A DNA stretch of 64,000 nucleotides, from contig CAVYJM010000018.1 of the NCBI GenBank assembly GCA_963768855.1, forward strand, positions 32,001 through 96,000, in the 5' to 3' direction. The notes under the pieces were generated by a model, which saw only the letters and a list, made by a program, of their open reading frames with translations, was not told the origin of the DNA and did no database searches. The translations under genes and the position numbers were made by a program. Source of the DNA: an uncultured Thermoplasmata archaeon. GTDB taxonomy: Archaea; Thermoplasmatota; Thermoplasmata; RBG-16-68-12. Shown one piece after another: positions 1 to 64,000 of the stretch (within the stretch, counting starts at the first letter, position 1; each line of letters opens with the position of its first letter).

Positions 1-705
1 CGTCCCACGGAGGATGCGCTGGTCGGCGTGTATCGGACCCATCCCGAGCTCGCAGACTTCGGGAACGATGCATGCCTGAATGCCGGCGGGGACAACCTCG
101 CAGAGACTCGATACCGGCTCCGGCGCGTGCTCGACGTCCGAGAATCGGGCCGTCTTCTGGACGTGGGCTGTGGCCGAGGGGAGTTCGTGACGGCGGCCCA
201 GGCGCACTTCAAAAGCCAAGGGGTGGACGTGTCGCTTCGCCAGGAGACGTCGACTCGAGAGGGGTGCACCCTCATCAGCCGGTTGGAGGAGGCGGGCTTC
301 GATGCGGACACCTTTGACGTGGTCACCCTCGTTGAGGTCCTCGAGCACCTCTTCGACCCGAGACGGACCCTGGGAGAGATCCACCGGATTATGAAACCGA
401 GGGGCATCCTCCTGCTACAGACCGGTGACGCCGATTCCCTGATCGCGCGGCTCGCACCTCAGAAATGGGGTTACGTCCGGCCGCCCATCCACCTGAATTG
501 CTTCTCGAGGGACGGGCTCGTGCAACTCGCGTCCGACGCGGGATTCCGGGTCGTCGGGGCGCACAGCTTTGGCCGCGCGCCGCAACGCCTGCGGGGGAGC
601 CGCCTCCTCGCCAATCCCGAGATCCTCCGGCCTGCCCTCGACCTCGCTGCGAGAGTTGGCCTGATCGGCCAGATGTACTTGATGGCCAAAGCGAGGCCGG
701 GTTAA
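1..705 (+). CDS. Class I SAM-dependent methyltransferase, 5'-truncated by window edge
   Basis: LLDVGCGRG motif I, FDVVTLVEVLEH motif; frame is open from base 1. Confidence 0.85.
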   Translation, partial: RPTEDALVGVYRTHPELADFGNDACLNAGGDNLAETRYRLRRVLDVRESGRLLDVGCGRGEFVTAAQAHFKSQGVDVSLRQETSTREGCTLISRLEEAGFDADTFDVVTLVEVLEHLFDPRRTLGEIHRIMKPRGILLLQTGDADSLIARLAPQKWGYVRPPIHLNCFSRDGLVQLASDAGFRVVGAHSFGRAPQRLRGSRLLANPEILRPALDLAARVGLIGQMYLMAKARPG

Positions 706-1223
706 CGTTCGGGGGACCTCGCGGAAGGACCGGACGATTCCTCGTTCACGTCCGAACGCCGACTGCGCAGGGACAGCCACCGCGGAGTCCGTTGGCAGTA
801 TGCCCGGTAACGTTCTCCGTACCGAGATGCGAGACGCCTCTCTTCGCGCGGGAGAAGGACGAATTCGATGCAGACGTACAGAAGAACGGTCAGCAGAGCC
901 ACCCCCGACGACTGGAGCACGGCCGCCGCCCCCGCCAGGATTGTCAGTCTCGCGACGTACAAGGGATTCCTCGAGCGGGCGTAGATCCCTTGCGTGACGA
1001 GTCGGTCCGGCGGACTCTCAGGGTTGGGGGTCCCGTTCCCCAGGGCCCACAGGATCGACGTGGAGTAGGCCTCCAGAGCAGTGCCGGCAAGCAGGAGCGC
1101 CACTCCGGGGACGACGAAGGGACCCGACGGGAAGTGTGGCAGGAGCGAGACCCAATCCAGCGCCACACCGGTACCGATGATTAGGCCCAGCACGGCGGTG
1201 ACCTTGAGGATTCCCTCAACCAA
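702..1223 (-). CDS. Isoprenylcysteine carboxyl methyltransferase / phospholipid methyltransferase family membrane protein (start uncertain, TTG chosen)
   Basis: GTPNPESPPDRLVTQGIYARSRNPLY and EERRLASRYGERYRAYCQRTPRW motifs; several TM helices. Confidence 0.8.
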   Translation of the reverse strand: MVEGILKVTAVLGLIIGTGVALDWVSLLPHFPSGPFVVPGVALLLAGTALEAYSTSILWALGNGTPNPESPPDRLVTQGIYARSRNPLYVARLTILAGAAAVLQSSGVALLTVLLYVCIEFVLLPREERRLASRYGERYRAYCQRTPRWLSLRSRRSDVNEESSGPSARSPER

Positions 1224-1249
1224 CGCCTTCCGAGACCGGTTGGTCAGGG

Positions 1250-2107
1250 TCAGCGCCTCCGGAGGACCAAGACGGTGTGGTGTCCCCACTCGTTGGCGGG
1301 GGCTCGCCGGGACAGGTGCTCCTCGAGCGCCTCCAGGCCAGCGAAACCGAGTTGGAACCGGGCATAGAGGTCCGCGAGGTTGGACGGGGGAAGGAAGATC
1401 TCCATCCCCTGGACCATCTCCACCGAGAAGCCGTTGCCGAACAGTCGGATCATCTCCGAGGGAGAGTAGAACCGGGCCGGGATCACCTGCCGATTCATGG
1501 GTTCTGTCCGGGATATGGGGATCGGAACGACGTTGCCCATCCGGCGAAACGCCTTTCGAGGGCGCAAGACCAGCGGATAGAAGAGGATCTCGAACAGGCT
1601 CGTCCTGTTGATGAAGCTGCACACGAAAGCACCGCCCGGTTTGGTGATCGACACGATCTGGGCGGGCACGCGTGCGATCTCAGGTTCCATGTTGAGGGCT
1701 CCGGCATGGCAGAACCCGCCGTCGAAGGAATCACTCCCGAACTCGCTGCCCAATCGGCCGATTTCGTGCGCCGCCATCCGCCGCGTCTGAATGTGTTGGG
1801 ACAGACCCTCGGAGGCCGCCTTCTCCCGCAGCTGTTCAATCATCGCGCCCGAGATGTCGGTCGCCACCACGTCGAGACCTTGGCGAGCCAGCCAGAGCGC
1901 ATCCGCCCCCGTCCCGCAGCCGATCTCGAACACGTGCTGGCCCGGGCGTAGGACCTCCCGCAGTGCCCGCCGGAAGACCGTATGCATCCGTCGTCCGACC
2001 AGGTTCGACCCGATGTCCGCGTCGTAGCGCGGGGCGAGCCGATCATAGCTCGCTTCGACGTGCTGGAAGTACTCCCCTTCCAACCTCCACTCGCGCATCT
2101 CCTTCAT
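1250..2107 (-). CDS. Class I SAM-dependent methyltransferase
   Basis: VFEIGCGTG, VVATDIS; C-terminal part of ORF-track 1250..3220, start reassigned. Confidence 0.85.
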   Translation of the reverse strand: MKEMREWRLEGEYFQHVEASYDRLAPRYDADIGSNLVGRRMHTVFRRALREVLRPGQHVFEIGCGTGADALWLARQGLDVVATDISGAMIEQLREKAASEGLSQHIQTRRMAAHEIGRLGSEFGSDSFDGGFCHAGALNMEPEIARVPAQIVSITKPGGAFVCSFINRTSLFEILFYPLVLRPRKAFRRMGNVVPIPISRTEPMNRQVIPARFYSPSEMIRLFGNGFSVEMVQGMEIFLPPSNLADLYARFQLGFAGLEALEEHLSRRAPANEWGHHTVLVLRRR

Positions 2108-2238
2108 TCTATGGTATTCCCTTTCCCGCCGAGCCGGACCCGCGGAGGCATCGGGCCGCCTCCTCGATCTCTGTCGATGGCCAGCACTGCGCTCCGCACA
2201 CCTCGGACTGCGAAGAAGCTTTGCCCGAAAAGGGACGA

Positions 2239-3177
2239 CTATCCCGCCCGTCTTGCGTACAGCAGGGGAAAGGACGCGAGTTCCATCCGGAGGGCGGCGC
2301 CCTTGGCACGCCGGCTCCATCGGAAGCCGCCGCCCGGATCGAACGGTTCCTCTGCCACGGGCCCCACCTCGGACGAGATCGCGCGAACGAGCGAGTCTCG
2401 CGTGAAATGGTGATAGGTCGAGACGACCTCTTCGCTCGCCCCGAGTCTTCGAAGTCGTTCCCGGAAATCGGTGAGGGCCCGCTCGGCGCTCTCGGGGTCG
2501 TTGTACACGGGCGAGTTCATCACCACAAGGAGCCCACCCGGTCGCAGCAGGCGCTTCATCTCGACTAGAGCGCGTGGAAGATCGTTCGCATAGTGAAGCG
2601 ACGCGTTGCACACCACGGCGTCGACCGAGGATGCAGTCAGCGGAGGTCGTTCCAGCTCGCCCCAGATTCGTTCGAAAAAGACGCCCGAACGCACATACAC
2701 ACCGGCTGCGCCAAGCCCGAGGACGTCGTCCAACACGACATCGATCGCGTAGACGTCGTAGCCTCGCTGGGCGAGTCGGTACGATAGCCACCCCACTCCG
2801 CACCCGAGATCCACCACACGTCGCAGCCGATTCCGCGCGAAGAGCCGCTCCAGCGCGTCGAGACTCCGGGCCTTCACGCGCCATTCTGAAGCACGCCGCC
2901 CAGAGACGTCCTCGTACGGTAGGTTCAGGAGATACGACGAATCCAAGGCTCCCCAGCCGTCGCGCTGCCAAACGCACGCGTAGGAATGCGCGAGTGCCGC
3001 CACGCGGCCCGCCCTGCCCGCTTCGACGAGGCGTGGAATCGCGTTCGTGACCGGGTACAGTATCCCTTCGGTGGGGCAGGCCAAGTTGCCATTCTCGACT
3101 TCGTCGGACTCGCCTTCCAGCCGGAGCGGACCGCGGCACGCAGGGCAGGCCAGGACTTCGAGAGCCGCGCGTCGCAT
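2239..3177 (-). CDS. Trm112-like domain fused to class I SAM methyltransferase
   Basis: N-term LEVLACPACRGPL...YPVTNAIPRL; VVDLGCGVG; TTAAGT box 30 nt upstream of ATG. Confidence 0.8.
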   Translation of the reverse strand: MRRAALEVLACPACRGPLRLEGESDEVENGNLACPTEGILYPVTNAIPRLVEAGRAGRVAALAHSYACVWQRDGWGALDSSYLLNLPYEDVSGRRASEWRVKARSLDALERLFARNRLRRVVDLGCGVGWLSYRLAQRGYDVYAIDVVLDDVLGLGAAGVYVRSGVFFERIWGELERPPLTASSVDAVVCNASLHYANDLPRALVEMKRLLRPGGLLVVMNSPVYNDPESAERALTDFRERLRRLGASEEVVSTYHHFTRDSLVRAISSEVGPVAEEPFDPGGGFRWSRRAKGAALRMELASFPLLYARRAG

Positions 3178-3234
3178 CTCGGGTGAGTGAGGACCCGGTG
3201 GACTTAACCCTTTCCCGCACTCCGCCGACACAGT

Positions 3235-3990
3235 CTAGGCGATCTCGGTCTTCTGGACCTCGAGGTCCGGGGTCACGGTGTGCACGATGCCGCGGGGCAT
3301 CGGGTCCGCCTTCATCGCGAGGATCGGCTCGGAGGTGGTGATCACCATCTCACCGAAGTGATCCTGGTAGAGCGTGTAGTACTGCCCGTTCGTCTGGAAG
3401 TCCCGGTACGCATGTAGCGCGCTTCCGTCCGTCATCATGAAGTTCAGCCCGGTGAAGCCGCCGTACTCGTCGATCGCCCGCTGCCGCGCCGCTTGGGCCG
3501 CCTTGGCGACCGCCGCATGGTCGCGGCCGTCAAGGGCCTCGAGGACCAGGTGGAAGAGGACCTGGGAGTCGATGACCTCCTTGTCACCCGACTCCTTGTT
3601 GAGCGAGCCGTTGTGCTGGAACGCCCATGTCACGCCGCTGCGCTCCTCGACGAAGGGGTGGGACCAGCGCTGGCCCACGGTCTTCGGATCGGACGCACGG
3701 CGGAGATGCCCGAGGACGATGAGATTCTGGCCCTCCGCCCGCTCGATGTTCAGCTTCGCGATCTTCCACGCCGTGCCGTAGTACTTGGACGCGTCCGCGG
3801 CGCACCCGATATCCCGCATCTGCACCTTGAGGGTCCCGTTCTGGAAGCAGAGCAGGCCCCACCCGTCCTTGTGGCCTCGCTCGTCGGGAGCGCCGATGGG
3901 GCACATCCCCTTCGTGGAGAGGTCCGCGAACTCCTCGAACAGATCGTAGTATACGGGGCCGCGGCTCACGACGCCCATCATACGGCACAT
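3235..3990 (-). CDS. Class II (Ntn) glutamine amidotransferase, EgtC/YafJ-like
   Basis: N-terminal MCRM, HKDGWG, GHLRRAS, HPF, HNG. Confidence 0.85.
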   Translation of the reverse strand: MCRMMGVVSRGPVYYDLFEEFADLSTKGMCPIGAPDERGHKDGWGLLCFQNGTLKVQMRDIGCAADASKYYGTAWKIAKLNIERAEGQNLIVLGHLRRASDPKTVGQRWSHPFVEERSGVTWAFQHNGSLNKESGDKEVIDSQVLFHLVLEALDGRDHAAVAKAAQAARQRAIDEYGGFTGLNFMMTDGSALHAYRDFQTNGQYYTLYQDHFGEMVITTSEPILAMKADPMPRGIVHTVTPDLEVQKTEIA

Positions 3991-4034
3991 GCGGCCTCCC
4001 TAGCGCTCGGAGCTATATGAGTCTCGCGCCGGGA

Positions 4035-5129
4035 TCACGCTCGGCCGAGCACGAACGGGAGCGCATGGGGCGACGCCCGCAGGTCCCAGCCCGCATGGTC
4101 GACGAAGATCTGGCCTCCGGCAGGGACCTTGTCCATCCGGAGGAGGGCGAGGGCGATGACCCAGCCCGTCGTCGGAGACCAGCACCCGCTCGTCACGCGG
4201 CCGACCTCCGCGCCTTCGACGCGGACCGCATCCCCATGCGAGGGCGGAACGTCACCGTCGATCTTGAGGCCCACGAGGCGGCGGTTCACCTGTCCGATGC
4301 CCACGCCCCGGGCGACGACCTCCTGGCCCCGATAGCACCCTTTCGTGAAGCTGATCACGCCCTCCGGAGCCACCTCGAGGGCGAGCGTCCCCTCGGTCAT
4401 GTCGACCCCGAACCGCGGTCGGCCCGACTCGATCCGCAGCACGTCGAGCGCCTCGCGTCCGACCGGCACGGCGCCGCTCCGCGACAGCGCGTCCCAGACG
4501 GCTTCGAGGCTCTCGCCCGGCGCCCAGATCGCGTAGCCGTACTCACCGAGGGTGTTGACACGCGACGCGAACCCGCTTCGATGGCGGTCGAGCGGGAAGA
4601 TCGTGTGCTCGTCGACGGAGAGGCCTTGGACGTCCACCCCGAGGACGGCGGACGCGACTCGCGGCGCCAGAGGTCCATGGACCTCGAGGTGTCCGCAGAA
4701 CCCGAGGTCCTCCAGGGCGACGTCGTCGCTGACCGTCTGCCTCTGGAAGTACTCGAGGAGGTGATCCTTCTCCGCGGCCTCGATGTCCAGGACGAACGCA
4801 TCGTCCAAGGTGGTGACCCGCAGGTCCCCGAGGACGTGGCTCGCCTCGTCGAGGACGAGGGCGTACGCCGACATGCCGGGGCGGAGCACCTTCACGTCCG
4901 CGGTCACGAGGCCGCCGAGGAAGGTCACGCGATCGGAACCACGGACGCGGATCTTGGCGCGGTCGCTCACGTCGAGGATCCCCGCGGCCCGGCGCACCGC
5001 GTCCACCTCGCGGTCGAGGGATCCGTAGCCGATGGGCACCTCCCATCCGGCCTCCTTGCCGAACAGGGCGCCGCTGACCTCGTGGTAGTTCCGGAGGCGC
5101 AGGTCCGACATGCTCTTCGCCGCAGGCAT
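4035..5129 (-). CDS. Folate-binding YgfZ/GcvT-family protein
   Basis: GcvT-like N-term (LDVSDRAKIRVRGSD) plus YgfZ signature KGCYRGQE. Confidence 0.85.
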   Translation of the reverse strand: MPAAKSMSDLRLRNYHEVSGALFGKEAGWEVPIGYGSLDREVDAVRRAAGILDVSDRAKIRVRGSDRVTFLGGLVTADVKVLRPGMSAYALVLDEASHVLGDLRVTTLDDAFVLDIEAAEKDHLLEYFQRQTVSDDVALEDLGFCGHLEVHGPLAPRVASAVLGVDVQGLSVDEHTIFPLDRHRSGFASRVNTLGEYGYAIWAPGESLEAVWDALSRSGAVPVGREALDVLRIESGRPRFGVDMTEGTLALEVAPEGVISFTKGCYRGQEVVARGVGIGQVNRRLVGLKIDGDVPPSHGDAVRVEGAEVGRVTSGCWSPTTGWVIALALLRMDKVPAGGQIFVDHAGWDLRASPHALPFVLGRA

Positions 5130-5229
5130 GCGTGGGGTCCATTTGACCTTTGCGCGACGACCCCTTCGCAGGCCGCCGGCCGAGCCGCGACATAACCTTC
5201 ATATCCCGCCGCCCGCTCATGCGGTCTCC

Positions 5230-5487
5230 ATGGCGCCCGATCTGCGGGAAGGGCAGATGTCCGTCTTCGCCAAGCGGATCATGCGGAAGCCGCGCACCCT
5301 GCATTGCCCCTTCTGCGACGGCAAGGTCCTCTTCACGCGGAACGAGGAACACCTCGACGAGAAGAACTGCCCCCACTGCGGGATGCTCGTCCACCGGCGC
5401 GAGTGGCCCGAGAAGATGTACGACCCCGCGCCGATCCTCCGCTCGAAGCCCGGCGAATCGACGAAGAAGGAAGAGCCGCCGAAGTGA
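5230..5487 (+). CDS. Small zinc-ribbon hypothetical protein
   Basis: CPFC...CPHC; TTCATAT box about 30 nt upstream. Confidence 0.65.
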   Translation: MAPDLREGQMSVFAKRIMRKPRTLHCPFCDGKVLFTRNEEHLDEKNCPHCGMLVHRREWPEKMYDPAPILRSKPGESTKKEEPPK

Positions 5488-5490
5488 GGC

Positions 5491-6327
5491 TCAGTCGGAG
5501 CCGAATACGGCGCCGCACGAGAGGCAGTCGTGCCAGTTCTCGCCGACCGACGCCCCGCATTCCCCGCACTCGCCGCCCACGGCAGTCTGGGGTGCTTTCA
5601 CGACCACGAGCTTCGTGGCCGCCAGCTTGTCCCACTTCGGCTCCCGCACGAGGAGGAACGCGAGGTCACGGGACCAGGTCTCCAGCTCCAGGAAGACCAG
5701 CTTCCTCGGGGCGATGAGCTCGTTCACGCTCTTGACGAAGTCCCGCGAGTCCTTGAACCGGACGACGCGCTCGACGTCGCCGAGCCGGAGCCGCGCCTTG
5801 CGGAGACTGAGCTCCTGGTCCAGCCACGTGAGATCCGTCATCTGGATTGAGAGTTTGAACGAGCTGAGGCGCAGGTTCACGTCCGCGAGGAGCTTCTCGG
5901 GATCAAAGTCCGAGGGCGCCTGGAACCCGAGCCATTCCACGAGGATCCCGGTCGCCGCGCGGTACGGTTTCTCCCGGAACTGGGAAACAAACGCTCCGGC
6001 CCCTCCCGAGGACCCAGCCACCCGTTTCGCGAACACCGGCTTCGTGCCTGGAATCGTGAGCCCTAGCTCCACGAGTCCCGCATGCACCTCGGAAACGGCT
6101 GCATCCAGCTCCGAGGGGGTCGGCTCGACCGGCTTCTCAGACGCCGGAGTCGGTTCGCCCCCGGGCGCCGCCGCGCCTCGATCGGCCTCCAGCTTGCTCC
6201 CGCGGTCGACGGCCTTCGTCTCGCCCGCAGCCTCGACCTTCGGGGCCGCTTCCTTGGGCTCTTTCTTCCCCTCGGCGCCTCCCTTCTCCTTCTCTGGTTT
6301 GTCCTTCTTCCAGAATTTGAAGGGCAT
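5491..6327 (-). CDS. Hypothetical protein with C-terminal zinc ribbon
   Basis: CGEC...CLSC at C-term; TTAATA box 31 nt upstream. Confidence 0.75.
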   Translation of the reverse strand: MPFKFWKKDKPEKEKGGAEGKKEPKEAAPKVEAAGETKAVDRGSKLEADRGAAAPGGEPTPASEKPVEPTPSELDAAVSEVHAGLVELGLTIPGTKPVFAKRVAGSSGGAGAFVSQFREKPYRAATGILVEWLGFQAPSDFDPEKLLADVNLRLSSFKLSIQMTDLTWLDQELSLRKARLRLGDVERVVRFKDSRDFVKSVNELIAPRKLVFLELETWSRDLAFLLVREPKWDKLAATKLVVVKAPQTAVGGECGECGASVGENWHDCLSCGAVFGSD

Positions 6328-6468
6328 CGAGTGCGCGAAGTCGAGCGGCCCCTATTAAGCGTTTGGTCTGGTCCCGCTCGCTCTCCCAGCACCCCCAGAA
6401 CCAGCGTTCACGCAGAGGAGACCGGTGTTTCTAAGTACTGCCGTCGCGTGGGTGCCGCCCGAGCAACG

Positions 6469-7008
6469 ATGGCGGATCTGCCCAGGGTCATCACTTCACG
6501 ACCACTGCGGAACGTGTGGCCTCCGATCACGGAAGACGAGGTCGAGCTCGCGAACGGCGTCCGGAAGAACTGGGTCCGGTTTCACTTCGGCACCTCCGCT
6601 GCGGTCCTGCCTCGGACCGTGGACGGCAAGGTCGTGCTCACCCACGAGTACCGGCACGGACTCGGGCGGATCGCCGTGGCCCTCCCCGGAGGGACGGCGG
6701 AGGACGGGGAGAGCCCCGAGGCCTGCGCGGGCCGAGAGCTCCTTGAGGAGACGGGCCTCCAGGCGGGCAAGCTCATGCACCTGTATTCGGGCAACAGCCT
6801 GACGGGCTACCTGACCGGCACGCTCCATCTGTTCTTCGCGAAGGACTGCAAGCCCACGGGTCGCTCGCCGGATCCGGAGGAAGTCGATTCCCTCCTGTTC
6901 CTGTCGCCCACGCAGGCTCTCGACCGCGCGCGGCGCGGCGAGTTCGAATCGACCGTCCTCGCACTCGCGATCCTCCTCGCGGATGCCCGCGGGTGGCTCG
7001 TCACGTGA
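6469..7008 (+). CDS. NUDIX hydrolase (ADP-ribose pyrophosphatase-like)
   Basis: Nudix box GGTAEDGESPEACAGRELLEETG. Confidence 0.9.
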   Translation: MADLPRVITSRPLRNVWPPITEDEVELANGVRKNWVRFHFGTSAAVLPRTVDGKVVLTHEYRHGLGRIAVALPGGTAEDGESPEACAGRELLEETGLQAGKLMHLYSGNSLTGYLTGTLHLFFAKDCKPTGRSPDPEEVDSLLFLSPTQALDRARRGEFESTVLALAILLADARGWLVT

Positions 7009-7069
7009 ACGAGACGGTTCGGTACAGCAAGTCCGGAAGGGTTATCTCGGGTCGTCCGTTGCCGCGCGC

Positions 7070-8335
7070 GTGAGCGCCCCCGGGACCGTCGACGCGCGCG
7101 TGCGTCGATACTATGCGTTCCAGATGCTCGTCGCCTTCCAGATCTGGAGCCCGTTCTGGACGATCTGGTTGTTCGCTCACTTCACCTACTTCCTCGGGAC
7201 CATCGTCGACGTGATCTTCTGGATCGTGAGCCTAATCGTCGCGATGCCCGCCGGAGCCTTCGCGGACCGCTACGGGCGCAAGCGCGCGGTGGTCCTCGGC
7301 GTCGGGATCTGGATGGCGGGAATCGTCTCCTTCGGATTCTCGAACTCCTTCGCGATGTTCGCGCTCTCGAACGCGATCTGGGCGTTCGGGGCAGGCTTCC
7401 TCTGGGGAGCGGGTTCCGCGTACCTGTACGACACCCTGGTCGAAGTCCATGCGGAGGCCCGCTACCCGGCGGTTAGCAGCCGGGCCGCGCTGTATTCGTA
7501 CCTGGGCACGGCGCTCGCCTCCCTCGCGGGAGGGCTCATCATCCTGACGACGGCCCGCGTGGAGATGACGCTCATCCTCTACGTGGTCCCGGGCCTCGGC
7601 GCCCTCGCGCTCGGCCTGACCTTCCAGGAACCTTCCGTTCTCCGCAAGCCCGAACCCAGCATGTTCGGCCAGATCCTGGCGGGACTCCGCACGGCGCGCG
7701 CCAACCGTCAGATCGTGCTGATCATCCTGTTCCAAGTCCTCGTGGGCTTCGTGAGCTACATGATGGCCTTGTTCCGGGCGGTGTTCCTGAACCAGACCGT
7801 GGGCGGCGACCTCCTCGTCGTGGCAGGGATCTACTGCGTCTTCTACCTCGTCGCCGCCGTGTCCGGGGGCCTGACGGGATCCTTCCTCAATCGGTTCGGG
7901 GAGTCCGGAGGACTCATCCTCGTCTTCGTCATGGTGTTCGCGCCCTTCCCCCTGATCTACCTCATCGCGCAAGGGGCCTTCAGCCCGGACGTCGGCGGTA
8001 TCCTCGCAGTCGCCACGCAGCTCCCGGACTACGTGGTCTGGGGGATTGAGGCGGTCCTGATCGCCACGATCATCAATCGCCGCGTGGGATCGGACGGCCG
8101 GGCGACCGTGCTCGCGATCGAGACGTTCTTCAGCACCCTGGTCATCGCCGTCATGGAGCCTCTGGCGGGTCTCGTCGCAACGGACTACAGCCTCGGCACC
8201 GGGCTCGCCGTCGGCGCCCTCGTGGCCTCCGTGCCGACCGCGTACATCCTCGTGGCCTACCGCCGCAGCGAGCGCACGAACCCCCTTCCCGCCGTGCCCG
8301 CGACGGTCGTTCGCGACCGCGAATCAGGCCCCTGA
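7070..8335 (+). CDS. MFS transporter
   Basis: GAFADRYGRK motif A; about 12 hydrophobic segments. Confidence 0.9.
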   Translation: MSAPGTVDARVRRYYAFQMLVAFQIWSPFWTIWLFAHFTYFLGTIVDVIFWIVSLIVAMPAGAFADRYGRKRAVVLGVGIWMAGIVSFGFSNSFAMFALSNAIWAFGAGFLWGAGSAYLYDTLVEVHAEARYPAVSSRAALYSYLGTALASLAGGLIILTTARVEMTLILYVVPGLGALALGLTFQEPSVLRKPEPSMFGQILAGLRTARANRQIVLIILFQVLVGFVSYMMALFRAVFLNQTVGGDLLVVAGIYCVFYLVAAVSGGLTGSFLNRFGESGGLILVFVMVFAPFPLIYLIAQGAFSPDVGGILAVATQLPDYVVWGIEAVLIATIINRRVGSDGRATVLAIETFFSTLVIAVMEPLAGLVATDYSLGTGLAVGALVASVPTAYILVAYRRSERTNPLPAVPATVVRDRESGP

Positions 8336-8408
8336 GACACCAATCGCCGTTGATAACGAGAGCGAAGGCCTTAGCCCCCGTCGCCCCCAAACAAGCCACC
8401 TGCGATCC

Positions 8409-11400
8409 GTGATGCAGCCCCAGTTCTCTCCCCACCGAGCACGGGTGGTCTTCCTCTTCGCCCTCATGCTCATGGTCCCCGCTCTCGCCCGGGCGCCCGG
8501 AACGACCAGCCTTCACGCATCCGCAGCTCCCCAGGAGATCCTCTTCCAGCCAGACGCAACCAACGGTACGGACGCGTCCATCTTCAGCCTGAACCCGTCG
8601 TGGAATTTCGGGAATAGCACCTCCTTAGCGGCGGGGCCGAACAGCCTGACCGGGGACACAGCCCGCTCGCTCTTGTCCTTCGGCCTGAGCGGATTGCCGA
8701 CGAATGCGGTGGTCGTGAACGCCACGCTCTCGCTCTACGGAACCCAAGGCGTTGGCGGCAGCGTCCAGGTGCGGAGGCTGACCTCACCTTGGACGGAAGG
8801 TGGCGGCGGACATTCTTGGTCCGCCGTTCCCGTCACGGTCCGGGAGACCGCCGGCGTCAACCGGACCCTCGAGCCCGTGGGCGTGACGATTCTGTTCGCC
8901 CCCAACTCCATCGTGGACCCGGCCCGCGACCTGCGGGTCTACGCCTCCGGTGTGGAGATCCCTTCCCAGGTAGGGAACGAGAACTATGTGGCGGGCCGTC
9001 TCGCGAGTGCCGAGGTCTTCTTCGACGTCTCTCTGGGCGCGTACCAGTCGAGGGCCTTCACGGTCGTCTACTCGACGAACGGAACGGCCGTCCCGGCATA
9101 CCGTACGCGGACCTTCAGCGCATCTCCTATCTGGTTCTCCGGAGCGACGGGGGGCGGCGCTTCGGGCGCGACGATCGCGGACATCGACGAAGACGGCCGA
9201 CTCGAGATTGTCTTTGGCGGCGCGGACGGGTTCGTGTATTGTCTCGACGACCACGGCTCCGTGAAGTGGAGGACTCTGGTCTCCCTGTCGTCACCCGTGG
9301 CCTCGGTGCCGTTCACCCCCCAGGTGGCGGACCTCGATCACACTGGGCGAGACAGCATCATCGTCGTCACGAACGATCCGTCCGTCGTGCGCCTGAACAG
9401 CACGGGAGCACTCGTGTGGAGGTACAACGCAACTTCGCTCTTGTTCACGGGAGGCACGCTGGTGGATGTCAACGGGGACGGCGTCCCGGATGTGCTCGTG
9501 GGCGGCAACATGAAGCAGGTCATCGCGATCGACGGCCAGACGGGCGCCCTCCTGCCGACCCAATTCGCGGTCGGGGGCGCTGGCTTCTGGCCGAGCATCG
9601 TAGACCTGGATGGCTCCGGATCCCCGGAGGTCGTGTTCGACGGGTACGACAAGAACCTCCATGCCTACAACGTCTCGGGAACGCAGCTTTGGGCGAACGC
9701 GCCCGCCGGGACCGCTGTCCTCGAGAATGCCGTGGGCTTCGCGGACCTGAACGGCAACGGGGTAGAGGAACTCGTCTCCGCCGACTTCGGCAACAATGGG
9801 GACGTGTTCGCCCTCTACGCCTCGAATTCGAGTGTCGCGTGGTCGACGATCGCGGGAAAGGGCTTCGTGAGCGGTCTGGCGATTGGGGATCTCAACGGCG
9901 ACGGGAAGCTGGAAACGGTCATGGGAGATTTTGCGGGATCCATGTACGCGTTCCGGTCCGACGGGCGGCTCGCTTGGCCCTCGCCGTACAGCGGCGGCAG
10001 CGTCCCCCCGGGATCGCCCGCTCTCGTCGACCTTGCAGGGAATGGACATCCCAACGTCATCTTCCTGGAGGACACTGCCCTCCTCGTCCTCGACGGGACC
10101 GGCGCCCTCGTTCATGGATGGACCGTCCCGGCGAACAATCAGAACCTTCGCGGGAACCAGTATCCGATGACGAATCCAGCCATCGCCGATCTCACCGGTA
10201 ACGGCACGCTCGATATCGTCGTGCCGACGGGGAACGGTGTCGTCGCCTACTCGACCGGCGGGTTGGACTACGACTGGCGCACGTGGGGCTATAACCTGAA
10301 TCACACCCAGAGGCGCCTGGATGGAGCGTCCGGCACCGGCGCGCCGCTCCTGACGACGACCGTGGGTCAGGTCCAGGTGTTCCCCGCGGCGGGGGTCTCG
10401 TGGAACTACGAGGACGGAGTCACGCCCTGGTCGCTTCCAGGCGGGGATTTCGGACCTGCCGTCGCCGGCGCCGTGGGCGCGAGCGGATGGATGTCCTGGA
10501 ACGTCACGTCCACCGTCCAAGACTGGTTGTCCGGAGTCTATCCCAATCGCGGTCTCATCCTCACGGAAGCGAGCGAGGTGTCTGGGACGTTCCACAGCTG
10601 GATCAGCTCCGACTCGCCCGTGAGTTCCGAGCGGCCCATGCTCGCGGTGACTTACATCTCCATCGCCGGGAACACCCCGCCTCTCATCGTAGGCCGAATC
10701 CCGGACGTGAGCCGGCTCGAGAACAGCCCATCCTGGTCCATCGATCTCAAGACGTATGCCTACGACAACTCCACCCCGCTTAGCCAGCTCCGCTGGAACG
10801 TGACCGGGTTCGATCCGTCCGCCGTCCAGATCACGGGCCTCAACGTCCCCGGCAATTCGATCCTGACCATCCAGCCGCAGCCCAACCGTTGGGGGGACAA
10901 CCATGTCACGTACTGGCTCTCGGACCCGCAAGGACGTTTCGCGCGGCAGGACGCGTGGATCAACATCACTCACGTGAATCAGCCGCCCACGTTCAATCCG
11001 CCCAGCGTCCTCTATGTCCGGTACAACCAGACCTACACCTTCGACTTCGGGCCGTACATCTCCGACCCGGACACCCCCCGCGCCCTGATGACCCTGGCGT
11101 CAGATGACACCCTCCATGCACCCGTCTCCGGGTTCAACGTGTCCTTCACCTACCCGCTCGCGTACCTCAACGCATGGGTCTTCGTGAATCTCACCGTGAG
11201 CGACGGGGAGTTCACCGTGACGCGGGTCATCGCCATCCAGGTGACGTCGGATTACCCGCCAGTGGTCAACATTCCGCTCCCCGACGTCACCCTGTACGAG
11301 GGCCAGACCCTAGCGAACGTCTTCAACTTGGCCAATTACTTCTCGGATCCCAACCAAGATGCCCTGTTCTTCTCGACCGGATACACGCATGTGAACGTCA

Positions 11401-12885
11401 CGATCTATCCAAACCTCTCGGTGGACATTCGTGCTCCGCTAGGATGGTGGGGTCAAGACCAGGTCACCTTCCAGGCAAAGGACCCAGCGGGGGCCATTGC
11501 CCAGGACACGATCCTCGCGACCGTGATCCACCTCGACCAACCTCCCACGATCGGAATCCTCCCCGATCTGAGGGTTCGCTTCGACTCCCCATACTCCTTC
11601 AACCTCGATCCGTACCTCTCCGACCCCGACACCCCGTCGAGCCAGCTCCTGGTCACCGTCTCGGACCCGCACGTGTTCGTCTCAGGGCACCTGATCACCC
11701 TCCTCTACCCCGCGTCGTTCAACAACACGATCCAAGCCGCGGCGGTCTCCGTCTCGGACGGGATGTACACGGTGAGTCGGGGGTTGCTGGTCTCGATCGG
11801 CTGGGACTCGCCGCCTTCCTTAATCGGGAAGATGCCAGACCGGTCGTTCCTCGAGGGGACGGTGGCCCGAGGGGCGTACAACCTCTCCCAGTATTTCGCG
11901 GACGCCGACGGGTCGGTCCTGTACTGGAGCTCCGGGAACCGCAGCGTCCTCGTCACGATCTATGCGAACGGGAGCGTGGACCTCAGCGCGCGGGCCAACT
12001 GGTGGGGCGTGGAGCGCGTGACCTTCCGGGCCACGGATTCCCAGGGGGCCCTCCAAGAGGACAGCGTCTGGATCCGGGTCGTCCGGGTGGACGACGCGCC
12101 CTTCTTCCTCGCCGTCCCGACCCAGTACGTGAACGCCTCCACAGTCTACGTCCCCCTCACGAGATATCTCGGAGACCCCGATGACAATGTGTCCGTCCTC
12201 TTCCTTGCGGGGACGAACAGCACGCATGCCATGGCCATCGGACAGGGTCTGCTCTTCAACTACTCGCAGGACACGATGGAATGGGTTCGCGTGACGTTGA
12301 GCGACGGCAACCTCACGAACACGACCACGTTCCTAATCGTGGTCGCCCTCCCGCCTCCGGGGATGCGGGGAGATCGTCCCGGGCTGGGTCCTGTGGCTCC
12401 CCTTGCCGGTCGCCGCAGCCGGCGCCGTGCTCTTCGTCGCCTATCGCCGACGCAAGCTCGAGTGGGCCTTCCTCGTCACGAACGACGGACTCCTCGCCGG
12501 GAGCGTCTCCCGCAGCGGCCCGACCTCGATTGACACGGACCTGATGACGGGCATGTTGACGACAATCATGGATTTCGCCAAGCGGAGTTTCTCCGATGAG
12601 AGGGAGCGGAACCTCGAGGGAATCGAGCTGGGCGAGAAGCGCGTCGCGATCGTCCGAGGGGATCGTGCCTACATCGCGGTGGTGTACCGCGGCCGCACGC
12701 CAGGCCGGCTGCTGCCCATCATGCGATCCCTGCTCGAGAGAATCGAGAAGACGCACGGGAAGGATCTCGGGGATATTGTCGATACATCCAAGCTCGAGGA
12801 GATCCCGGTCCTCCTCCAGAAACTTGTGACACGAGGGAACCTGCCATTCGTTTCATTCGGAGCCCTGCCCGAGCAACCGGATTGA
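8409..12885 (+). CDS. Large secreted/surface protein: split DNRLRE-like domain, FG-GAP propeller, six Ig/cadherin-like repeats, TM helix and cytoplasmic roadblock/longin-like tail; frameshifted near 12367-12370
   Basis: Signal peptide; repeated D(L/I)(N/D)GDG motifs; N-x-PP repeat starts; ORF 8409..12533 loses sense after PPPG while the next frame gives EIVPGWVLWLPLPVAAAGAVLFVAYRRRK and continues to 12885. Confidence 0.75.
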
Positions 12886-12968
12886 GTCTGGTCGGGTGCA
12901 GAGCCGAGCATGCGGAGGAAACTCGTTTCGCATTCAGCGCATCCGTGAACGCGAGGAACGGGACCGCC

Positions 12969-14303
12969 TCACGCGGAGCAACCCATGACCGCGTAGTCAT
13001 CGCCGTTGAACTCGGCGAAGCCGTAGTCCTCGTAGATGTTCGTCTCCGTGATGGTCGCGTGGTTCACCGGGTCGTAGAAGACCACGGTCCCTGTGCTCGT
13101 GTCCGCGGAAAGAATCACGGAGGGGCCGAGGCGCTGATGCAGGAAGGACACCACGTCCGCGGGGACGGACGGGTTATCCGTCGTGCAGTTGCTCGTGGCC
13201 GTGACGTTGCCCACGGAGACCGGTAGGTTCGGGCGGACCGCGGTGAAGGGCGTCGCAGTCGGAGCGTTCAGCGCGAGCCCCATGCCGCCAAGGAGGACGA
13301 CGACGAGGATGCCGGAGGCCACGCGCTGCGGGGTCTTCCATTCCGAGCGCAGATCGTGGACGACCGGCTGGCGGTGGCGGCGGACTCGATCGCGCCGGGA
13401 CGGCCGGCGAGTCGCCGCCTTCGCCTTCGGCTCGACCGTGGGCGCCTCGACGCCACGGGAGCGGCGCAGGGCCACCGCGACCCCGTTTCCTAGGAGGAGC
13501 GCAACGAGCGGGGCGAGGCTGGGGAGGACCGCGGGGAGGAGCCCAGTCGCCACGCCGACGACGAGGCCGAAGATCCAGCGGTCTGTCGGCCGGACCGCGG
13601 AAGTCCGCGGCTCCGGGACCATGAAGAAGCCGAAGAACAGGACGGCCGGGTCGACCGCGCCCAGGAGAAGGACCATGGGCGACGTCACCTCGCCGAGGAT
13701 CAGGTTGCCCAAGATCGAGAGCGTGGCGTACGCAAGAAAGAACGCGAGTGGGATGCGCCACGAGCCCGGGGTCCGCAGAGTCAGGACCACGCCGAGGACG
13801 ACGACGAGCCACATCCCGATGGAACCCCACCAGGACGGGGCGAGACCGAAGAAGAGCGCACCCATCAGGACGCCGGCGGCCGCCGGGTTGAACACAGGAC
13901 GGTCCTGGATGCGCAGCACGTGACGGAGCGCGATGGCCGCGGAGGCAACCCCCGCGGCCTGGAGGAGCGGCACGGTCGGCGGCAGGAGGAGCGCGAGCAG
14001 CAGGCCCGTGGCCATCGCCGCGTCCGGGGCGCGGATTCTCCTATAACGGAGCATCTGGAACAGGATGTCCGTCTCCACGGCGAGTGCCGGGAGGGCGATG
14101 ATCGGGATGATGCCGCTCCCCTGAAGCGTGAAGGCAATCGCATAGATTCCGAGGGCGAGCAGGAAGATCCACAGGAGTCGAGCCGGACGGGGCAACTTCG
14201 CGAACAGCCGCACCGAGGCTCGGCGGAAAGTGCCCCTGGTCCGTGACGGCTCCTCGGCGTCGCCGGGTTCGTCTTCCGAGTCGCACCCCTCGGGATGAGG
14301 CAC
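12969..14303 (-). CDS. RnfD/NqrB (NQR2)-family membrane protein with C-terminal extracytoplasmic extension
   Basis: ATGLLLALLL, PVFNPAAAG, FFMVPEPRTS motifs; GTG start below TAATAAA box. Confidence 0.7.
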   Translation of the reverse strand: MPHPEGCDSEDEPGDAEEPSRTRGTFRRASVRLFAKLPRPARLLWIFLLALGIYAIAFTLQGSGIIPIIALPALAVETDILFQMLRYRRIRAPDAAMATGLLLALLLPPTVPLLQAAGVASAAIALRHVLRIQDRPVFNPAAAGVLMGALFFGLAPSWWGSIGMWLVVVLGVVLTLRTPGSWRIPLAFFLAYATLSILGNLILGEVTSPMVLLLGAVDPAVLFFGFFMVPEPRTSAVRPTDRWIFGLVVGVATGLLPAVLPSLAPLVALLLGNGVAVALRRSRGVEAPTVEPKAKAATRRPSRRDRVRRHRQPVVHDLRSEWKTPQRVASGILVVVLLGGMGLALNAPTATPFTAVRPNLPVSVGNVTATSNCTTDNPSVPADVVSFLHQRLGPSVILSADTSTGTVVFYDPVNHATITETNIYEDYGFAEFNGDDYAVMGCSA

Positions 14304-14493
14304 GTCGGGCCGAGACTTCCGTGGTTTATTACCCTTTAGCGTGAGTTTTCCAGGAGAGGCATCGAACGCATGTCCTGCGCCCGCCGGAAGGTCGCGTGTC
14401 GGCGGCACGACGCCGGAAAAGGCAGACGCCCCACGCTCCGCACCCTCGCCCCGACGACCATAGGTTCAAGGCGCCGCGTTCGACTCCCGGGGC

Positions 14494-14544
14494 ATGAGTC
14501 GGGCCGTCCTACGCAGGCTGCGGGCGCGGCCGCGACCGAAGTAG
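14494..14544 (+). CDS. Candidate Arg-rich leader peptide MSRAVLRRLRARPRPK
   Basis: ATG 29 nt after TTCAAG (14465); TAG at 14542, in frame with downstream gene. Confidence 0.4.
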   Translation: MSRAVLRRLRARPRPK

Positions 14545-14571
14545 AATCGAGCCGCGACGGTGACGCGTCCC

Positions 14572-15540
14572 ATGTCCGCCGAATTCCCCGAGTACGGCGC
14601 ACTGAGGAAGGTGCTCATGCATGCACCGGGGCGCGAGATCGATCGAATCGGGCCCGCATCCTACCGCCGATATCTCTTTGAGGACGCCATCGAACCGGCG
14701 CGCTTCCGGAACCAGCATGGGCAGCTTGTCGAGACCCTGAGGCACGAGGGAGTCGACGTGGTCCTCGTCGAGCACGCCCTGGAGGGCTCCCCGCTCTTTG
14801 CGCTCGTGGAGAAGAGTCCGAACCTCGTGTACATGCGCGACACGGTCGTCGTCACGCGCGCAGGCCGCATCCAGATGAGAATGAGCAGCCCGGTCCGACG
14901 GCACGAGCCTCGGATTGCGGCGGCCGCCTTGGACCGCATCGGGGTGGAGAGGCTCATGGAAGCCCGTGCGCCCGCCACGATGGAGGGAGGCGACCTGATC
15001 TTCCTGGATGGGGAGACTCTGCTCGTCGGCGTCGGCAACCGGACCAACCGGGTCGCGCTGCGGCAACTGCGGGATCGGACCCGGGCGAAGGGGTGGCGCA
15101 CCCTGATCGCGATTCAGCTCCCCCAATCAGTCATCCATCTCGACGGAACGATGATGGTCGTCGACGAGGATCTCGCGATCGTGCATCGCGAATCGCTGAG
15201 CGGGCCTGCGATCGTCTACGAGGACGGGAAGCCCCCGAGGCGGACGCAGCCGTTGAGGATCTTGAAGCAGCGGCGATTCCGTCTCATCGAGGTGACCGCC
15301 TACGAACGACAGAGGCGGGCAACGAACCTGATCACGCTGGGCCCACGGAAAGTCATCGGCTACGCGGGCAACGAGAGGGTGCGAAGGCTCCTCGCGGCCG
15401 AAGGCGTTGACGTCATCGAGCTCGAGGGGTCGGAGCTGGTGAGAGGCGGCGGAGGGCCACGATGCATGACCGCACCGATCGACCGGGATGGTGGCCCCTC
15501 TCGGAATCAAACGCCAACGTCCAGGGAGGGTTCGCCTTGA
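14572..15540 (+). CDS. Amidinotransferase / arginine deiminase-DDAH superfamily enzyme
   Basis: YMRD, EGGD, HLDG, GGGGPRC motifs. Confidence 0.85.
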   Translation: MSAEFPEYGALRKVLMHAPGREIDRIGPASYRRYLFEDAIEPARFRNQHGQLVETLRHEGVDVVLVEHALEGSPLFALVEKSPNLVYMRDTVVVTRAGRIQMRMSSPVRRHEPRIAAAALDRIGVERLMEARAPATMEGGDLIFLDGETLLVGVGNRTNRVALRQLRDRTRAKGWRTLIAIQLPQSVIHLDGTMMVVDEDLAIVHRESLSGPAIVYEDGKPPRRTQPLRILKQRRFRLIEVTAYERQRRATNLITLGPRKVIGYAGNERVRRLLAAEGVDVIELEGSELVRGGGGPRCMTAPIDRDGGPSRNQTPTSREGSP

Positions 15541-15554
15541 CAGCTGATCTTGCG

Positions 15555-16337
15555 ATGGCACGGACACGAGTCTTGCTCACGTTTGACATCGACGCCGAGA
15601 GCGTCCAGGTGAGGACGACACCCCATCTTCCCGCCGCCTTGTCGAAGGGGCAGTTCGCCCGCACCGGGGTCGAGAGGATCCTCGCCCTCCTCGACAAGTT
15701 CGCCATCCATGCCACGTTCTTCACCCCGGCGTGGACGGCGCAACAGTACCCGGACCTGGTCCGCGAGATCGTGCGGCGCGGTCACGAGCTCGCCGCGCAC
15801 GGGGTCCTCCACGAGAATCTGTCGGAACTCAAGGACAGCGAGGAGGAGGCCGTGCACGAGACGTCGGTCCGAATCCTGGAGAAAGTGAGCGGCAAGAGGC
15901 CCGTCGGCTTCCGGGCTCCCTACTACGAATGGAGCACTCGGACCGCGGCGCTCCTCCGGAAACATGGATTCCTCTACGACAGCAGCCTGATGGACCGGGA
16001 TCGGCCCTACCGGATCCCGGACGGCCCGGGCGCGGGGATGTACGAGCTCCCCGTCGAATGGTTCCTGGAGGACTGGGTGTTCTTCGAGGAGCAACGGCAG
16101 CCGCCGAGCGCGGTCCTGGAAACATGGAGTAGCGAGTTCGACGCCGTGTCCGAGCTCGGGGTCGGCTACTTCATCCTGACGATGCATCCGGAGTGCATCG
16201 GTCGAGCATCACGAATCCGCATGCTGGAACAGCTGGTCGATCACGTGCGAGCCACCCCGGGGGTCGCCTTCGCGAGGTGCGACGAGCTCGTGGAGTATCT
16301 CAGCGGCTCCCAGGATTCCCATCCCGGGACCGAGTAG
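15555..16337 (+). CDS. Polysaccharide deacetylase family (PuuE/PgdA-like)
   Basis: TFDIDAE, HGVLHE, GFRAP, YDSS, LTMHP. Confidence 0.85.
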   Translation: MARTRVLLTFDIDAESVQVRTTPHLPAALSKGQFARTGVERILALLDKFAIHATFFTPAWTAQQYPDLVREIVRRGHELAAHGVLHENLSELKDSEEEAVHETSVRILEKVSGKRPVGFRAPYYEWSTRTAALLRKHGFLYDSSLMDRDRPYRIPDGPGAGMYELPVEWFLEDWVFFEEQRQPPSAVLETWSSEFDAVSELGVGYFILTMHPECIGRASRIRMLEQLVDHVRATPGVAFARCDELVEYLSGSQDSHPGTE

Positions 16338-16409
16338 CCACCGGCGGGTGCGATCCGGGGCGTGCCCCCTTCCTTCAGGCGACACGGTGGTGAGAAGTCA
16401 CGAGAAGGA

Positions 16410-16494
16410 TGCGTGGGGCAGGATTTGAACCTGCGAACCCCTTCGGGACAGCGACCTCAACGCTGCGCCTTTGACCAAGCTGGGCCACCCACGC
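16410..16494 (-). tRNA. tRNA-Leu (GAG)
   Basis: GCGTGGG/CCCACGC acceptor stem, anticodon loop TTGAGGT, long variable arm, GTTCAAA T-loop; no encoded CCA. Confidence 0.95.
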
Positions 16495-16555
16495 ACAGCC
16501 CGGTTCCCATCGCGGGGTCCGATATTAATCTTCTGCCGCGAGGATGCGTCGCGCT

Positions 16556-17320
16556 TCAGGCGGCCGTGTACCCTCCGTCCGCGACGACGAGCGCTCCGGT
16601 CGTGAAGGAGGAATCCTCCGAGGCCAGGAACAGGACGACCTTCGCGATTTCCTCCGGGCGGCCGATCCGCCCGATTGGGTGCTGCGCGCCCGCATGCGTC
16701 CGGTATTCGCCGAGCGAGACGCCGCGCGTGTCCGCCTCCTGCTGGAACATCCGCGTCTCGACCCACCCTGGGCACACGGCGTTCACGCGGATGCCGTCTT
16801 TCGCGTACGCGAGGGCCATCGATTTCGTCAGGAGGGCCACCCCCGCCTTGGAGGCGCAATACGCGGCCGCGTCACCGTCGCCCACGATTGAATTCACGGA
16901 GCCGGTGTTGACGATCACGCCGCCTCCCTGACGGATCATCACGCGGACCGCGTGCTTCGCGACAAGGAACGCGCCCTTCAGGTTGACGCCCAGGACTCGG
17001 TCCCAATCGGCCCCGGACATCTCGTGCACGGGCGCCTCGATGAGGATGCCCGCGTTGTTGAGGACCACGTCGAGCCGCCCGTACGCGGCGACGGTCTCCC
17101 GGATCACCCGCTCGACGTCCGCTTCGCTCGTCACGTCGCCCCGGATGAATCGGATCTCGCGGCCCTCCGCCCGCGCGGCGGCCACGGCCTCGCGACCCCG
17201 TTCGGGCGAGACGTCCGCGACGGCGACCCGCGCGCCCTCGCGGGCGAACGCCAGCGCGGTCGCAAGACCGATACCGGAACCTCCCCCTGTGACCAGGACC
17301 GCCTTGCCCTCGAACCGCAT
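16556..17320 (-). CDS. SDR family oxidoreductase
   Basis: TGGGSGIG, NNAG, YCASK, NAVCPG. Confidence 0.92.
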   Translation of the reverse strand: MRFEGKAVLVTGGGSGIGLATALAFAREGARVAVADVSPERGREAVAAARAEGREIRFIRGDVTSEADVERVIRETVAAYGRLDVVLNNAGILIEAPVHEMSGADWDRVLGVNLKGAFLVAKHAVRVMIRQGGGVIVNTGSVNSIVGDGDAAAYCASKAGVALLTKSMALAYAKDGIRVNAVCPGWVETRMFQQEADTRGVSLGEYRTHAGAQHPIGRIGRPEEIAKVVLFLASEDSSFTTGALVVADGGYTAA

Positions 17321-17431
17321 GGACTCCGTCCCCGGCGGGGTAGTGACCCGGGGGAGAAAAGCCCTTGGAGAAAGTACGCAAAGGATATGCTCCCCCTCGG
17401 GCTCACCACGAAGCAAGGGAGGGCATTCCTT

Positions 17432-18880
17432 ATGGCCGCCAAGCGCAGGAAGAAGGCACCGGCTCGCAAGCCCCGGCCGGGGCTCGTGAAAGTCGTGAAC
17501 CCGGCGACGGGCAAGGTGTTCGAGACATTCCCCATCACGACGAAGGAGCAGGTCAACGCGAAGGTCGAGAAGGCCCGGGAGGCCTTCAAGACCTGGTCGC
17601 GTCTGGACGTCGAGGAACGTGAAGGGTATCTGCAGCGCTTCGCCGAGGTGCTCCGCAAGCACAAGGAGGAGTACGCCCGGACGATGTCCATGGAGATGGG
17701 GAAGATCATCCGCGAGGCAAACGCGGAGGTCGAGAAGTGCGCCACTGCGGCGGACTACTTCGCGGCGAACTCGAAGCGATTCCTCGAGCCCGAGGTGGTC
17801 GAGACGGACTCGCAACGCTCCTACATCGCATTCCATCCCCGCGGGGTCCTCGGCTCCATCATGCCCTGGAACTTCCCGATGTGGCAAATCATCCGTTTCG
17901 CGATCCCCGCCCTTGCCGCGGGGGACACGGCGGTGATCAAGCCCGCGAGCGCCTCGCCGAAGACTGGGCTCCACGTCGAGGAGGCATTCCATGAGGCGGG
18001 CCTCCCCGACGGGGTCCTCCAGATCGTTGTGGGCGACTACACGACGGGCACCGCGCTCATCCGTTCCCCCGTGACGTTCGTCTCGCTCACGGGCAGTGTG
18101 GCCACAGGGATCAAAATCGCCCGGGAGTCTGCGAAGGACCTCAAGAAGACCGTGCTCGAACTCGGCGGTTCGGACCCGTTCATCGTGTGCGAGGACGCGG
18201 ATCTGGACCAAGCCGCAAAGGGAGCAATTACCGGGCGCTTCATCAATAACGGCCAGTCGTGCATCGCCGCGAAGCGCTTCCTCGTGGTTGACGCGGTCGC
18301 GGACGAATTCCTCGCGAAGCTCGAGGAGAACGTCCGGAAGCTCAAGGTCGGAGATCCTCTGGACCCCGCGACGGATATTGGCCCGCTCTATGCGAGGAGC
18401 CAGCGGGACGAAATCGAGATCCAGGTCAAGGACGCCCTCGCGAAAGGCGCGAAGTTGCACGCGGGCGGGAAACGCGTCAAGGGACCCGGCTGGTTCTACG
18501 AGCCCACCCTGCTCAGCGGCGTCACATTGAACATGAAGGTCATGAGGCAGGAGACCTTCGGCCCCGTGCTCCCGGTCTTCCGCGTCCCCAACGTCGACGC
18601 GGCAATCGAGCGCGCGAACGACACAGAGTTCGGGCTCGGCGCGAGCATATGGACGCGGAGCCTCAGCCTTGCGGACGACCTCGCGAAGCGCATCGATGCC
18701 GGGCTCGTGTTTGTGAACAATGCGGTGAAGTCGGATCCCCGGATGCCCTTCGGTGGTGTCAAACACTCCGGTGTCGGCCGGGAGCTCAGCCGGTACGGGC
18801 TTCTCGAGATGGTGAACATCAAGACCGTCCAGATCTACCCGCCGGGGAGTCCGGCGCCGCAGGTGCAACACGTCGAGTGA
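17432..18880 (+). CDS. NAD-dependent aldehyde dehydrogenase (succinate-semialdehyde dehydrogenase-like)
   Basis: IMPWNFP, ELGGSDP, NGQSC, ETFGP, PFGGVKHSG. Confidence 0.9.
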   Translation: MAAKRRKKAPARKPRPGLVKVVNPATGKVFETFPITTKEQVNAKVEKAREAFKTWSRLDVEEREGYLQRFAEVLRKHKEEYARTMSMEMGKIIREANAEVEKCATAADYFAANSKRFLEPEVVETDSQRSYIAFHPRGVLGSIMPWNFPMWQIIRFAIPALAAGDTAVIKPASASPKTGLHVEEAFHEAGLPDGVLQIVVGDYTTGTALIRSPVTFVSLTGSVATGIKIARESAKDLKKTVLELGGSDPFIVCEDADLDQAAKGAITGRFINNGQSCIAAKRFLVVDAVADEFLAKLEENVRKLKVGDPLDPATDIGPLYARSQRDEIEIQVKDALAKGAKLHAGGKRVKGPGWFYEPTLLSGVTLNMKVMRQETFGPVLPVFRVPNVDAAIERANDTEFGLGASIWTRSLSLADDLAKRIDAGLVFVNNAVKSDPRMPFGGVKHSGVGRELSRYGLLEMVNIKTVQIYPPGSPAPQVQHVE

Positions 18881-18889
18881 GCGAGGGAA

Positions 18890-18977
18890 CGCTGAGGGGG
18901 AGATTCGAACTCCCGAGGGCCTTGCGACCCACCAGATCTCAAGTCTGGCGCGTTGAACCGGGCTTCGCTACCTCAGC
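18890..18977 (-). tRNA. tRNA-Ser (TGA)
   Basis: GCTGAGG/CCTCAGC acceptor, anticodon loop CTTGAGA, long variable arm, G73. Confidence 0.95.
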
Positions 18978-19025
18978 GGCCACGCCATCGTCCAAGGGCA
19001 GAAATACCTTCTGCAGCGAGTCCGC

Positions 19026-20645
19026 TCAGGCACCCCGCAGTGCCTCGACGCCGAGCTCTAGCGCCATGACGGGCTGCGAGAGCGTGTAGGCCTCGAGGAT
19101 CCGCGGATGGATTTCCCCGAAACGCCCGAACTCACGTCCGTCCGCGAGGACGGAGGCCGCGCGGCCCGGGATGAAGTTCGGATCCTCGAGCGGTTCGATC
19201 GTCCCGGAAGAGCCTGCGTCGCGGAGCAGGCTGAGGACGAGGGACTTCGCCTCCGTGAAGGAGGCGCGGTGGTGGGTCGCGGCCGCTGCGACGTGCCGCA
19301 CGTTCCTCGCATCGAGGACCACGTCCGCGATCTCGAAAATCCTCTGGGGCAGCTCGCGATGCTTGTTCAGCTTGAAGAGGTTCAGGAGGCCCGGGACCAG
19401 GGAGGACCGCAGGGTCGTGAGATCCGTCGCCACCGGGTTGAGGACGACGGCCCGCTCCGGCGTCGCGAACGGCTCGTCCGCGTTCGCCATCGTGAGGGAC
19501 ATGACCTCCTGATATCCGTAGCCCATGAGCAGCTGGCGAAGCGCGTCGGAGAAGAGGCTCGTCGCCAGGGGCGTGCCGATCGTCTGGCGCCTCGGCAGTC
19601 CTCGCGGGTACCGGTCGTATCCCCAGGCGATCGCGAGATCCTCGGCGAGGTCGACCTCGTGCAGGAGGTCCATGCGGTACGCAGGCGCGCGCACGCGAAT
19701 CGTCTGCCCGTCCCCCTCGGCGTCGTAGCGCATGCGGCGCAGGAGCTCGACCGCCTTCTCCGGCGTCAGCTCAATCCCCAGGAGCTCCCGGGCTCGCGAA
19801 AGGTCGACCGACATCGGGATCGGCGTGAGGTCCGGTGTGTCGACCGTCCGATCCGCGTACATGGTGTGCACGGTCTGGATCTTCCCGCCCCTCTCGGCCA
19901 GGGCCGTGGCGAGGATGTTGAGCGCGCCGCTCACCGACTCGAAGTCCGTCCCCGTCACATCGAGGAAGAGGTTCCGAGTGTCGGGCGTGAGCTGGGTCAC
20001 GACCCCGTTGATGATGGGCGGGAAGGATAGGACGGTGCCTTTGCGGTCGACGATGATTGGGTACACGTCTTTTCCTTGGAGGATCGGGGCGTACTCGATC
20101 CCCTTCTCGTGATGCTCGAGGATTTCGGCGAGGTCCATCTCCTTCGCATGGCCCAGCGGGACGAACCGGACCGCGTGGGGCGACACGGCCTTGAACGTGA
20201 ACGGGGGCTCGACGCGGTCGAGGTCGTGGATCCCAATCGCCACCTTCTTCCGGCGCCGGCCCGTCGTCGTGTGCAACTTCTCCTGGAGGTCGACGAGGGA
20301 GCGAAGCAGTCGGTCGTCGAGCTCGACGCCGCGGACCACGCCGCCCACGGCGAAAGGCCGCACGCGCTCGACGCTCCGGTCGACGAGGAACTCGATCCCG
20401 GAAGGCGACACCGGATAGCGCGGAAGGCCCAGCTCGAGCCCCAGGTAGCCCCGCAGGCCCCGCGCGATGCCTTCGACCGAGTACAGGTCTGGACGGTTCG
20501 GGAAGATGTCGAACGTCATCACGTCGTCCTGGACGCCCTCCGGTCCAGAGCCCAGGTAGATGATGCGGTCGACCGCCTCCTCGAGGGAGATTCGCTTCCC
20601 GAGCAGGTCGATCAGGTCTTCGTACGGAACGTCGACGTTAGTCAA
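19026..20645 (-). CDS. pheT: Phenylalanine--tRNA ligase beta subunit (archaeal type)
   Basis: NRPDLYSVEGIARG, IGIHDLD, RMDLLHEVDLAEDLAIAWGY; TTG start 29 nt below TTAGG. Confidence 0.95.
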   Translation of the reverse strand: MTNVDVPYEDLIDLLGKRISLEEAVDRIIYLGSGPEGVQDDVMTFDIFPNRPDLYSVEGIARGLRGYLGLELGLPRYPVSPSGIEFLVDRSVERVRPFAVGGVVRGVELDDRLLRSLVDLQEKLHTTTGRRRKKVAIGIHDLDRVEPPFTFKAVSPHAVRFVPLGHAKEMDLAEILEHHEKGIEYAPILQGKDVYPIIVDRKGTVLSFPPIINGVVTQLTPDTRNLFLDVTGTDFESVSGALNILATALAERGGKIQTVHTMYADRTVDTPDLTPIPMSVDLSRARELLGIELTPEKAVELLRRMRYDAEGDGQTIRVRAPAYRMDLLHEVDLAEDLAIAWGYDRYPRGLPRRQTIGTPLATSLFSDALRQLLMGYGYQEVMSLTMANADEPFATPERAVVLNPVATDLTTLRSSLVPGLLNLFKLNKHRELPQRIFEIADVVLDARNVRHVAAAATHHRASFTEAKSLVLSLLRDAGSSGTIEPLEDPNFIPGRAASVLADGREFGRFGEIHPRILEAYTLSQPVMALELGVEALRGA

Positions 20646-20689
20646 GGCAGGCGCGGAAGCGGTCTCGCGCCTAAGAAGGTTTCGAGGAA

Positions 20690-20735
20690 GGAGCGAGGAA
20701 AAAGGAAGAAAGGAGGAAAGAAAGGGGAAACAGAC
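20690..20735 (-). terminator. Pyrimidine/T-rich tract, probable archaeal terminator of the small Ala/Gly-rich gene
   Basis: Minus strand reads ...tttcccctttctttcctcctttcttcctttttcc... directly after the stop at 20740. Confidence 0.5.
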
Positions 20736-20739
20736 GCGG

Positions 20740-21009
20740 TCAGTGGACGACGGCCACAGCCTTCGCGGCAGCGGACTTCGCGACGGCCGCAACCGTGGCG
20801 CCGATTCCGCCGCCTCCGGCCGCACCCGCGGCTCCGCCCGCGAGCGCGCTCTGGACAGCGCTCACCACGGCGTGGCCAGGAGCCGCCGCCGGGATGTGAG
20901 CGAGCGCGGTCGCAAGTCCGGTCGGGTCACCATGGGCCGCCGAAACGGCCCCGAGGGCGACTCCACCTGCCGCGGCGCCGACGGCCGCAGCGACTGCGAG
21001 GGATATCAT
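20740..21009 (-). CDS. 89-aa Ala/Gly-rich hydrophobic small protein
   Basis: TTTAAG box, GAGGTGA SD 6 nt before ATG, downstream T-rich tract. Confidence 0.75.
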   Translation of the reverse strand: MISLAVAAAVGAAAGGVALGAVSAAHGDPTGLATALAHIPAAAPGHAVVSAVQSALAGGAAGAAGGGGIGATVAAVAKSAAAKAVAVVH

Positions 21010-21203
21010 GCTGGTTCACCTCAACAGATGTGAGGATGACCGAAACTTAAAGGCGTTATGGTACGACGGTCGAAGGTCGATTCTCGTGGTTGCGGACCCA
21101 ACCAGATCCCTCGGGAATCGACTGCCGCGAGCCGGCGTGCCCCCGTCCGGCGACGCATCGATTTGCCAACTCCCATCCTCCGGTCTGGCGTTCTGACGGA
21201 ACC

Positions 21204-21209
21204 TTCAAG
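21204..21209 (+). promoter_or_regulatory. TATA-like box (TTCAAG) for leaderless lrp mRNA
   Basis: 29 nt before ATG, the same spacing as at several other genes. Confidence 0.55.
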
Positions 21210-21232
21210 TGCTCCAGAGCGTTCCGCTCGGT

Positions 21233-21676
21233 ATGGAGGAGATCGACGAGACGGACCGCGAGATCCTCGACGTGCTCATGCAAGATGCGTCGCGGAGTAT
21301 CGCGGAAATCGCGCGGGAGCTGGACATGCCCCGGCCCACGGTCCAGTACCGCGTGCAGAAGATGCGGGAGCGCGGCGTGATCCGCGCGATCAAGGCCATC
21401 CCCGATTATGGCAAGCTTGGGAAGCCCGTCACGGCCTTCATCCTCGTCAACTTCCTTCCGAACCCGGACGTGTCCCAGCGCGAACTTGCGGACAAGATCT
21501 CGAAGCTTGCGGGCGTCCACGAGGTCCACGTGATCTCGGGCGAGTGGGACCTCCTCCTCAAGGTCCGCGCGGGCTCCATGGAAGAGCTGGGCCGCATGGT
21601 CATCGACAAGCTCCGCGCGATGAAGGGCGTCGGCCACACGATGACGTGCGCGTCCTTCACCCCGGTCAAGGAGTGA
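21233..21676 (+). CDS. Lrp/AsnC family transcriptional regulator
   Basis: IDETDREILDVLMQDA HTH; VHVISGEWDLLLKV RAM domain. Confidence 0.93.
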   Translation: MEEIDETDREILDVLMQDASRSIAEIARELDMPRPTVQYRVQKMRERGVIRAIKAIPDYGKLGKPVTAFILVNFLPNPDVSQRELADKISKLAGVHEVHVISGEWDLLLKVRAGSMEELGRMVIDKLRAMKGVGHTMTCASFTPVKE

Positions 21677-21684
21677 CGCCCGAC

Positions 21685-23286
21685 TCAGCGGAGCGGCCTC
21701 GCGCCGCGTCCTTCGCCCGCCGTCGCGATGCGACGCTTGGCCCACAGGAGCCGGTTCAGGGCCTCCATCGCAGCGTCGACCGACGTGGTGACGATGTCAG
21801 GCCCGACCGCGCGGCCGAGCGCGGACACGGACGCGGGCTGCTTGTCGACGAGACGAACCGTGACCTGGCAGAGGCTGTCGGCGCCGCCCGTGATCGCCTC
21901 GAGCCGGTACTCATCGAGGGAGATCGTCTCGGACACGGCCATGCGCATCGCCTTCAAGGCCGCGTCGATGGGTCCGACCCCGGGTTCCGAGGCCCTGCGC
22001 CGTTGGCCGTCGACTACGAGGCAGACGGTCGAGGTCGGCGTGAAGTTGAAACCCGTGATGGCGGTGAATTCCTCCAGCTGGACCAGCTTCTCCGTCTCCA
22101 GGGTCCGCCCTTGGGAGTCATAGGCCAGGGCCACGAGTTCGGCGTCGTCCACCTGCTTCCCGCCTTCCGCCAGCCTCTTCACGCGTGCCGTGACACCCGT
22201 GAGCTGCTCCTTCGAAAGCGAGAAGCCGTATTCCTTCAGGCGGCTCTCGACGCTGTGCACGCCCGAGTGCTTCCCGACAACGATCTTGCGCTCCTTGCCG
22301 ACCGAGTCGGGGGTCATCGCCTCGTAGGTCGATTGATCCCCAAGGATGCCGTGGACGTGGATGCCCGACTCGTGGGCGAATGCGTTGTCGCCGACGATCG
22401 CCTTGTTGGGCTGGACCGCGACCCCGGTCAGGCGAGAGACGATCTTGGACGCATGACTGAGCCTCGTGCTGTCCACGTTGGTCACGATGCCGTAGAACGC
22501 GCGGAGACCCATGACGACCTCCTCGAGACTCGCGTTCCCGGCCCGTTCGCCGATCCCGTTCACGGTCACGTGCACCTCCTCCGCGCCGCCTTCGACCGCC
22601 GCGAGGCTGTTCGCGGTCGCGAGCCCGAAGTCGTTATGGCAGTGGACCGCGATCGGCACGCGGGTCACGGCCTTGAGTTCGCCGATCAGATGACGCATGG
22701 CGGGAGGGCTCATCGTGCCCACCGTGTCCGCGACGTCGATCCGGTCTGCTTTGGCGTCCTGCACCTGCCGGTGGACCGTTTTGAGGAAGCCGAGGTCCGT
22801 CCGCGTCGCGTCCTCGGATGAGAACTCGACCACGAAGCCGTGGGACTTGGCGTAGTCGATCGCGGTGACCGCCTTCTCGAGGACCTGTTCGCGCGTCATC
22901 TTGAGCTTGTGCGTCAGGTGGATGTCCGAGGTCGCGATGAACACGTGGATCTCGTCCACGTCGGCCGCAATCGAGGCGTCGATGTCTGCCTGGACGGTCC
23001 GGTTCAAGGTGCAGATCTTCGCGCGCAGGCCCGCGTGCGCGACCGCCTTGACGGACTCGAACTCACCGGGGGAGTTCGCGGGGAAACCTGCCTCGATCGA
23101 GTCCACGCCGAGGTCGTCCAGCACCCGAGCGATCGCGACCTTGTCTGCGGTGGCCAGGGCCACGCCCGGCGTCTGTTCGCCGTCGCGAAGCGTCGTGTCG
23201 AAGATGCGCACCCGGCGTCCGGCGTTCCCGCTGCGGACGAGCTCGTTGTACGGGCTCACGAACACGGCGCGTTCCGATTCAGGCAT
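21685..23286 (-). CDS. 2-isopropylmalate synthase / citramalate synthase family (LeuA/CimA not resolvable by eye)
   Basis: [36 protein letters not shown]; C-terminal regulatory domain. Confidence 0.9.
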
Positions 23287-23304
23287 GGGGACCACCAAAA
23301 TGCA

Positions 23305-23417
23305 GGCCAGAGGAGGACGGCCCGGCGGGATCCGGGGCCGTTCCTCCCCTAGGCCGGCGGGAGGGGACGCTGGCTAAGCAGAACCGGCTTCCGGAATTGG
23401 GGCTCCGTGCGCGGCAC
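23305..23417 (-). promoter_or_regulatory. Structured leader with 22-codon uORF (VPRTEPQFRKPVLLSQRPLPPA) and long hairpin 23305-23355
   Basis: uORF 23417..23349; about 19-bp stem with TAG in its 5' arm; followed by TGCATTTT-GGTGG-ATG. Confidence 0.55.
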
Positions 23418-23786
23418 CTCCCTGCTACTGGATAGCAGAGCAGACCCGCAAGCCGCGGATTCCACATAAAGCCTAGGGTGGCCGAAGGAATTGAGCAATC
23501 CGTTAAGGTATGGCGTGATTCTGCCGCGGTCCGTGGGCAGCCCGCCCAGCCGCAGGCCGGAAGCTTCATGTAGCGCGGGGAAAATCAGAAGGGGACGCGC
23601 GTCGGCGCGCGAGGCAGACAGCGAGATGAACGAGACCGCGGACCTGCGCAGGGGACGGGAGTCGAGCGACCGCTCGGCCCGAGCCTCCGCGATTTTTGCC
23701 GCGCCTCGGCCGTTCCCGCAGCCTCGTGCCGGCGCCGGCTCGCTGTGACCCCGCTCGGATGCGGGTGTCACAACGGGGTGTTGCGC

Positions 23787-24620
23787 ATGGACGGACAGAA
23801 GACCATCGGCATTGCTGGCGTGGGCAAAATGGGCGAAGCGCTCGTGAAGGGACTCGTCTCCCGGCGGGTGCTCCCGCCGTCGAGGATCCTCGTGAGCGAC
23901 GCGATCGCCGCGCGCGCGAAGGAAATCGCCGCGACGTACGACGTAGGCTACGTCCCCTCGATCGCGAAGCTCGCGGAGCGCTCGGACATCCTGGTCCTCG
24001 CCTCGAAGCCGAAGGACATGCCCGGGCTCGTGGCATCCCTCGTGGGCCACGTGAAACCCGACGCGCTGGTCATCACCCTGGCCGCGGGGGTCCGGACCGC
24101 ATTCGTCGAGGGCGCGCTCCAGGGCAAGGGTCATGTCGTTCGGATGATGCCGAACCTCGCGTGCGGCGTGGGCGAGGGCGCCACGGCATTCGCGCTCGGG
24201 ACCACGGCAACGGATGCGGATGCCGTGCGGGTCGAGGAGCTCATGGGCTCCCTGGGCCGCGTGACGAAGGTCGAGGAGAAGCACCTCGATGCGGTCACGG
24301 GCCTCAGCGGGAGCGGCCCCGGGTTCATGGCAGCGCTCGCCCAGGCGATGATCGATGGGGGCGTGCGCTCGGGACTGCCCAAGGACGTCGCCTTCAAGCT
24401 CGCCCTCCAGACGATGAAGGGCACCGCCGAGCTCCTGCTCGCGGACGGCCTTGAACCGGAGAAGCTGTATCAGATGGTCGCGACGCCCGGCGGCACGACC
24501 GCGGCCGGCTGGCACGTGATGCAGGACCGTGGGGTGCCACAGGCCATCTCGGACGGCATCGTCGCGGCGTCCAAGCGGGCCGAGGAGCTCGCGCTCGAGG
24601 CCGCGAACCTCCACAAGTAA
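23787..24620 (+). CDS. proC: Pyrroline-5-carboxylate reductase
   Basis: GIAGVGKMG, RMMPN, TGLSGSGP, TPGGTT. Confidence 0.95.
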   Translation: MDGQKTIGIAGVGKMGEALVKGLVSRRVLPPSRILVSDAIAARAKEIAATYDVGYVPSIAKLAERSDILVLASKPKDMPGLVASLVGHVKPDALVITLAAGVRTAFVEGALQGKGHVVRMMPNLACGVGEGATAFALGTTATDADAVRVEELMGSLGRVTKVEEKHLDAVTGLSGSGPGFMAALAQAMIDGGVRSGLPKDVAFKLALQTMKGTAELLLADGLEPEKLYQMVATPGGTTAAGWHVMQDRGVPQAISDGIVAASKRAEELALEAANLHK

Positions 24621-24630
24621 GGTGGTCAAG

Positions 24631-25527
24631 GTGCCACCGAGACCGGCTAAACCTCGCGTCGCGTACCAGGGAGAGCGGGGGGCCTACAGCGAGGATGCCG
24701 TGGTCGCGGTGTTCGGGGAGCGCGTGGCGGCGATCCCGTGTCAAGAGTTCCGCGACGCGTTCGAGGCCGTTGACACCGGGCAGGCCACGCACGCGGTCCT
24801 CCCCGTGGAGAACTCGATCGAGGGAACCGTGGCCCAGGTGAACGATCTCCTCCTGGAGCACGACCTCACCGTGACGGGTGAGGCAATCGTGACCGTGGAC
24901 CACTGCCTGATCGGGCACCCGAAATCACGGATCGACGACCTCCGTACCGTGTACAGCCATCCGCAGGCCCTCGGACAGTGCCGCCGCTTCCTCGCCCGCC
25001 ATCCGGAGTGGCGGCAGATCCCGGCGTACGACACCGCAGGGAGTGTGCAAATCGTCAAGGAGCGTGGCCGCCTCGAGGAGGCGGCGATCGCGAGCCGCCG
25101 CAGCGCCGGGCTGTACGGGATGCGGATCCTCGCCGAGGGAATCCAGACCGACCATGAGAACTTCACGCGGTTCTTCGTGCTTGAGAAACACCCGCGGGAG
25201 GTCCCCGGGGCGGACAAGACCTCGATCGCCTTCGTCGCGAAGAACGTCCCCGGATCGCTCCATGCCTGCCTCGGAGAGTTCGCGACGCGGAAGATCAACC
25301 TCACGAAGCTCGAGTCTCGCCCCCGTCGTGCGCGGCCTTGGAACTACGTCTTCTTCGCGGACCTCGAAGGGAGCATGGGCGACCCCCGGATCCGGGAGGC
25401 AGTCGGGGCCCTCGTCGGGACCGCAGGATTCGTGAAGGTCTTCGGGTCCTACCGTCGATTGCGGCCGCCCGTCTCGCCCGACAGGCGACAGACCGCTCTA
25501 ATCGCAGACGGCGCCCGTGGCCGCTGA
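24631..25527 (+). CDS. pheA: Prephenate dehydratase
   Basis: [41 protein letters not shown]. Confidence 0.95.
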
Positions 25528-27183
25528 GCCCACGAGCTTCGCGTACTTCGCCAGCGCCCCCGACGTGTAGCGTGCCTTGGGCCGCTTCCAAGCCTTGCCT
25601 CTCGCGGCGAGCTCCTTCTTCGTCAGGCCCACCGCGAGCCTCCGCTTCGGGACATCCACCTCGACGAGGTCGTGGTCGCGCACGAGGGCGAGCGGACCGC
25701 CATCCCAGGCTTCCGGCGAGACGTGGCCCACCATGAGCCCGCGGGTCGCGCCGGAGAAACGCCCGTCGGTGACGAGCGCGACCTGGTCCCCCAGCCCCTG
25801 GCCGACGAGGGCGGCGGTGATCGCGAGCATCTCCCGCATCCCCGGCCCACCCTTGGGGCCCTCGTATCGGATCACGACGACCTCGCCGGACCGAATCGCC
25901 CGTTTCTCGGCGGCGGCGAGCGCGTCTTGCTCCCCGTTGAACACGCGCGCTGGTCCTTGGTGAACGAGGTGCGACACGCCCGCCGTCTTCACGACAGCGC
26001 CCCGAGGTGCCAAGTTCCCGTTGAGGATCGCTAGCGTCCCGCTCGGGCTGATCGGATCGCGGATCGGGCGGACGATGTCCCCCGGGATTTCGGTGGGGGC
26101 GTCACGGAGCCTCTGCGCGAGCGTCTCGCCCGTCACGGTGATGCAATCCGGGTGGAGCTTCTTGGCCCCGAGCAGGCGCTTCATCACGACGGGCACGCCG
26201 CCGGCGCGGTGCAGGTCGGCCATCACATACTGGCCGCCCGGCTTCAGGCTCGCAATGTGGGGCGTCCTGCGCGAGATCCGGTCGAACTCGTCGATCGAGA
26301 GCTTGACGCGCGCCTCATGCGCGATCGCGAGGAGATGGAGCACCGCGTTCGTCGATCCGCCCATGGCCGCGTCGACCGTGATTGCGTTCTCGAACGCCTC
26401 ATGGGTCAGGACATCCCGCGGCTTGATGCCGAGCTCGAGCGTCTTCATGACCGCGTAGCCGACGAGCTCGGAGTGCGTCTCCCGGGCAGGATGGACCGCG
26501 GGGATCGCCGCGTCTCCGGGGATCGTCATGCCGAGGACCTCCGCGCACGTCGCCATCGTGTTCGCGGTGAAGAGGCCCGCGCAGGTCCCCGCACCCGGGA
26601 AGGCGCATCGCTCGATGCCCGCGAGGTCCTCCGCGCTCATCCGCCCCGCCTCGAACGCCCCGACGGCCTCGAACATGTCTTGGATCGTGACATCCCGGCC
26701 CTGGAAACGGCCCGCCAACGCCGGGCCTCCATATGTGAAGACGGAGGGGAGGTTGAGTCGGGCGATCGCCATGAGCGAACCCGGAATCGTCTTGTCGCAG
26801 CCCGCGCACGTGACGAGCGCGTCGTATCGGTGCGCATGCATCACGAGCTCGATCGAATCGGCGATAACCTCGCGGCTCACGAGGGAGGCGCGCATCCCCT
26901 CATGGCCCATCGCGATGCCGTCGGAGATCGCGATCGTCGGGAACTCCCGCGGCGTGCCGCCCGCGGCCCGCACCGCTTCCTTCACGCGCTTCGTCACGCG
27001 GTCGAGATTGAGTTGGCACGGCGTGACCTCGCTCCAGGTGTTCGCCACCCCGACGAAGGGCCGCGCCAGATCCGAATCGGTGAGTCCCATGGCCCGTAGC
27101 ATGGACCGCGCAGGCGCGCGCGCGGGGCCCTCCGTGACCTCCCAGCTCCGGCCCTTCAGACTCGCGGGTTTCTCCTTCGGCAT
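25498..27183 (-). CDS. ilvD: Dihydroxy-acid dehydratase
   Basis: [40 protein letters not shown]. Confidence 0.96.
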
Positions 27184-27205
27184 GCGGTCTCCTCCATGCC
27201 CCGAA

Positions 27206-28212
27206 TCACTTCGAGCGCAAATGGATGTCGATGACATCACGCAGCAGGGCGGCCGCCGTCTGCGGACCCCCCGCCCCTCTCCCGATCAGGGTGACGGATC
27301 CGACGTTCTCCGTCTCGTAGGTCACCGCGTTCAGGCTGCCTGCGACGTTCAACACGTCGTCGTGGGCGAGGGGCTCCGGGCCAACGCTCGCTCGCTTCCC
27401 GTCGAATCGGGCCACGAGCCGGACGACCTGGCCCTGCGCGCGGGCGCGCTCCACGTCGGAACAGGTCACGCCTTGGATGCCCCGCGTCGAGACGTCCGTC
27501 ACATGGAGGTGCGCACCCATGACCCAGTTCGCCAGGATCGTGAGCTTGATCGCCGCGTCCGTGCCTTCGATGTCGTACGCGGGGTTGGCCTCCGCGTAGC
27601 CCAGGCGCTTCGCCTCGGCGAGGGCGTCGTCGAACTCGAGGCCGTCCGCCATCCGGGTCAGGATGTAGTTGGTCGTTCCGTTCAGGATGCCGGTGATCTG
27701 GGTGACCGGCTCGCCGCGGAGGCTCAGCCGGGCGAGGTCCAGCATCGGCGTTCCCCCGCCCGCCGTCCCGCTGAACCGGAGGAGGACCCCGTGTTCCCTC
27801 GCGAGCGAGGTCAGGTGGTCCATCGCGAGCACGATGGGCCCCTTGTTCGCCGTGACGACGTGGCGCCCCGCCTTGAGCGCTCCGCGGATGTGGGAGAGCG
27901 CCGGCTCCCCATCCAGGATGTTCGTCGGCGTCACCTCGACGATCGTGTCGGCCTCGACGGTGTGGATGATTTCGAGGGCGCGGCGTCCCGGGCGGAACCG
28001 CGGCTGGAGAGCGGCCAGGCCCTCCTTGGATCGCTTTCCCTGGAGCAGCGCGCCGGGCTCGATGCCTCCGGGGTGCACGACCGCGCCGCTCGTGTCGAGT
28101 GCGGCGACGATCTTGACGCGAAGGCCATACTGATCGAGCAAGCGCGGGCTCTGCGCTTCGAGGTGGGCCAAGAGCCCCTGGCCCAGGGCGCCGAGACCGA
28201 CGAGGATGACCC

Positions 28213-28216
<4 letters not shown>
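27206..28216 (-). CDS. hom: Homoserine dehydrogenase
   Basis: [35 protein letters not shown]. Confidence 0.95.
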
Positions 28217-29433
<1,217 letters not shown>

Positions 29434-29448
29434 CCCATCCTCCGTCCT

Positions 29449-30447
29449 TCAGGTGAACATCCGGCGTACGTCCCGGCCGACCGTCTCGAGCCTCGAATCG
29501 GGCTCCTGCTTGCGGGCCTTCGTCAGCGTAGGCATGCCGTTCTCGTACTCCGAGCGCCAGTCCCGGGCAAACGCGCCCGACTTGATATCCTTAAGCAAGG
29601 CTTCCATGTTCTTCCGGACCCGCTCGTCGATGACCTTGGGGCCGCGGGTGCGGCCTCCGTACTCCGCCGTGTTCGAGACATTCGCCCACATGTTCTCGAT
29701 GCCGCCCGCCTGGACGAGGTCGACGATCATCTTGAGCTCATGGAGGACCTCGAAGTACGCGAGCTCGGGCTGGTAGCCCGCGTCGATGAGCACGCGGAAG
29801 GAGGTCTTGATCAGCTCGGCCATGCCACCGCAGAGGTCGGCCTGCTCGCCGAACAGGTCTGTCTCCGTCTCTTCCGTGAAGGTCGTCTCGATCACGCCGA
29901 CCTTCGTCGAACCGATCGCCTTGCCGATCGCGAGGGCGGTCTCCCGCGCACGTCCGGAGGCATCCTGGTGGATCGCGAGGAGGGCCGGCACGCCGGAACC
30001 GCGCAGGAAGTTCGAGCGGACCGCGGCGCCCGGGGCTTTCGGCGCGATCATGATCACGTCGAGGTCCTTCCGTTGGACGATCGTCCCATACCGGATGTTG
30101 AACCCGTGCGCGAACTCGAGGGTGGATCCCTTCGTCAGGTTCGGGGCGACGTCCTTCGCGTAGACTTCGGGCTGGACCTCGTCCGGGATGAGCATCATTG
30201 TCACGTCGGCAGACGAGACGGCCTCCGGGACCGGGGCGACCTCGAGGCCGTCCTTGGACGCCGCGTTCCACGACTCTCCCTTCGCGCGTGCGCCGACGAC
30301 GACCTCCACGCCGCTGTCGTGCAGGTTGAGCGCCTGCGCACGCCCCTGAATCCCGTATCCCAGCACAGCGATCCGCTTTCCTTCCAGCGGCTTGAGACTC
30401 GCATCCTTCTCGTAGTAGAGTTTCGCCATCGTATCCGACTCCGTCAC
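29449..30447 (-). CDS. ilvC: Ketol-acid reductoisomerase
   Basis: LGYGIQG, APKAPG, ETETDLFGEQ, SNTAEYG. Confidence 0.96.
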   Translation of the reverse strand: MTESDTMAKLYYEKDASLKPLEGKRIAVLGYGIQGRAQALNLHDSGVEVVVGARAKGESWNAASKDGLEVAPVPEAVSSADVTMMLIPDEVQPEVYAKDVAPNLTKGSTLEFAHGFNIRYGTIVQRKDLDVIMIAPKAPGAAVRSNFLRGSGVPALLAIHQDASGRARETALAIGKAIGSTKVGVIETTFTEETETDLFGEQADLCGGMAELIKTSFRVLIDAGYQPELAYFEVLHELKMIVDLVQAGGIENMWANVSNTAEYGGRTRGPKVIDERVRKNMEALLKDIKSGAFARDWRSEYENGMPTLTKARKQEPDSRLETVGRDVRRMFT

Positions 30448-30800
30448 ATCGCCCCGTACGCGCGCACGTACGTGGCGCCGTCCTCGTGAGAAACCTCGGG
30501 GTCCACCTGGTCCGGCTTCCCGGACAGGGGCCTCCGTCCCTGGACGGACCGCAAGAGGACGAACTCCTCCGCGTTGTTCTCGATGTATTCGACCTCGATC
30601 ACGTCATGCACGCGCCGCAGGTGCTCGACCATGCGCGGGAACTTGGGGTCGGCGGACGCCAGCAGGACGCGTGCGCAGCCGTCCTTCTCGCACGGTCCGG
30701 CGAGGACCGAGTCGATCGAGATCCGCTTGCGCGTGAACACGGCGGTGATCCGCTGCATCACGCCCCAGTCGTTATGGACGAGCAGGGATAGCACTTGCAA
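30444..30800 (-). CDS. ilvH: Acetolactate synthase small (ACT) subunit, short divergent form
   Basis: LLVHNDWGVMQRITAVFTRKRISIDS; GGAGGTGA SD before TTG; lies between ilvB and ilvC. Confidence 0.75.
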   Translation of the reverse strand: MQVLSLLVHNDWGVMQRITAVFTRKRISIDSVLAGPCEKDGCARVLLASADPKFPRMVEHLRRVHDVIEVEYIENNAEEFVLLRSVQGRRPLSGKPDQVDPEVSHEDGATYVRAYGAM

Positions 30801-32496
30801 CCGTCTCACCTCCTTTCCAGATACATCGGGGCCCCAGGATCACTTCCTTCGCGCTCTTCCCCGGGGGCATGATCGGGAGGATGTCCTCGTTCGGGTCGAT
30901 CGTCACGTCGATCAGGAAGGGGACTTCCGCCGCCTTGGCCCGCTCGATCGCGTCCGGGATCTCCGAGTTCCGCTCCACGTGGACGGCCTCGCAGGCGTAC
31001 GCCTCCGCGATCTTCGTGAAGTCGGGAATCTTGCCGAGGTTTACGGCGGAGAACCGCTGTCCGTAGAACATCCGCTGCCACTGGAGCACCATCCCCAGCG
31101 CGCCGTCGTTCATGACGAGGACCGCGATGTTGATGCCGTTCTCCCGGGCCGTGGCGAACTCCTTCATCGTCATCTGGAGGGAGCCGTCCCCCGCGAGGTC
31201 CATGACGAACCGGTCCGGCACCGCGACCTTCGCGCCGATCGCCGCGGGGAACCCGAAGCCCATCGTTCCGAGCCCGCCCGAGGTCAGATAGGAGCGCTTG
31301 CCGCGGACCTCGAAGAAGTGCTCGGCCCACATCTGGTTGCGGCCGACCTCCGTCGTGAGGACCGCGTCGTCGGGCAGCAGGCGGTTCAGCTCCCACACGA
31401 TCTTCTGTGGGAGGATCGGGGTCCCGGAGAAGTTGAAGTCGCACGCGCACTCCTTCTTCAGGGCGCGGACGCGCTCCAGCCAAGCGGTGTGGTCCTTCCG
31501 GACCCGGCGCTCCAGTCCCGCGATGAGCGCGTTCGTCACGGTGTACACGTCGCCGACGAGCCCGACGACGTTGGGGACATTCTTCCCGACCTCCGAGGAG
31601 TCGATGTCGACGTGGACGATCCGCTGCTGTTTCCCGAACTCGCTCAGCTTTCCCGTCGAGCGGTCCGAGAACCGCGTGCCCAGTGCGATGATCGTGTCGC
31701 AGTTGTTCAGGACGTAGGTGGCCACCATCTTCCCGTGCATGCCGACGGGGCCTAGCACGAGGGGATGATCTTCCGCAACGGAGCCCTTGCCCATCAGGGT
31801 CGTGACGACGGGCGCCTGGATCATCTCCGCGAGCCGCAGGATGTCCGACCCGGCCGTGGACCAGCGCGCGCCTCCGCCCACCATGATGACGGGCGCCTCG
31901 GCCTCCTCGATGAACTTGATCGCGTCGAGAAGGCGGGAGAGCTCCTTGCGGGGGCCGCGGCGGCGGGGCACGTGCACGGCCTTGACCGCGGACTCGGGCA
32001 CGTCCGCGTTCTGGATGTCCACGGGAAGATCGATGTGGACCGGAGCGTAGCGGCCGTGGGACGCGACATGGAACGCCTCGCGGAAGACGCGGGGCACCTC
32101 CTCGGGTTCTTCGATCCGCCAGTTGTGCTTCACGATGGGCATCATCAGGCCGAACGTGTCGACCTCCTGGAACGAGTCGTTCCCCATCACGGCGGTCGCG
32201 ACCTGGCCCGTGATCGCGACCATGGGTGAGGAGTCCATGTAGGCCGTCGCGATGCCCGTGATCAGGTTCGTCGCGCCGGGCCCGGAGGTCGCGATGCACA
32301 CGCCCGGCTTCTTCAGGATCCGCGCGTAACCGTCGGCCATGTGGGCCGCGTTCTGTTCGTGGCGGCAGAGGATGTGCCGCAGCCCCGAGGAATAGAGCTC
32401 GTCGTACAGGGGGAGGACCGCGCCGCCGGGGTGGCCGAAGACCACGTCGACGCCCTGCTCCTTCAGCGTGTCCACCGCGATTCGAGCACCTCTCAT
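30772..32496 (-). CDS. ilvB: Acetolactate synthase large subunit
   Basis: FGHPGGAVLPLY, RHEQ, TSGPGATN, GDGS TPP motif. Confidence 0.96.
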   Translation of the reverse strand: MRGARIAVDTLKEQGVDVVFGHPGGAVLPLYDELYSSGLRHILCRHEQNAAHMADGYARILKKPGVCIATSGPGATNLITGIATAYMDSSPMVAITGQVATAVMGNDSFQEVDTFGLMMPIVKHNWRIEEPEEVPRVFREAFHVASHGRYAPVHIDLPVDIQNADVPESAVKAVHVPRRRGPRKELSRLLDAIKFIEEAEAPVIMVGGGARWSTAGSDILRLAEMIQAPVVTTLMGKGSVAEDHPLVLGPVGMHGKMVATYVLNNCDTIIALGTRFSDRSTGKLSEFGKQQRIVHVDIDSSEVGKNVPNVVGLVGDVYTVTNALIAGLERRVRKDHTAWLERVRALKKECACDFNFSGTPILPQKIVWELNRLLPDDAVLTTEVGRNQMWAEHFFEVRGKRSYLTSGGLGTMGFGFPAAIGAKVAVPDRFVMDLAGDGSLQMTMKEFATARENGINIAVLVMNDGALGMVLQWQRMFYGQRFSAVNLGKIPDFTKIAEAYACEAVHVERNSEIPDAIERAKAAEVPFLIDVTIDPNEDILPIMPPGKSAKEVILGPRCIWKGGETVASAIPARP

Positions 32497-32499
32497 GAG

Positions 32500-32645
32500 A
32501 TCCCACCAACAAAGCAGGCCGCCAGGGCCTCCTCGTTTCGAGGCCCTAGCGACCCTGGGCCCGCGGCCTTTTTCGGATACACACCGGGGCACGGTGCGCC
32601 GCGGGCGACTTGAGCACGACGTAGGACTTGGCGAACGCTATTTAA
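32500..32645 (-). promoter_or_regulatory. Internal promoter (TTAAATA 32645-32639) and structured leader with 23-codon uORF (VLKSPAAHRAPVCIRKRPRAQGR, 32617..32546)
   Basis: GTG 28 nt below the TATA; TAG in the 5' arm of hairpin GCTAGGGCCTC/GAGGCCCTGGC; then GGCCTGCTTTGTT-GGTGG-ATG. Confidence 0.55.
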
Positions 32646-33624
32646 CATTTGCCGACACCGACTCCGTCAATTGCCGAACATTCCCGACACCCGCCGAAAC
32701 GGGCTCCCGCACGGGGGTGAGCCATCCGCGGTAGCGCGGGTCCTCGCCCCGGACCGCGGTGAAGAAACCCCGCTGGATCTCGAGCGTCACGGGGCCGGCA
32801 TGGCCCGGACCGACCGCGTGCCAGTCCACCTCCCGCACGGGTGTGACCTCCGCGGCGGTCCCCGTGAGGAAGAGCTCGTCCGCCGCATAGAGATCCGAGC
32901 GGGAGAGGGGCGCCTCCCGCACCTCGTATCCCAGGTCCGCGGCGATCCGCAGGACCGAATCACGGGTGATCCCGGGGAGGAGGTCTTCCGATCCCGGCGG
33001 CGTGACGACCGTTTCGCCTGAGACGACGAACACGTTCTCGCCGGTCCCCTCCGCGACGCGGCCCGCGTCGTTGAACAGGATCGCCTCGTCGAACCCGGCA
33101 CGCATGGCTTCCTGGAAGGCGAGGCACGCGTTGACGTAATTCCCCGCGAGCTTCGCCGCGCTCGGCACGCTGTTCGAGGGCGTCTTGAGCCACGAGACGG
33201 TCTTCACGCGGATCCCGCGGCGCATCCCCTCCTCGCCGAGGTACGCGCCCCACGGCCACACGGCGACCGCGACGTGGACCGCGTTGTCTCGCAAGGAGAA
33301 GTTCATCCCGCCCAAGCCGTAGAACGCCACGGGGCGGACGTACCCTTCCTCGAGGCCGTTGCGAGCCACGACCTCGCGGCACGCCTCGGCGAGTTCGTCG
33401 GGCCCGTAGGGCAGGTCCATGTAGAGGTACGACGCGCTCCGATAGAAGCGCGCGAGATGGTCCTCGAGGCGGAACACCGCGGGGCCGTCCGCGGTCCGGT
33501 AGCACCGCATCCCCTCGAAGAGGCCGGTGCCGTAGTGCAGCCCGTGCGACAAGACGTGGACCTTCGCCTCGTCCCAGGGCACGTAGCGCCCGTCCATCCA
33601 GATGACGTCCGTCTTCGGCGGCAT
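32638..33624 (-). CDS. ilvE: Branched-chain amino acid aminotransferase
   Basis: LHYGTGLFEG, AKLAGNY, EGTGEN, LPGITR, GTAAE. Confidence 0.95.
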   Translation of the reverse strand: MPPKTDVIWMDGRYVPWDEAKVHVLSHGLHYGTGLFEGMRCYRTADGPAVFRLEDHLARFYRSASYLYMDLPYGPDELAEACREVVARNGLEEGYVRPVAFYGLGGMNFSLRDNAVHVAVAVWPWGAYLGEEGMRRGIRVKTVSWLKTPSNSVPSAAKLAGNYVNACLAFQEAMRAGFDEAILFNDAGRVAEGTGENVFVVSGETVVTPPGSEDLLPGITRDSVLRIAADLGYEVREAPLSRSDLYAADELFLTGTAAEVTPVREVDWHAVGPGHAGPVTLEIQRGFFTAVRGEDPRYRGWLTPVREPVSAGVGNVRQLTESVSANVK

Positions 33625-33637
33625 GCGATCGTTCCGC

Positions 33638-33796
33638 TCAGGCTGTCTCGTCCAAGAGGGGCGCGAAGTAATCCATGTACTCGCGCGTGAAGGACGTCAC
33701 GACCCCTCGCGGCATCGCGTTCGGCTTCGCTCGGCTCACAGGGTCCGCCTGTTCGCGGGCCGGGTCACTCGGGAGAGTCTTCGCTCTGACCACCAT
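33638..33796 (-). CDS. 52-aa hypothetical protein between leader and ilvE
   Basis: GTGG SD-like site before ATG; helical-looking C-term FTREYMDYFAPLLDETA. Confidence 0.45.
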   Translation of the reverse strand: MVVRAKTLPSDPAREQADPVSRAKPNAMPRGVVTSFTREYMDYFAPLLDETA

Positions 33797-33842
33797 CGAA
33801 CCACAAAACCTGTGCAGGCAGCGGATCGAGGCGGTCGTGCGT

Positions 33843-33896
33843 CTAGCACAACCGCTTCGTAAGCACAATAACCAGGAGAATCTGGTGGTGCTGCAT
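33843..33896 (-). CDS. Candidate ilv leader peptide MQHHQILLVIVLTKRLC
   Basis: ATG about 33 nt below TTATA box; seven consecutive I/L/V codons; stop in loop of 10-bp hairpin 33831-33855. Confidence 0.75.
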   Translation of the reverse strand: MQHHQILLVIVLTKRLC

Positions 33897-33960
33897 CCTG
33901 CGGGGGCGCCCAAAGCGGCGTGGGTATAATTATCTTTCGTCCAAGGCGATTTATTTCGCG

Positions 33961-34935
33961 CTACGACGTGACAATCGAAAAGTGCGGACCTCGATTCTTC
34001 ACCAAAGCCCGAATCGGGAGCGAGTTGTCAACGACCGACGTGAAGGCGTTGGCGCTCGCTCCGTCCGACGCGAACGCATCCCGCATCGCCTTGGCGGAAT
34101 GCTCAGCGGCCTGCCTCGTGCTAGCAAGGGCGAAGACCGTGGAACCGGAGCCGCTGATCGCGAACCCGGTGGCGCCCGCGTCGAGGGCGGCGCGTCTCGC
34201 ATTTTGGTACCCACGCAGAAGGGGGGATCGCGCCGGTTCGGCAAAACGATCCTCCAGGCAGCGACCTGCCAAGACGGCCTCCCCGCGCACCAGAGCGAGC
34301 GCGAGGGTCGAGGCCTTGCCCACGTTCGAGACCGCATCTTCCAGGGAGACCTGGCGGGGCAGGACCTTGCGCATGTCCGCGGTCTTCAGGACGAAGTCGG
34401 GGACGGCGATCGCGAGGTGAATCCGCGAGCTCACCGCCTCGCGTGCGAGGACGAACGGTTCCGCGGATGCGATCGTCACGAATCCGCCGAACAAGGCTCC
34501 CGCAATGTTGTCGTAGTGGCGTCCGGAAACCGCGGCCTCCCCCGCGGCCGCGCCCCGGAGGAACCCCGCGACTCCGATGCGCTTCGATTCCGAAGGAAAC
34601 GCCTCGAGGAAGGCGAGGGCGGCCGCGGCGCAGGAGGCTGCGGAGCTTCCGAGACCCCGCGCCGCCGGTATCCCCTTGCGCACCCGGACGGAGAGGTGCG
34701 TGCGGACGTGCGTGGCCTGCCGGAGGGCTTCGAGAACGATGCCCGCGGTGTTCTCGCCGAACCGCGCGGGGACGGTCCCCGCCCCGGGGCCCTCGACGGA
34801 CAGCGAATCCTCGTCCGCCTCCCGGATCGATACGGTGTCGGTCGGGCCGCGGATCGCGAGACAGAACACGTCGAATCCGGGTCCGACGTTGGCAATCGTG
34901 GCGGGGGCGCGCGCGGTCGTCCAGCCGGCAGCCAT
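33961..34935 (-). CDS. thrB: Homoserine kinase
   Basis: PATIANVGPGFD, PAARGLGSSAA, HYDN, ISGSGST. Confidence 0.93.
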   Translation of the reverse strand: MAAGWTTARAPATIANVGPGFDVFCLAIRGPTDTVSIREADEDSLSVEGPGAGTVPARFGENTAGIVLEALRQATHVRTHLSVRVRKGIPAARGLGSSAASCAAAALAFLEAFPSESKRIGVAGFLRGAAAGEAAVSGRHYDNIAGALFGGFVTIASAEPFVLAREAVSSRIHLAIAVPDFVLKTADMRKVLPRQVSLEDAVSNVGKASTLALALVRGEAVLAGRCLEDRFAEPARSPLLRGYQNARRAALDAGATGFAISGSGSTVFALASTRQAAEHSAKAMRDAFASDGASANAFTSVVDNSLPIRALVKNRGPHFSIVTS

Positions 34936-34945
34936 GCGGGGGTCC

Positions 34946-35224
34946 TCAGCCCCCGGCAATGGCGGGGAGCAAATCAACCGTTGCGTCCCGCGGGACCGGG
35001 GTCTCGAGGCCGCCCAGGTACCGGGTGTCTTCACCGTTCACGTAGACGTTCACGAACCGCTTGAGCGCGCCGTTGCCGTCGAAGATCCGCGCGCGGAATC
35101 CGTCGCCGTACCGCTTCGCGACCTCGTCAAACAGCTGCCCCACGGTCCCCTCGAACTCGAGGCTGATCTCCCGCTCGCCGCGGGTTGCCGTCGCGATCGG
35201 GGACGCCAGCACCAACTTAACCAA
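34946..35224 (-). CDS. MoaD/ThiS/SAMP ubiquitin-like sulfur carrier
   Basis: FVNVYVNGED...LLPAIAGG C-terminal diglycine; GGAGGTG SD before TTG. Confidence 0.9.
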   Translation of the reverse strand: MVKLVLASPIATATRGEREISLEFEGTVGQLFDEVAKRYGDGFRARIFDGNGALKRFVNVYVNGEDTRYLGGLETPVPRDATVDLLPAIAGG

Positions 35225-36458
35225 GGGTTGCACCTCCTAGGAATCGATCGACTGCCGCAGAATCGGGAGCCACAGGAGTGAGCTCGGGCAGGACGCCGTT
35301 CCACACCGCCGGCGCCTTGAGCCCGTTCCCCGTGATCAGGAGCACGACGCGCTCGCCGCGGTCGATCCGCCCGTCCTCCACCGCGCGCCTCAGGGTGGCC
35401 ACGGTAGTCCCGCCCGCGGGCTCCGCGAAGACGCCCTCCGTTCGGGCGAGGAGCCTCTGGCCCTCGAGGATCTGCTCGTCCTGCGGAGCGTCTGCGAAGC
35501 CGCGCGTGCGGCGCATGATCTGGATCGCCTCGAAGCCCGACGCGGGATCGCCGATCGCCAGGGATTCGGCGATCGTCGCGGGCCGTTTGACCGGCTGCGG
35601 GCGCCCGTCCTTCGCCTCGAAGCCGCGAACGATCGGCGCGCATCCCTCGGGCTGGGAGCCGACGATGCGGGTCTGGCCGTCGTCCACCTGGCCCAGGTCC
35701 CTCAGCTCGTGGATGGCCTTGTCCACGGCCGTCAGGAGGAGGCCGGAGCCCATGGGCACGACGACGACATCGGGCAGCTCGAAGCCGAGCTGTTCCCACG
35801 TCTCGAACAGGAGGGTCTTGGATCCCTCCGCGTAGTAGGGCCGGAGGTTGATGTTCACGAAACCCCAGCCGCGCCGGTCCGCGGCGATCAGGGCGACGCG
35901 GTTCGCGTCGTCGTACGTCCCGTCCACGGGAACGACCGTGGCGCCGTACAAGCGGGGGAGGAGGAGCTTCGTGGGCTCCAGGTGCGCGGAGGCGAACACG
36001 TAGCAGGGGAGGCGAGCCTTGGCCGCCGCGGCCGCCGTCGCGGCGGCGAGGTTCCCCGTCGACGCGCATCCGACTGCGGGCAGCCCCCACTCGCGCGCCT
36101 TCGCAATCGCAACGGCCACGGGCCGGTCCTTGAAGGAGTACGTCGGGTTCACGGTGTCATCCTTGACCCAGACCTCCCGCAGGCCCAGGGCCTCCGCCAG
36201 GTTCTCCGCGCGGCGGAGCGGCGTGTAGCCGGGCTGGAGATCGACGCGGCTCGCCTTGTCGAAGACGGGGAGGAGCTCGTGGTAGCGCCAGAGATCCTGG
36301 GATCGATGCGCGAGGGCGTCGCGGGTGAAGGCCTCCTTGACCGCCTCGATCTCGTAGCGGACCTCGAGGGGCCCGAAACACGCGTCGCAGACGACGAGCT
36401 TGGTCGGCGGATACTCGGTACCGCATTCACGACAGCGCAATCCGCGGACGTAGCCCAT
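35217..36458 (-). CDS. Threonine synthase-like PLP enzyme (second paralogue; possible sulfur-carrier-dependent synthase)
   Basis: NPTYSFKDRP, CASTGNL, NINLRPYYAEGSKT, PMGSG, EPAGG. Confidence 0.85.
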   Translation of the reverse strand: MGYVRGLRCRECGTEYPPTKLVVCDACFGPLEVRYEIEAVKEAFTRDALAHRSQDLWRYHELLPVFDKASRVDLQPGYTPLRRAENLAEALGLREVWVKDDTVNPTYSFKDRPVAVAIAKAREWGLPAVGCASTGNLAAATAAAAAKARLPCYVFASAHLEPTKLLLPRLYGATVVPVDGTYDDANRVALIAADRRGWGFVNINLRPYYAEGSKTLLFETWEQLGFELPDVVVVPMGSGLLLTAVDKAIHELRDLGQVDDGQTRIVGSQPEGCAPIVRGFEAKDGRPQPVKRPATIAESLAIGDPASGFEAIQIMRRTRGFADAPQDEQILEGQRLLARTEGVFAEPAGGTTVATLRRAVEDGRIDRGERVVLLITGNGLKAPAVWNGVLPELTPVAPDSAAVDRFLGGATLG

Positions 36459-36588
36459 GGGATCCCATCCTTGACGGGTTGGTGTGCCCGGACGCGAGGT
36501 GCGGTCATAACGGTTGTGACAGGAATTATGCGGACAGGAATACGCATATTCCCATTAGAAATAAGAAATGAAAGACGAGAACCGGCCC

Positions 36589-37179
36589 TCAGACGATCGC
36601 GGGGCTGGTGACCCAGTACTCGACCGCGGTCCATCCATCCGCCTGCCAGGTGAGGCTGAACTTGCAGTAGCTGATCCCGGGCAGGCCAATGCCGACGCCG
36701 GTCACCCAGAACACGTCTCCCACGTCGACCTCTCCGTTGTGGTCCCGGTCGAGCCAGATGACGTGATAAGGATCCTTGTGTGAGGAGGAGCCCACCAGGA
36801 GGGTGGCGTTCTGGCCACTTGCGGCCAGGGGAACCGCGACGGTGCCGAAGTTGTTGATCGTCAGGTTGACCGAGAACCCGGTCCAAGGCCAGGATGCATT
36901 GCTGTCGGAGCTCACGTTGAACGTGCCGTTGCCGTCGACCATGTAGGCGGGGGCGAACGCGATCGGAGCCGAAGGCAGCGGCTGGAGCGTCGTGACGAAG
37001 CCGTAGAAGGTCACGGCGAACACCGCGATGACGAGGACAAAGATGACAATGAGGAACGTGAAGCCGCGGCGGTCCGCGAGGCGCGGTCCTCGGAGGAATC
37101 CCCGGAGGCCTGGGGCGCGGGGAGGGATCGATGGGCCCCGCGGCTCCTCGCTCCCGGGCGTAGCGCTTGGGGACTCCAT
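36589..37179 (-). CDS. Membrane-anchored hypothetical protein with small extracellular beta domain
   Basis: Single TM (FLIVIFVLVIAVFAV), LDRDHNGEVDVGD motif; TTAACT box 30 nt upstream. Confidence 0.7.
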   Translation of the reverse strand: MESPSATPGSEEPRGPSIPPRAPGLRGFLRGPRLADRRGFTFLIVIFVLVIAVFAVTFYGFVTTLQPLPSAPIAFAPAYMVDGNGTFNVSSDSNASWPWTGFSVNLTINNFGTVAVPLAASGQNATLLVGSSSHKDPYHVIWLDRDHNGEVDVGDVFWVTGVGIGLPGISYCKFSLTWQADGWTAVEYWVTSPAIV

Positions 37180-37369
37180 CAATGCTACGGGACCGTCGGC
37201 GGTAGTTAAGGTCTCGTCCTGCGACAAGGGTTCATGCACTCCCGGTCCGTGCGGCGTACCGGCGGACGGAGGCGGTCGCGGGCTCCCCGCGTCGGTCGTG
37301 CCGCTGACGAAATTCCCGGCCAGGCACCGATTGGCGCCGCCCTGAGACCCCGATTGGCTCGGTGAGAAG

Positions 37370-37444
37370 TGGGCCCGGCCAGATTCGGACTGGCGACCTT
37401 CCGGTTATCAGCCGGACGCTCCAACCAGGCTAAGCTACGGGCCC
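37370..37444 (-). tRNA. tRNA-Ile (GAT)
   Basis: GGGCCCG/CGGGCCC acceptor, anticodon loop CTGATAA; T-loop reads TCCGAAT; TTTAAA box at 37471-37476. Confidence 0.92.
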
Positions 37445-37754
37445 GCGCTGGCGCAGAAGACCGGGCTCGATTTAAACGTTCCCCCGCAGTACTCGTGCGG
37501 CGCCCGAGGACGGCGTCGTGTCCGCACTCCGAGCGATGAGCGCTTAGCCCGGTGCCGAAGATTTAGTTCGGTCGCTGGCCTTTCGGCCAAGACGTGAACG
37601 ACGCTTCCCAGCAGGAAGAACCGAGAGGCCTGCGGCGCACGCACCTTATTCAAGATGAAGAGTCCGTACCGTGTCCTGACGATCGCGTCTTTGCGTTCCG
37701 GACAAGAGTGCAGAGAGAAGACAGCGATTCGCGGAGACGAGGCAAGGCGATGAC

Positions 37755-38336
37755 TTGAGCGACACGACAACGGGCTTCCTCAAGGTGTTGAACCCTGACG
37801 ACCACTCGGCCGGCGGCGGAACGGCCTCGGCAATCGCCGGATCGATGGCGTCCGCCCTCGTGGCCATGGTGGCACGTCTCTCCATCGTTCCGGACGCGCC
37901 CATGCCCGAGGAATCCTATTGCCGAATCAGCGAGGAGGCGGCCGACCTGTCGAAGCGCCTGCTGCTGGGCGGGGAGGAAGACTCCCGCGCCTTCAGCGCC
38001 ATCTTGACCGCCTTCCGATTGCCCAAGACTTCCGAGTCGGAGAAGAAGGCACGGACGGCCGCCATCCAACACTCGACGATTCTGGCGGCGCAGGTCCCCA
38101 TGAAGAATGCGGAACGATGCGCCCGCGTCATGGAGCTTGTGACTGAGCTCCGAGGGCGCTCCAACCCGAGAGCGGCCTCCGATCTGGAATGCGGAGCGTA
38201 CCTGGCCCACGCGGGACTCCTGGGTTGCGTCGCCAACGTCCGGGCCAACCTCCCATCCATCCGCGATCCCGCGGTCGTCGCCGAGCTGGAGGCTCGCATC
38301 CACAACCTTGCCGGGCCCTTGGGGACCCACACCTAG
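37755..38336 (+). CDS. Formiminotetrahydrofolate cyclodeaminase (stand-alone domain)
   Basis: AGGGTASAIAGSMASALVAMV, AASDLECG. Confidence 0.85.
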   Translation: MSDTTTGFLKVLNPDDHSAGGGTASAIAGSMASALVAMVARLSIVPDAPMPEESYCRISEEAADLSKRLLLGGEEDSRAFSAILTAFRLPKTSESEKKARTAAIQHSTILAAQVPMKNAERCARVMELVTELRGRSNPRAASDLECGAYLAHAGLLGCVANVRANLPSIRDPAVVAELEARIHNLAGPLGTHT

Positions 38337-38436
38337 CCCGGCTGGAGCGCGAAGCATCCGACATTAAGGTTCAAATAGCATGGGTCCGCCTGAGGTCGCT
38401 CGCTGAGTGCCGAGCGGGCGTTCAGCGAGGTGGACC

Positions 38437-40170
38437 ATGAACAACGAGGTCCTGTATTCCGTCAAGGCTCAACGGGGACCCACGCTGCGGTGCAAGGGCT
38501 GGAAACAGGAGTCGCTCCTGCGGATGCTCGAGAACAACATGGAGAATGCCGAAGCGCCCGAGCGGCTGGTGATCTACGGAGGCATCGGGAAGTGCGCCCG
38601 CAACTGGGAGTCGTATCATGCCATCGTCGATGCCTTGCTCCATCTGGAGAACGACGAGACGCTGGCCATCCAATCGGGCATGCCCGTGGCCGTCTTCAAG
38701 ACGCATCGGCTGGCCCCGCGGGTCGTGATGGCGAACACGAACATCATGAAGGCCACGTGGCCCATCTTCTACGACCTGCAGGACAAGAACCTGACCATGT
38801 TCGCCCAGTACACGGCAGGCCCGTGGGAGTACATCGGCACGCAAGGGGTGATCCAGGGCACGTTCGAGACCCTGGCCGCGATCGGATCGCAGCACTTCGG
38901 AGGATCCCTCGTCGGCCGGATCCTGTTCACCGCCGGCCTGGGAGGCATGGGCGCGAACCAGCCGCGGGCGATGACCATGCATGGAGGCGTCTGCCTCGTC
39001 GTCGATGCGAACCCGGACATCGTGCCGCTGCGGATCCGGAAGGGGTTCCTCGACGTGCAGGTCGACTCCCTCGAAGAGGGCATCGCGCAGGCCGAAGAGG
39101 CCAAGCGGGAGGGCCGTGCGCTCGGCATCGGATTGGTCGGGAACGCGGCGGAGTTGTTCCCCCGTGCCCTCGAGCTGGGCTGGCGACCGGACATCGTCAC
39201 CGAGATGTGCCCGTGCCACGACCCGCTGGCGTACATCGCCTCCGGATACACGCCCGCCCAGGCCGAAGCGGCGCGGCGACAAGATCGGGATCGCTATCTC
39301 CACGAGGCACGGGAGTCGATGAAGCGGCAGCTCGCTGCGATGTTGGGGTTCCACGCCCAAGGCGTCCAGGTGTTCGAGTACGGCACGAGCATCCGGAAGG
39401 AATGTCGCGACGCGGGCATGCCCGAGGCCGAGGTCATGCAGATCCCGGGGTTCGTGGCCGCATACATCCGGCCCCTGTTCATGGTCGGACGCGGGCCGTT
39501 TCGGTGGACGTGCCTCTCTGGAGAGCCCAAGGATCTGGCCACGCTCGACGGCCTCGTGCTCGAGATGTTCCCGAACGATGCGACGACGGTCAAGTGGATC
39601 ACGCTCGCCCGCAAGTCCCTGCCGATCGAAGGGCTGCCCGCCCGGGTCTGCTACCTGGGATTCGGGGAACGCAAGGCGTTCGGCCTTCGCGTGAACCGGT
39701 TGGTCCGGGAGCACGTGCTCGCCGGTCCGGTCGCCTTCTCGCGAGACAACCTGGATTCGGGATCGATCGTGAACCCCACCTTCGAATCGGAGAAGATGCG
39801 GGACGGGAGCGACCTCATCTCGGACTGGCCCTACCTGAACGCCTTGCTGAACACCGCGGCGATGGCGGACCTCGTCGCGATCCAGGCGAACTACTCGATG
39901 GGGGAGGCGGTCCACACGGGGGTCACGATGATCGCCGACGGGAGCGAGGAAGCGGACCTTCGCCTGGAGGCCTGCCTGACGACGGATTCGGGGATCGGGG
40001 TTGTCCGGCACGCCCAGGCCGGATACGAGACGGCTCGGCGCACGGCGGAGGGCACTGGTCCGTTGACGCACGAACGGATCCAAGTCCCGCTTTGGTGGAC
40101 CCCCCACGCAACCTTTGGCCCGGAGGCTGGGGCGCGGGACAGACGGGGACCCCACAACCGAGAGACCTGA
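38437..40170 (+). CDS. hutU: Urocanate hydratase family, divergent
   Basis: CKGWKQE, LVIYGG.GK.ARNW, YIGTQG, GLGGMG, RGPFRW. Confidence 0.85.
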   Translation: MNNEVLYSVKAQRGPTLRCKGWKQESLLRMLENNMENAEAPERLVIYGGIGKCARNWESYHAIVDALLHLENDETLAIQSGMPVAVFKTHRLAPRVVMANTNIMKATWPIFYDLQDKNLTMFAQYTAGPWEYIGTQGVIQGTFETLAAIGSQHFGGSLVGRILFTAGLGGMGANQPRAMTMHGGVCLVVDANPDIVPLRIRKGFLDVQVDSLEEGIAQAEEAKREGRALGIGLVGNAAELFPRALELGWRPDIVTEMCPCHDPLAYIASGYTPAQAEAARRQDRDRYLHEARESMKRQLAAMLGFHAQGVQVFEYGTSIRKECRDAGMPEAEVMQIPGFVAAYIRPLFMVGRGPFRWTCLSGEPKDLATLDGLVLEMFPNDATTVKWITLARKSLPIEGLPARVCYLGFGERKAFGLRVNRLVREHVLAGPVAFSRDNLDSGSIVNPTFESEKMRDGSDLISDWPYLNALLNTAAMADLVAIQANYSMGEAVHTGVTMIADGSEEADLRLEACLTTDSGIGVVRHAQAGYETARRTAEGTGPLTHERIQVPLWWTPHATFGPEAGARDRRGPHNRET

Positions 40171-40266
40171 GCGCGTTGCCGACTCTGCGCCGGCTCGGTT
40201 GCCGGAGCCCGGTGGGACCGCGAGGACCTGCCTGAATGCCCGCCCCGGGGTGATACCGGGTCCGCC

Positions 40267-42138
40267 TCACCCGAACTCGTCCGCGGGAACGCCTTCCGCG
40301 TGCCGTGGGACCTTACGGGTCACAACGTCGATCGCGAAGCTCGCGACGAGGACCACGGCACTCAGGAGGAGCACGACGCGGAGGGCTTCAGTGCCTCCTG
40401 CGACCGCCTCGAGCCCCGGGAGCACCGGAAACGCCCTTCCCGGGAACGAGCGCGGATAGGCCGTGAGCAGCACGAAGGTCACGACATCCACGACCGCGAC
40501 AAAGAGCCGCATGCCCAGGGAGCCGAGCTCGAAGAGATCGTACACGAGGAAGGCGACCGCTATGGACAAAGAGCCGAAGACCGCCACGGAGGGGGTGACA
40601 ACGTAGAGAGCCCCGGCGGCGACGTAGCACGTCAGGCCCACACCCAGAGCCAAGGAGTCGTTCCGCTCGATGGCCTTCCGGCGGTTCCGGCGCAGCCAGA
40701 TTGCGGACAGGGCGATGATCCCGAGGCTCACGAGGACCATGTAGTCCGTGATGCTAACGAGGAAGTCCTGCCCCGCCGCCGCGAGGAAGACGATGGGCGC
40801 AAGGACGAAGAGCCACGCCATTCGGGCGACGGACCGCGGCAGGAACCCATCCTCCCCCAGGGAGCCGATGTGTCTCGTCGCCGCGAGGAAGGCGGGCACG
40901 AAGGTCGTGAAGGTCGCGAGCATGAAAGCGAGGGCAGTCAGCAGCATCTGAGGTTTTCCCAGGACCGACTCGGTTACGTAGAGGGCCGGAATCTGGGAGG
41001 TGGAGAGGCCCGCGGGAGAGGGATTCGCAGCATACACAGAGAGCGCATAGAAGATGTTCACCGTGGCCGCGATCACAACGGTCGCGATCATCGCAATCCC
41101 GAAGTATCGATCCTTGTCCATCACATAGCCCCTCCGGAGCCACGAGACGACCGGGATTCGGGACGTATCGCGGGCCTCGCGGTCCAAGGCCTGGATCTCC
41201 TGGAAGCCGAAGAAGAGGATGTACAGGTACCCGGTGTTGACGATGATCGCCCCGACCCAGTCGAGGCCGGATGCTGCGGGAAACGCGAATAGGCCCCGGA
41301 AGTTCCAGCCCCCTGCGGAGCCGAGCATGTAGCTCTGGGCTACCAGGATCGCCACGAGCAGGGACGTGAAGGCGACCTGGGCGAGACCGATCGCCCGGAT
41401 GAACCGTCTCTCCAGGATCGAGTTCATGATGAACCAGAGGGCGAAGAGCCCGCCGATGACACCGACGATGAGGAAGGTCGGGAGGCCCCCGAGGCCGTAG
41501 CCCTGGAGAAGGGTGGGAAGATATCCGAAGACGAAGAGGACGAAGACGAGCACGCAGTAGGCCGCGAGGGCCGTGTTCGCCACGGCCATGGAGAAGCGGG
41601 AGATGAAGTAGCGTGCGCTCCGCACGCCGACGGCCACGCGGACGAAGGCCGGCCCGCCCACGGCGGAAAGGCCGTTCGTCTTCAGGACTCGGTAGCTGTC
41701 CGAGTTGTTCTTGGCCATGGCGACGGAAAGAATCGCCGCCAGGATCAGGGAGACGACGGAGACAATCTCGTACTCGAGGACATTCAGCGGGATGAGGAGG
41801 AACAAAGGGGATCCGAGTGTCGAACCGATGCCGATGGCCAGGATGGTTGTAAACCCATAGACCGGAGGGCGTTCGTCCGCGGGACCCCGCGCGGGCAGGG
41901 GGATTCGCACTCGGGTGAGGACCGAGGCGAGGAGAAGGCCGCCGGACAGGACGGCCGCCAGGAGCCCGACGAACGTCGCGGCGTCCGGAACCGAGAACGC
42001 ACCGAGCCCCACGACGCGCAGGGTGCCGAGCTCTCCCGCCATCCCGTAGACCGCGACGACGAGAACCAGGACACCCAGGGCCGCAGCCAGGATGCGCGCC
42101 AGACTGGCGGTGACCCGCAGAACCCTGGGCGCTTCCAT
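40267..42138 (-). CDS. APC/amino-acid permease-like transporter with N- and C-terminal extra TM segments
   Basis: AIGIGSTLGS, FFGFQEI, many TM helices. Confidence 0.75.
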   Translation of the reverse strand: MEAPRVLRVTASLARILAAALGVLVLVVAVYGMAGELGTLRVVGLGAFSVPDAATFVGLLAAVLSGGLLLASVLTRVRIPLPARGPADERPPVYGFTTILAIGIGSTLGSPLFLLIPLNVLEYEIVSVVSLILAAILSVAMAKNNSDSYRVLKTNGLSAVGGPAFVRVAVGVRSARYFISRFSMAVANTALAAYCVLVFVLFVFGYLPTLLQGYGLGGLPTFLIVGVIGGLFALWFIMNSILERRFIRAIGLAQVAFTSLLVAILVAQSYMLGSAGGWNFRGLFAFPAASGLDWVGAIIVNTGYLYILFFGFQEIQALDREARDTSRIPVVSWLRRGYVMDKDRYFGIAMIATVVIAATVNIFYALSVYAANPSPAGLSTSQIPALYVTESVLGKPQMLLTALAFMLATFTTFVPAFLAATRHIGSLGEDGFLPRSVARMAWLFVLAPIVFLAAAGQDFLVSITDYMVLVSLGIIALSAIWLRRNRRKAIERNDSLALGVGLTCYVAAGALYVVTPSVAVFGSLSIAVAFLVYDLFELGSLGMRLFVAVVDVVTFVLLTAYPRSFPGRAFPVLPGLEAVAGGTEALRVVLLLSAVVLVASFAIDVVTRKVPRHAEGVPADEFG

Positions 42139-42166
42139 CCTGCCTCGCCCTCCGGAAGTCCCTCCC

Positions 42167-42646
42167 TCAAGCCGACGGAGGGACGAGGACCGAATCCCCG
42201 AGGCTCCGAGAGGCCTGGCGCAGGGTGTACAGGGCAGCCAGGATCAAGAACAGGGCGAACGCGAACCCGAGCGCGGGGATGAGGGGGTCCGACATACCGG
42301 AGGAGGAGAGTCCGAGGGCCAGGTCCGCCAGGTAGCGTGCAATCTCGACGCGGGAGGTGAACCCGAGGATCGCGGGGACGAAGAGTACGAGCCCGACGAC
42401 GGTCAGGAGCGCGGCGAAGACGAGCTCCCCCGTGCCAATCAGGACCTGTCCCCACGGCGACAGGGGTCGGTGCCGCTCGAGGGAGGACAGGAAGTGTTTG
42501 ACGTCCCCGTCGTGGGACGCGAGGAGCCGCTCGCGGAGGCGTTTCGCGGTCGCCGGCTCCCAGCCTTCCTGGTCCCCGAGGGTCTTGATGTCGAGGATGA
42601 TGCGATCGATCGCCACATCCGCGGGATCGGAGGTGCTCCCGGCCAT
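42167..42646 (-). CDS. Hypothetical membrane protein
   Basis: Soluble N-term plus two TM helices; ATAAGT box 30 nt upstream. Confidence 0.7.
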   Translation of the reverse strand: MAGSTSDPADVAIDRIILDIKTLGDQEGWEPATAKRLRERLLASHDGDVKHFLSSLERHRPLSPWGQVLIGTGELVFAALLTVVGLVLFVPAILGFTSRVEIARYLADLALGLSSSGMSDPLIPALGFAFALFLILAALYTLRQASRSLGDSVLVPPSA

Positions 42647-42927
42647 GGCGGGGCACTCGCTCCCCAGCATACTTATGCGTTTCTCCGCGGCGCCGGCCCG
42701 GGCGCCTGCAAGCCCGAAGGCCAGCTGCGACAGACCGGGGGCGAGGTCCCCACACGATCCCCCGCTTCGCAGCCTCCTGCGCCCGGATGGCTGGCTTCAT
42801 CGCAGTGCAACCAGCCCAGCCTCCGGAGAATGATGGCCGGCATTCCCCTTGGATGAGTTGTCACCGCCGCGATTTTGGCATCGCAACGCTTATTATCAGG
42901 ACCCCGACTACGAACGACCGGGACGAT

Positions 42928-43446
42928 ATGGAGGTCCTTGAGGCCATTAAGTCGGTGAAGAGCGTGAGCAGGTACAAGCCGGACCCGGTCCCCGAGCAGA
43001 AAGTCCAGACGGTGGTCAATGCCGCGAGGCTCGCCCTCTCGGCGGACAACCTCCAGCCCTGGAAGTTCATCGTGGTCTCGGACGAGGACCGCAAGCGGAA
43101 GTTGGCGGGGATGACGACGAACAGCAAGAAGCTGCCCGACGCCCCGCTCATGGTCGTGGCCTGTGCTCGGCTCGATGAGGCCGTCGCGATGGTCGGCGGG
43201 TACATGAACTCGTACCCGGTCGACGTCGGCATGGCGGTCGCGCATCTCACCGTGGCGGCGACGAGTGAGGGGTTGGGGACCTCCTGGGTCTTCTCCTTCA
43301 ACGAGGAGAAGGTGAAGAACCTACTTGGCATCCCGGTGGATGCCCGCGTGGTGGGGTTGACCGCGCTGGGCTTCCCGGAGGCCTTCGAGCCTCCGGCCGG
43401 GCGCAAGCATCTGTCGGAGATCCTGTCGTACAACGCGTACGAATAA
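42928..43446 (+). CDS. Nitroreductase family protein
   Basis: AIKSVKSVSRYKPDPV, NLQPWKFIVV, EGLGTSW. Confidence 0.88.
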   Translation: MEVLEAIKSVKSVSRYKPDPVPEQKVQTVVNAARLALSADNLQPWKFIVVSDEDRKRKLAGMTTNSKKLPDAPLMVVACARLDEAVAMVGGYMNSYPVDVGMAVAHLTVAATSEGLGTSWVFSFNEEKVKNLLGIPVDARVVGLTALGFPEAFEPPAGRKHLSEILSYNAYE

Positions 43447-43487
43447 GGCGCTCCCATCGGTCCCGAACCCTCCTCGACGAGCGAAGG

Positions 43488-44744
43488 ATGGCCCTCCGCG
43501 CCCTCACCCCCGGCAAAGCCGCCTACTGCAGCGACTGTGGAGCGGCAGCCCTTCCGGACTCGGAGAAATGCGGGAAGTGTGGCGCCGCGTTCGAAGGGTT
43601 CATGGACGCCGTCCTGTGCCCGATCTGCAATTCCGTCAATCCGGCGGACACGAAGGAGTGCAAGAGGTGCTCTGCGAAGTTCCCCGAGATCCAGACCGTG
43701 GACGCGGTGGCGAAGCCACCGGAGGGGAGCCCGGAGGAGGAGTACCTCCGCAACATCCTGCGACTGAGCCGGGAGAAGGCGAAGGCCCGCGTAACGCAAG
43801 CCCCGCCACCGCCCTCCAGTTCATCCGCCGAACCCGTCTCGATGACGGAGGTCGACCGGGAGGACGGCGACCTCGACGCGTACCTCTGGAAGCTCGCCGA
43901 GCCTTTCGAAAAGATGATCGACCGGCGCAAGCAGCGCCTCGAGCAGATGGACGGGCTCATCGAGCGCGCCCGCGCGCGGATCAAGACCCTCGAGAGCTCG
44001 ACGAACGACCTCGAGGTGCGCGAACGCGAGGAGCTCAAGCGGCAGATCGAGGAGCTCCTCCTCGAGAAGGAGGACATCCTGAAGATCGAGGAGGGCCTCG
44101 TCGACATGGAAAACACGTACCGGAACATCCTGCGGATGCAGCAGGACGAGCTCAAGGCGAAGGAGTCGTCCCTGCGCGCGCGGATCGAAGCGTTCCGGAT
44201 GGAGCTCGAGAAGCGCGAGCGCACGTTCGGCCAGATGCGCGAGCGCGAGTCGGACATCGTCCGGCGCGAGGACGAGTTCCGGATGCTCATGAACCGGCTG
44301 CACGAGCGCGAGAGGGAGCTCGAGAAGCGCGAGGAGCTCCTGCACGACAAGGCGCGTCTGCTCGACGAGCGCCACCACGCGATGAGCGAGGCGGAGGTCG
44401 ACCTCGAGCGGCGGCGGTGGGCGCTGGAGCAGAAGGCCTCCATGGGGACTCCTCCTGGAAAGCCCAGCGAGACGATGATCACTGTCGGCCCGGCGGAGCA
44501 GGAGATGACGGACCTCAAGGCCCGGATGAGCCAGATGGAGGAGCAGCTCGAGAAGCTGCAGGCAGAGAAGGCAGAGCTCGCGAACGAGCAGAAGTCCCTC
44601 CAGGAGTTCCGCGATACGATCAAGAGCGTGATGAAAGACCTGGATGAGCTCCTCGGGGAACTGCCCGATGAGAAGATCCGCCGGTTCGCGAAGTCGGACC
44701 GGTTCGCAACCTACGAGAAGGTCATGGACACGTTGGAGCTGTGA
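43488..44744 (+). CDS. Double zinc-ribbon plus coiled-coil protein
   Basis: CSDC/CGKC and CPIC/CKRC; long E/R/K/L heptad region; C-term LLGELPDEKIRRFAKS motif. Confidence 0.8.
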   Translation: MALRALTPGKAAYCSDCGAAALPDSEKCGKCGAAFEGFMDAVLCPICNSVNPADTKECKRCSAKFPEIQTVDAVAKPPEGSPEEEYLRNILRLSREKAKARVTQAPPPPSSSSAEPVSMTEVDREDGDLDAYLWKLAEPFEKMIDRRKQRLEQMDGLIERARARIKTLESSTNDLEVREREELKRQIEELLLEKEDILKIEEGLVDMENTYRNILRMQQDELKAKESSLRARIEAFRMELEKRERTFGQMRERESDIVRREDEFRMLMNRLHERERELEKREELLHDKARLLDERHHAMSEAEVDLERRRWALEQKASMGTPPGKPSETMITVGPAEQEMTDLKARMSQMEEQLEKLQAEKAELANEQKSLQEFRDTIKSVMKDLDELLGELPDEKIRRFAKSDRFATYEKVMDTLEL

Positions 44745-44746
44745 GG

Positions 44747-47700
44747 ATGCCCGGCCTCCGTGAGAAAGCCCGCAAAACCCTCGAGAGCGGGGAGGGTGAG
44801 GCCGAGGAGCCGGAGGCACCGACCGTCGTCCGGTTTGACGCGCAGCTCGCGGAACTCGAGGCGAACGCGAAGGCGCGTGAGGGCGAGCTGCTCCGTGATC
44901 TCGACGAGCTCCGGAAGCTCTCCGAGGCGAAGACCGCGCAGATCGTCAAGCAGGAGAACGCGCTGACGACCGCGCAGGACAAGTTGAAGGACCTCGAAGA
45001 GGAGAACAGCGAGCTCGCCGAGGACGCGAAGAAGGCCTCCAAGTCGATGGAGGAGCTGCGCGAGCAGCTCGCGGAGGCCCACGTCGAGCTCGAGACCCTC
45101 CACCGCTCGAAGGAAGCGGCGCAGGACACTTCGGTCGCAGTCAAGCAGCTCGACGCCCGCCGCACGTCGCTCGAGACGCGCGAGGGATCCCTGAAGACGC
45201 GGGAGGATGCGCTGAAGAAGCGTGAGGCGGACCTGGAGCGAGCCGTGGCGACGCTCGACTCGCGCAACAAGGACCTGAAGGCGCGGGAGTCGACCGTGTG
45301 GGCGAAGCAGGAGCAGCTCGACGCGATCGCGCGCGTCGTGAAGGCGGCCGAGAAGGAAGTCGCCGGTGCGAGGGCCCAGGTCGAGGCCCGCGAGGCCGAG
45401 CTCGTCGAGGCCCGGAAGAGCCTGCAAGGCGCCGCGGAGAAGCGAGCGGCGGACCTCGAGCAGGAGATCAAGCTCCGCGACAAGGACCTCGCGAAGCTCC
45501 GCAAGGAGCTCGAGAACGTGAAGGCGGACGAGGAGGACCTCCGTCGTTCAGCCCAGGAACGGGAAATCCAGCTCACCGAACAGGTCACGAAGACGCACAA
45601 CGCGGTGGAGCAGGAGAAGGAGAAGGCATCCCGCCTCCAGGGCGAGATCGACGACCTCCGGCGCCGGGCCGGGAAAGCGGGGGAGCTCACCGCGAAGGAG
45701 GCGGACCTCAAGGCGCAGTGGTCCAGCCTCGACGCGAAGACGCAGGATCTCTCGGACCGCGAGGCGGAGGTCGCCGCGCAGCTCAAGGAGCTGAAGGTCC
45801 GCGAGGAGGACGCCCAGAGGACGGCCCGGGCGGCGGCGGAGAAATCGCTCGAGGCAGAGAAGCAACTCCGGGCAGTCAAGGACCGGGAGCGCGCGGTCGA
45901 GAAGGCGGAGAAGAAGGGCAAGGATGCGGCGGACAAAGTCGCGTCGGACCAGAAGGCCAAGGAGGTCGCCTGGGCCGCGGAGCTCGACGACCTGCGGAAG
46001 GCGATGACGGCCCGGGACCGGGACCTCGCGAAGCGCGACAAGGAGCTCGAATCGCTCCAGGGCGCGGTCAAGGCGGCGAAGGACGGGCTCCAGCGCCGCG
46101 AACTCGAACTCACCACGGAACTCACCCGCGCGAAGGCGGACCTTGACGGGGCCCGGGGTCAGGCCGAGGTCCTGGAACGGGAGCTCAAGGACGCGCGCAG
46201 CGGGACCGCGAAGGCCGGCGATCTCACGGCTCGGGAGGCATCCCTAGAGCGAACCCGCGCCGAGCTCGCGGAGCGCGAGAAGCAGATGGTGCAGGGCCGC
46301 GCGGACCTCGAGTCCCGCCTCAAGATCACACAGCGACGCGAGGAGGAACTCGAACGGCGCGAGGCAGTGCTCGCGAAGGCCGAGTCCGAATCCCAGACGG
46401 GGCTCCGGGGCCTGCGCGACCGCGAGCGCGAGGTCGTCCGCATCGAGAAGCGCGTCGACGACAAGACGAAGTCGTTCGACGCTCGAATCGCACGGCGCGA
46501 CCAGGAACTCCAAGAACGGCAGGATGCGCTCGCGAACCTGAAGCGGGACCTCGAGTCCCAGTCCGAATCCCTCAAGAAGGAGGCCCGCGAGATGACGGAG
46601 CTCCGAGAGGAGCTTGAGGCGCGGGCCGCGGACCTAGACCGCCGCGGGTCCGCGCTGGACGCCGCAGCGGACGAGGCTGCCACGACCCAGGTGGCACTGA
46701 AGGCCCGCGAGGATGCGGTCGCGAAGCGGGAGACCGTTTCGGCCGCCCTCGAGACGGACCTCCAGGCCCGCGAGGACCGGCTCGAGAAGGCCCTCGGCAA
46801 GCTCGAGAGCGAGAAGTCGGCGCTCGACAAGGTCCGCGAGGACCTCGCCGCGAGGCGCTCCGAGCTCGAGCGGATGCAGAAGGGGATCAAGCTCACCAGC
46901 TCCCAGATCGACGAACGCGAGGCCGGGCTCCTCAAGCGCGAGCAGGAGCTCGCGGAGGAGGCGAAGGGGCTCGAGGCCGCACGGGCCCAGGCGAAGGCGG
47001 CCCTCGAGGAGGTCCGCAAGGCCGAGCGCCTCGTGCAGCGGCGGGAGTCGCTCCTCGCGCGGCGGGAGGATGAGCAGAAAGAGGTCGCCGGGGCGCAGAT
47101 GGCCGTCGAGAAGGAACTCAAGGCTCGCCGGGCGGCTCTCGACCACGAGACCGCCGAGCTCGAGCAGCGGCGCCAACAGCTCGAGGGCCGCGGCAAGGAC
47201 CTCGACCTCCGCGAGAAGGAGTTCCGGTCCGCCGTGGAGGGCCACAAGGCCACGCTGGCCAAGTTCGAATCACGTGTCGAGGATCTGGAGACGCGGGAGG
47301 ACACACTCGCCTCCCGGGAAGCCGAAGTGGATCACCGGGAAGCGGGGCTCGCCAAGGGCCGCGCCGAGCTCAAGGACGGCCTCGCGGAGCTCGAGAAGTC
47401 CCGCAGGGCACTCGAGTCCGAGCGCAAGTCCCTCGATGCCGCGCGCGCGGACCTGACCTCGAAGATGCAGGGCGCGGAAGCCCGGCTACGGGAGATCACC
47501 GCGACGGAGGCCACGCTCGCGGAGCGGGAGAAGGCCGCCGAGGCCGCGGACGCAGACCTCACGAAGCGCGAGAAGGCCCTCGAGGCGGAGACGAAGGAGC
47601 TCGCGGAAGCCCAGTCGACCGCCGACGCGGACCTGCGCCGGCGGGAGGGCGAGACCCGCGCCGAGCTCCAGCAGGCGCGGCGGCTCATCGCGATCACGGA

Positions 47701-49135
47701 GAAGAAGGAGAAGGACCTCGGCCTGCGGGAGACCTCCCTCCGGGGAAAGGAGGAGGAGCTGCGGCGGCTCGAGGCCGACCTGGACCGCCGGGAGGCCGCC
47801 CTCGACGTCACCCAGAAGTCGCTGTCGCAGAAGGAGACGGTCCTCGGAGATCTCGACGGCCGCCTCGGCCAGCGGGGTAAAGAGCTCACGCGACGCGAGC
47901 AGAAGCTCGAGGAGGACGCGACGAGCCTGACGGCTCGCGCGAAGGAGCTGGAGACCACGCTGCACCAGCAGGGCCAGGAGGCGAAGGAGATCGCGGCCGC
48001 GCAGAAGGACCTCGCGCGGATGCGCTCGTCGCTGACCGTCCTCGACAAGAAGATCCGTTCCGAATCCAAACACCTCGAGCAGCGGCTCGAAACCCTGAAG
48101 GCGAAGGAGGCGGAGCTCTCCGCGCTCGAGGAGCGCCAGGCGACCGCAGGAAGCGAGCTGGCCGGCCGCGAGGAGGACCTGAAGGAGAAGCTCTCCGACC
48201 TAGCGAAAGCCTCCGCCGGTGTCGAGGACCAGCGGGCCGAGCTAGCAAAGCGCGATTCAGGCCTCCAGGTGCTCGCCGCCACCCTAGAGAAGCGCGAGGA
48301 GGACGCGGACCGCCAAGGCCAGGCGCTCGCGAAGAAGGCCTCCGATCTCGAGAAGGCTCTCGCGGAGGTCAAGGAGGAACGGGTGCGCCTCCTGGCCGAT
48401 ACCCGTCGAGCCGCGGAGGAGACCCGGGCGCTCGGTCGCGCGCGCCTCGAGATGGCCAAGCGGGAGAAGACCGTCGAGGCCGCGGCCGCCGCCGTCCGGT
48501 CGCGCGAGGACGAGGCCGCGGACATGAAGTCCAAGGCCATGACGCTCCTGAAGTACGCGGAGAAGAACGCGGAAGCGAAACGCGGAGAGCTCGAGGAGCG
48601 GATGGAAGGCGAGCAGACCCTATTGGAAGAACAGCGCGCCTCCCTTGAGGAGGTGGCCCGCGCCCGCGAGGACCTTGACCAGCGCCAGCACCGGCTGGAC
48701 ACCGCCAAGGCGGAGCACGACGCCCGCGCCAAGGCGCTCGAGGCGCGCGACGCCCGGCTGAAGCAGGCCGAGGCGGCCACCGCGAAGGAGCGGGCCGAGC
48801 TGAAGTCCCTGTGGAAGAACCTCGAGGCGGAGGGCTCGCGGGTCGCCCGGAAGGAGGAAGCGATCGAGCTGCTCGTCGCGAAGATGCTCGAGAAGGAGCG
48901 CGAGACGCTCGAGGAAGAGACGCACAAGGTGCACTCGATGGCCTCGGACCTGAAGAACAAGGACCGCTCCCTGGAGAAGGAGCAGGGCCGGCTGACCGCG
49001 CTGGAGCGGGACCTCCAGGGCCTCAAGGGGAGCCTCGAGTCGCGGGAGCGCGCAATCCGTGCGCAGGAAGAGGAGCTCGAGCGCCGGCGGGAGGACATCC
49101 GCCGGATGCGCGAGCAGATCGAGGAACTCCTCTGA
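44747..49135 (+). CDS. 1462-aa uninterrupted coiled-coil protein
   Basis: Continuous heptad RE-x-x-L-x-x repeats; no P-loop, hinge or TM seen. Confidence 0.85.
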   Translation: MPGLREKARKTLESGEGEAEEPEAPTVVRFDAQLAELEANAKAREGELLRDLDELRKLSEAKTAQIVKQENALTTAQDKLKDLEEENSELAEDAKKASKSMEELREQLAEAHVELETLHRSKEAAQDTSVAVKQLDARRTSLETREGSLKTREDALKKREADLERAVATLDSRNKDLKARESTVWAKQEQLDAIARVVKAAEKEVAGARAQVEAREAELVEARKSLQGAAEKRAADLEQEIKLRDKDLAKLRKELENVKADEEDLRRSAQEREIQLTEQVTKTHNAVEQEKEKASRLQGEIDDLRRRAGKAGELTAKEADLKAQWSSLDAKTQDLSDREAEVAAQLKELKVREEDAQRTARAAAEKSLEAEKQLRAVKDRERAVEKAEKKGKDAADKVASDQKAKEVAWAAELDDLRKAMTARDRDLAKRDKELESLQGAVKAAKDGLQRRELELTTELTRAKADLDGARGQAEVLERELKDARSGTAKAGDLTAREASLERTRAELAEREKQMVQGRADLESRLKITQRREEELERREAVLAKAESESQTGLRGLRDREREVVRIEKRVDDKTKSFDARIARRDQELQERQDALANLKRDLESQSESLKKEAREMTELREELEARAADLDRRGSALDAAADEAATTQVALKAREDAVAKRETVSAALETDLQAREDRLEKALGKLESEKSALDKVREDLAARRSELERMQKGIKLTSSQIDEREAGLLKREQELAEEAKGLEAARAQAKAALEEVRKAERLVQRRESLLARREDEQKEVAGAQMAVEKELKARRAALDHETAELEQRRQQLEGRGKDLDLREKEFRSAVEGHKATLAKFESRVEDLETREDTLASREAEVDHREAGLAKGRAELKDGLAELEKSRRALESERKSLDAARADLTSKMQGAEARLREITATEATLAEREKAAEAADADLTKREKALEAETKELAEAQSTADADLRRREGETRAELQQARRLIAITEKKEKDLGLRETSLRGKEEELRRLEADLDRREAALDVTQKSLSQKETVLGDLDGRLGQRGKELTRREQKLEEDATSLTARAKELETTLHQQGQEAKEIAAAQKDLARMRSSLTVLDKKIRSESKHLEQRLETLKAKEAELSALEERQATAGSELAGREEDLKEKLSDLAKASAGVEDQRAELAKRDSGLQVLAATLEKREEDADRQGQALAKKASDLEKALAEVKEERVRLLADTRRAAEETRALGRARLEMAKREKTVEAAAAAVRSREDEAADMKSKAMTLLKYAEKNAEAKRGELEERMEGEQTLLEEQRASLEEVARAREDLDQRQHRLDTAKAEHDARAKALEARDARLKQAEAATAKERAELKSLWKNLEAEGSRVARKEEAIELLVAKMLEKERETLEEETHKVHSMASDLKNKDRSLEKEQGRLTALERDLQGLKGSLESRERAIRAQEEELERRREDIRRMREQIEELL

Positions 49136-49780
49136 TCAGCGTTCCTCGGCCGGCTTGCTCGGACCCGTGGGCGACTTCGCGGGCTGTTCCGCGGTCGACG
49201 GCCACGCGACCGTGTGCAGGTATAGGATCCCCATGCCGAAGAGGGGCACGAAGATCAGGGAGCTCAGCAGGTGGTAGAGGGTGAAGATGGGCTGCGCCTC
49301 GAGGACCTGCAGGAACGTGAGTCCCATGGGCTTCGCGATGAAGTAGTACTCGCCGACATCCGTCCAGAGGTCGTACGCGATCGTGATCGGGATGCTGATC
49401 GTCGTGACGAGGGCGATCGACCTCACCCGGTACAGGACGTGCGGCTTGAGCCGGCGACCGATGAGCCCTACGAAGAGGAATCCCGTGAACATGAAGAAGG
49501 ACATGCCCAGGATGATGTTCGTCGCGTAGATCGAGTACGGACCGCTCCACAGCAGGGGCTCCACGATCGCCATCGTGACCATGGGGACGATCACGGTCCA
49601 CCATCGCCCGAGAACGGAACCCGCGATGATGCTCACCGCGAAGACGGTCTCGAAGTTCGCCGCGTATCGGAGGAACACGACCTTCCCGAGGACCCCCATC
49701 ACGATGAGCAGGACCCCGAACGTCCGCGTCTTGCGATCGCCGAGACCCCGTTCGATCGCAGCGTGCCAGCGGGCGTTCAT
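49136..49780 (-). CDS. ECF S-component-like membrane protein (DUF6580-like)
   Basis: About six TM helices, ANFETVFAVSIIAG, FTLYHLLS. Confidence 0.65.
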   Translation of the reverse strand: MNARWHAAIERGLGDRKTRTFGVLLIVMGVLGKVVFLRYAANFETVFAVSIIAGSVLGRWWTVIVPMVTMAIVEPLLWSGPYSIYATNIILGMSFFMFTGFLFVGLIGRRLKPHVLYRVRSIALVTTISIPITIAYDLWTDVGEYYFIAKPMGLTFLQVLEAQPIFTLYHLLSSLIFVPLFGMGILYLHTVAWPSTAEQPAKSPTGPSKPAEER

Positions 49781-49781
49781 C

Positions 49782-50222
49782 CTACGCGCCCCCCTGGTCC
49801 GTCGTGCAGCGCCACGCGACGTGGTCCCCGTCGGAAAGCGGGACGAGGTTCGCCGCGACGTTCCCGTAGGTCGTGCCGACCCAGTACTGCCACCCCGCGC
49901 CCGCGGACGGGTTCGCCGTACCGTTGATCGAGAGGACGAACACCCCCGGGGGGGTCGTGTAGTTCTGCCACATCACACGAAACCCGAGGCGCTGGGATGC
50001 TTCGAGCAGCAGGAGGAAGGGCGTGTTGCTCGTCGTCGTCACAGGACCGTACTCGGTCGTCCAGGTGCCGCCGTCAATCAGGAGGCTCACATCCCGGACC
50101 GTGCCCGGCGGGACCGGCGGCGGCTGGGTCGCCTGCACCCAGCCGTACAGGCCTGCGATCCCGACCACCAAGATCACGAGGAAGAGGACCGCCTGGGTGC
50201 GCTCCGAGAGCCTACGGGCCAC
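49782..50222 (-). CDS. DUF4430 (transcobalamin C-terminal-like) membrane-anchored protein
   Basis: N-term TM; FVLSINGT...WQYWVG...LSDGDHVAW. Confidence 0.7.
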   Translation of the reverse strand: MARRLSERTQAVLFLVILVVGIAGLYGWVQATQPPPVPPGTVRDVSLLIDGGTWTTEYGPVTTTSNTPFLLLLEASQRLGFRVMWQNYTTPPGVFVLSINGTANPSAGAGWQYWVGTTYGNVAANLVPLSDGDHVAWRCTTDQGGA

Positions 50223-51921
50223 GGCGTCGCCTCCGGTCGAACCAGACGATCACGACGAGGACGCCCCCGACCGCGCCGACGGACACCAGGGTGATCGGGA
50301 GCCACGGCACGGGGGCGGGAGGATTCGAATCCACGGGCATCGTTTCGAAGCAGTACACGTGCCCGTTATCGCTGAGGGCGAACACGGCCCCGTCCGCCAC
50401 GACCGGCGAGCCGAGGATGTACTGCAACGGGGAGGGCATGTAGGACCAGCGTTCCCCGCCCGAGCTCGCGTTCAGCGCATAGATTGTGCCATTGGCCACA
50501 TTCGTGGCGAAGAAGACCTTCCCGTCTGCGGCGGTCACGGAGGACTGGACCGGCCCGTTCGGCGTGAACGTCCAGAGGACCGCACCGGTCCCGACGTCGA
50601 GTGCGGAGACGCGTCCACCCGTGCCGAACGAGCCGCCGGCGACCACGACGGTCGACCCGACGAGCGCGGGGGAGGAGACGCCCGCGGCGACGTCCGCCTG
50701 CCACGTGACACCGCCCGTCGTCGCGTTCAGCGCATACACGATCCCGTCCTTCGCGGGCACGATCACCTCGGGGCCGTGGACCAGCGGGGAGGCCGCCACG
50801 GACGCGGGCGTCGCGTGGAACCAGGCCTGCGCCCCGGTGGCGGCATCCAGGGCGAGGACCCCGTAGGGCGGATCGTACGTGACCTGGGTCGTCGTGTTGT
50901 ACAGCCCGATGACGCCGACGTAGAGCGTCCCGTCGACGATCGCGGGGGAGGAGAAGCTGATCGAGGCCGGAGCGGCGTGCCGCCACCGGATCGTCCCGTT
51001 CGTCGCCCAGAGGGCGACGACCTCCCCGGTCCCGCCCGTCTCGTTGAACGTCCCGACGTAGGCCGTGTCGAACAGCAGCTTCGGGGACGAGGTCACGCCG
51101 CTGAACCGGGGTGCGGTGAGCAGGGTGACGTTCCATCGCTCCGTCCCGCGCCCAGCGTCGATCGCGTGAACGCGGCCATCGGATCCGCCGACAAGGAGGG
51201 TGCCATTGAACACGGCGGGGGTCGAGAGGCCATGAATCTCCGGGTTGGACCAGACGACCGTGCCGTTCGACTCGTCGAGGGCGAAGAAGCCGTCCAGGGT
51301 CAGGACGTACACCCGCCCGTACGCGACCGCGGGGCTCGAGGCGATCTCTTGGAGATGGAGGTCCTGATCCCACCGGACTCGGATGGAGCCGGGCGCGGCG
51401 CTCGCCGAGGCCCCCGTGTTCGCGATATCGGCGCGGAACTCCTGGGCCGGATATGGGTTCAGCGGCGTGGGAACGGGGTAGAGGGTCGCAAACGTCACAG
51501 GATCGAACCCGTTATCGGAGAGGGCGACCGCGTCGCCGTCGCGGAGGACAAGGCTCGAGATGCCGACGGCGGCCGAATCCCACCGGGAGCTCGTCTCGTT
51601 CCACACGTACAGGCCGACCGCTCCGGAGGGAGGCGACCGGTTCCCCATGTCGGAGATGAAGATCCCGCAGCACGTGTACCACGAGGACTGAAGCGTCAGG
51701 CCGGCGCGGGCCGCGCCCGCGAGGGCCGCCTCCCACGTCGCGTTGGGGGCCGCCGGATCGGCCATCGTCTCGTTTGCCCAGGCGAACGTCCCGTCGCCCA
51801 GATCGAAGAGGAACCGGACTGTGATCGGGGTGCCCGAGGCCGCGAGGAGCGCGGTCCCGGCGGTGGACGACGCCAGGAGAAGGACCGTGAGGGCCGCCGC
51901 CAGGACTCCGAGCAAACGCAC
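50212..51921 (-). CDS. Surface protein: DUF4430-like N-domain, PQQ-type beta-propeller, C-terminal TM
   Basis: Signal peptide; repeated SSP...G.V+A+D..TG...W; C-term anchor followed by RRRR. Confidence 0.8.
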   Translation of the reverse strand: MRLLGVLAAALTVLLLASSTAGTALLAASGTPITVRFLFDLGDGTFAWANETMADPAAPNATWEAALAGAARAGLTLQSSWYTCCGIFISDMGNRSPPSGAVGLYVWNETSSRWDSAAVGISSLVLRDGDAVALSDNGFDPVTFATLYPVPTPLNPYPAQEFRADIANTGASASAAPGSIRVRWDQDLHLQEIASSPAVAYGRVYVLTLDGFFALDESNGTVVWSNPEIHGLSTPAVFNGTLLVGGSDGRVHAIDAGRGTERWNVTLLTAPRFSGVTSSPKLLFDTAYVGTFNETGGTGEVVALWATNGTIRWRHAAPASISFSSPAIVDGTLYVGVIGLYNTTTQVTYDPPYGVLALDAATGAQAWFHATPASVAASPLVHGPEVIVPAKDGIVYALNATTGGVTWQADVAAGVSSPALVGSTVVVAGGSFGTGGRVSALDVGTGAVLWTFTPNGPVQSSVTAADGKVFFATNVANGTIYALNASSGGERWSYMPSPLQYILGSPVVADGAVFALSDNGHVYCFETMPVDSNPPAPVPWLPITLVSVGAVGGVLVVIVWFDRRRRRGP

Positions 51922-51970
51922 TTGATTCGCCTCGTCAACTGCACTTGATGTGATTACGATGGACTTGACT

Positions 51971-51978
51971 ACTTAAGT
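51971..51978. promoter_or_regulatory. Palindromic TATA (ACTTAAGT) probably shared by divergent promoters
   Basis: Lies between two divergently oriented genes, each with an SD-like site. Confidence 0.5.
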
Positions 51979-52021
51979 ACGTTGGTGCGCATCACCCTCC
52001 CAGACCGGAGCTGAGGTGTCC

Positions 52022-52813
52022 ATGAACGTCCTCCGCGACTTGCGCGAGAGCACGCAGATGCTCTTCCTGCATGAAGTGAGTGCGAACCGCCACACGCGAC
52101 TGCGGACGATCGCCGAGCGGCTCGGCATGACCGTGCAGGGGGCCTCCGACTATGCCCATCGGCTCGAAGCGGATGGCCTCCTCGTCGTCACGGGCGGCGA
52201 GTACCGGCCGACGAAACGGGGAATCGAATTCCTCCAGAACCGCGTCCGGGAGCTTCGATCGTTCGTGGAGCGGGCGGGTCGGAACATCGCCTTCGTCGAG
52301 ACGACGGCCGCGCTCGCGGGCGCGAGCCTGCACCGGGGCGACCGCGTCGGGCTGTTCATGGAGGGAGGATACCTCGTTGCCTATCCCAACCGGCCGTCGT
52401 CGTCGACGGGCACCGCTGCGGAGGAGGCTACCAAGGGGGACGGCGTGGCGGTGCGCACCCTGGAAGGCATCGTGACTCTGCATCCCGGTCGGGTCACGAT
52501 GGTCCGGGTCGGTCCGACGCCGTCCGGACTGGGGAAGGCGCCCCCCGCGGCGGTCCGTCGCGTGCGGCAACGGGCCCGCGGCGCCCTCGTCGCGACGATG
52601 GACGTCCCCGGGCTCACGGCAGCGCGAGCCCTCGGACTCCGGGCCCGGATCGAGTTCGGCGTGCTGCCCGCGGTCGTCGAGGCAGCGGAACGCGGGATGC
52701 GGGTCGTCCTCCTCCTCCCGGAGGACCGGGCTGCGGAGGCGGCCCAGGCGATTGAGGCCGCGAACAGCCGGCTCGAGGAGAAGATCCCGTACGAGAGCCT
52801 GGCGCTCGGCTGA
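52022..52813 (+). CDS. Archaeal winged-helix transcriptional regulator with C-terminal ligand-binding-like domain
   Basis: IAERLGMTVQGASDYAHRL HTH, YRPTKRG wing. Confidence 0.75.
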   Translation: MNVLRDLRESTQMLFLHEVSANRHTRLRTIAERLGMTVQGASDYAHRLEADGLLVVTGGEYRPTKRGIEFLQNRVRELRSFVERAGRNIAFVETTAALAGASLHRGDRVGLFMEGGYLVAYPNRPSSSTGTAAEEATKGDGVAVRTLEGIVTLHPGRVTMVRVGPTPSGLGKAPPAAVRRVRQRARGALVATMDVPGLTAARALGLRARIEFGVLPAVVEAAERGMRVVLLLPEDRAAEAAQAIEAANSRLEEKIPYESLALG

Positions 52814-53755
52814 TCATTCTCGGATGGATACCCTATCGATCCGGCCGTCCCCGTCGCGGTCCTCGCCCGAGACGACGCGGTAGAACTCCCGTCCGGGCTC
52901 ATAGCCTTCGAGGACATCGTCCGCGAACTGGGTGAGCCCGAGGATGCTCGAGAGGGTTCCCTGATAGTGCAGCCCGCTGAGGACGACGACCGTCTTCGAC
53001 TTGTTCCACGGGTTCGGCACCTTCGCGATGAGGCCGACGTCCTCCTCCGCGTACGTGTGATGCGTCCGGGAGGACTCGACGTGCCAGACCTGCTTCCAGT
53101 CGAAGTTCACCGCGAGATGCGGGTTGAGGTCCATCATGATGATGTTCGCGACGGGCCCGCCGACGAGGATCAGGTTCTCCCGCCCTGCACCCGCGGCCTT
53201 CACCTCGGTGTCCAGGCGCGTGACGAGACCCTTGGGCGCCGTGAACAGGTGGCCGAGGAAGAAGCCGAGCTGGACCGCATAGGGGGAGTCCCTCGCCGTC
53301 GTGATGAAGGGTCCGTGCGGGTAGGGCGAGCCCACCACGATGCTGCCGTCGAAGGTCCCGCCGCGGGAGAACTCCCCTAGGAACTCCGAGACGATTCCGG
53401 ACCGGGGGAGCGCCGGGAAAGGGACCGGCGCGGCCCGTGACTTCAGGAGGACCACGAAGGCGTCCGCGGTCGGCGCCAGGACGCGTGCCGAAGCGCCGCG
53501 CTTCGCCTCCTCCCGGACGACCTTGAGGAATCCCGCGGCTTCGAGGCGTCGAACGTGGTAGTAGACCTTCTGCTCGTGGACTTTCAGGCGATCCGCGAGG
53601 GCGTTCGGATAGTCCGGCGTTTTCGCGAGCTCCTGCAGGATTCGCCAGGCCAGGGGCGACGAGACGGCGCCGATCCGCGAAGGCTTGTCGATCATCTCGG
53701 CCTCTCGGGCCACGGGACCTTCCGGGGTCTCCTCGACGAGCCATCGACGGACCAT
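52814..53755 (-). CDS. ArsR-like HTH protein with C-terminal GGPxAN alpha/beta domain
   Basis: LADRLKVHEQKVYYHVRRLEAAG; LILVGGPVAN; TTATAA box 29 nt upstream. Confidence 0.75.
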   Translation of the reverse strand: MVRRWLVEETPEGPVAREAEMIDKPSRIGAVSSPLAWRILQELAKTPDYPNALADRLKVHEQKVYYHVRRLEAAGFLKVVREEAKRGASARVLAPTADAFVVLLKSRAAPVPFPALPRSGIVSEFLGEFSRGGTFDGSIVVGSPYPHGPFITTARDSPYAVQLGFFLGHLFTAPKGLVTRLDTEVKAAGAGRENLILVGGPVANIIMMDLNPHLAVNFDWKQVWHVESSRTHHTYAEEDVGLIAKVPNPWNKSKTVVVLSGLHYQGTLSSILGLTQFADDVLEGYEPGREFYRVVSGEDRDGDGRIDRVSIRE

Positions 53756-53853
53756 GGACTCCCTGAGGCGCTTGACCATTATAACACTTTTCGTAACGGT
53801 CTGGATAATGTTGTAACATATTCTTTAATATAGGAGCGCCCTTCTCTCGGGAC

Positions 53854-53991
53854 ATGCGGACCGCGAGACCCTCCCCGTCTGCGTACGGGGGCGGGCTGTT
53901 ATCGGAAGGGATATGGGCCTCAGAAGGGATATACGGGTCCTGTCGCGGATGGGCCGCCGGCCCGACCGCCACCCAGGTGAGATCCGAATGA
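53854..53991 (+). CDS. Candidate 45-aa leaderless uORF coupled to glmU by ATGA overlap
   Basis: ATG 29 nt after TTAATA (53825); stop overlaps glmU start. Confidence 0.4.
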   Translation: MRTARPSPSAYGGGLLSEGIWASEGIYGSCRGWAAGPTATQVRSE

Positions 53992-55178
53992 AGGCCGTCA
54001 TCCTCGCCGCAGGGGAGGGAGCCCGGATGGGTCCCTTCACCGCCAGCGTGCCCAAGGTCATGATCCCCGTCGGCAACCGACCCATCATCGAGTACGTCGT
54101 CCGCGCGCTCGTCGAGAGTGGGGTCCGGGACATCCTGATGGTGATCGGCTACCGCCGGGAGCGGATCCAGTCCTACTTCGGGGACGGCAAGGCGTTCGAC
54201 GCGCGGATCACGTACATCCAGGAACCGAAGCAGCTCGGGACCGCGCACACGGTGCGCCAGGCGAAACCCAACCTGGACGGCCGCTTCCTCGTGCTCAACG
54301 GCTCGAGCCTCATCGACAAGCAGTTCGTGGGCGACCTCCTCGGCCACGCGGACGGCCCCGCGGTCGCGATCAAGGAGAGCGAGCGCCCTCAGGAGTACGG
54401 GGTCGTGACCCTCCGCGGGAAGAACGTGGTCGCGATCATGGAACGGCCCCGGGAGGTCACGTCGAACCTCATCAGCACGGGGGCCTACATCCTCGAGCCC
54501 TCCGTGTTCGACCTGATCGACCGGCAGGCCGAGGAGGGTCGGCATGACCTGCCCAGCGTCCTCTCGGAGTGGGCCAAGACGACCGCGATCACCGCAGTCG
54601 AGTCGAAGGGCACGTGGGTCGACGCCCGGTACCCGTGGGACCTCCTCCGGCTGAACGCGACGGCCCTCCTGTCGGTGCACGACATCCGCGCGGGCACGAT
54701 CGAACGGGGCGTGGTGATCCACGGTCGCGTGACGGTCGGCGAGGGCTGCACGATCCGCGCGGGCGCGTTCCTGCAGGGCCCGCTTTCCCTGGGCCCGGGC
54801 TGCGAGATTGGCGCGAACGCCGTCCTGCTGCCGTCCACGAGCCTGGGGAAGAACGTTCGCGTCGGCCCGCTCACCACGATCGCCAACTCGATCCTGATGG
54901 ATGACGTGAACCTCGGTCCCTCGAGCGTCGTCCAGGACAGCGTCCTCGGATCCGGTGTCACGTCGCGGGCCGGGCTCCTCGCCGCTTCGGGCCCCGCGGA
55001 TGTCCCGATCGAAGGGGACTACCATGCCGTGCGCCAGATCGGCGCGCTCATCGGGGAGGATTCCGAACTCGGGAACGGCGTGAGCGTGGACTGCGGGACC
55101 GTGATCAACGAGCGCGCCCGGGTCGCCTCGGGGGCGCGTCTTCGCGGGACGGTGCCCGCCGGAGCGGTGGTCCTCTAG
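53988..55178 (+). CDS. glmU: Bifunctional sugar-1-phosphate nucleotidylyltransferase/acetyltransferase (archaeal GlmU)
   Basis: KAVILAAGEG.RM.P, PKVMIPV, C-terminal hexapeptide repeats; adjacent to glmS. Confidence 0.85.
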   Translation: MKAVILAAGEGARMGPFTASVPKVMIPVGNRPIIEYVVRALVESGVRDILMVIGYRRERIQSYFGDGKAFDARITYIQEPKQLGTAHTVRQAKPNLDGRFLVLNGSSLIDKQFVGDLLGHADGPAVAIKESERPQEYGVVTLRGKNVVAIMERPREVTSNLISTGAYILEPSVFDLIDRQAEEGRHDLPSVLSEWAKTTAITAVESKGTWVDARYPWDLLRLNATALLSVHDIRAGTIERGVVIHGRVTVGEGCTIRAGAFLQGPLSLGPGCEIGANAVLLPSTSLGKNVRVGPLTTIANSILMDDVNLGPSSVVQDSVLGSGVTSRAGLLAASGPADVPIEGDYHAVRQIGALIGEDSELGNGVSVDCGTVINERARVASGARLRGTVPAGAVVL

Positions 55179-56972
55179 ATGTGCGGCATCATCGGGTATG
55201 CGGGCCAGCGGAGCGCGTTGCCGATCCTCCTGGACGGCCTGAAGCGCCTCGAGTACCGCGGCTACGACAGCGCCGGGGTCGCGATCGTCGGGAGCGGCCT
55301 GCAGATCGTGAAGGACAAGGGCTTCATCGCGAACCTCGAGGCGCAGCTGACGCCGATGACCGGGACGACGGGTCTGGCCCACACGCGGTGGGCGACGCAC
55401 GGAGCACCCTCGAAGGTCAACGCCCACCCGCACACGGACTGCCACGGGAAGCTCGCGCTGGCCCACAACGGGATCATCGAGAACTACATCGCCCTCCGGG
55501 AGAAGCTGGAGGCCGAGGGCCACGTCTTCAAGACGGAGACGGACACGGAGAGCCTCGCGCACCTCATCGAATCCTTCTACCACGGCGACCTCGAAGACGC
55601 GGTCCGCAAGGCGCTTCACGAGGTCCGCGGCTCGTATGGGATCGCGGTCGTCCATGCGGACGAACCGGGCAAGGTCGTGGGCGCGCGGAACGAGAGCCCG
55701 CTCGTGATCGGGATCGCCCCGGGTGAGACCTTCCTGGCCTCGGACGTGCCCGCCCTCCTGAGGTACACGGACAAGGTCGTCTACATGATGGACAAGGAGA
55801 TGGTCGTACTCACCCCGGGGGGTGCGCTCCTGAAGGACCTGGAGGGCCGGGCGGTCCACCGCGACGCACAGCGCATCACCTGGACCCTCGAAGACGCGGA
55901 GAAGGGTGGCTTCGAGCACTTCATGCTCAAGGAGATCCACGAAACGCCGAAGGCGATCCACGAGACCCTCCTTGGCCGCGTCGCGAACCTCGAACTCGAC
56001 GGCTTGCTCACCGAGGACGCGACGAGCGTGAAACTCGTCGCCTGCGGCACCTCATACCACGCGGCCCTCGTGGGCAAGTACATCTTCGAGGAAATCGCGC
56101 AGGTCCCTGCGAGCGCGGAGATCGCGTCGGAGTACCGCTACACGCAGGGCGCCACGGAACGGCCCCTCGTCATCCTGATCTCCCAGAGCGGGGAGACCGC
56201 GGACACGCTCGGCGCGGCGCGCGAGGCGAGGCGCCGCGGGTGCAAGACCCTGTGCATCTGCAACGTGATCGGCTCGAGCCTCTCCCGGGAGGCGGACGCG
56301 ACGCTCTACACCCGGGCCGGCGTCGAAATCGGGGTCGCGGCCACGAAGACGTTCGTCGCGCAGCTCATCGTCCTGTATCTGATCGCCCTACGGATGGGGC
56401 TTGACCGCGGGACTCTCGGATACGAGGAGGCGGAGCGGCTCAAGGACGAGCTGCGCTCACTCCCTCGTGCGGTCCTCGCGGTGCTCAACAAAGAGCCGAT
56501 GATCCAGGACCTCGCCGAGGTCTACGGCCGGGACGCGCGGGACGCGTTCTACATCGGCCGCCACGTGAACTACCCCGTCGCCATGGAAGGCGCGCTGAAG
56601 CTCAAGGAGATCTCGTACATCCATGCCGAGGCGTACGCGGCCGGCGAACTGAAGCATGGCCCCCTCGCCCTGATCACGAAGGACACGCCCGTCATCGCGA
56701 TCGCGGTCGACGACCCGACTTACGAGAAGATGCGCTCCAACATCGGCGAGGTGAACGCGCGGGGCGCGCGGATCCTCGCGATCGGGACGGAGGGGGACCG
56801 GGAGCTGCCCAAGTTCGCGGACGACCTGATCACGGTGCCGCGGATGTCGTCGATCTTCTCCCCCGTGCCCGTGAGCGTCGCCCTCATGCTGTTCGCCTAC
56901 CACGTCGCGCGCCTGCGAGACTGCCCGATCGACAAGCCCCGCAACCTGGCGAAGAGCGTCACCGTCGAGTGA
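55179..56972 (+). CDS. glmS: Glutamine--fructose-6-phosphate transaminase
   Basis: MCGI, LEYRGYDSAG, HTRWATHG, SQSGETADT, DKPRNLAKSVTVE. Confidence 0.97.
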   Translation: MCGIIGYAGQRSALPILLDGLKRLEYRGYDSAGVAIVGSGLQIVKDKGFIANLEAQLTPMTGTTGLAHTRWATHGAPSKVNAHPHTDCHGKLALAHNGIIENYIALREKLEAEGHVFKTETDTESLAHLIESFYHGDLEDAVRKALHEVRGSYGIAVVHADEPGKVVGARNESPLVIGIAPGETFLASDVPALLRYTDKVVYMMDKEMVVLTPGGALLKDLEGRAVHRDAQRITWTLEDAEKGGFEHFMLKEIHETPKAIHETLLGRVANLELDGLLTEDATSVKLVACGTSYHAALVGKYIFEEIAQVPASAEIASEYRYTQGATERPLVILISQSGETADTLGAAREARRRGCKTLCICNVIGSSLSREADATLYTRAGVEIGVAATKTFVAQLIVLYLIALRMGLDRGTLGYEEAERLKDELRSLPRAVLAVLNKEPMIQDLAEVYGRDARDAFYIGRHVNYPVAMEGALKLKEISYIHAEAYAAGELKHGPLALITKDTPVIAIAVDDPTYEKMRSNIGEVNARGARILAIGTEGDRELPKFADDLITVPRMSSIFSPVPVSVALMLFAYHVARLRDCPIDKPRNLAKSVTVE

Positions 56973-57912
56973 TCCCGTCCGAGCCGGGAAGGCGCGTGTC
57001 CGGCGGCACGGGAGCGAGTCCACCCGCACCGGGTTCCGGGAGCTCCTTCTCCCCTTGCGCGACGATGTAGGTGCCGAGGAGGATCAGCGCCCCGCCCACG
57101 AGGGTGAATGCGTCCAGGACATCCCCGAACATCGCGACGGACAGGACCGTGGCGACGATGATCTCCAGGAGGACGAGCAGGCTCGAGACGGTCGGCGAGA
57201 TCGTCCGCAGGCTCAGGGTGTACAGGAACATCGGCAGGAACGTCGGGATGAGGCCGAGGTAGGCGATCCCCGCCCACGAGAGCGCGTCCGAGGGCCAGCC
57301 ACCCGAGACGAAGAGGAGTGGCACCGCGGAGAAGACGGTCGTCGTCGCCAGGATCATCGCGACGAGGGCGAGGTAGTCGCCGCCTTGGTCCACCATCCGC
57401 TTCAGGCCCATCACGTAGAACGCCCACATCACGCCCGCGGAGAAGACGAGCAGGTCTCCGAGGAAGTCGCCGCCTGTGACGCTCGCCGGGTTCAGCTTCG
57501 TCGCGAGGAGGACCACTCCCGCGAGCCCGAGGACGATCCCCGTGGTCCGACGCAGGGTCACGGCCTCCTTGTAGACGAGCACCATCAGGATCGCGATGAA
57601 GACGATGTTCACGTTCACCAGCAGCGCGGTCTTCGACGCGGTCGTGTAGGCGAGGCCGATGTTCTGCAGGTTGAACGCGAGGGAGTTCACGAGGCCGAGG
57701 GCCCACACCCACGGGTCCCGGAGGAAGGACCAGCGGAGCCGGTGCATCGCCGCGAGGACGGCGAATCCGAGGAGCGCGCCGATCCCGAGCCGCGCCATCG
57801 TGATGAAGAGCGGGTCGACCTCGCCGACGATCAGCTTCGTCCCGGGGAAGGCCGTCCCCCAGAAGACGCTCGCGAGGACGACGAAGGCATAGTCTCGCCG
57901 GCGAGCGTCCAC
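56959..57912 (-). CDS. EamA/DMT family transporter
   Basis: Two EamA repeats, about ten TM helices; GTG start chosen. Confidence 0.88.
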   Translation of the reverse strand: MDARRRDYAFVVLASVFWGTAFPGTKLIVGEVDPLFITMARLGIGALLGFAVLAAMHRLRWSFLRDPWVWALGLVNSLAFNLQNIGLAYTTASKTALLVNVNIVFIAILMVLVYKEAVTLRRTTGIVLGLAGVVLLATKLNPASVTGGDFLGDLLVFSAGVMWAFYVMGLKRMVDQGGDYLALVAMILATTTVFSAVPLLFVSGGWPSDALSWAGIAYLGLIPTFLPMFLYTLSLRTISPTVSSLLVLLEIIVATVLSVAMFGDVLDAFTLVGGALILLGTYIVAQGEKELPEPGAGGLAPVPPDTRLPGSDGITRR

Positions 57913-58047
57913 GGCCCCGCGGACCCCGCAGGCGCTAGTTGAGCCTTTCCATGAGGGCCGCCCGTCCTCTCCGCGAGCAAAAGAATCACGGCCGATAACC
58001 GCGCTGCCACGCTTAAGGCCGCCCGCCCGTTCTCCCGGACCGAGAGG

Positions 58048-58911
58048 ATGGAGGGAGGCCTCGGCGAGCTGGCGGCGTGCGTGGCTCACGAGACGCAGCT
58101 CGCGTCGTTTGCCGCCTCGTTCTTTTCGCCTCCCGAGCTCTTCCTGGAACGACGGCCGGAAGCGGAGCCCGTCCTCCGCGCGATCCTGCGCGCGACGGAG
58201 GACTGCCCGTTGTGCCGCCGCAAAGCGGATCGGGCGGGGATGCGACGGATCGTCCTCTCATCGGACGCGGCCCCCGCAACGCCCTCCGACATCGTCGTAC
58301 GATTGACCTGCACCCACAAGCACGGGGGACCCTGGGACTGCGCCTACCGCGCCGATGTGAAGCGGAAGATCCTCCTCCTCGGGGACGCGTCCGCGCGGAA
58401 GACGGAGCTGGTCCGGCCCGCGGTCTTCGACTTCGTCCCGGATGGATACCGCGATTCGCTCGGAGCCAAGGTCATGACACGTCACGAGACGGTGAACCTG
58501 GAGACCCAGGGGGTGGCGTTCCACATCGTGTTCACGTTGTGGGACATCGCCGGAAACCGGTTCGGCACGAAAGGCCTCCTGGCCGACTACTTCCGGGGCG
58601 CCCGGGCCGTCCTGGCCGTCTGCGACCTCTCTCATGCACGAAGTGTCGAGGAACTCGGGTACTGGCTTTCCGTGGCCACTCGCATCCTGGGAAAGACCCT
58701 AGTGGTGATCGTGGCGAAAGAACGGATCGCCCCGGACCCCTTGCCGATCGCGGAGGCGCGGTTGAAGGAGATCGTGCGGAAGCACCATGCGACCCTGGTG
58801 ATGGTGCCGTCCAAGGACTCGCACACCCTCGAGCACGTGTTCCGGGGCATCGGAGAGGAGACGATTCGGGACGTCTTCGGGACCGAGGGGCACCCGCGGA
58901 TGTACCTCTGA
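58048..58911 (+). CDS. Putative Zn-binding domain fused to a degenerate Rab/Roc-like small GTPase
   Basis: CPLC...CTHKH...C; KILLLGDASARKT, LWDIAG, YFRGARAVLAVCDLS. Confidence 0.75.
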   Translation: MEGGLGELAACVAHETQLASFAASFFSPPELFLERRPEAEPVLRAILRATEDCPLCRRKADRAGMRRIVLSSDAAPATPSDIVVRLTCTHKHGGPWDCAYRADVKRKILLLGDASARKTELVRPAVFDFVPDGYRDSLGAKVMTRHETVNLETQGVAFHIVFTLWDIAGNRFGTKGLLADYFRGARAVLAVCDLSHARSVEELGYWLSVATRILGKTLVVIVAKERIAPDPLPIAEARLKEIVRKHHATLVMVPSKDSHTLEHVFRGIGEETIRDVFGTEGHPRMYL

Positions 58912-58964
58912 GCGAGGCGACCCGCGGGGCGGATTCGGACCCCCTCAGGGCCCGCCGGTCCGTT

Positions 58965-58986
58965 GTTATCGCAGTACTGCGATAAC
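58965..58986. repeat. Perfect 22-bp palindrome GTTATCGCAGTACTGCGATAAC
   Basis: Read directly from sequence. Confidence 0.95.
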
Positions 58987-58989
58987 TTG

Positions 58990-59262
58990 ATGCGCCCTGA
59001 CGGCCATGGGGCTCCCGGTACGCCCATGAAGGTCGGGTGTGGGTTCGTCGAGAAAACCGTCCGCGGCCAGAGGTATCTCTACGTCTGGGCCTTCGAAGCC
59101 CGCGGATCGGGCGTCCGGAAGGTGGAGCGGTACATCGGGCCCGCGCGGCGCCCCGAGGCGCGCCAGAAAGCCCTGCGCGAGCTGGAGGTCCTTGCCTCCC
59201 GGGCGACCGCCGCGCTCGAGCGGCGGCGCGCCACGTGGCGGCGCCAGCTCGCGCCTCCCTGA
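58990..59262 (+). CDS. Small basic putative DNA-binding protein (start 58990 or 59026)
   Basis: KTVRGQRYLYVW...KVERYIGP followed by an amphipathic helix. Confidence 0.65.
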   Translation: MRPDGHGAPGTPMKVGCGFVEKTVRGQRYLYVWAFEARGSGVRKVERYIGPARRPEARQKALRELEVLASRATAALERRRATWRRQLAPP

Positions 59263-59315
59263 CCCCGGGGCGTCTCAGAAACGTTTATGGCGCGTGGCCT
59301 TGTTCGGCCCGCATC

Positions 59316-60584
59316 ATGACGTTCGAGCGCCCGCGCGGGACGAACGACTGGGGCCCTGAGGACATGGCGAAGCGCCGCTTCGTCGAGTCCGCGTTCGTGC
59401 GGACCGCCGAGGGCTTTGGATTCCGCGAGATCCAGACCCCGATCTTCGAGCCCCTCGAGCTCTTCACCGCGAAGTCCGGACCGGGAGTGGTCGACGAACT
59501 CTACGCCTTCAAGGACAAGGGCGGCCGCGACCTCGCCCTCCGTCCCGAGTTCACCGCCTCCATCCTGCGGTTCTACGTCGGCGAGCTCCGAAGCCTGCCG
59601 AAGCCCATCAAGGTCTACTGCTACGGCCCCGCCTTCCGCTACGAGGAGCCGCAGAAGGGGCGGTACCGCGAGTTCGGGCAGCTCGACGCGGAGATCATCG
59701 GGGGCGCCGCCCTCCCGTCCGACGCGGAAGCCGTCGCCCTGGCGATCGGGACGATGCGGGCGATCGGCCTGAAGCAGATCCGCGCCCGGATCGGGCACCT
59801 CGGCATGCTCCGCGCCTTCCTGCCCTTCGGCCCCGCGGATCAGGCGAGAGTCCTCCACGCCCTCGACAAGAAGAACTTCGAGATGCTCGACGACGAGTTG
59901 CAGCGCCTGGGCACGCCCGAGCTGGCGGACCCGCTCAAGCGGCTCGTCGCACTCCACGGCGACGCGGCTGTCCTCCAGGAGGCGAAGGACCTCCTCGGCG
60001 GGAAGGGCGCCGAGGCCTTCGCATACCTAGGGCAGATCGCGGACCAGCTCGCGCACTACGGCATCCCGCCCACCGAGTACGAGTTCGACATGGGCGTCGT
60101 CCGCGGTCTGGATTACTACACGGGCCTCGTGTTCGAGCTCGATTCGCCGAACCTCGGGGCCGAGAAGCAGGTCGGCGGGGGCGGCGCGTACGTCCTCGCG
60201 GAGATCTTCGGCGGCGAGCCCGTGGCCCAGACGGGCTTCGCCCTCGGCGTGGACCGGCTCGTCCTGTCCGCGGAGGCGGAGGGCCTGTTCGGCCCGACGC
60301 CCGGGGTCGACGCGTACATCGTGCCCATCGGCGACGCGATGCGTGCGCGGGCCGTCGAGATCCTCACGACGCTCCGGGCCGCGGGCCTGCGAGCGGACAT
60401 CGATCTCGTCGGTCGCGGGCCGTCCAAGAACCTCGACTACGCGAACGCGACGCGCGCCCGGTACGCCGTCCTCGTGGGCGAGCGCGAGCTCAAGGGAGAG
60501 AAGGTCGGCCTTCGCGACCTGAAGACGGGGGAGCAGCGCGAGGTCCCGCTCGGGCTCCTCGCCGAGGAGATCCGCAAGGCCTAG
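59316..60584 (+). CDS. hisS: Histidine--tRNA ligase
   Basis: RPRGTND, LRPEFTAS, RYEEPQKGRYREF, RGLDYYTG. Confidence 0.97.
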   Translation: MTFERPRGTNDWGPEDMAKRRFVESAFVRTAEGFGFREIQTPIFEPLELFTAKSGPGVVDELYAFKDKGGRDLALRPEFTASILRFYVGELRSLPKPIKVYCYGPAFRYEEPQKGRYREFGQLDAEIIGGAALPSDAEAVALAIGTMRAIGLKQIRARIGHLGMLRAFLPFGPADQARVLHALDKKNFEMLDDELQRLGTPELADPLKRLVALHGDAAVLQEAKDLLGGKGAEAFAYLGQIADQLAHYGIPPTEYEFDMGVVRGLDYYTGLVFELDSPNLGAEKQVGGGGAYVLAEIFGGEPVAQTGFALGVDRLVLSAEAEGLFGPTPGVDAYIVPIGDAMRARAVEILTTLRAAGLRADIDLVGRGPSKNLDYANATRARYAVLVGERELKGEKVGLRDLKTGEQREVPLGLLAEEIRKA

Positions 60585-60590
60585 GCCGCT

Positions 60591-61226
60591 TCACGGCGAG
60601 AGCTTGGCGATCCGGTCGGCCCACTTCGCGAGGCGGGGCAGCCCCTTCGGGATCTCCTCCCCGATGAAGAGGAGGGGGTACAGCCCCCCGTAGATCCCAA
60701 AGTCCGCGAGGCTCGGCTTCGCGAGGATCCAGTCCCGCCCGTCGAGGATCGCGTCGACCATCGCGAGGTGCTTCTCCATGTCCTCGCGGAACTCGTCCCG
60801 CCGCATTTCCAGGACGTGCCAAGGCCCGCGGGCGCGGGTCTGCATCTCCTCGAACACCCATCGGTCGTGGTCGTCCCGCAGCTTGGGCGGCACCTTCGTG
60901 ACCGCGTACCGCCAGACGCGCTCCTCGAGGACTTGGTGGCCCCAGTGCTCCAGGACCGCGGCGAGGCCCTTCTGGCCGTACGGGTAGAGGGTCGGCTCGG
61001 GCCGCGTCCTCTCCAGGAAGTCCGGGATGTCGTACCAGAACACGGGCTTCCCCTCCCACATCAGCGTGGGCACGTAATCCTGGCCCGTCGCCGCGATCAG
61101 CTCGCCCTTGTCGTGGTAGGATACGTACACCGGGTCGAACGGGATCCCCTTGAAAGCGAGCATCCGCTCCGCCGCCACGCAGTAGTGGCTGAACGGTTCC
61201 GAGAAGAGCCGGGGTCGAGAGGCCAT
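60591..61226 (-). CDS. Glutathione S-transferase family protein
   Basis: SHYC, VPTL, SLADF; TTAAAT box 29 nt upstream. Confidence 0.85.
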   Translation of the reverse strand: MASRPRLFSEPFSHYCVAAERMLAFKGIPFDPVYVSYHDKGELIAATGQDYVPTLMWEGKPVFWYDIPDFLERTRPEPTLYPYGQKGLAAVLEHWGHQVLEERVWRYAVTKVPPKLRDDHDRWVFEEMQTRARGPWHVLEMRRDEFREDMEKHLAMVDAILDGRDWILAKPSLADFGIYGGLYPLLFIGEEIPKGLPRLAKWADRIAKLSP

Positions 61227-61251
61227 GGCGGCGCAGAGGCGCGTCTCGGAT

Positions 61252-61839
61252 TTAAGGTTGGACCCGGGTCCCGGGCGCGGGGAGGAACGCCCGCGTCTCC
61301 TCCGAGGCGGGCTCCCTCCGGACCGCCCGCGCGAGGACCGACAGGGCGAGCGCGAAGACGAGGGCGAGGTAGAGCGTCTGGTACCCGGAGTCCAAGTGAC
61401 CGAGGTCGGCGAGGAGCGCCAGCGCGTTGAACCAGATGTGGGCCGCGAAGCCAGCGCCGAACCCGAACCCGATTCCGAACAGCGGGGCCGAGGTGCGCTG
61501 CCAGATCTCCAGGGCCCCCGCGACAGAGAGCGCGACGAACGCGCCATGTGCGATCTCCCGGAACGCGAAGGCGGTCGCGCCCTGGTCCGGGTAGACGACG
61601 ACGCCTTCGACCATCCCGTCCAGGCCGCCAACCAGCCAGGGGACGAGGAAGAGCCAGTAACGGAGCACGAGGCCGGGGTCGCGGCCACCCCGGAGGATCA
61701 CCGAGGCAATCGTCAGGGCGAGGATCGCGCCCGCCAGTTTGAGGCTCTCCTCGAACGCGGGCCCGAGCAGGACCACGGCGATCGGGCCGATGTCCGGGGA
61801 GTACAGGGCCCGCAGCGGAGCCACGACGAGGAGGGGCAC
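61252..61839 (-). CDS. PrsW-like intramembrane metalloprotease (true start probably further upstream)
   Basis: FEESLK, GMVEG, AHG, AHIWFN motifs. Confidence 0.65.
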   Translation of the reverse strand: MPLLVVAPLRALYSPDIGPIAVVLLGPAFEESLKLAGAILALTIASVILRGGRDPGLVLRYWLFLVPWLVGGLDGMVEGVVVYPDQGATAFAFREIAHGAFVALSVAGALEIWQRTSAPLFGIGFGFGAGFAAHIWFNALALLADLGHLDSGYQTLYLALVFALALSVLARAVRREPASEETRAFLPAPGTRVQP

Positions 61840-61977
61840 CAGGGCAGCGAGGAAGAGACGGGTCGGTGTCTTCGCCCGTGCGCTCCGTGCCTCCCGTCTC
61901 CCGCCGATGGCGTCCGGCCCCCGCGGTCGGGACCATCGGAACGCGGGGCTTGAGGATTGCCCCGCGTCTCCGCGGGC

Positions 61978-62805
61978 TCAGCCGGAGACCGTGCGCCGGA
62001 ACATGGACGTCGTCGCGGTCAGGCTGATCGCGCCAACGGCGACAATCGTGAGCACGGCATACAGCAGCAGGTTCCAGTCGAACCCGGTAATGATGAGACC
62101 ATGGAGGGCGTCTGCGATGTAGCTCATCGGGTTGTAGGTGGCGACCTTCTGAACCCAGTCGGGCAACAGGGCCTTGGGCATCATCGCGGTGGACAGGAAG
62201 AGCAGCGGGAACGTCGTCAGGAGGCTGATCATGAGAGTGGTCTCCGAGTTCTTCGTGGCCAGACCGATGAAGGTCGAGATCCCCGACCACGCGATCCCGA
62301 AGCTCATCGCAATCGCGAACAGGAGCAGGAGCCCCGCCGCGCCGGTGGCGATCGGGACGCCGAGGGCAAACGCCAGCCCCATGATGACCGCGGTCTGGAT
62401 CACGATGCGAACGCCGTCGCTCAGGACCTTCCCCATGAGGATCGCGGATCGGTGGATCGGAGCGACGCGCATCTTGTCCATGTACCCGCTCTCCAAGTCC
62501 GTGACCATGCCCATGCCGGACTGCATCGCGGACGAGATGACTGTCTGGATGATGACGGCGGCCGTGAAGAACTGGATATAGGAGCTCGTGCCGGTCAGGG
62601 TCGCGAACGTGATGAACTGGACCGGGAACGTCCCCGGGATGGGCTCGCGGATGTTCGCGATGGACTGGAACGCCTGCGTGAAGAGGACGAACCAGACGAT
62701 GGGCTGGACGAGGCTGAAGAACAGGAACTGCGGGCGGCGAAGGGTCTTCTTGATCCAGCGCCCGAAGACGCCGTTGACCTCGGAGACGTAATAGGACATG
62801 CTCAT
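61978..62805 (-). CDS. ABC-2 type exporter permease (DrrB-like)
   Basis: SLVQP, DLESGYMDKMRVAPI, NPMSY. Confidence 0.92.
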   Translation of the reverse strand: MSMSYYVSEVNGVFGRWIKKTLRRPQFLFFSLVQPIVWFVLFTQAFQSIANIREPIPGTFPVQFITFATLTGTSSYIQFFTAAVIIQTVISSAMQSGMGMVTDLESGYMDKMRVAPIHRSAILMGKVLSDGVRIVIQTAVIMGLAFALGVPIATGAAGLLLLFAIAMSFGIAWSGISTFIGLATKNSETTLMISLLTTFPLLFLSTAMMPKALLPDWVQKVATYNPMSYIADALHGLIITGFDWNLLLYAVLTIVAVGAISLTATTSMFRRTVSG

Positions 62806-63911
62806 GGCGAGGACCTCCTGCGGGCGCCCCACATGACCCGGCTCGGCGGCCGGACTTCCTCCGAGCGCATCTGGTGGCCGGTGTGCTTCAGGAAGACGTC
62901 GTCCAAGGAGGGCGCCGAGAGGGTGAGCTGGGCGATCTGGACGCCGACGTCGTCGAGCATCCGGACGATCTGGGGGACGAGGCTAGGGCCGCTCTTCGCG
63001 TACACGGTCACGCCCGCGTCGTAGTTCTGGACCTCCTGGACCTCGGGGATCCGCCGCAGGGCCTCCCGGGCCAGATCCTGCACCTTCTTCGCGCCGTCGG
63101 ACTTGAGAGCGATCTGGATCACGTCCGCGCCGATCTCTGCTTTCAGGGACGAGGGCGTGCCCTGGGCCACGATCTTCCCGTGGTCGATGATGCACAGTCG
63201 GTCGCAGAGGCGGTCCGCCTCCTCCATGTACTGGGTCGTTAGGAAGATCGTCATGCCCTGCTCGTTGAGTGACTTGATGTAGTTCCAGACCGAGATCCGG
63301 TTCTGCGGGTCCAGGCCGGTCGTGGGCTCGTCGAGGAAGAGGAGCTTCGGCTTGGAGATGAGGGCCATCGCCAGGTCGAGGCGGCGGCGCATGCCGCCGG
63401 AGTACGTGCCGGCGCGCCGGTCCGCCGCGTCATCGAGCCCGACCGTCTTGATGATCAGTTCGACGCGTGACGAGCTCTCGACCTTCGGGATGTGGTAGAA
63501 ACGGGCCTGGAGCCGGAGGTTCTCTCGTCCCGTGAGGTCGTCGTCCACGCCGACGTCCTGGGCGGCGTAGCCGATGATCTCCCGGATCTTGGCGGGCTCA
63601 TCCTCCAGGTCGAGGCCGTCCACGTTGACCGTCCCCGCGGACTTCTGGATCAACGTCGTGATGATTTTGATCGTCGTGCTCTTGCCCGCGCCGTTCGGGC
63701 CGAGGAATCCGAAAACCTCGCCGCGCTTGACGTAGAACGAGATCCCGTCCACGGCACGCACGTCCGGGTCGAACGTCTTCTTGAGGTCCTTCACGAGGAG
63801 GATCGCTTCCGCCTTCGTGATCGTTCTGCGTGCGGGGGCCGCGGCGGTCTTCCCGGCTGTCCGGGGTGCCGCTTGCGGGGGGGCCAGCGATTCCTGTGCC
63901 TGAGCGCTCAT
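62802..63911 (-). CDS. ABC exporter ATP-binding protein (DrrA-like)
   Basis: GPNGAGKST, YSGGM, LDEPT; TTAAAT box 29 nt upstream. Confidence 0.95.
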   Translation of the reverse strand: MSAQAQESLAPPQAAPRTAGKTAAAPARRTITKAEAILLVKDLKKTFDPDVRAVDGISFYVKRGEVFGFLGPNGAGKSTTIKIITTLIQKSAGTVNVDGLDLEDEPAKIREIIGYAAQDVGVDDDLTGRENLRLQARFYHIPKVESSSRVELIIKTVGLDDAADRRAGTYSGGMRRRLDLAMALISKPKLLFLDEPTTGLDPQNRISVWNYIKSLNEQGMTIFLTTQYMEEADRLCDRLCIIDHGKIVAQGTPSSLKAEIGADVIQIALKSDGAKKVQDLAREALRRIPEVQEVQNYDAGVTVYAKSGPSLVPQIVRMLDDVGVQIAQLTLSAPSLDDVFLKHTGHQMRSEEVRPPSRVMWGARRRSSP

Positions 63912-64000
63912 TGACGCGCTCAGACGTCCGAAGGATTTAAGCTCGCCGAAATTCGCCCCGCGACTTGGGCGGCGGCCTGTGCTCGATTGCACAGATATCC

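Follow-up and report, generated by a model that had tools for sequence, protein, structure and literature searches.

A conserved Ile/Leu/Val-rich leader ORF in a predicted bistable RNA upstream of an archaeal ilv operon

The branched-chain amino acid (BCAA) biosynthesis genes of an uncultured Thermoplasmata archaeon from soil (genome GC content 65.9%) are very probably preceded by a translated leader gene, rich in codons for isoleucine, leucine and valine (ILV), that lies at the 5' end of the transcript within a bistable RNA, ahead of a small ORF here called orfX and of ilvE-ilvBNC (in some relatives, of orfX alone). The best explanation of the locus as a whole, put forward tentatively, is ILV leader attenuation, with a choice between a three-way junction and a competing hairpin and with termination at a U4 tract.

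The leader ORF and its locus

Coordinates refer to the window, the whole 64,000-nucleotide stretch of DNA that was analysed. The genes and promoter elements of the locus are:

33948–33958, minus strand: A/T-rich box, CGAAAT(A/T)AATC
33925–33939, minus strand: BRE/TATA-like promoter box CGAAAGATAATTATA, which includes GATAATTATAC at 33934–33924
33843–33896, minus strand: leader ORF (uORF) encoding MQHHQILLVIVLTKRLC, 17 codons plus TAG (ATG at 33896, TAG at 33845–33843)
33638–33796, minus strand: orfX, a conserved ORF of 51 or 52 codons, starting at GUG 33793 or AUG 33796
32638–33624, minus strand: ilvE (branched-chain aminotransferase), Pfam and NCBIfam equivalog matches above cut-off
30772–32592, minus strand: ilvB, downstream of ilvE, Pfam/NCBIfam equivalog matches above cut-off
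30444–30809, minus strand: ilvN, Pfam/NCBIfam match below cut-offs
29449–30447, minus strand: ilvC, Pfam/NCBIfam equivalog matches above cut-off

The gene order after the leader is orfX, ilvE, ilvB, ilvN, ilvC, a BCAA biosynthesis operon. A sequence-only reading of the window had pointed to a box, an ORF, a hairpin and a T tract here, and all four were found on the minus strand where it had placed them. The BRE/TATA-like box is near-invariant across all loci, and the ATG of the uORF follows the end of the TATA element at a constant 28–30 nt (22 of 22 loci with a matched box). From this spacing the 5' UTR is predicted to span just a few nucleotides, so that the uORF would begin at or beside the 5' end of the transcript and be nearly leaderless. 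The genome-wide histogram of TATA-to-start distances is sparse and gives no position for the transcription start site. The RNA data consist of soil metatranscriptome contigs from relatives, at 85–95% identity; one of these covers the promoter region, which could reflect read-through from thrB or DNA carry-over. The A/T-rich box is present in most of the orthologous loci in the alignments, about 9 nt upstream of the BRE/TATA box and directly after the thrB stop codon, and might represent either another TATA-like box or the site of a regulator.

Across the whole genome, 53 short ORFs were found 22–33 nt behind a TATA-like box, and the uORF was the sole ILV-rich one. Two Cys-rich short ORFs elsewhere in the genome also sit behind TATA-like boxes; by inspection, the ORFs downstream of them showed no obvious link to cysteine genes.

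Codons 6–12 of the uORF (33881–33861) read ATT CTC CTG GTT ATT GTG CTT – seven consecutive ILV codons, four of them ending in T. That such codons are uncommon in this genome, as had been supposed, was borne out by the codon usage of a crude set of long ORFs, in which ATT accounts for 11.5% of Ile codons, CTT for 18.6% of Leu codons and GTT for 15.3% of Val codons. In the leaders, ATT makes up 75% of Ile codons and CTT 61% of Leu codons, and Ile itself accounts for about 12% of leader codons versus about 3% in the long ORFs. AUU and CUU are read in this genome by wobble, with tRNA-Ile(GAU) and tRNA-Leu(GAG) as their sole readers, and these wobble-read codons are maintained across the versions of the uORF.

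There are 28 distinct versions of the uORF, found in 11 genomes of one Thermoplasmata genus and in metagenomes. They contain four to eight ILV codons per 16–17 codons, and Leu12 is invariant. In codons 6–11, 68% of codons encode ILV in frame, whereas out of frame the figures are 20% and 1%, and the frequency of T (U) at codon positions 1, 2 and 3 is 0.02, 0.71 and 0.26. The ILV positions change by synonymous or conservative substitution. The AUG is invariant, and its partners in helix P1 (see below) vary (CAU, CGU, CGC, CUG and CUU). The stop codon, noticed earlier to lie in a hairpin loop, does so here and in every relative's version; it is TAG throughout except for one TAA. The length is 17 codons, or 16 in one clade, and the single indel is a 3-nt deletion. 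The U periodicity, the frame-specific ILV content, the invariant AUG, the TAG-to-TAA change, the 3-nt indel and the conservative substitutions indicate that the ORF is read as codons. Two hallmarks of a leader-peptide attenuator are thus present: an ORF enriched in the cognate codons of the downstream operon, and conservation of its frame, start, stop and codon class. An ILV-rich leader ORF before an archaeal BCAA operon, the central proposal of the sequence-only reading, is therefore seen as a conserved and frame-specific feature in the 28 versions.

The same conservation bears on whether the 17-residue peptide might be functional itself, for example as a membrane peptide, with the RNA folds incidental. 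The peptide is hydrophobic and its length is conserved, but only the I/L/V class is preserved, with free variation in the N-terminal third and at several core positions, and the ORF shows strict linkage with the ilv locus and with covarying helices; this explanation is extremely improbable.

The uORF was present at 14 of 15 loci that had been located independently of the leader – seven of seven found via ilvE and seven of eight found via orfX homologues. Of the 11 genus genomes with an orthologous ilvB, 10 have the leader. With a covariance model run on 79 genomes of the order, it was confined to the 11 genus genomes; among 151 genomes sampled from the class, the model gave just two weak matches, both within coding regions. 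Nine further candidates (L033, L035, L036, L045, L048, L063, L066, L077 and L078) were discarded as false positives of pattern scans.

What follows the leader varies among the relatives. orfX always comes directly after it, ahead of either ilvE-ilvBNC or ilvBNC. Three loci (L051, L070 and L124) have the leader and orfX followed directly by ilvB, and gene calls on short contigs suggest the same for L126 and L128. Some relatives have a promoter-like box before ilvB; in L121 and L122 the gap between ilvE and ilvB is only 42 nt.

GUG 33793 is the sole orfX start common to all relatives, and the orfX stop lies 13 nt before ilvE. Variation in orfX is codon-like, with CGC, CGA and AGG for one Arg and indels in threes. 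The family has 34 members, all hypothetical proteins, and orfX had no match in Pfam, NCBIfam or the ESM Atlas. Its AlphaFold2 model is a disordered chain with one C-terminal helix, at low confidence (pLDDT 64). orfX would be a new 51-residue protein family and may modulate BCAA synthesis.

Two mutually exclusive folds

The RNA elements of the leader are:

33893–33901, minus strand: 5' strand of helix P1, GCAGGAUGC, which includes the uORF AUG (RNAalifold consensus)
33862–33892, minus strand: P2, a two-tier hairpin within the uORF (codons 2–12), predicted per sequence with a mean z of −2.2
33831–33855, minus strand: P3, the stop-codon hairpin GCGGTTGTGC/TAGAC/GCACGACCGC, with codons 15–17 as its 5' arm and UAGAC as its loop
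33814–33822, minus strand: 3' strand of helix P1, GCUGCCUGC, which is also part of tiers S3 and S4 of hairpin S
33805–33808, minus strand: U4 tract (TTTT), a few nucleotides past the 3' strand of P1 and next to GTGGTTCG at 33804–33797
33788–33836, minus strand: hairpin S, predicted in all 28 sequences with energies between −22 and −27 kcal/mol

A 156-nt region of the leader folds with a z of −3.95 relative to shuffled sequences. In the first of its two predicted folds, P1, P2 and P3 form a three-way junction. P1 joins the region of the uORF AUG to a segment about 85 nt downstream, with 94% of cells paired across the 28 sequences. In P3, 92% of cells are paired; three sequences carry a compensatory change from G-C to U-A, and the helix is otherwise near-invariant. 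These two helices make up the RNAalifold consensus. The pairs of P2 differ by clade, for example GGCCAAG/CUUGGCC, GGACA/UGUCC and GCACA/UGUGC. The junction leaves the SD and start of orfX and the U4 tract single-stranded and buries the AUG of the uORF.

The second fold is hairpin S, of about 16 bp and four tiers: S1 (GACCGCC:GGUGGUC), S2 (UCGA:UCGA), S3 (variable, 4–5 bp) and S4 (CCU:AGG), with a UUU bulge. S1 and S2 pair GACCGCC and UCGA (33836–33826) with UCGA and GGUGGUC (33799–33788), and S3 covaries (CCGC/GUGG, CUCA/UGAG, UCCA/UGGA, AUCC/GGAU). The hairpin draws in the lower part of the P3 3' arm as well as the P1 3' strand. Within it the SD-like GGUGGUC and the AUG/GUG at which orfX starts are buried, as is the U4 tract, which forms a bulge; the AUG of the uORF is freed, and the base of the hairpin is 6 nt from the uORF stop codon. 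P1 and S are mutually exclusive, since the 3' strand of P1 also belongs to S3 and S4. In partner permutations, P1, P2 and S3 each fitted best with their own partners: not one of 5000 permutations matched them, compared with 92 and 4495 of 5000 for two controls.

The sequence-only reading had proposed a switchable hairpin whose 3' arm has an alternative partner. Two exclusive folds do exist and the partner does lie in the RBS region of orfX, but the register suggested for it (CGACCGC with GTGGT(T)CG) was wrong, and the long-range helix over the AUG and the covarying hairpin within the uORF had been overlooked.

Computed sequence by sequence, the minimum free energy fold alternates between the junction and S, with S the fold of most full sequences. 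Transcripts ending at the U tract adopt the junction in 27 of 28 cases. At full length S is more stable than the junction, and the estimated barrier from junction to S averages 15.6 kcal/mol. The idea that the leader pairs with the start of ilvE was rejected, as accessibility of the ilvE initiation region was 0.36–0.41 in every leader state; no downstream "segment 4" able to pair with the orfX start region was seen by eye.

This architecture might also be that of a riboswitch-like or protein-binding RNA, in which the junction is the sensor, S the expression platform and the short ORF no sensor at all. The layout would be typical – the strands that join the helices of the junction are conserved, P2 covaries and a competing hairpin covers the SD – and both the hiding of the AUG by P1 in the junction and the sequence conservation of the core helices fit it. 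However, it leaves unexplained the U periodicity, the ILV frame, the invariant AUG, the TAG-to-TAA change, the 3-nt indel and the wobble bias, and it is without an Rfam family match: cmscan of 33400–34200 with E up to 10 gave chance-level matches only (symR and Sphinx_1) and none to the Leu, Trp, Thr or His leader families. This possibility is quite unlikely.

Fold choice and candidate mechanisms

The mechanistic sub-model that is favoured, still more guardedly than attenuation as a whole, is that transcription terminates at the U4 tract when ILV is ample and reads through via S when ILV is short. The choice of fold would be set by ribosome occupancy of the uORF while the 3' half of the leader is transcribed, and this occupancy would reflect the availability of tRNAs charged with Ile, Leu and Val. 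With ample ILV, the pioneer ribosome would leave the uORF quickly and P1 would close the junction; the exposed U4 tract 3' of P1 would then act as a termination signal, either intrinsic or via aCPSF1/FttA, and expression would be off. With ILV short, a ribosome stalled on codons 6–13 would block P1 and the lower part of P3, S would form, the U4 tract and the 3' strand of P1 would be hidden in it, and RNA polymerase would continue, leaving expression on. On mRNA that had been read through, ribosomes finishing the uORF would open the orfX start, given the 6 nt between the uORF stop and the base of S.

The U tract is UUUU in 22 of the 28 sequences, UUCU in four, CUUU in one and UUU in one, and the spacing from P1 to U4 is 0–6 nt in 22 of 28. 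Across the genome TTTT is rare, at 0.00064 per position, and it is enriched 3–4 fold right after the stop codons of long ORFs. We know of no established case of structure-dependent termination by an archaeal RNA polymerase. The genome encodes a protein with a KH domain of the aCPSF1/FttA type, and U4 tracts are the recognition unit of aCPSF1 in M. maripaludis, the rules of archaeal termination being different from those of bacteria (PMC8716108). A scan for bacterial-type terminators flagged only the inner P2 hairpin, where the ILV codons supply the Ts; this was not conserved as a terminator. A more specific version, in which the locus is a ribosome-sensed attenuator native to Archaea, with U4 exposed to aCPSF1/FttA by the junction and hidden by the hairpin, and with orfX as the first regulated product, is doubtful.

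Several points weigh on termination at U4. The U tract is degenerate in six of the 28 sequences, which counts against the model. S needs sequence made after the U tract and can thus block only termination that acts after the tract has emerged. S1, the pairing that varies least, lies over the SD and start of orfX and so points to translational control as a selected feature. The promoter-like box before ilvB in some relatives means that control by the leader is perhaps limited to orfX with or without ilvE, which weakens the argument from biosynthetic logic.

The effect of a ribosome on the downstream start was modelled by constraint folding. With a footprint on codons 11–13, the probability that the orfX start is unpaired is 0.00–0.02, that is, S forms. 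Averaged over sequences, it is 0.05–0.18 in the stalled states versus 0.24 in the free RNA and 0.26 in the stop state; in a longer context the values are 0.01–0.13 for stalled states versus 0.12 and 0.23. The energies behind these values are nearest-neighbour estimates that do not include tertiary terms, and within their error early-stall states are compatible with either fold. A third hallmark of leader-peptide attenuators, exclusive structures shifted by ribosome position, is thus seen in the model. The direction of the modelled shift is opposite to that expected from the sequence-only reading, which had a ribosome running through to the stop turn expression off and a stalled one keep it on: footprints on codons 6–13 make the downstream start more paired.

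Purely translational attenuation of this canonical sign, in which an early stall would keep P3 and leave the orfX start free (on) and a run to the stop would allow S (off), is unlikely. It has in its favour that the exchange of an arm between P3 and S1 is real in the foldings, that S1 and lower P3 are similar in energy, that footprints with A-site codons 6–10 leave the orfX start 50–70% unpaired in L002, L003, L052 and L006, and that the sign fits a biosynthetic operon. Against it, the averaged stalled states are more paired than the free or stop states; the most conserved ILV codons (10, 12 and 13) adjoin P3 and place the leading edge of a stalled ribosome on its lower stem, which would be melted; a ribosome at the stop codon itself covers part of the anti-start arm; and P1 and the U4 tract are left unaccounted for.

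Translational control of the opposite sign, in which orfX (and a coupled ilvE) would be made when ILV-tRNAs are plentiful and shut off by stalls, is also improbable. Here either the junction would expose the start or terminating ribosomes would open S, and orfX would serve as a small negative regulator of BCAA synthesis or a modulator of it. Read at face value, the constraint folding and the kinetic folding order point this way, and the idea is consistent with orfX rather than ilvE being the constant partner of the leader, with the promoter-like box of ilvB's own, and with the predicted form of orfX, a disordered chain with one conserved helix that resembles a short binding peptide. In L121 and L122, however, with their 42-nt gap between ilvE and ilvB, such control would silence the entire operon under ILV shortage, which would be maladaptive, and the U4 tract is again unaccounted for.

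Comparison with known attenuators

Leader-peptide attenuation is a textbook mechanism of bacteria that needs coupled transcription and translation; ilvL (ilvGMEDA) and ivbL (ilvBN) of E. coli are leader-peptide transcription attenuators of BCAA operons. To our knowledge, RNA-level regulation of archaeal amino acid operons is largely unknown. The sequence-only reading had known of no characterised equivalent for archaeal ilv operons, and likewise no published case of archaeal leader-peptide attenuation was found in the searchable literature. The locus is a compact test case with rich conservation – its uORF and downstream start are defined, its two folds come with compensatory variants found in nature, and it has a U4 tract – in which the reporting of amino acid supply by archaeal ribosomes, the gating of termination by RNA structure and the role of orfX become testable. 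It also illustrates that unannotated 17-codon genes are detectable from comparative signals alone.

Among other bacteria, Corynebacterium glutamicum ilvBNC has a leader-peptide transcription attenuator (PMC11857589) and Staphylococcus aureus a leucine-rich attenuator peptide (PMC5794164). The leader described here resembles the bacterial BCAA attenuators in having a short ORF of ILV codons directly upstream of ilv biosynthesis genes, and in that the ORF overlaps exclusive helices, with its stop in or beside a hairpin and a U tract after a helix. It differs from them in its archaeal host, its BRE/TATA promoter and a uORF predicted to be almost leaderless. The "terminator" here would be the closing helix of a three-way junction followed by only U4, not a local hairpin followed by a U run; the competing fold buries the SD and start of the next ORF, and the AUG of the uORF is paired in one fold. 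Unlike the bacterial leader families, it matches no Rfam family.

Leaderless poly-cysteine short ORFs of mycobacteria are Cys-responsive translational attenuators (Canestrari et al., bioRxiv 10.1101/834739). Like them, the archaeal leader would be a short sensory ORF placed at the start of a polycistronic transcript, with cognate codons as the sensor. In the mycobacterial type a stalled ribosome blocks the sequestering duplex, whereas the modelled stall in the archaeal leader favours it; the anti-start strand (33836–33826) lies 3' of the uORF stop. The second fold here also hides the start of the uORF, unlike in the mycobacterial ORFs.

Attenuation by erm leaders and the MS2 coat–replicase pair are cases of translational coupling via long-range structure. 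As in both, the position of an upstream ribosome would here decide the pairing of a downstream start, and the stop of the uORF lies beside the base of the sequestering hairpin. The proposed signal differs, being amino acid supply rather than an antibiotic or translation of the coat gene, and the host is an archaeon.

The leader locus and its open reading frame

The leader lies on the minus strand, where the gene order is threonine synthase, a ThiS-like ORF, homoserine kinase (thrB), a spacer, the leader ORF (uORF), orfX, ilvE, ilvB, ilvN, and ilvC. The ilvB gene downstream of ilvE is of the biosynthetic type, and ilvN is short. A sequence-only reading had proposed a leader peptide rich in Ile, Leu and Val (ILV) that acts by attenuation, and the elements it listed were all found on this strand, where it had placed them.

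Features of the leader locus (window positions)
End at 33961, minus strand: homoserine kinase gene, upstream of a 64-nt spacer
33939-33925, minus strand: BRE/TATA-like box, within the 64-nt spacer after homoserine kinase
33934-33924, minus strand: TATA-like box GATAATTATAC, confirmed in the sequence
ATG 33896 to TAG 33845-33843, minus strand: uORF, product MQHHQILLVIVLTKRLC
33855-33831, minus strand: stop-codon hairpin P3, 10 bp, with the stop codon in its loop
33808-33805, minus strand: TTTT (U4) tract, confirmed in the sequence
33796-33638, minus strand: orfX, 51/52 aa, start at 33796 or 33793
33624-32638, minus strand: ilvE, directly after orfX in gene order

The uORF has seven ILV codons in a row, four of which end in T. 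In a crude set of long ORFs from this 65.9% GC genome, the T-ending codon makes up only 11.5% (ATT), 18.6% (CTT), and 15.3% (GTT) of its family; in the leaders, 75% of Ile codons are ATT and 61% of Leu codons are CTT. Both are read by G:U wobble, since tRNA-Ile(GAU) and tRNA-Leu(GAG) are the genome's only tRNAs for them. Compared with shuffles, the fold of the 156-nt region is more stable (z = -3.95).

Relatives conserve the uORF, and its pattern of change is that of a coding sequence. Across 28 distinct versions the AUG is unchanged, the length is 17 codons (16 in one clade, through a single 3-nt deletion), and the stop codon always falls inside the P3 loop – TAG, but TAA in locus L123. The bases opposite the AUG in the long-range helix P1 vary (CAU, CGU, CGC, CUG, CUU), so what is preserved is the AUG itself rather than its pairing. 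Over the variable codons 6–11, T has frequencies of 0.02, 0.71 and 0.26 at codon positions 1, 2 and 3, and the ILV share is 68% in frame vs 20% and 1% in the two alternative frames. When conservation was tabulated per codon over 21 versions, Leu12 was constant (CTT in 20, CTC in 1), codon 10 was always I/L/V (Ile in 16), and codon 13 was Ile, Leu or Thr. Substitutions at ILV positions either leave the amino acid unchanged (ATT/ATC, GTA/GTC/GTT) or exchange it for another of the I/L/V class, and the N-terminal codons 2–5 vary freely.

Every locus with a matched box has 28–30 nt between the TATA end and the ATG. With the usual archaeal promoter geometry, this spacing predicts that the 5' UTR is just a few nucleotides long. 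A genome-wide scan found 53 short ORFs 22–33 nt behind a TATA-like box, of which the uORF is the only ILV-rich one. Elsewhere in the genome (G000), two Cys-rich short ORFs also lie behind TATA-like boxes: MFCTANNEARRSLADCCLAVCCR and MTVCCSRTGC (contig C6 near 1054880, minus strand, and contig C17 near 20421, plus strand). By eye, the ORFs downstream of these two have no obvious link to cysteine genes.

Two other features of the region were noted. Some 9 nt 5' of the BRE/TATA, and directly 3' of the thrB stop, there is a second conserved A/T box, CGAAAT(A/T)AATC (33948-33958, minus strand), perhaps an alternative TATA box or a site for a regulator. The ThiS/MoaD-like ORF (92–95 aa; 34946-35233, minus strand), between the threonine synthase-like PALP gene and homoserine kinase, is kept in relatives (L121:1429-1707, L127:1577-1855); a sulfur-carrier-type protein is an unexpected member of a thr cluster.

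Distribution of the leader and its association with orfX

A search of relatives with IlvE gave six orthologous loci (69–91% identity), all with the uORF. By pattern scan and covariance model, 11 of 38 genus genomes contain the leader, against 0 of 41 genomes from the rest of the order; 151 sampled genomes of the class gave chance matches only, all inside genes. A metagenome pattern scan found about 28 further loci, with a pattern that demanded the P3 sequence and TAG, so the invariance of both in that set is by construction, and the unbiased set consists of the ilvE-derived loci and eight loci fetched via orfX homologues. Seven of these eight have the uORF; in the eighth contig, the sequence changes right at the orfX start. 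Contig L124 keeps orfX, and its upstream sequence switches exactly at the border of S2 and S1, two tiers of the hairpin S described below, through either a rearrangement or an assembly chimera.

Orthologous biosynthetic ilvB occurs in only 11 of the 38 genus genomes, and a second IlvE paralogue (36–41% identity) in nearly all, so most members may be auxotrophs for branched-chain amino acids (BCAA) that have retained a transaminase for use in salvage or catabolism.

What accompanies the leader throughout is orfX, not ilvE. In L051 (G018 type), L070 (G047 type) and L124, leader and orfX are followed by ilvB-ilvN-ilvC without ilvE, and no ilvE-sized gene adjoins orfX in the gene calls for two short contigs, L126 and L128. 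By sequence comparison orfX is protein-coding: one conserved Arg is encoded by CGC, CGA and AGG, indels come in threes, and a C-terminal motif, PFSREY(L/M)DYW.PL, is conserved. Its 34 homologues are all hypothetical or unnamed proteins, one of them assigned by NCBI to a 'Thermoplasmata archaeon', and it has no match to a known domain or family. AF2 (pLDDT 64) predicts disorder except for a single C-terminal helix, which the motif is predicted to form. A coupling device and a small modulator acting on BCAA synthesis are candidate roles for orfX.

Within orfX there is a GC-rich hairpin (about 33741-33763, minus strand; GCCCGC...GCGGGC type) that by eye appears to covary between clades (GGCCC/GGGCC, GUCCC/GGGAC), followed by an invariant GUGAGC (33734-33739, minus strand). 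A small GNRA-type hairpin lies just after the orfX start (GAGU-GAAA-ACUC in relatives).

Upstream of ilvB, a promoter-like box, TCGGCAA(A/G)(T/C)GTTAAATAG, overlaps the ilvE end (32660-32636, minus strand). It is also found before ilvB in genome G057 (L100:1409-1430), about 300 nt downstream of the leader in L032, and, with the core GTTAAATAG, in the spacer of L070; in G047-type loci such as this one, the palindrome GACATC...GATGTC precedes it. The ilvB 5' UTR, of roughly 110 nt, has GC-rich hairpins and the SD GGUGGGAUC. The box and these UTR features suggest that ilvBNC may have a second, separately regulated promoter. G057, in which thrB is followed directly by ilvB with the box present, is the only genome that has orthologous ilvB and lacks leader and orfX.

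Alternative folds of the leader RNA

The leader is predicted to form two exclusive folds. The first is a three-way junction of P1, P2 and P3. In P1, (C)CAGGAUG(CG), which includes the uORF AUG, pairs with (CG)CAUCCUG(G) about 85 nt downstream. Within the uORF, nearly every sequence is predicted to form the two-tier hairpin P2, whose register shifts between clades. RNAalifold on 21 sequences gave P1 and P3.

The second fold is hairpin S (about 16 bp, -22 to -27 kcal/mol), predicted in all 28 sequences. Tier S1 (GACCGCC:GGUGGUC) uses the lower 3' arm of P3, S2 is UCGA:UCGA, and S3 and S4 occupy the P1 3' strand, so S excludes P1 and full P3. The GGUGGUC strand resembles the SD preceding ilvB and contains GUG, the sole start codon common to all orfX genes; S would therefore bury the orfX initiation region and free the uORF AUG, and the junction would do the opposite.

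The P1 and P3 cores are near-invariant (93% of cells paired, double changes at two pairs only). The variable parts of P1, P2 and S3 covary by a permutation test: own vs permuted partners gave -15.8 vs -13.5, -12.5 vs -9.1 and -4.3 vs -2.8 kcal/mol respectively, with 0 of 5000 permutations as good in each case and 92 and 4495 of 5000 for two control strand pairs, figures that overstate independence as the sequences are related.

The minimum-energy fold is the junction in 7 of 21 sequences and S in most others. Of the 28 sequences, 27 form the junction as transcripts that end just after the U tract; in the full-length RNA, S is favoured by roughly 5–10 kcal/mol, the upper end being inflated because scoring of the junction left the 3' tail unfolded. 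From junction to S, the direct-path barrier averages 15.6 kcal/mol (range 7–29), in energies that leave out tertiary structure, pseudoknots and real ribosome geometry; a pseudoknot of P1 with S1/S2 is topologically possible. On these calculations the element has the makings of a kinetic switch, in which the fold would be set by what occupies the uORF as the P1 3' strand is being made.

Direction of control and comparison with known systems

A ribosome was mimicked by a 27-nt footprint forced unpaired, with the mean unpaired probability of GGUGGUC as readout. This was 0.24 without a ribosome, 0.05–0.18 with the A-site on codons 6–10, 0.00–0.02 on codons 11–13, and 0.26 at the uORF stop codon. 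The trend was the same in about 310 nt of context (0.12 without a ribosome, 0.01–0.13 stalled, 0.23 at the stop codon), and the ilvE initiation region was unaffected by leader state (0.36–0.41). In the model a stalled ribosome thus favours S, because any uORF-bound ribosome removes the two helices that keep the junction intact, P1 and P2; a stall on codons 10, 12 and 13, the best conserved ILV codons, also frees GACCGCC, because the ribosome reaches the lower P3 stem.

These results bear on translational control of either sign. The sequence-only reading had a stall free the start; footprint folding reverses this, the original sign holding only in some sequences at early stall positions, where the lower P3 stem and S1 differ by less than the energy-model error, and control of this canonical sign is unlikely. 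With the reversed sign, which the folding predicts for purely translational control, ILV shortage would lower orfX translation – opposite to what a biosynthetic operon calls for, unless orfX acts negatively – and we consider this improbable to a similar degree.

Attenuation by transcription termination is tentatively favoured. It uses every conserved feature and yields the expected sign; each of its steps is inferred. In the junction, the U4 tract lies 0–6 nt 3' of the P1 3' strand, and in S it is a bulge within the helix. Of 28 sequences, 22 have UUUU at this place, 4 have UUCU, 1 has CUUU and 1 has UUU. TTTT is found at only 0.00064 per position in the genome and is 3–4 fold enriched in the 10–30 nt after long-ORF stops. 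The genome encodes a protein with an aCPSF1/FttA-type KH domain, and in Methanococcus aCPSF1 binds transcript U4 tracts and sets termination efficiency (PMC8716108). It is on these points that termination is favoured. With ample ILV, the uORF would be cleared, P1 would close, and U4 would be exposed behind a stable structure, terminating transcription (OFF). With a stalled ribosome, P1 would be absent and S would form, hiding the P1 3' strand and U4, and transcription would read through (ON). The uORF stop codon is 6 nt from the base of S, and after read-through, ribosomes finishing the uORF would open the orfX start.

The element falls in no Rfam family, and a full-text literature search of incomplete coverage found no archaeal leader-peptide attenuator. 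In function it resembles E. coli ilvL and ivbL, which are bacterial ilv leader-peptide attenuators. Likenesses in the literature are the bacterial ilv and leu leader-peptide attenuators (PMC11857589, PMC5794164), again in function, and the mycobacterial leaderless poly-Cys sensory ORFs (10.1101/834739). Unlike in the bacterial attenuators, the start codon sits in the junction-closing helix, the sequestering hairpin is downstream of the uORF stop codon, the U signal is U4 only, and the promoter and termination machinery are archaeal.
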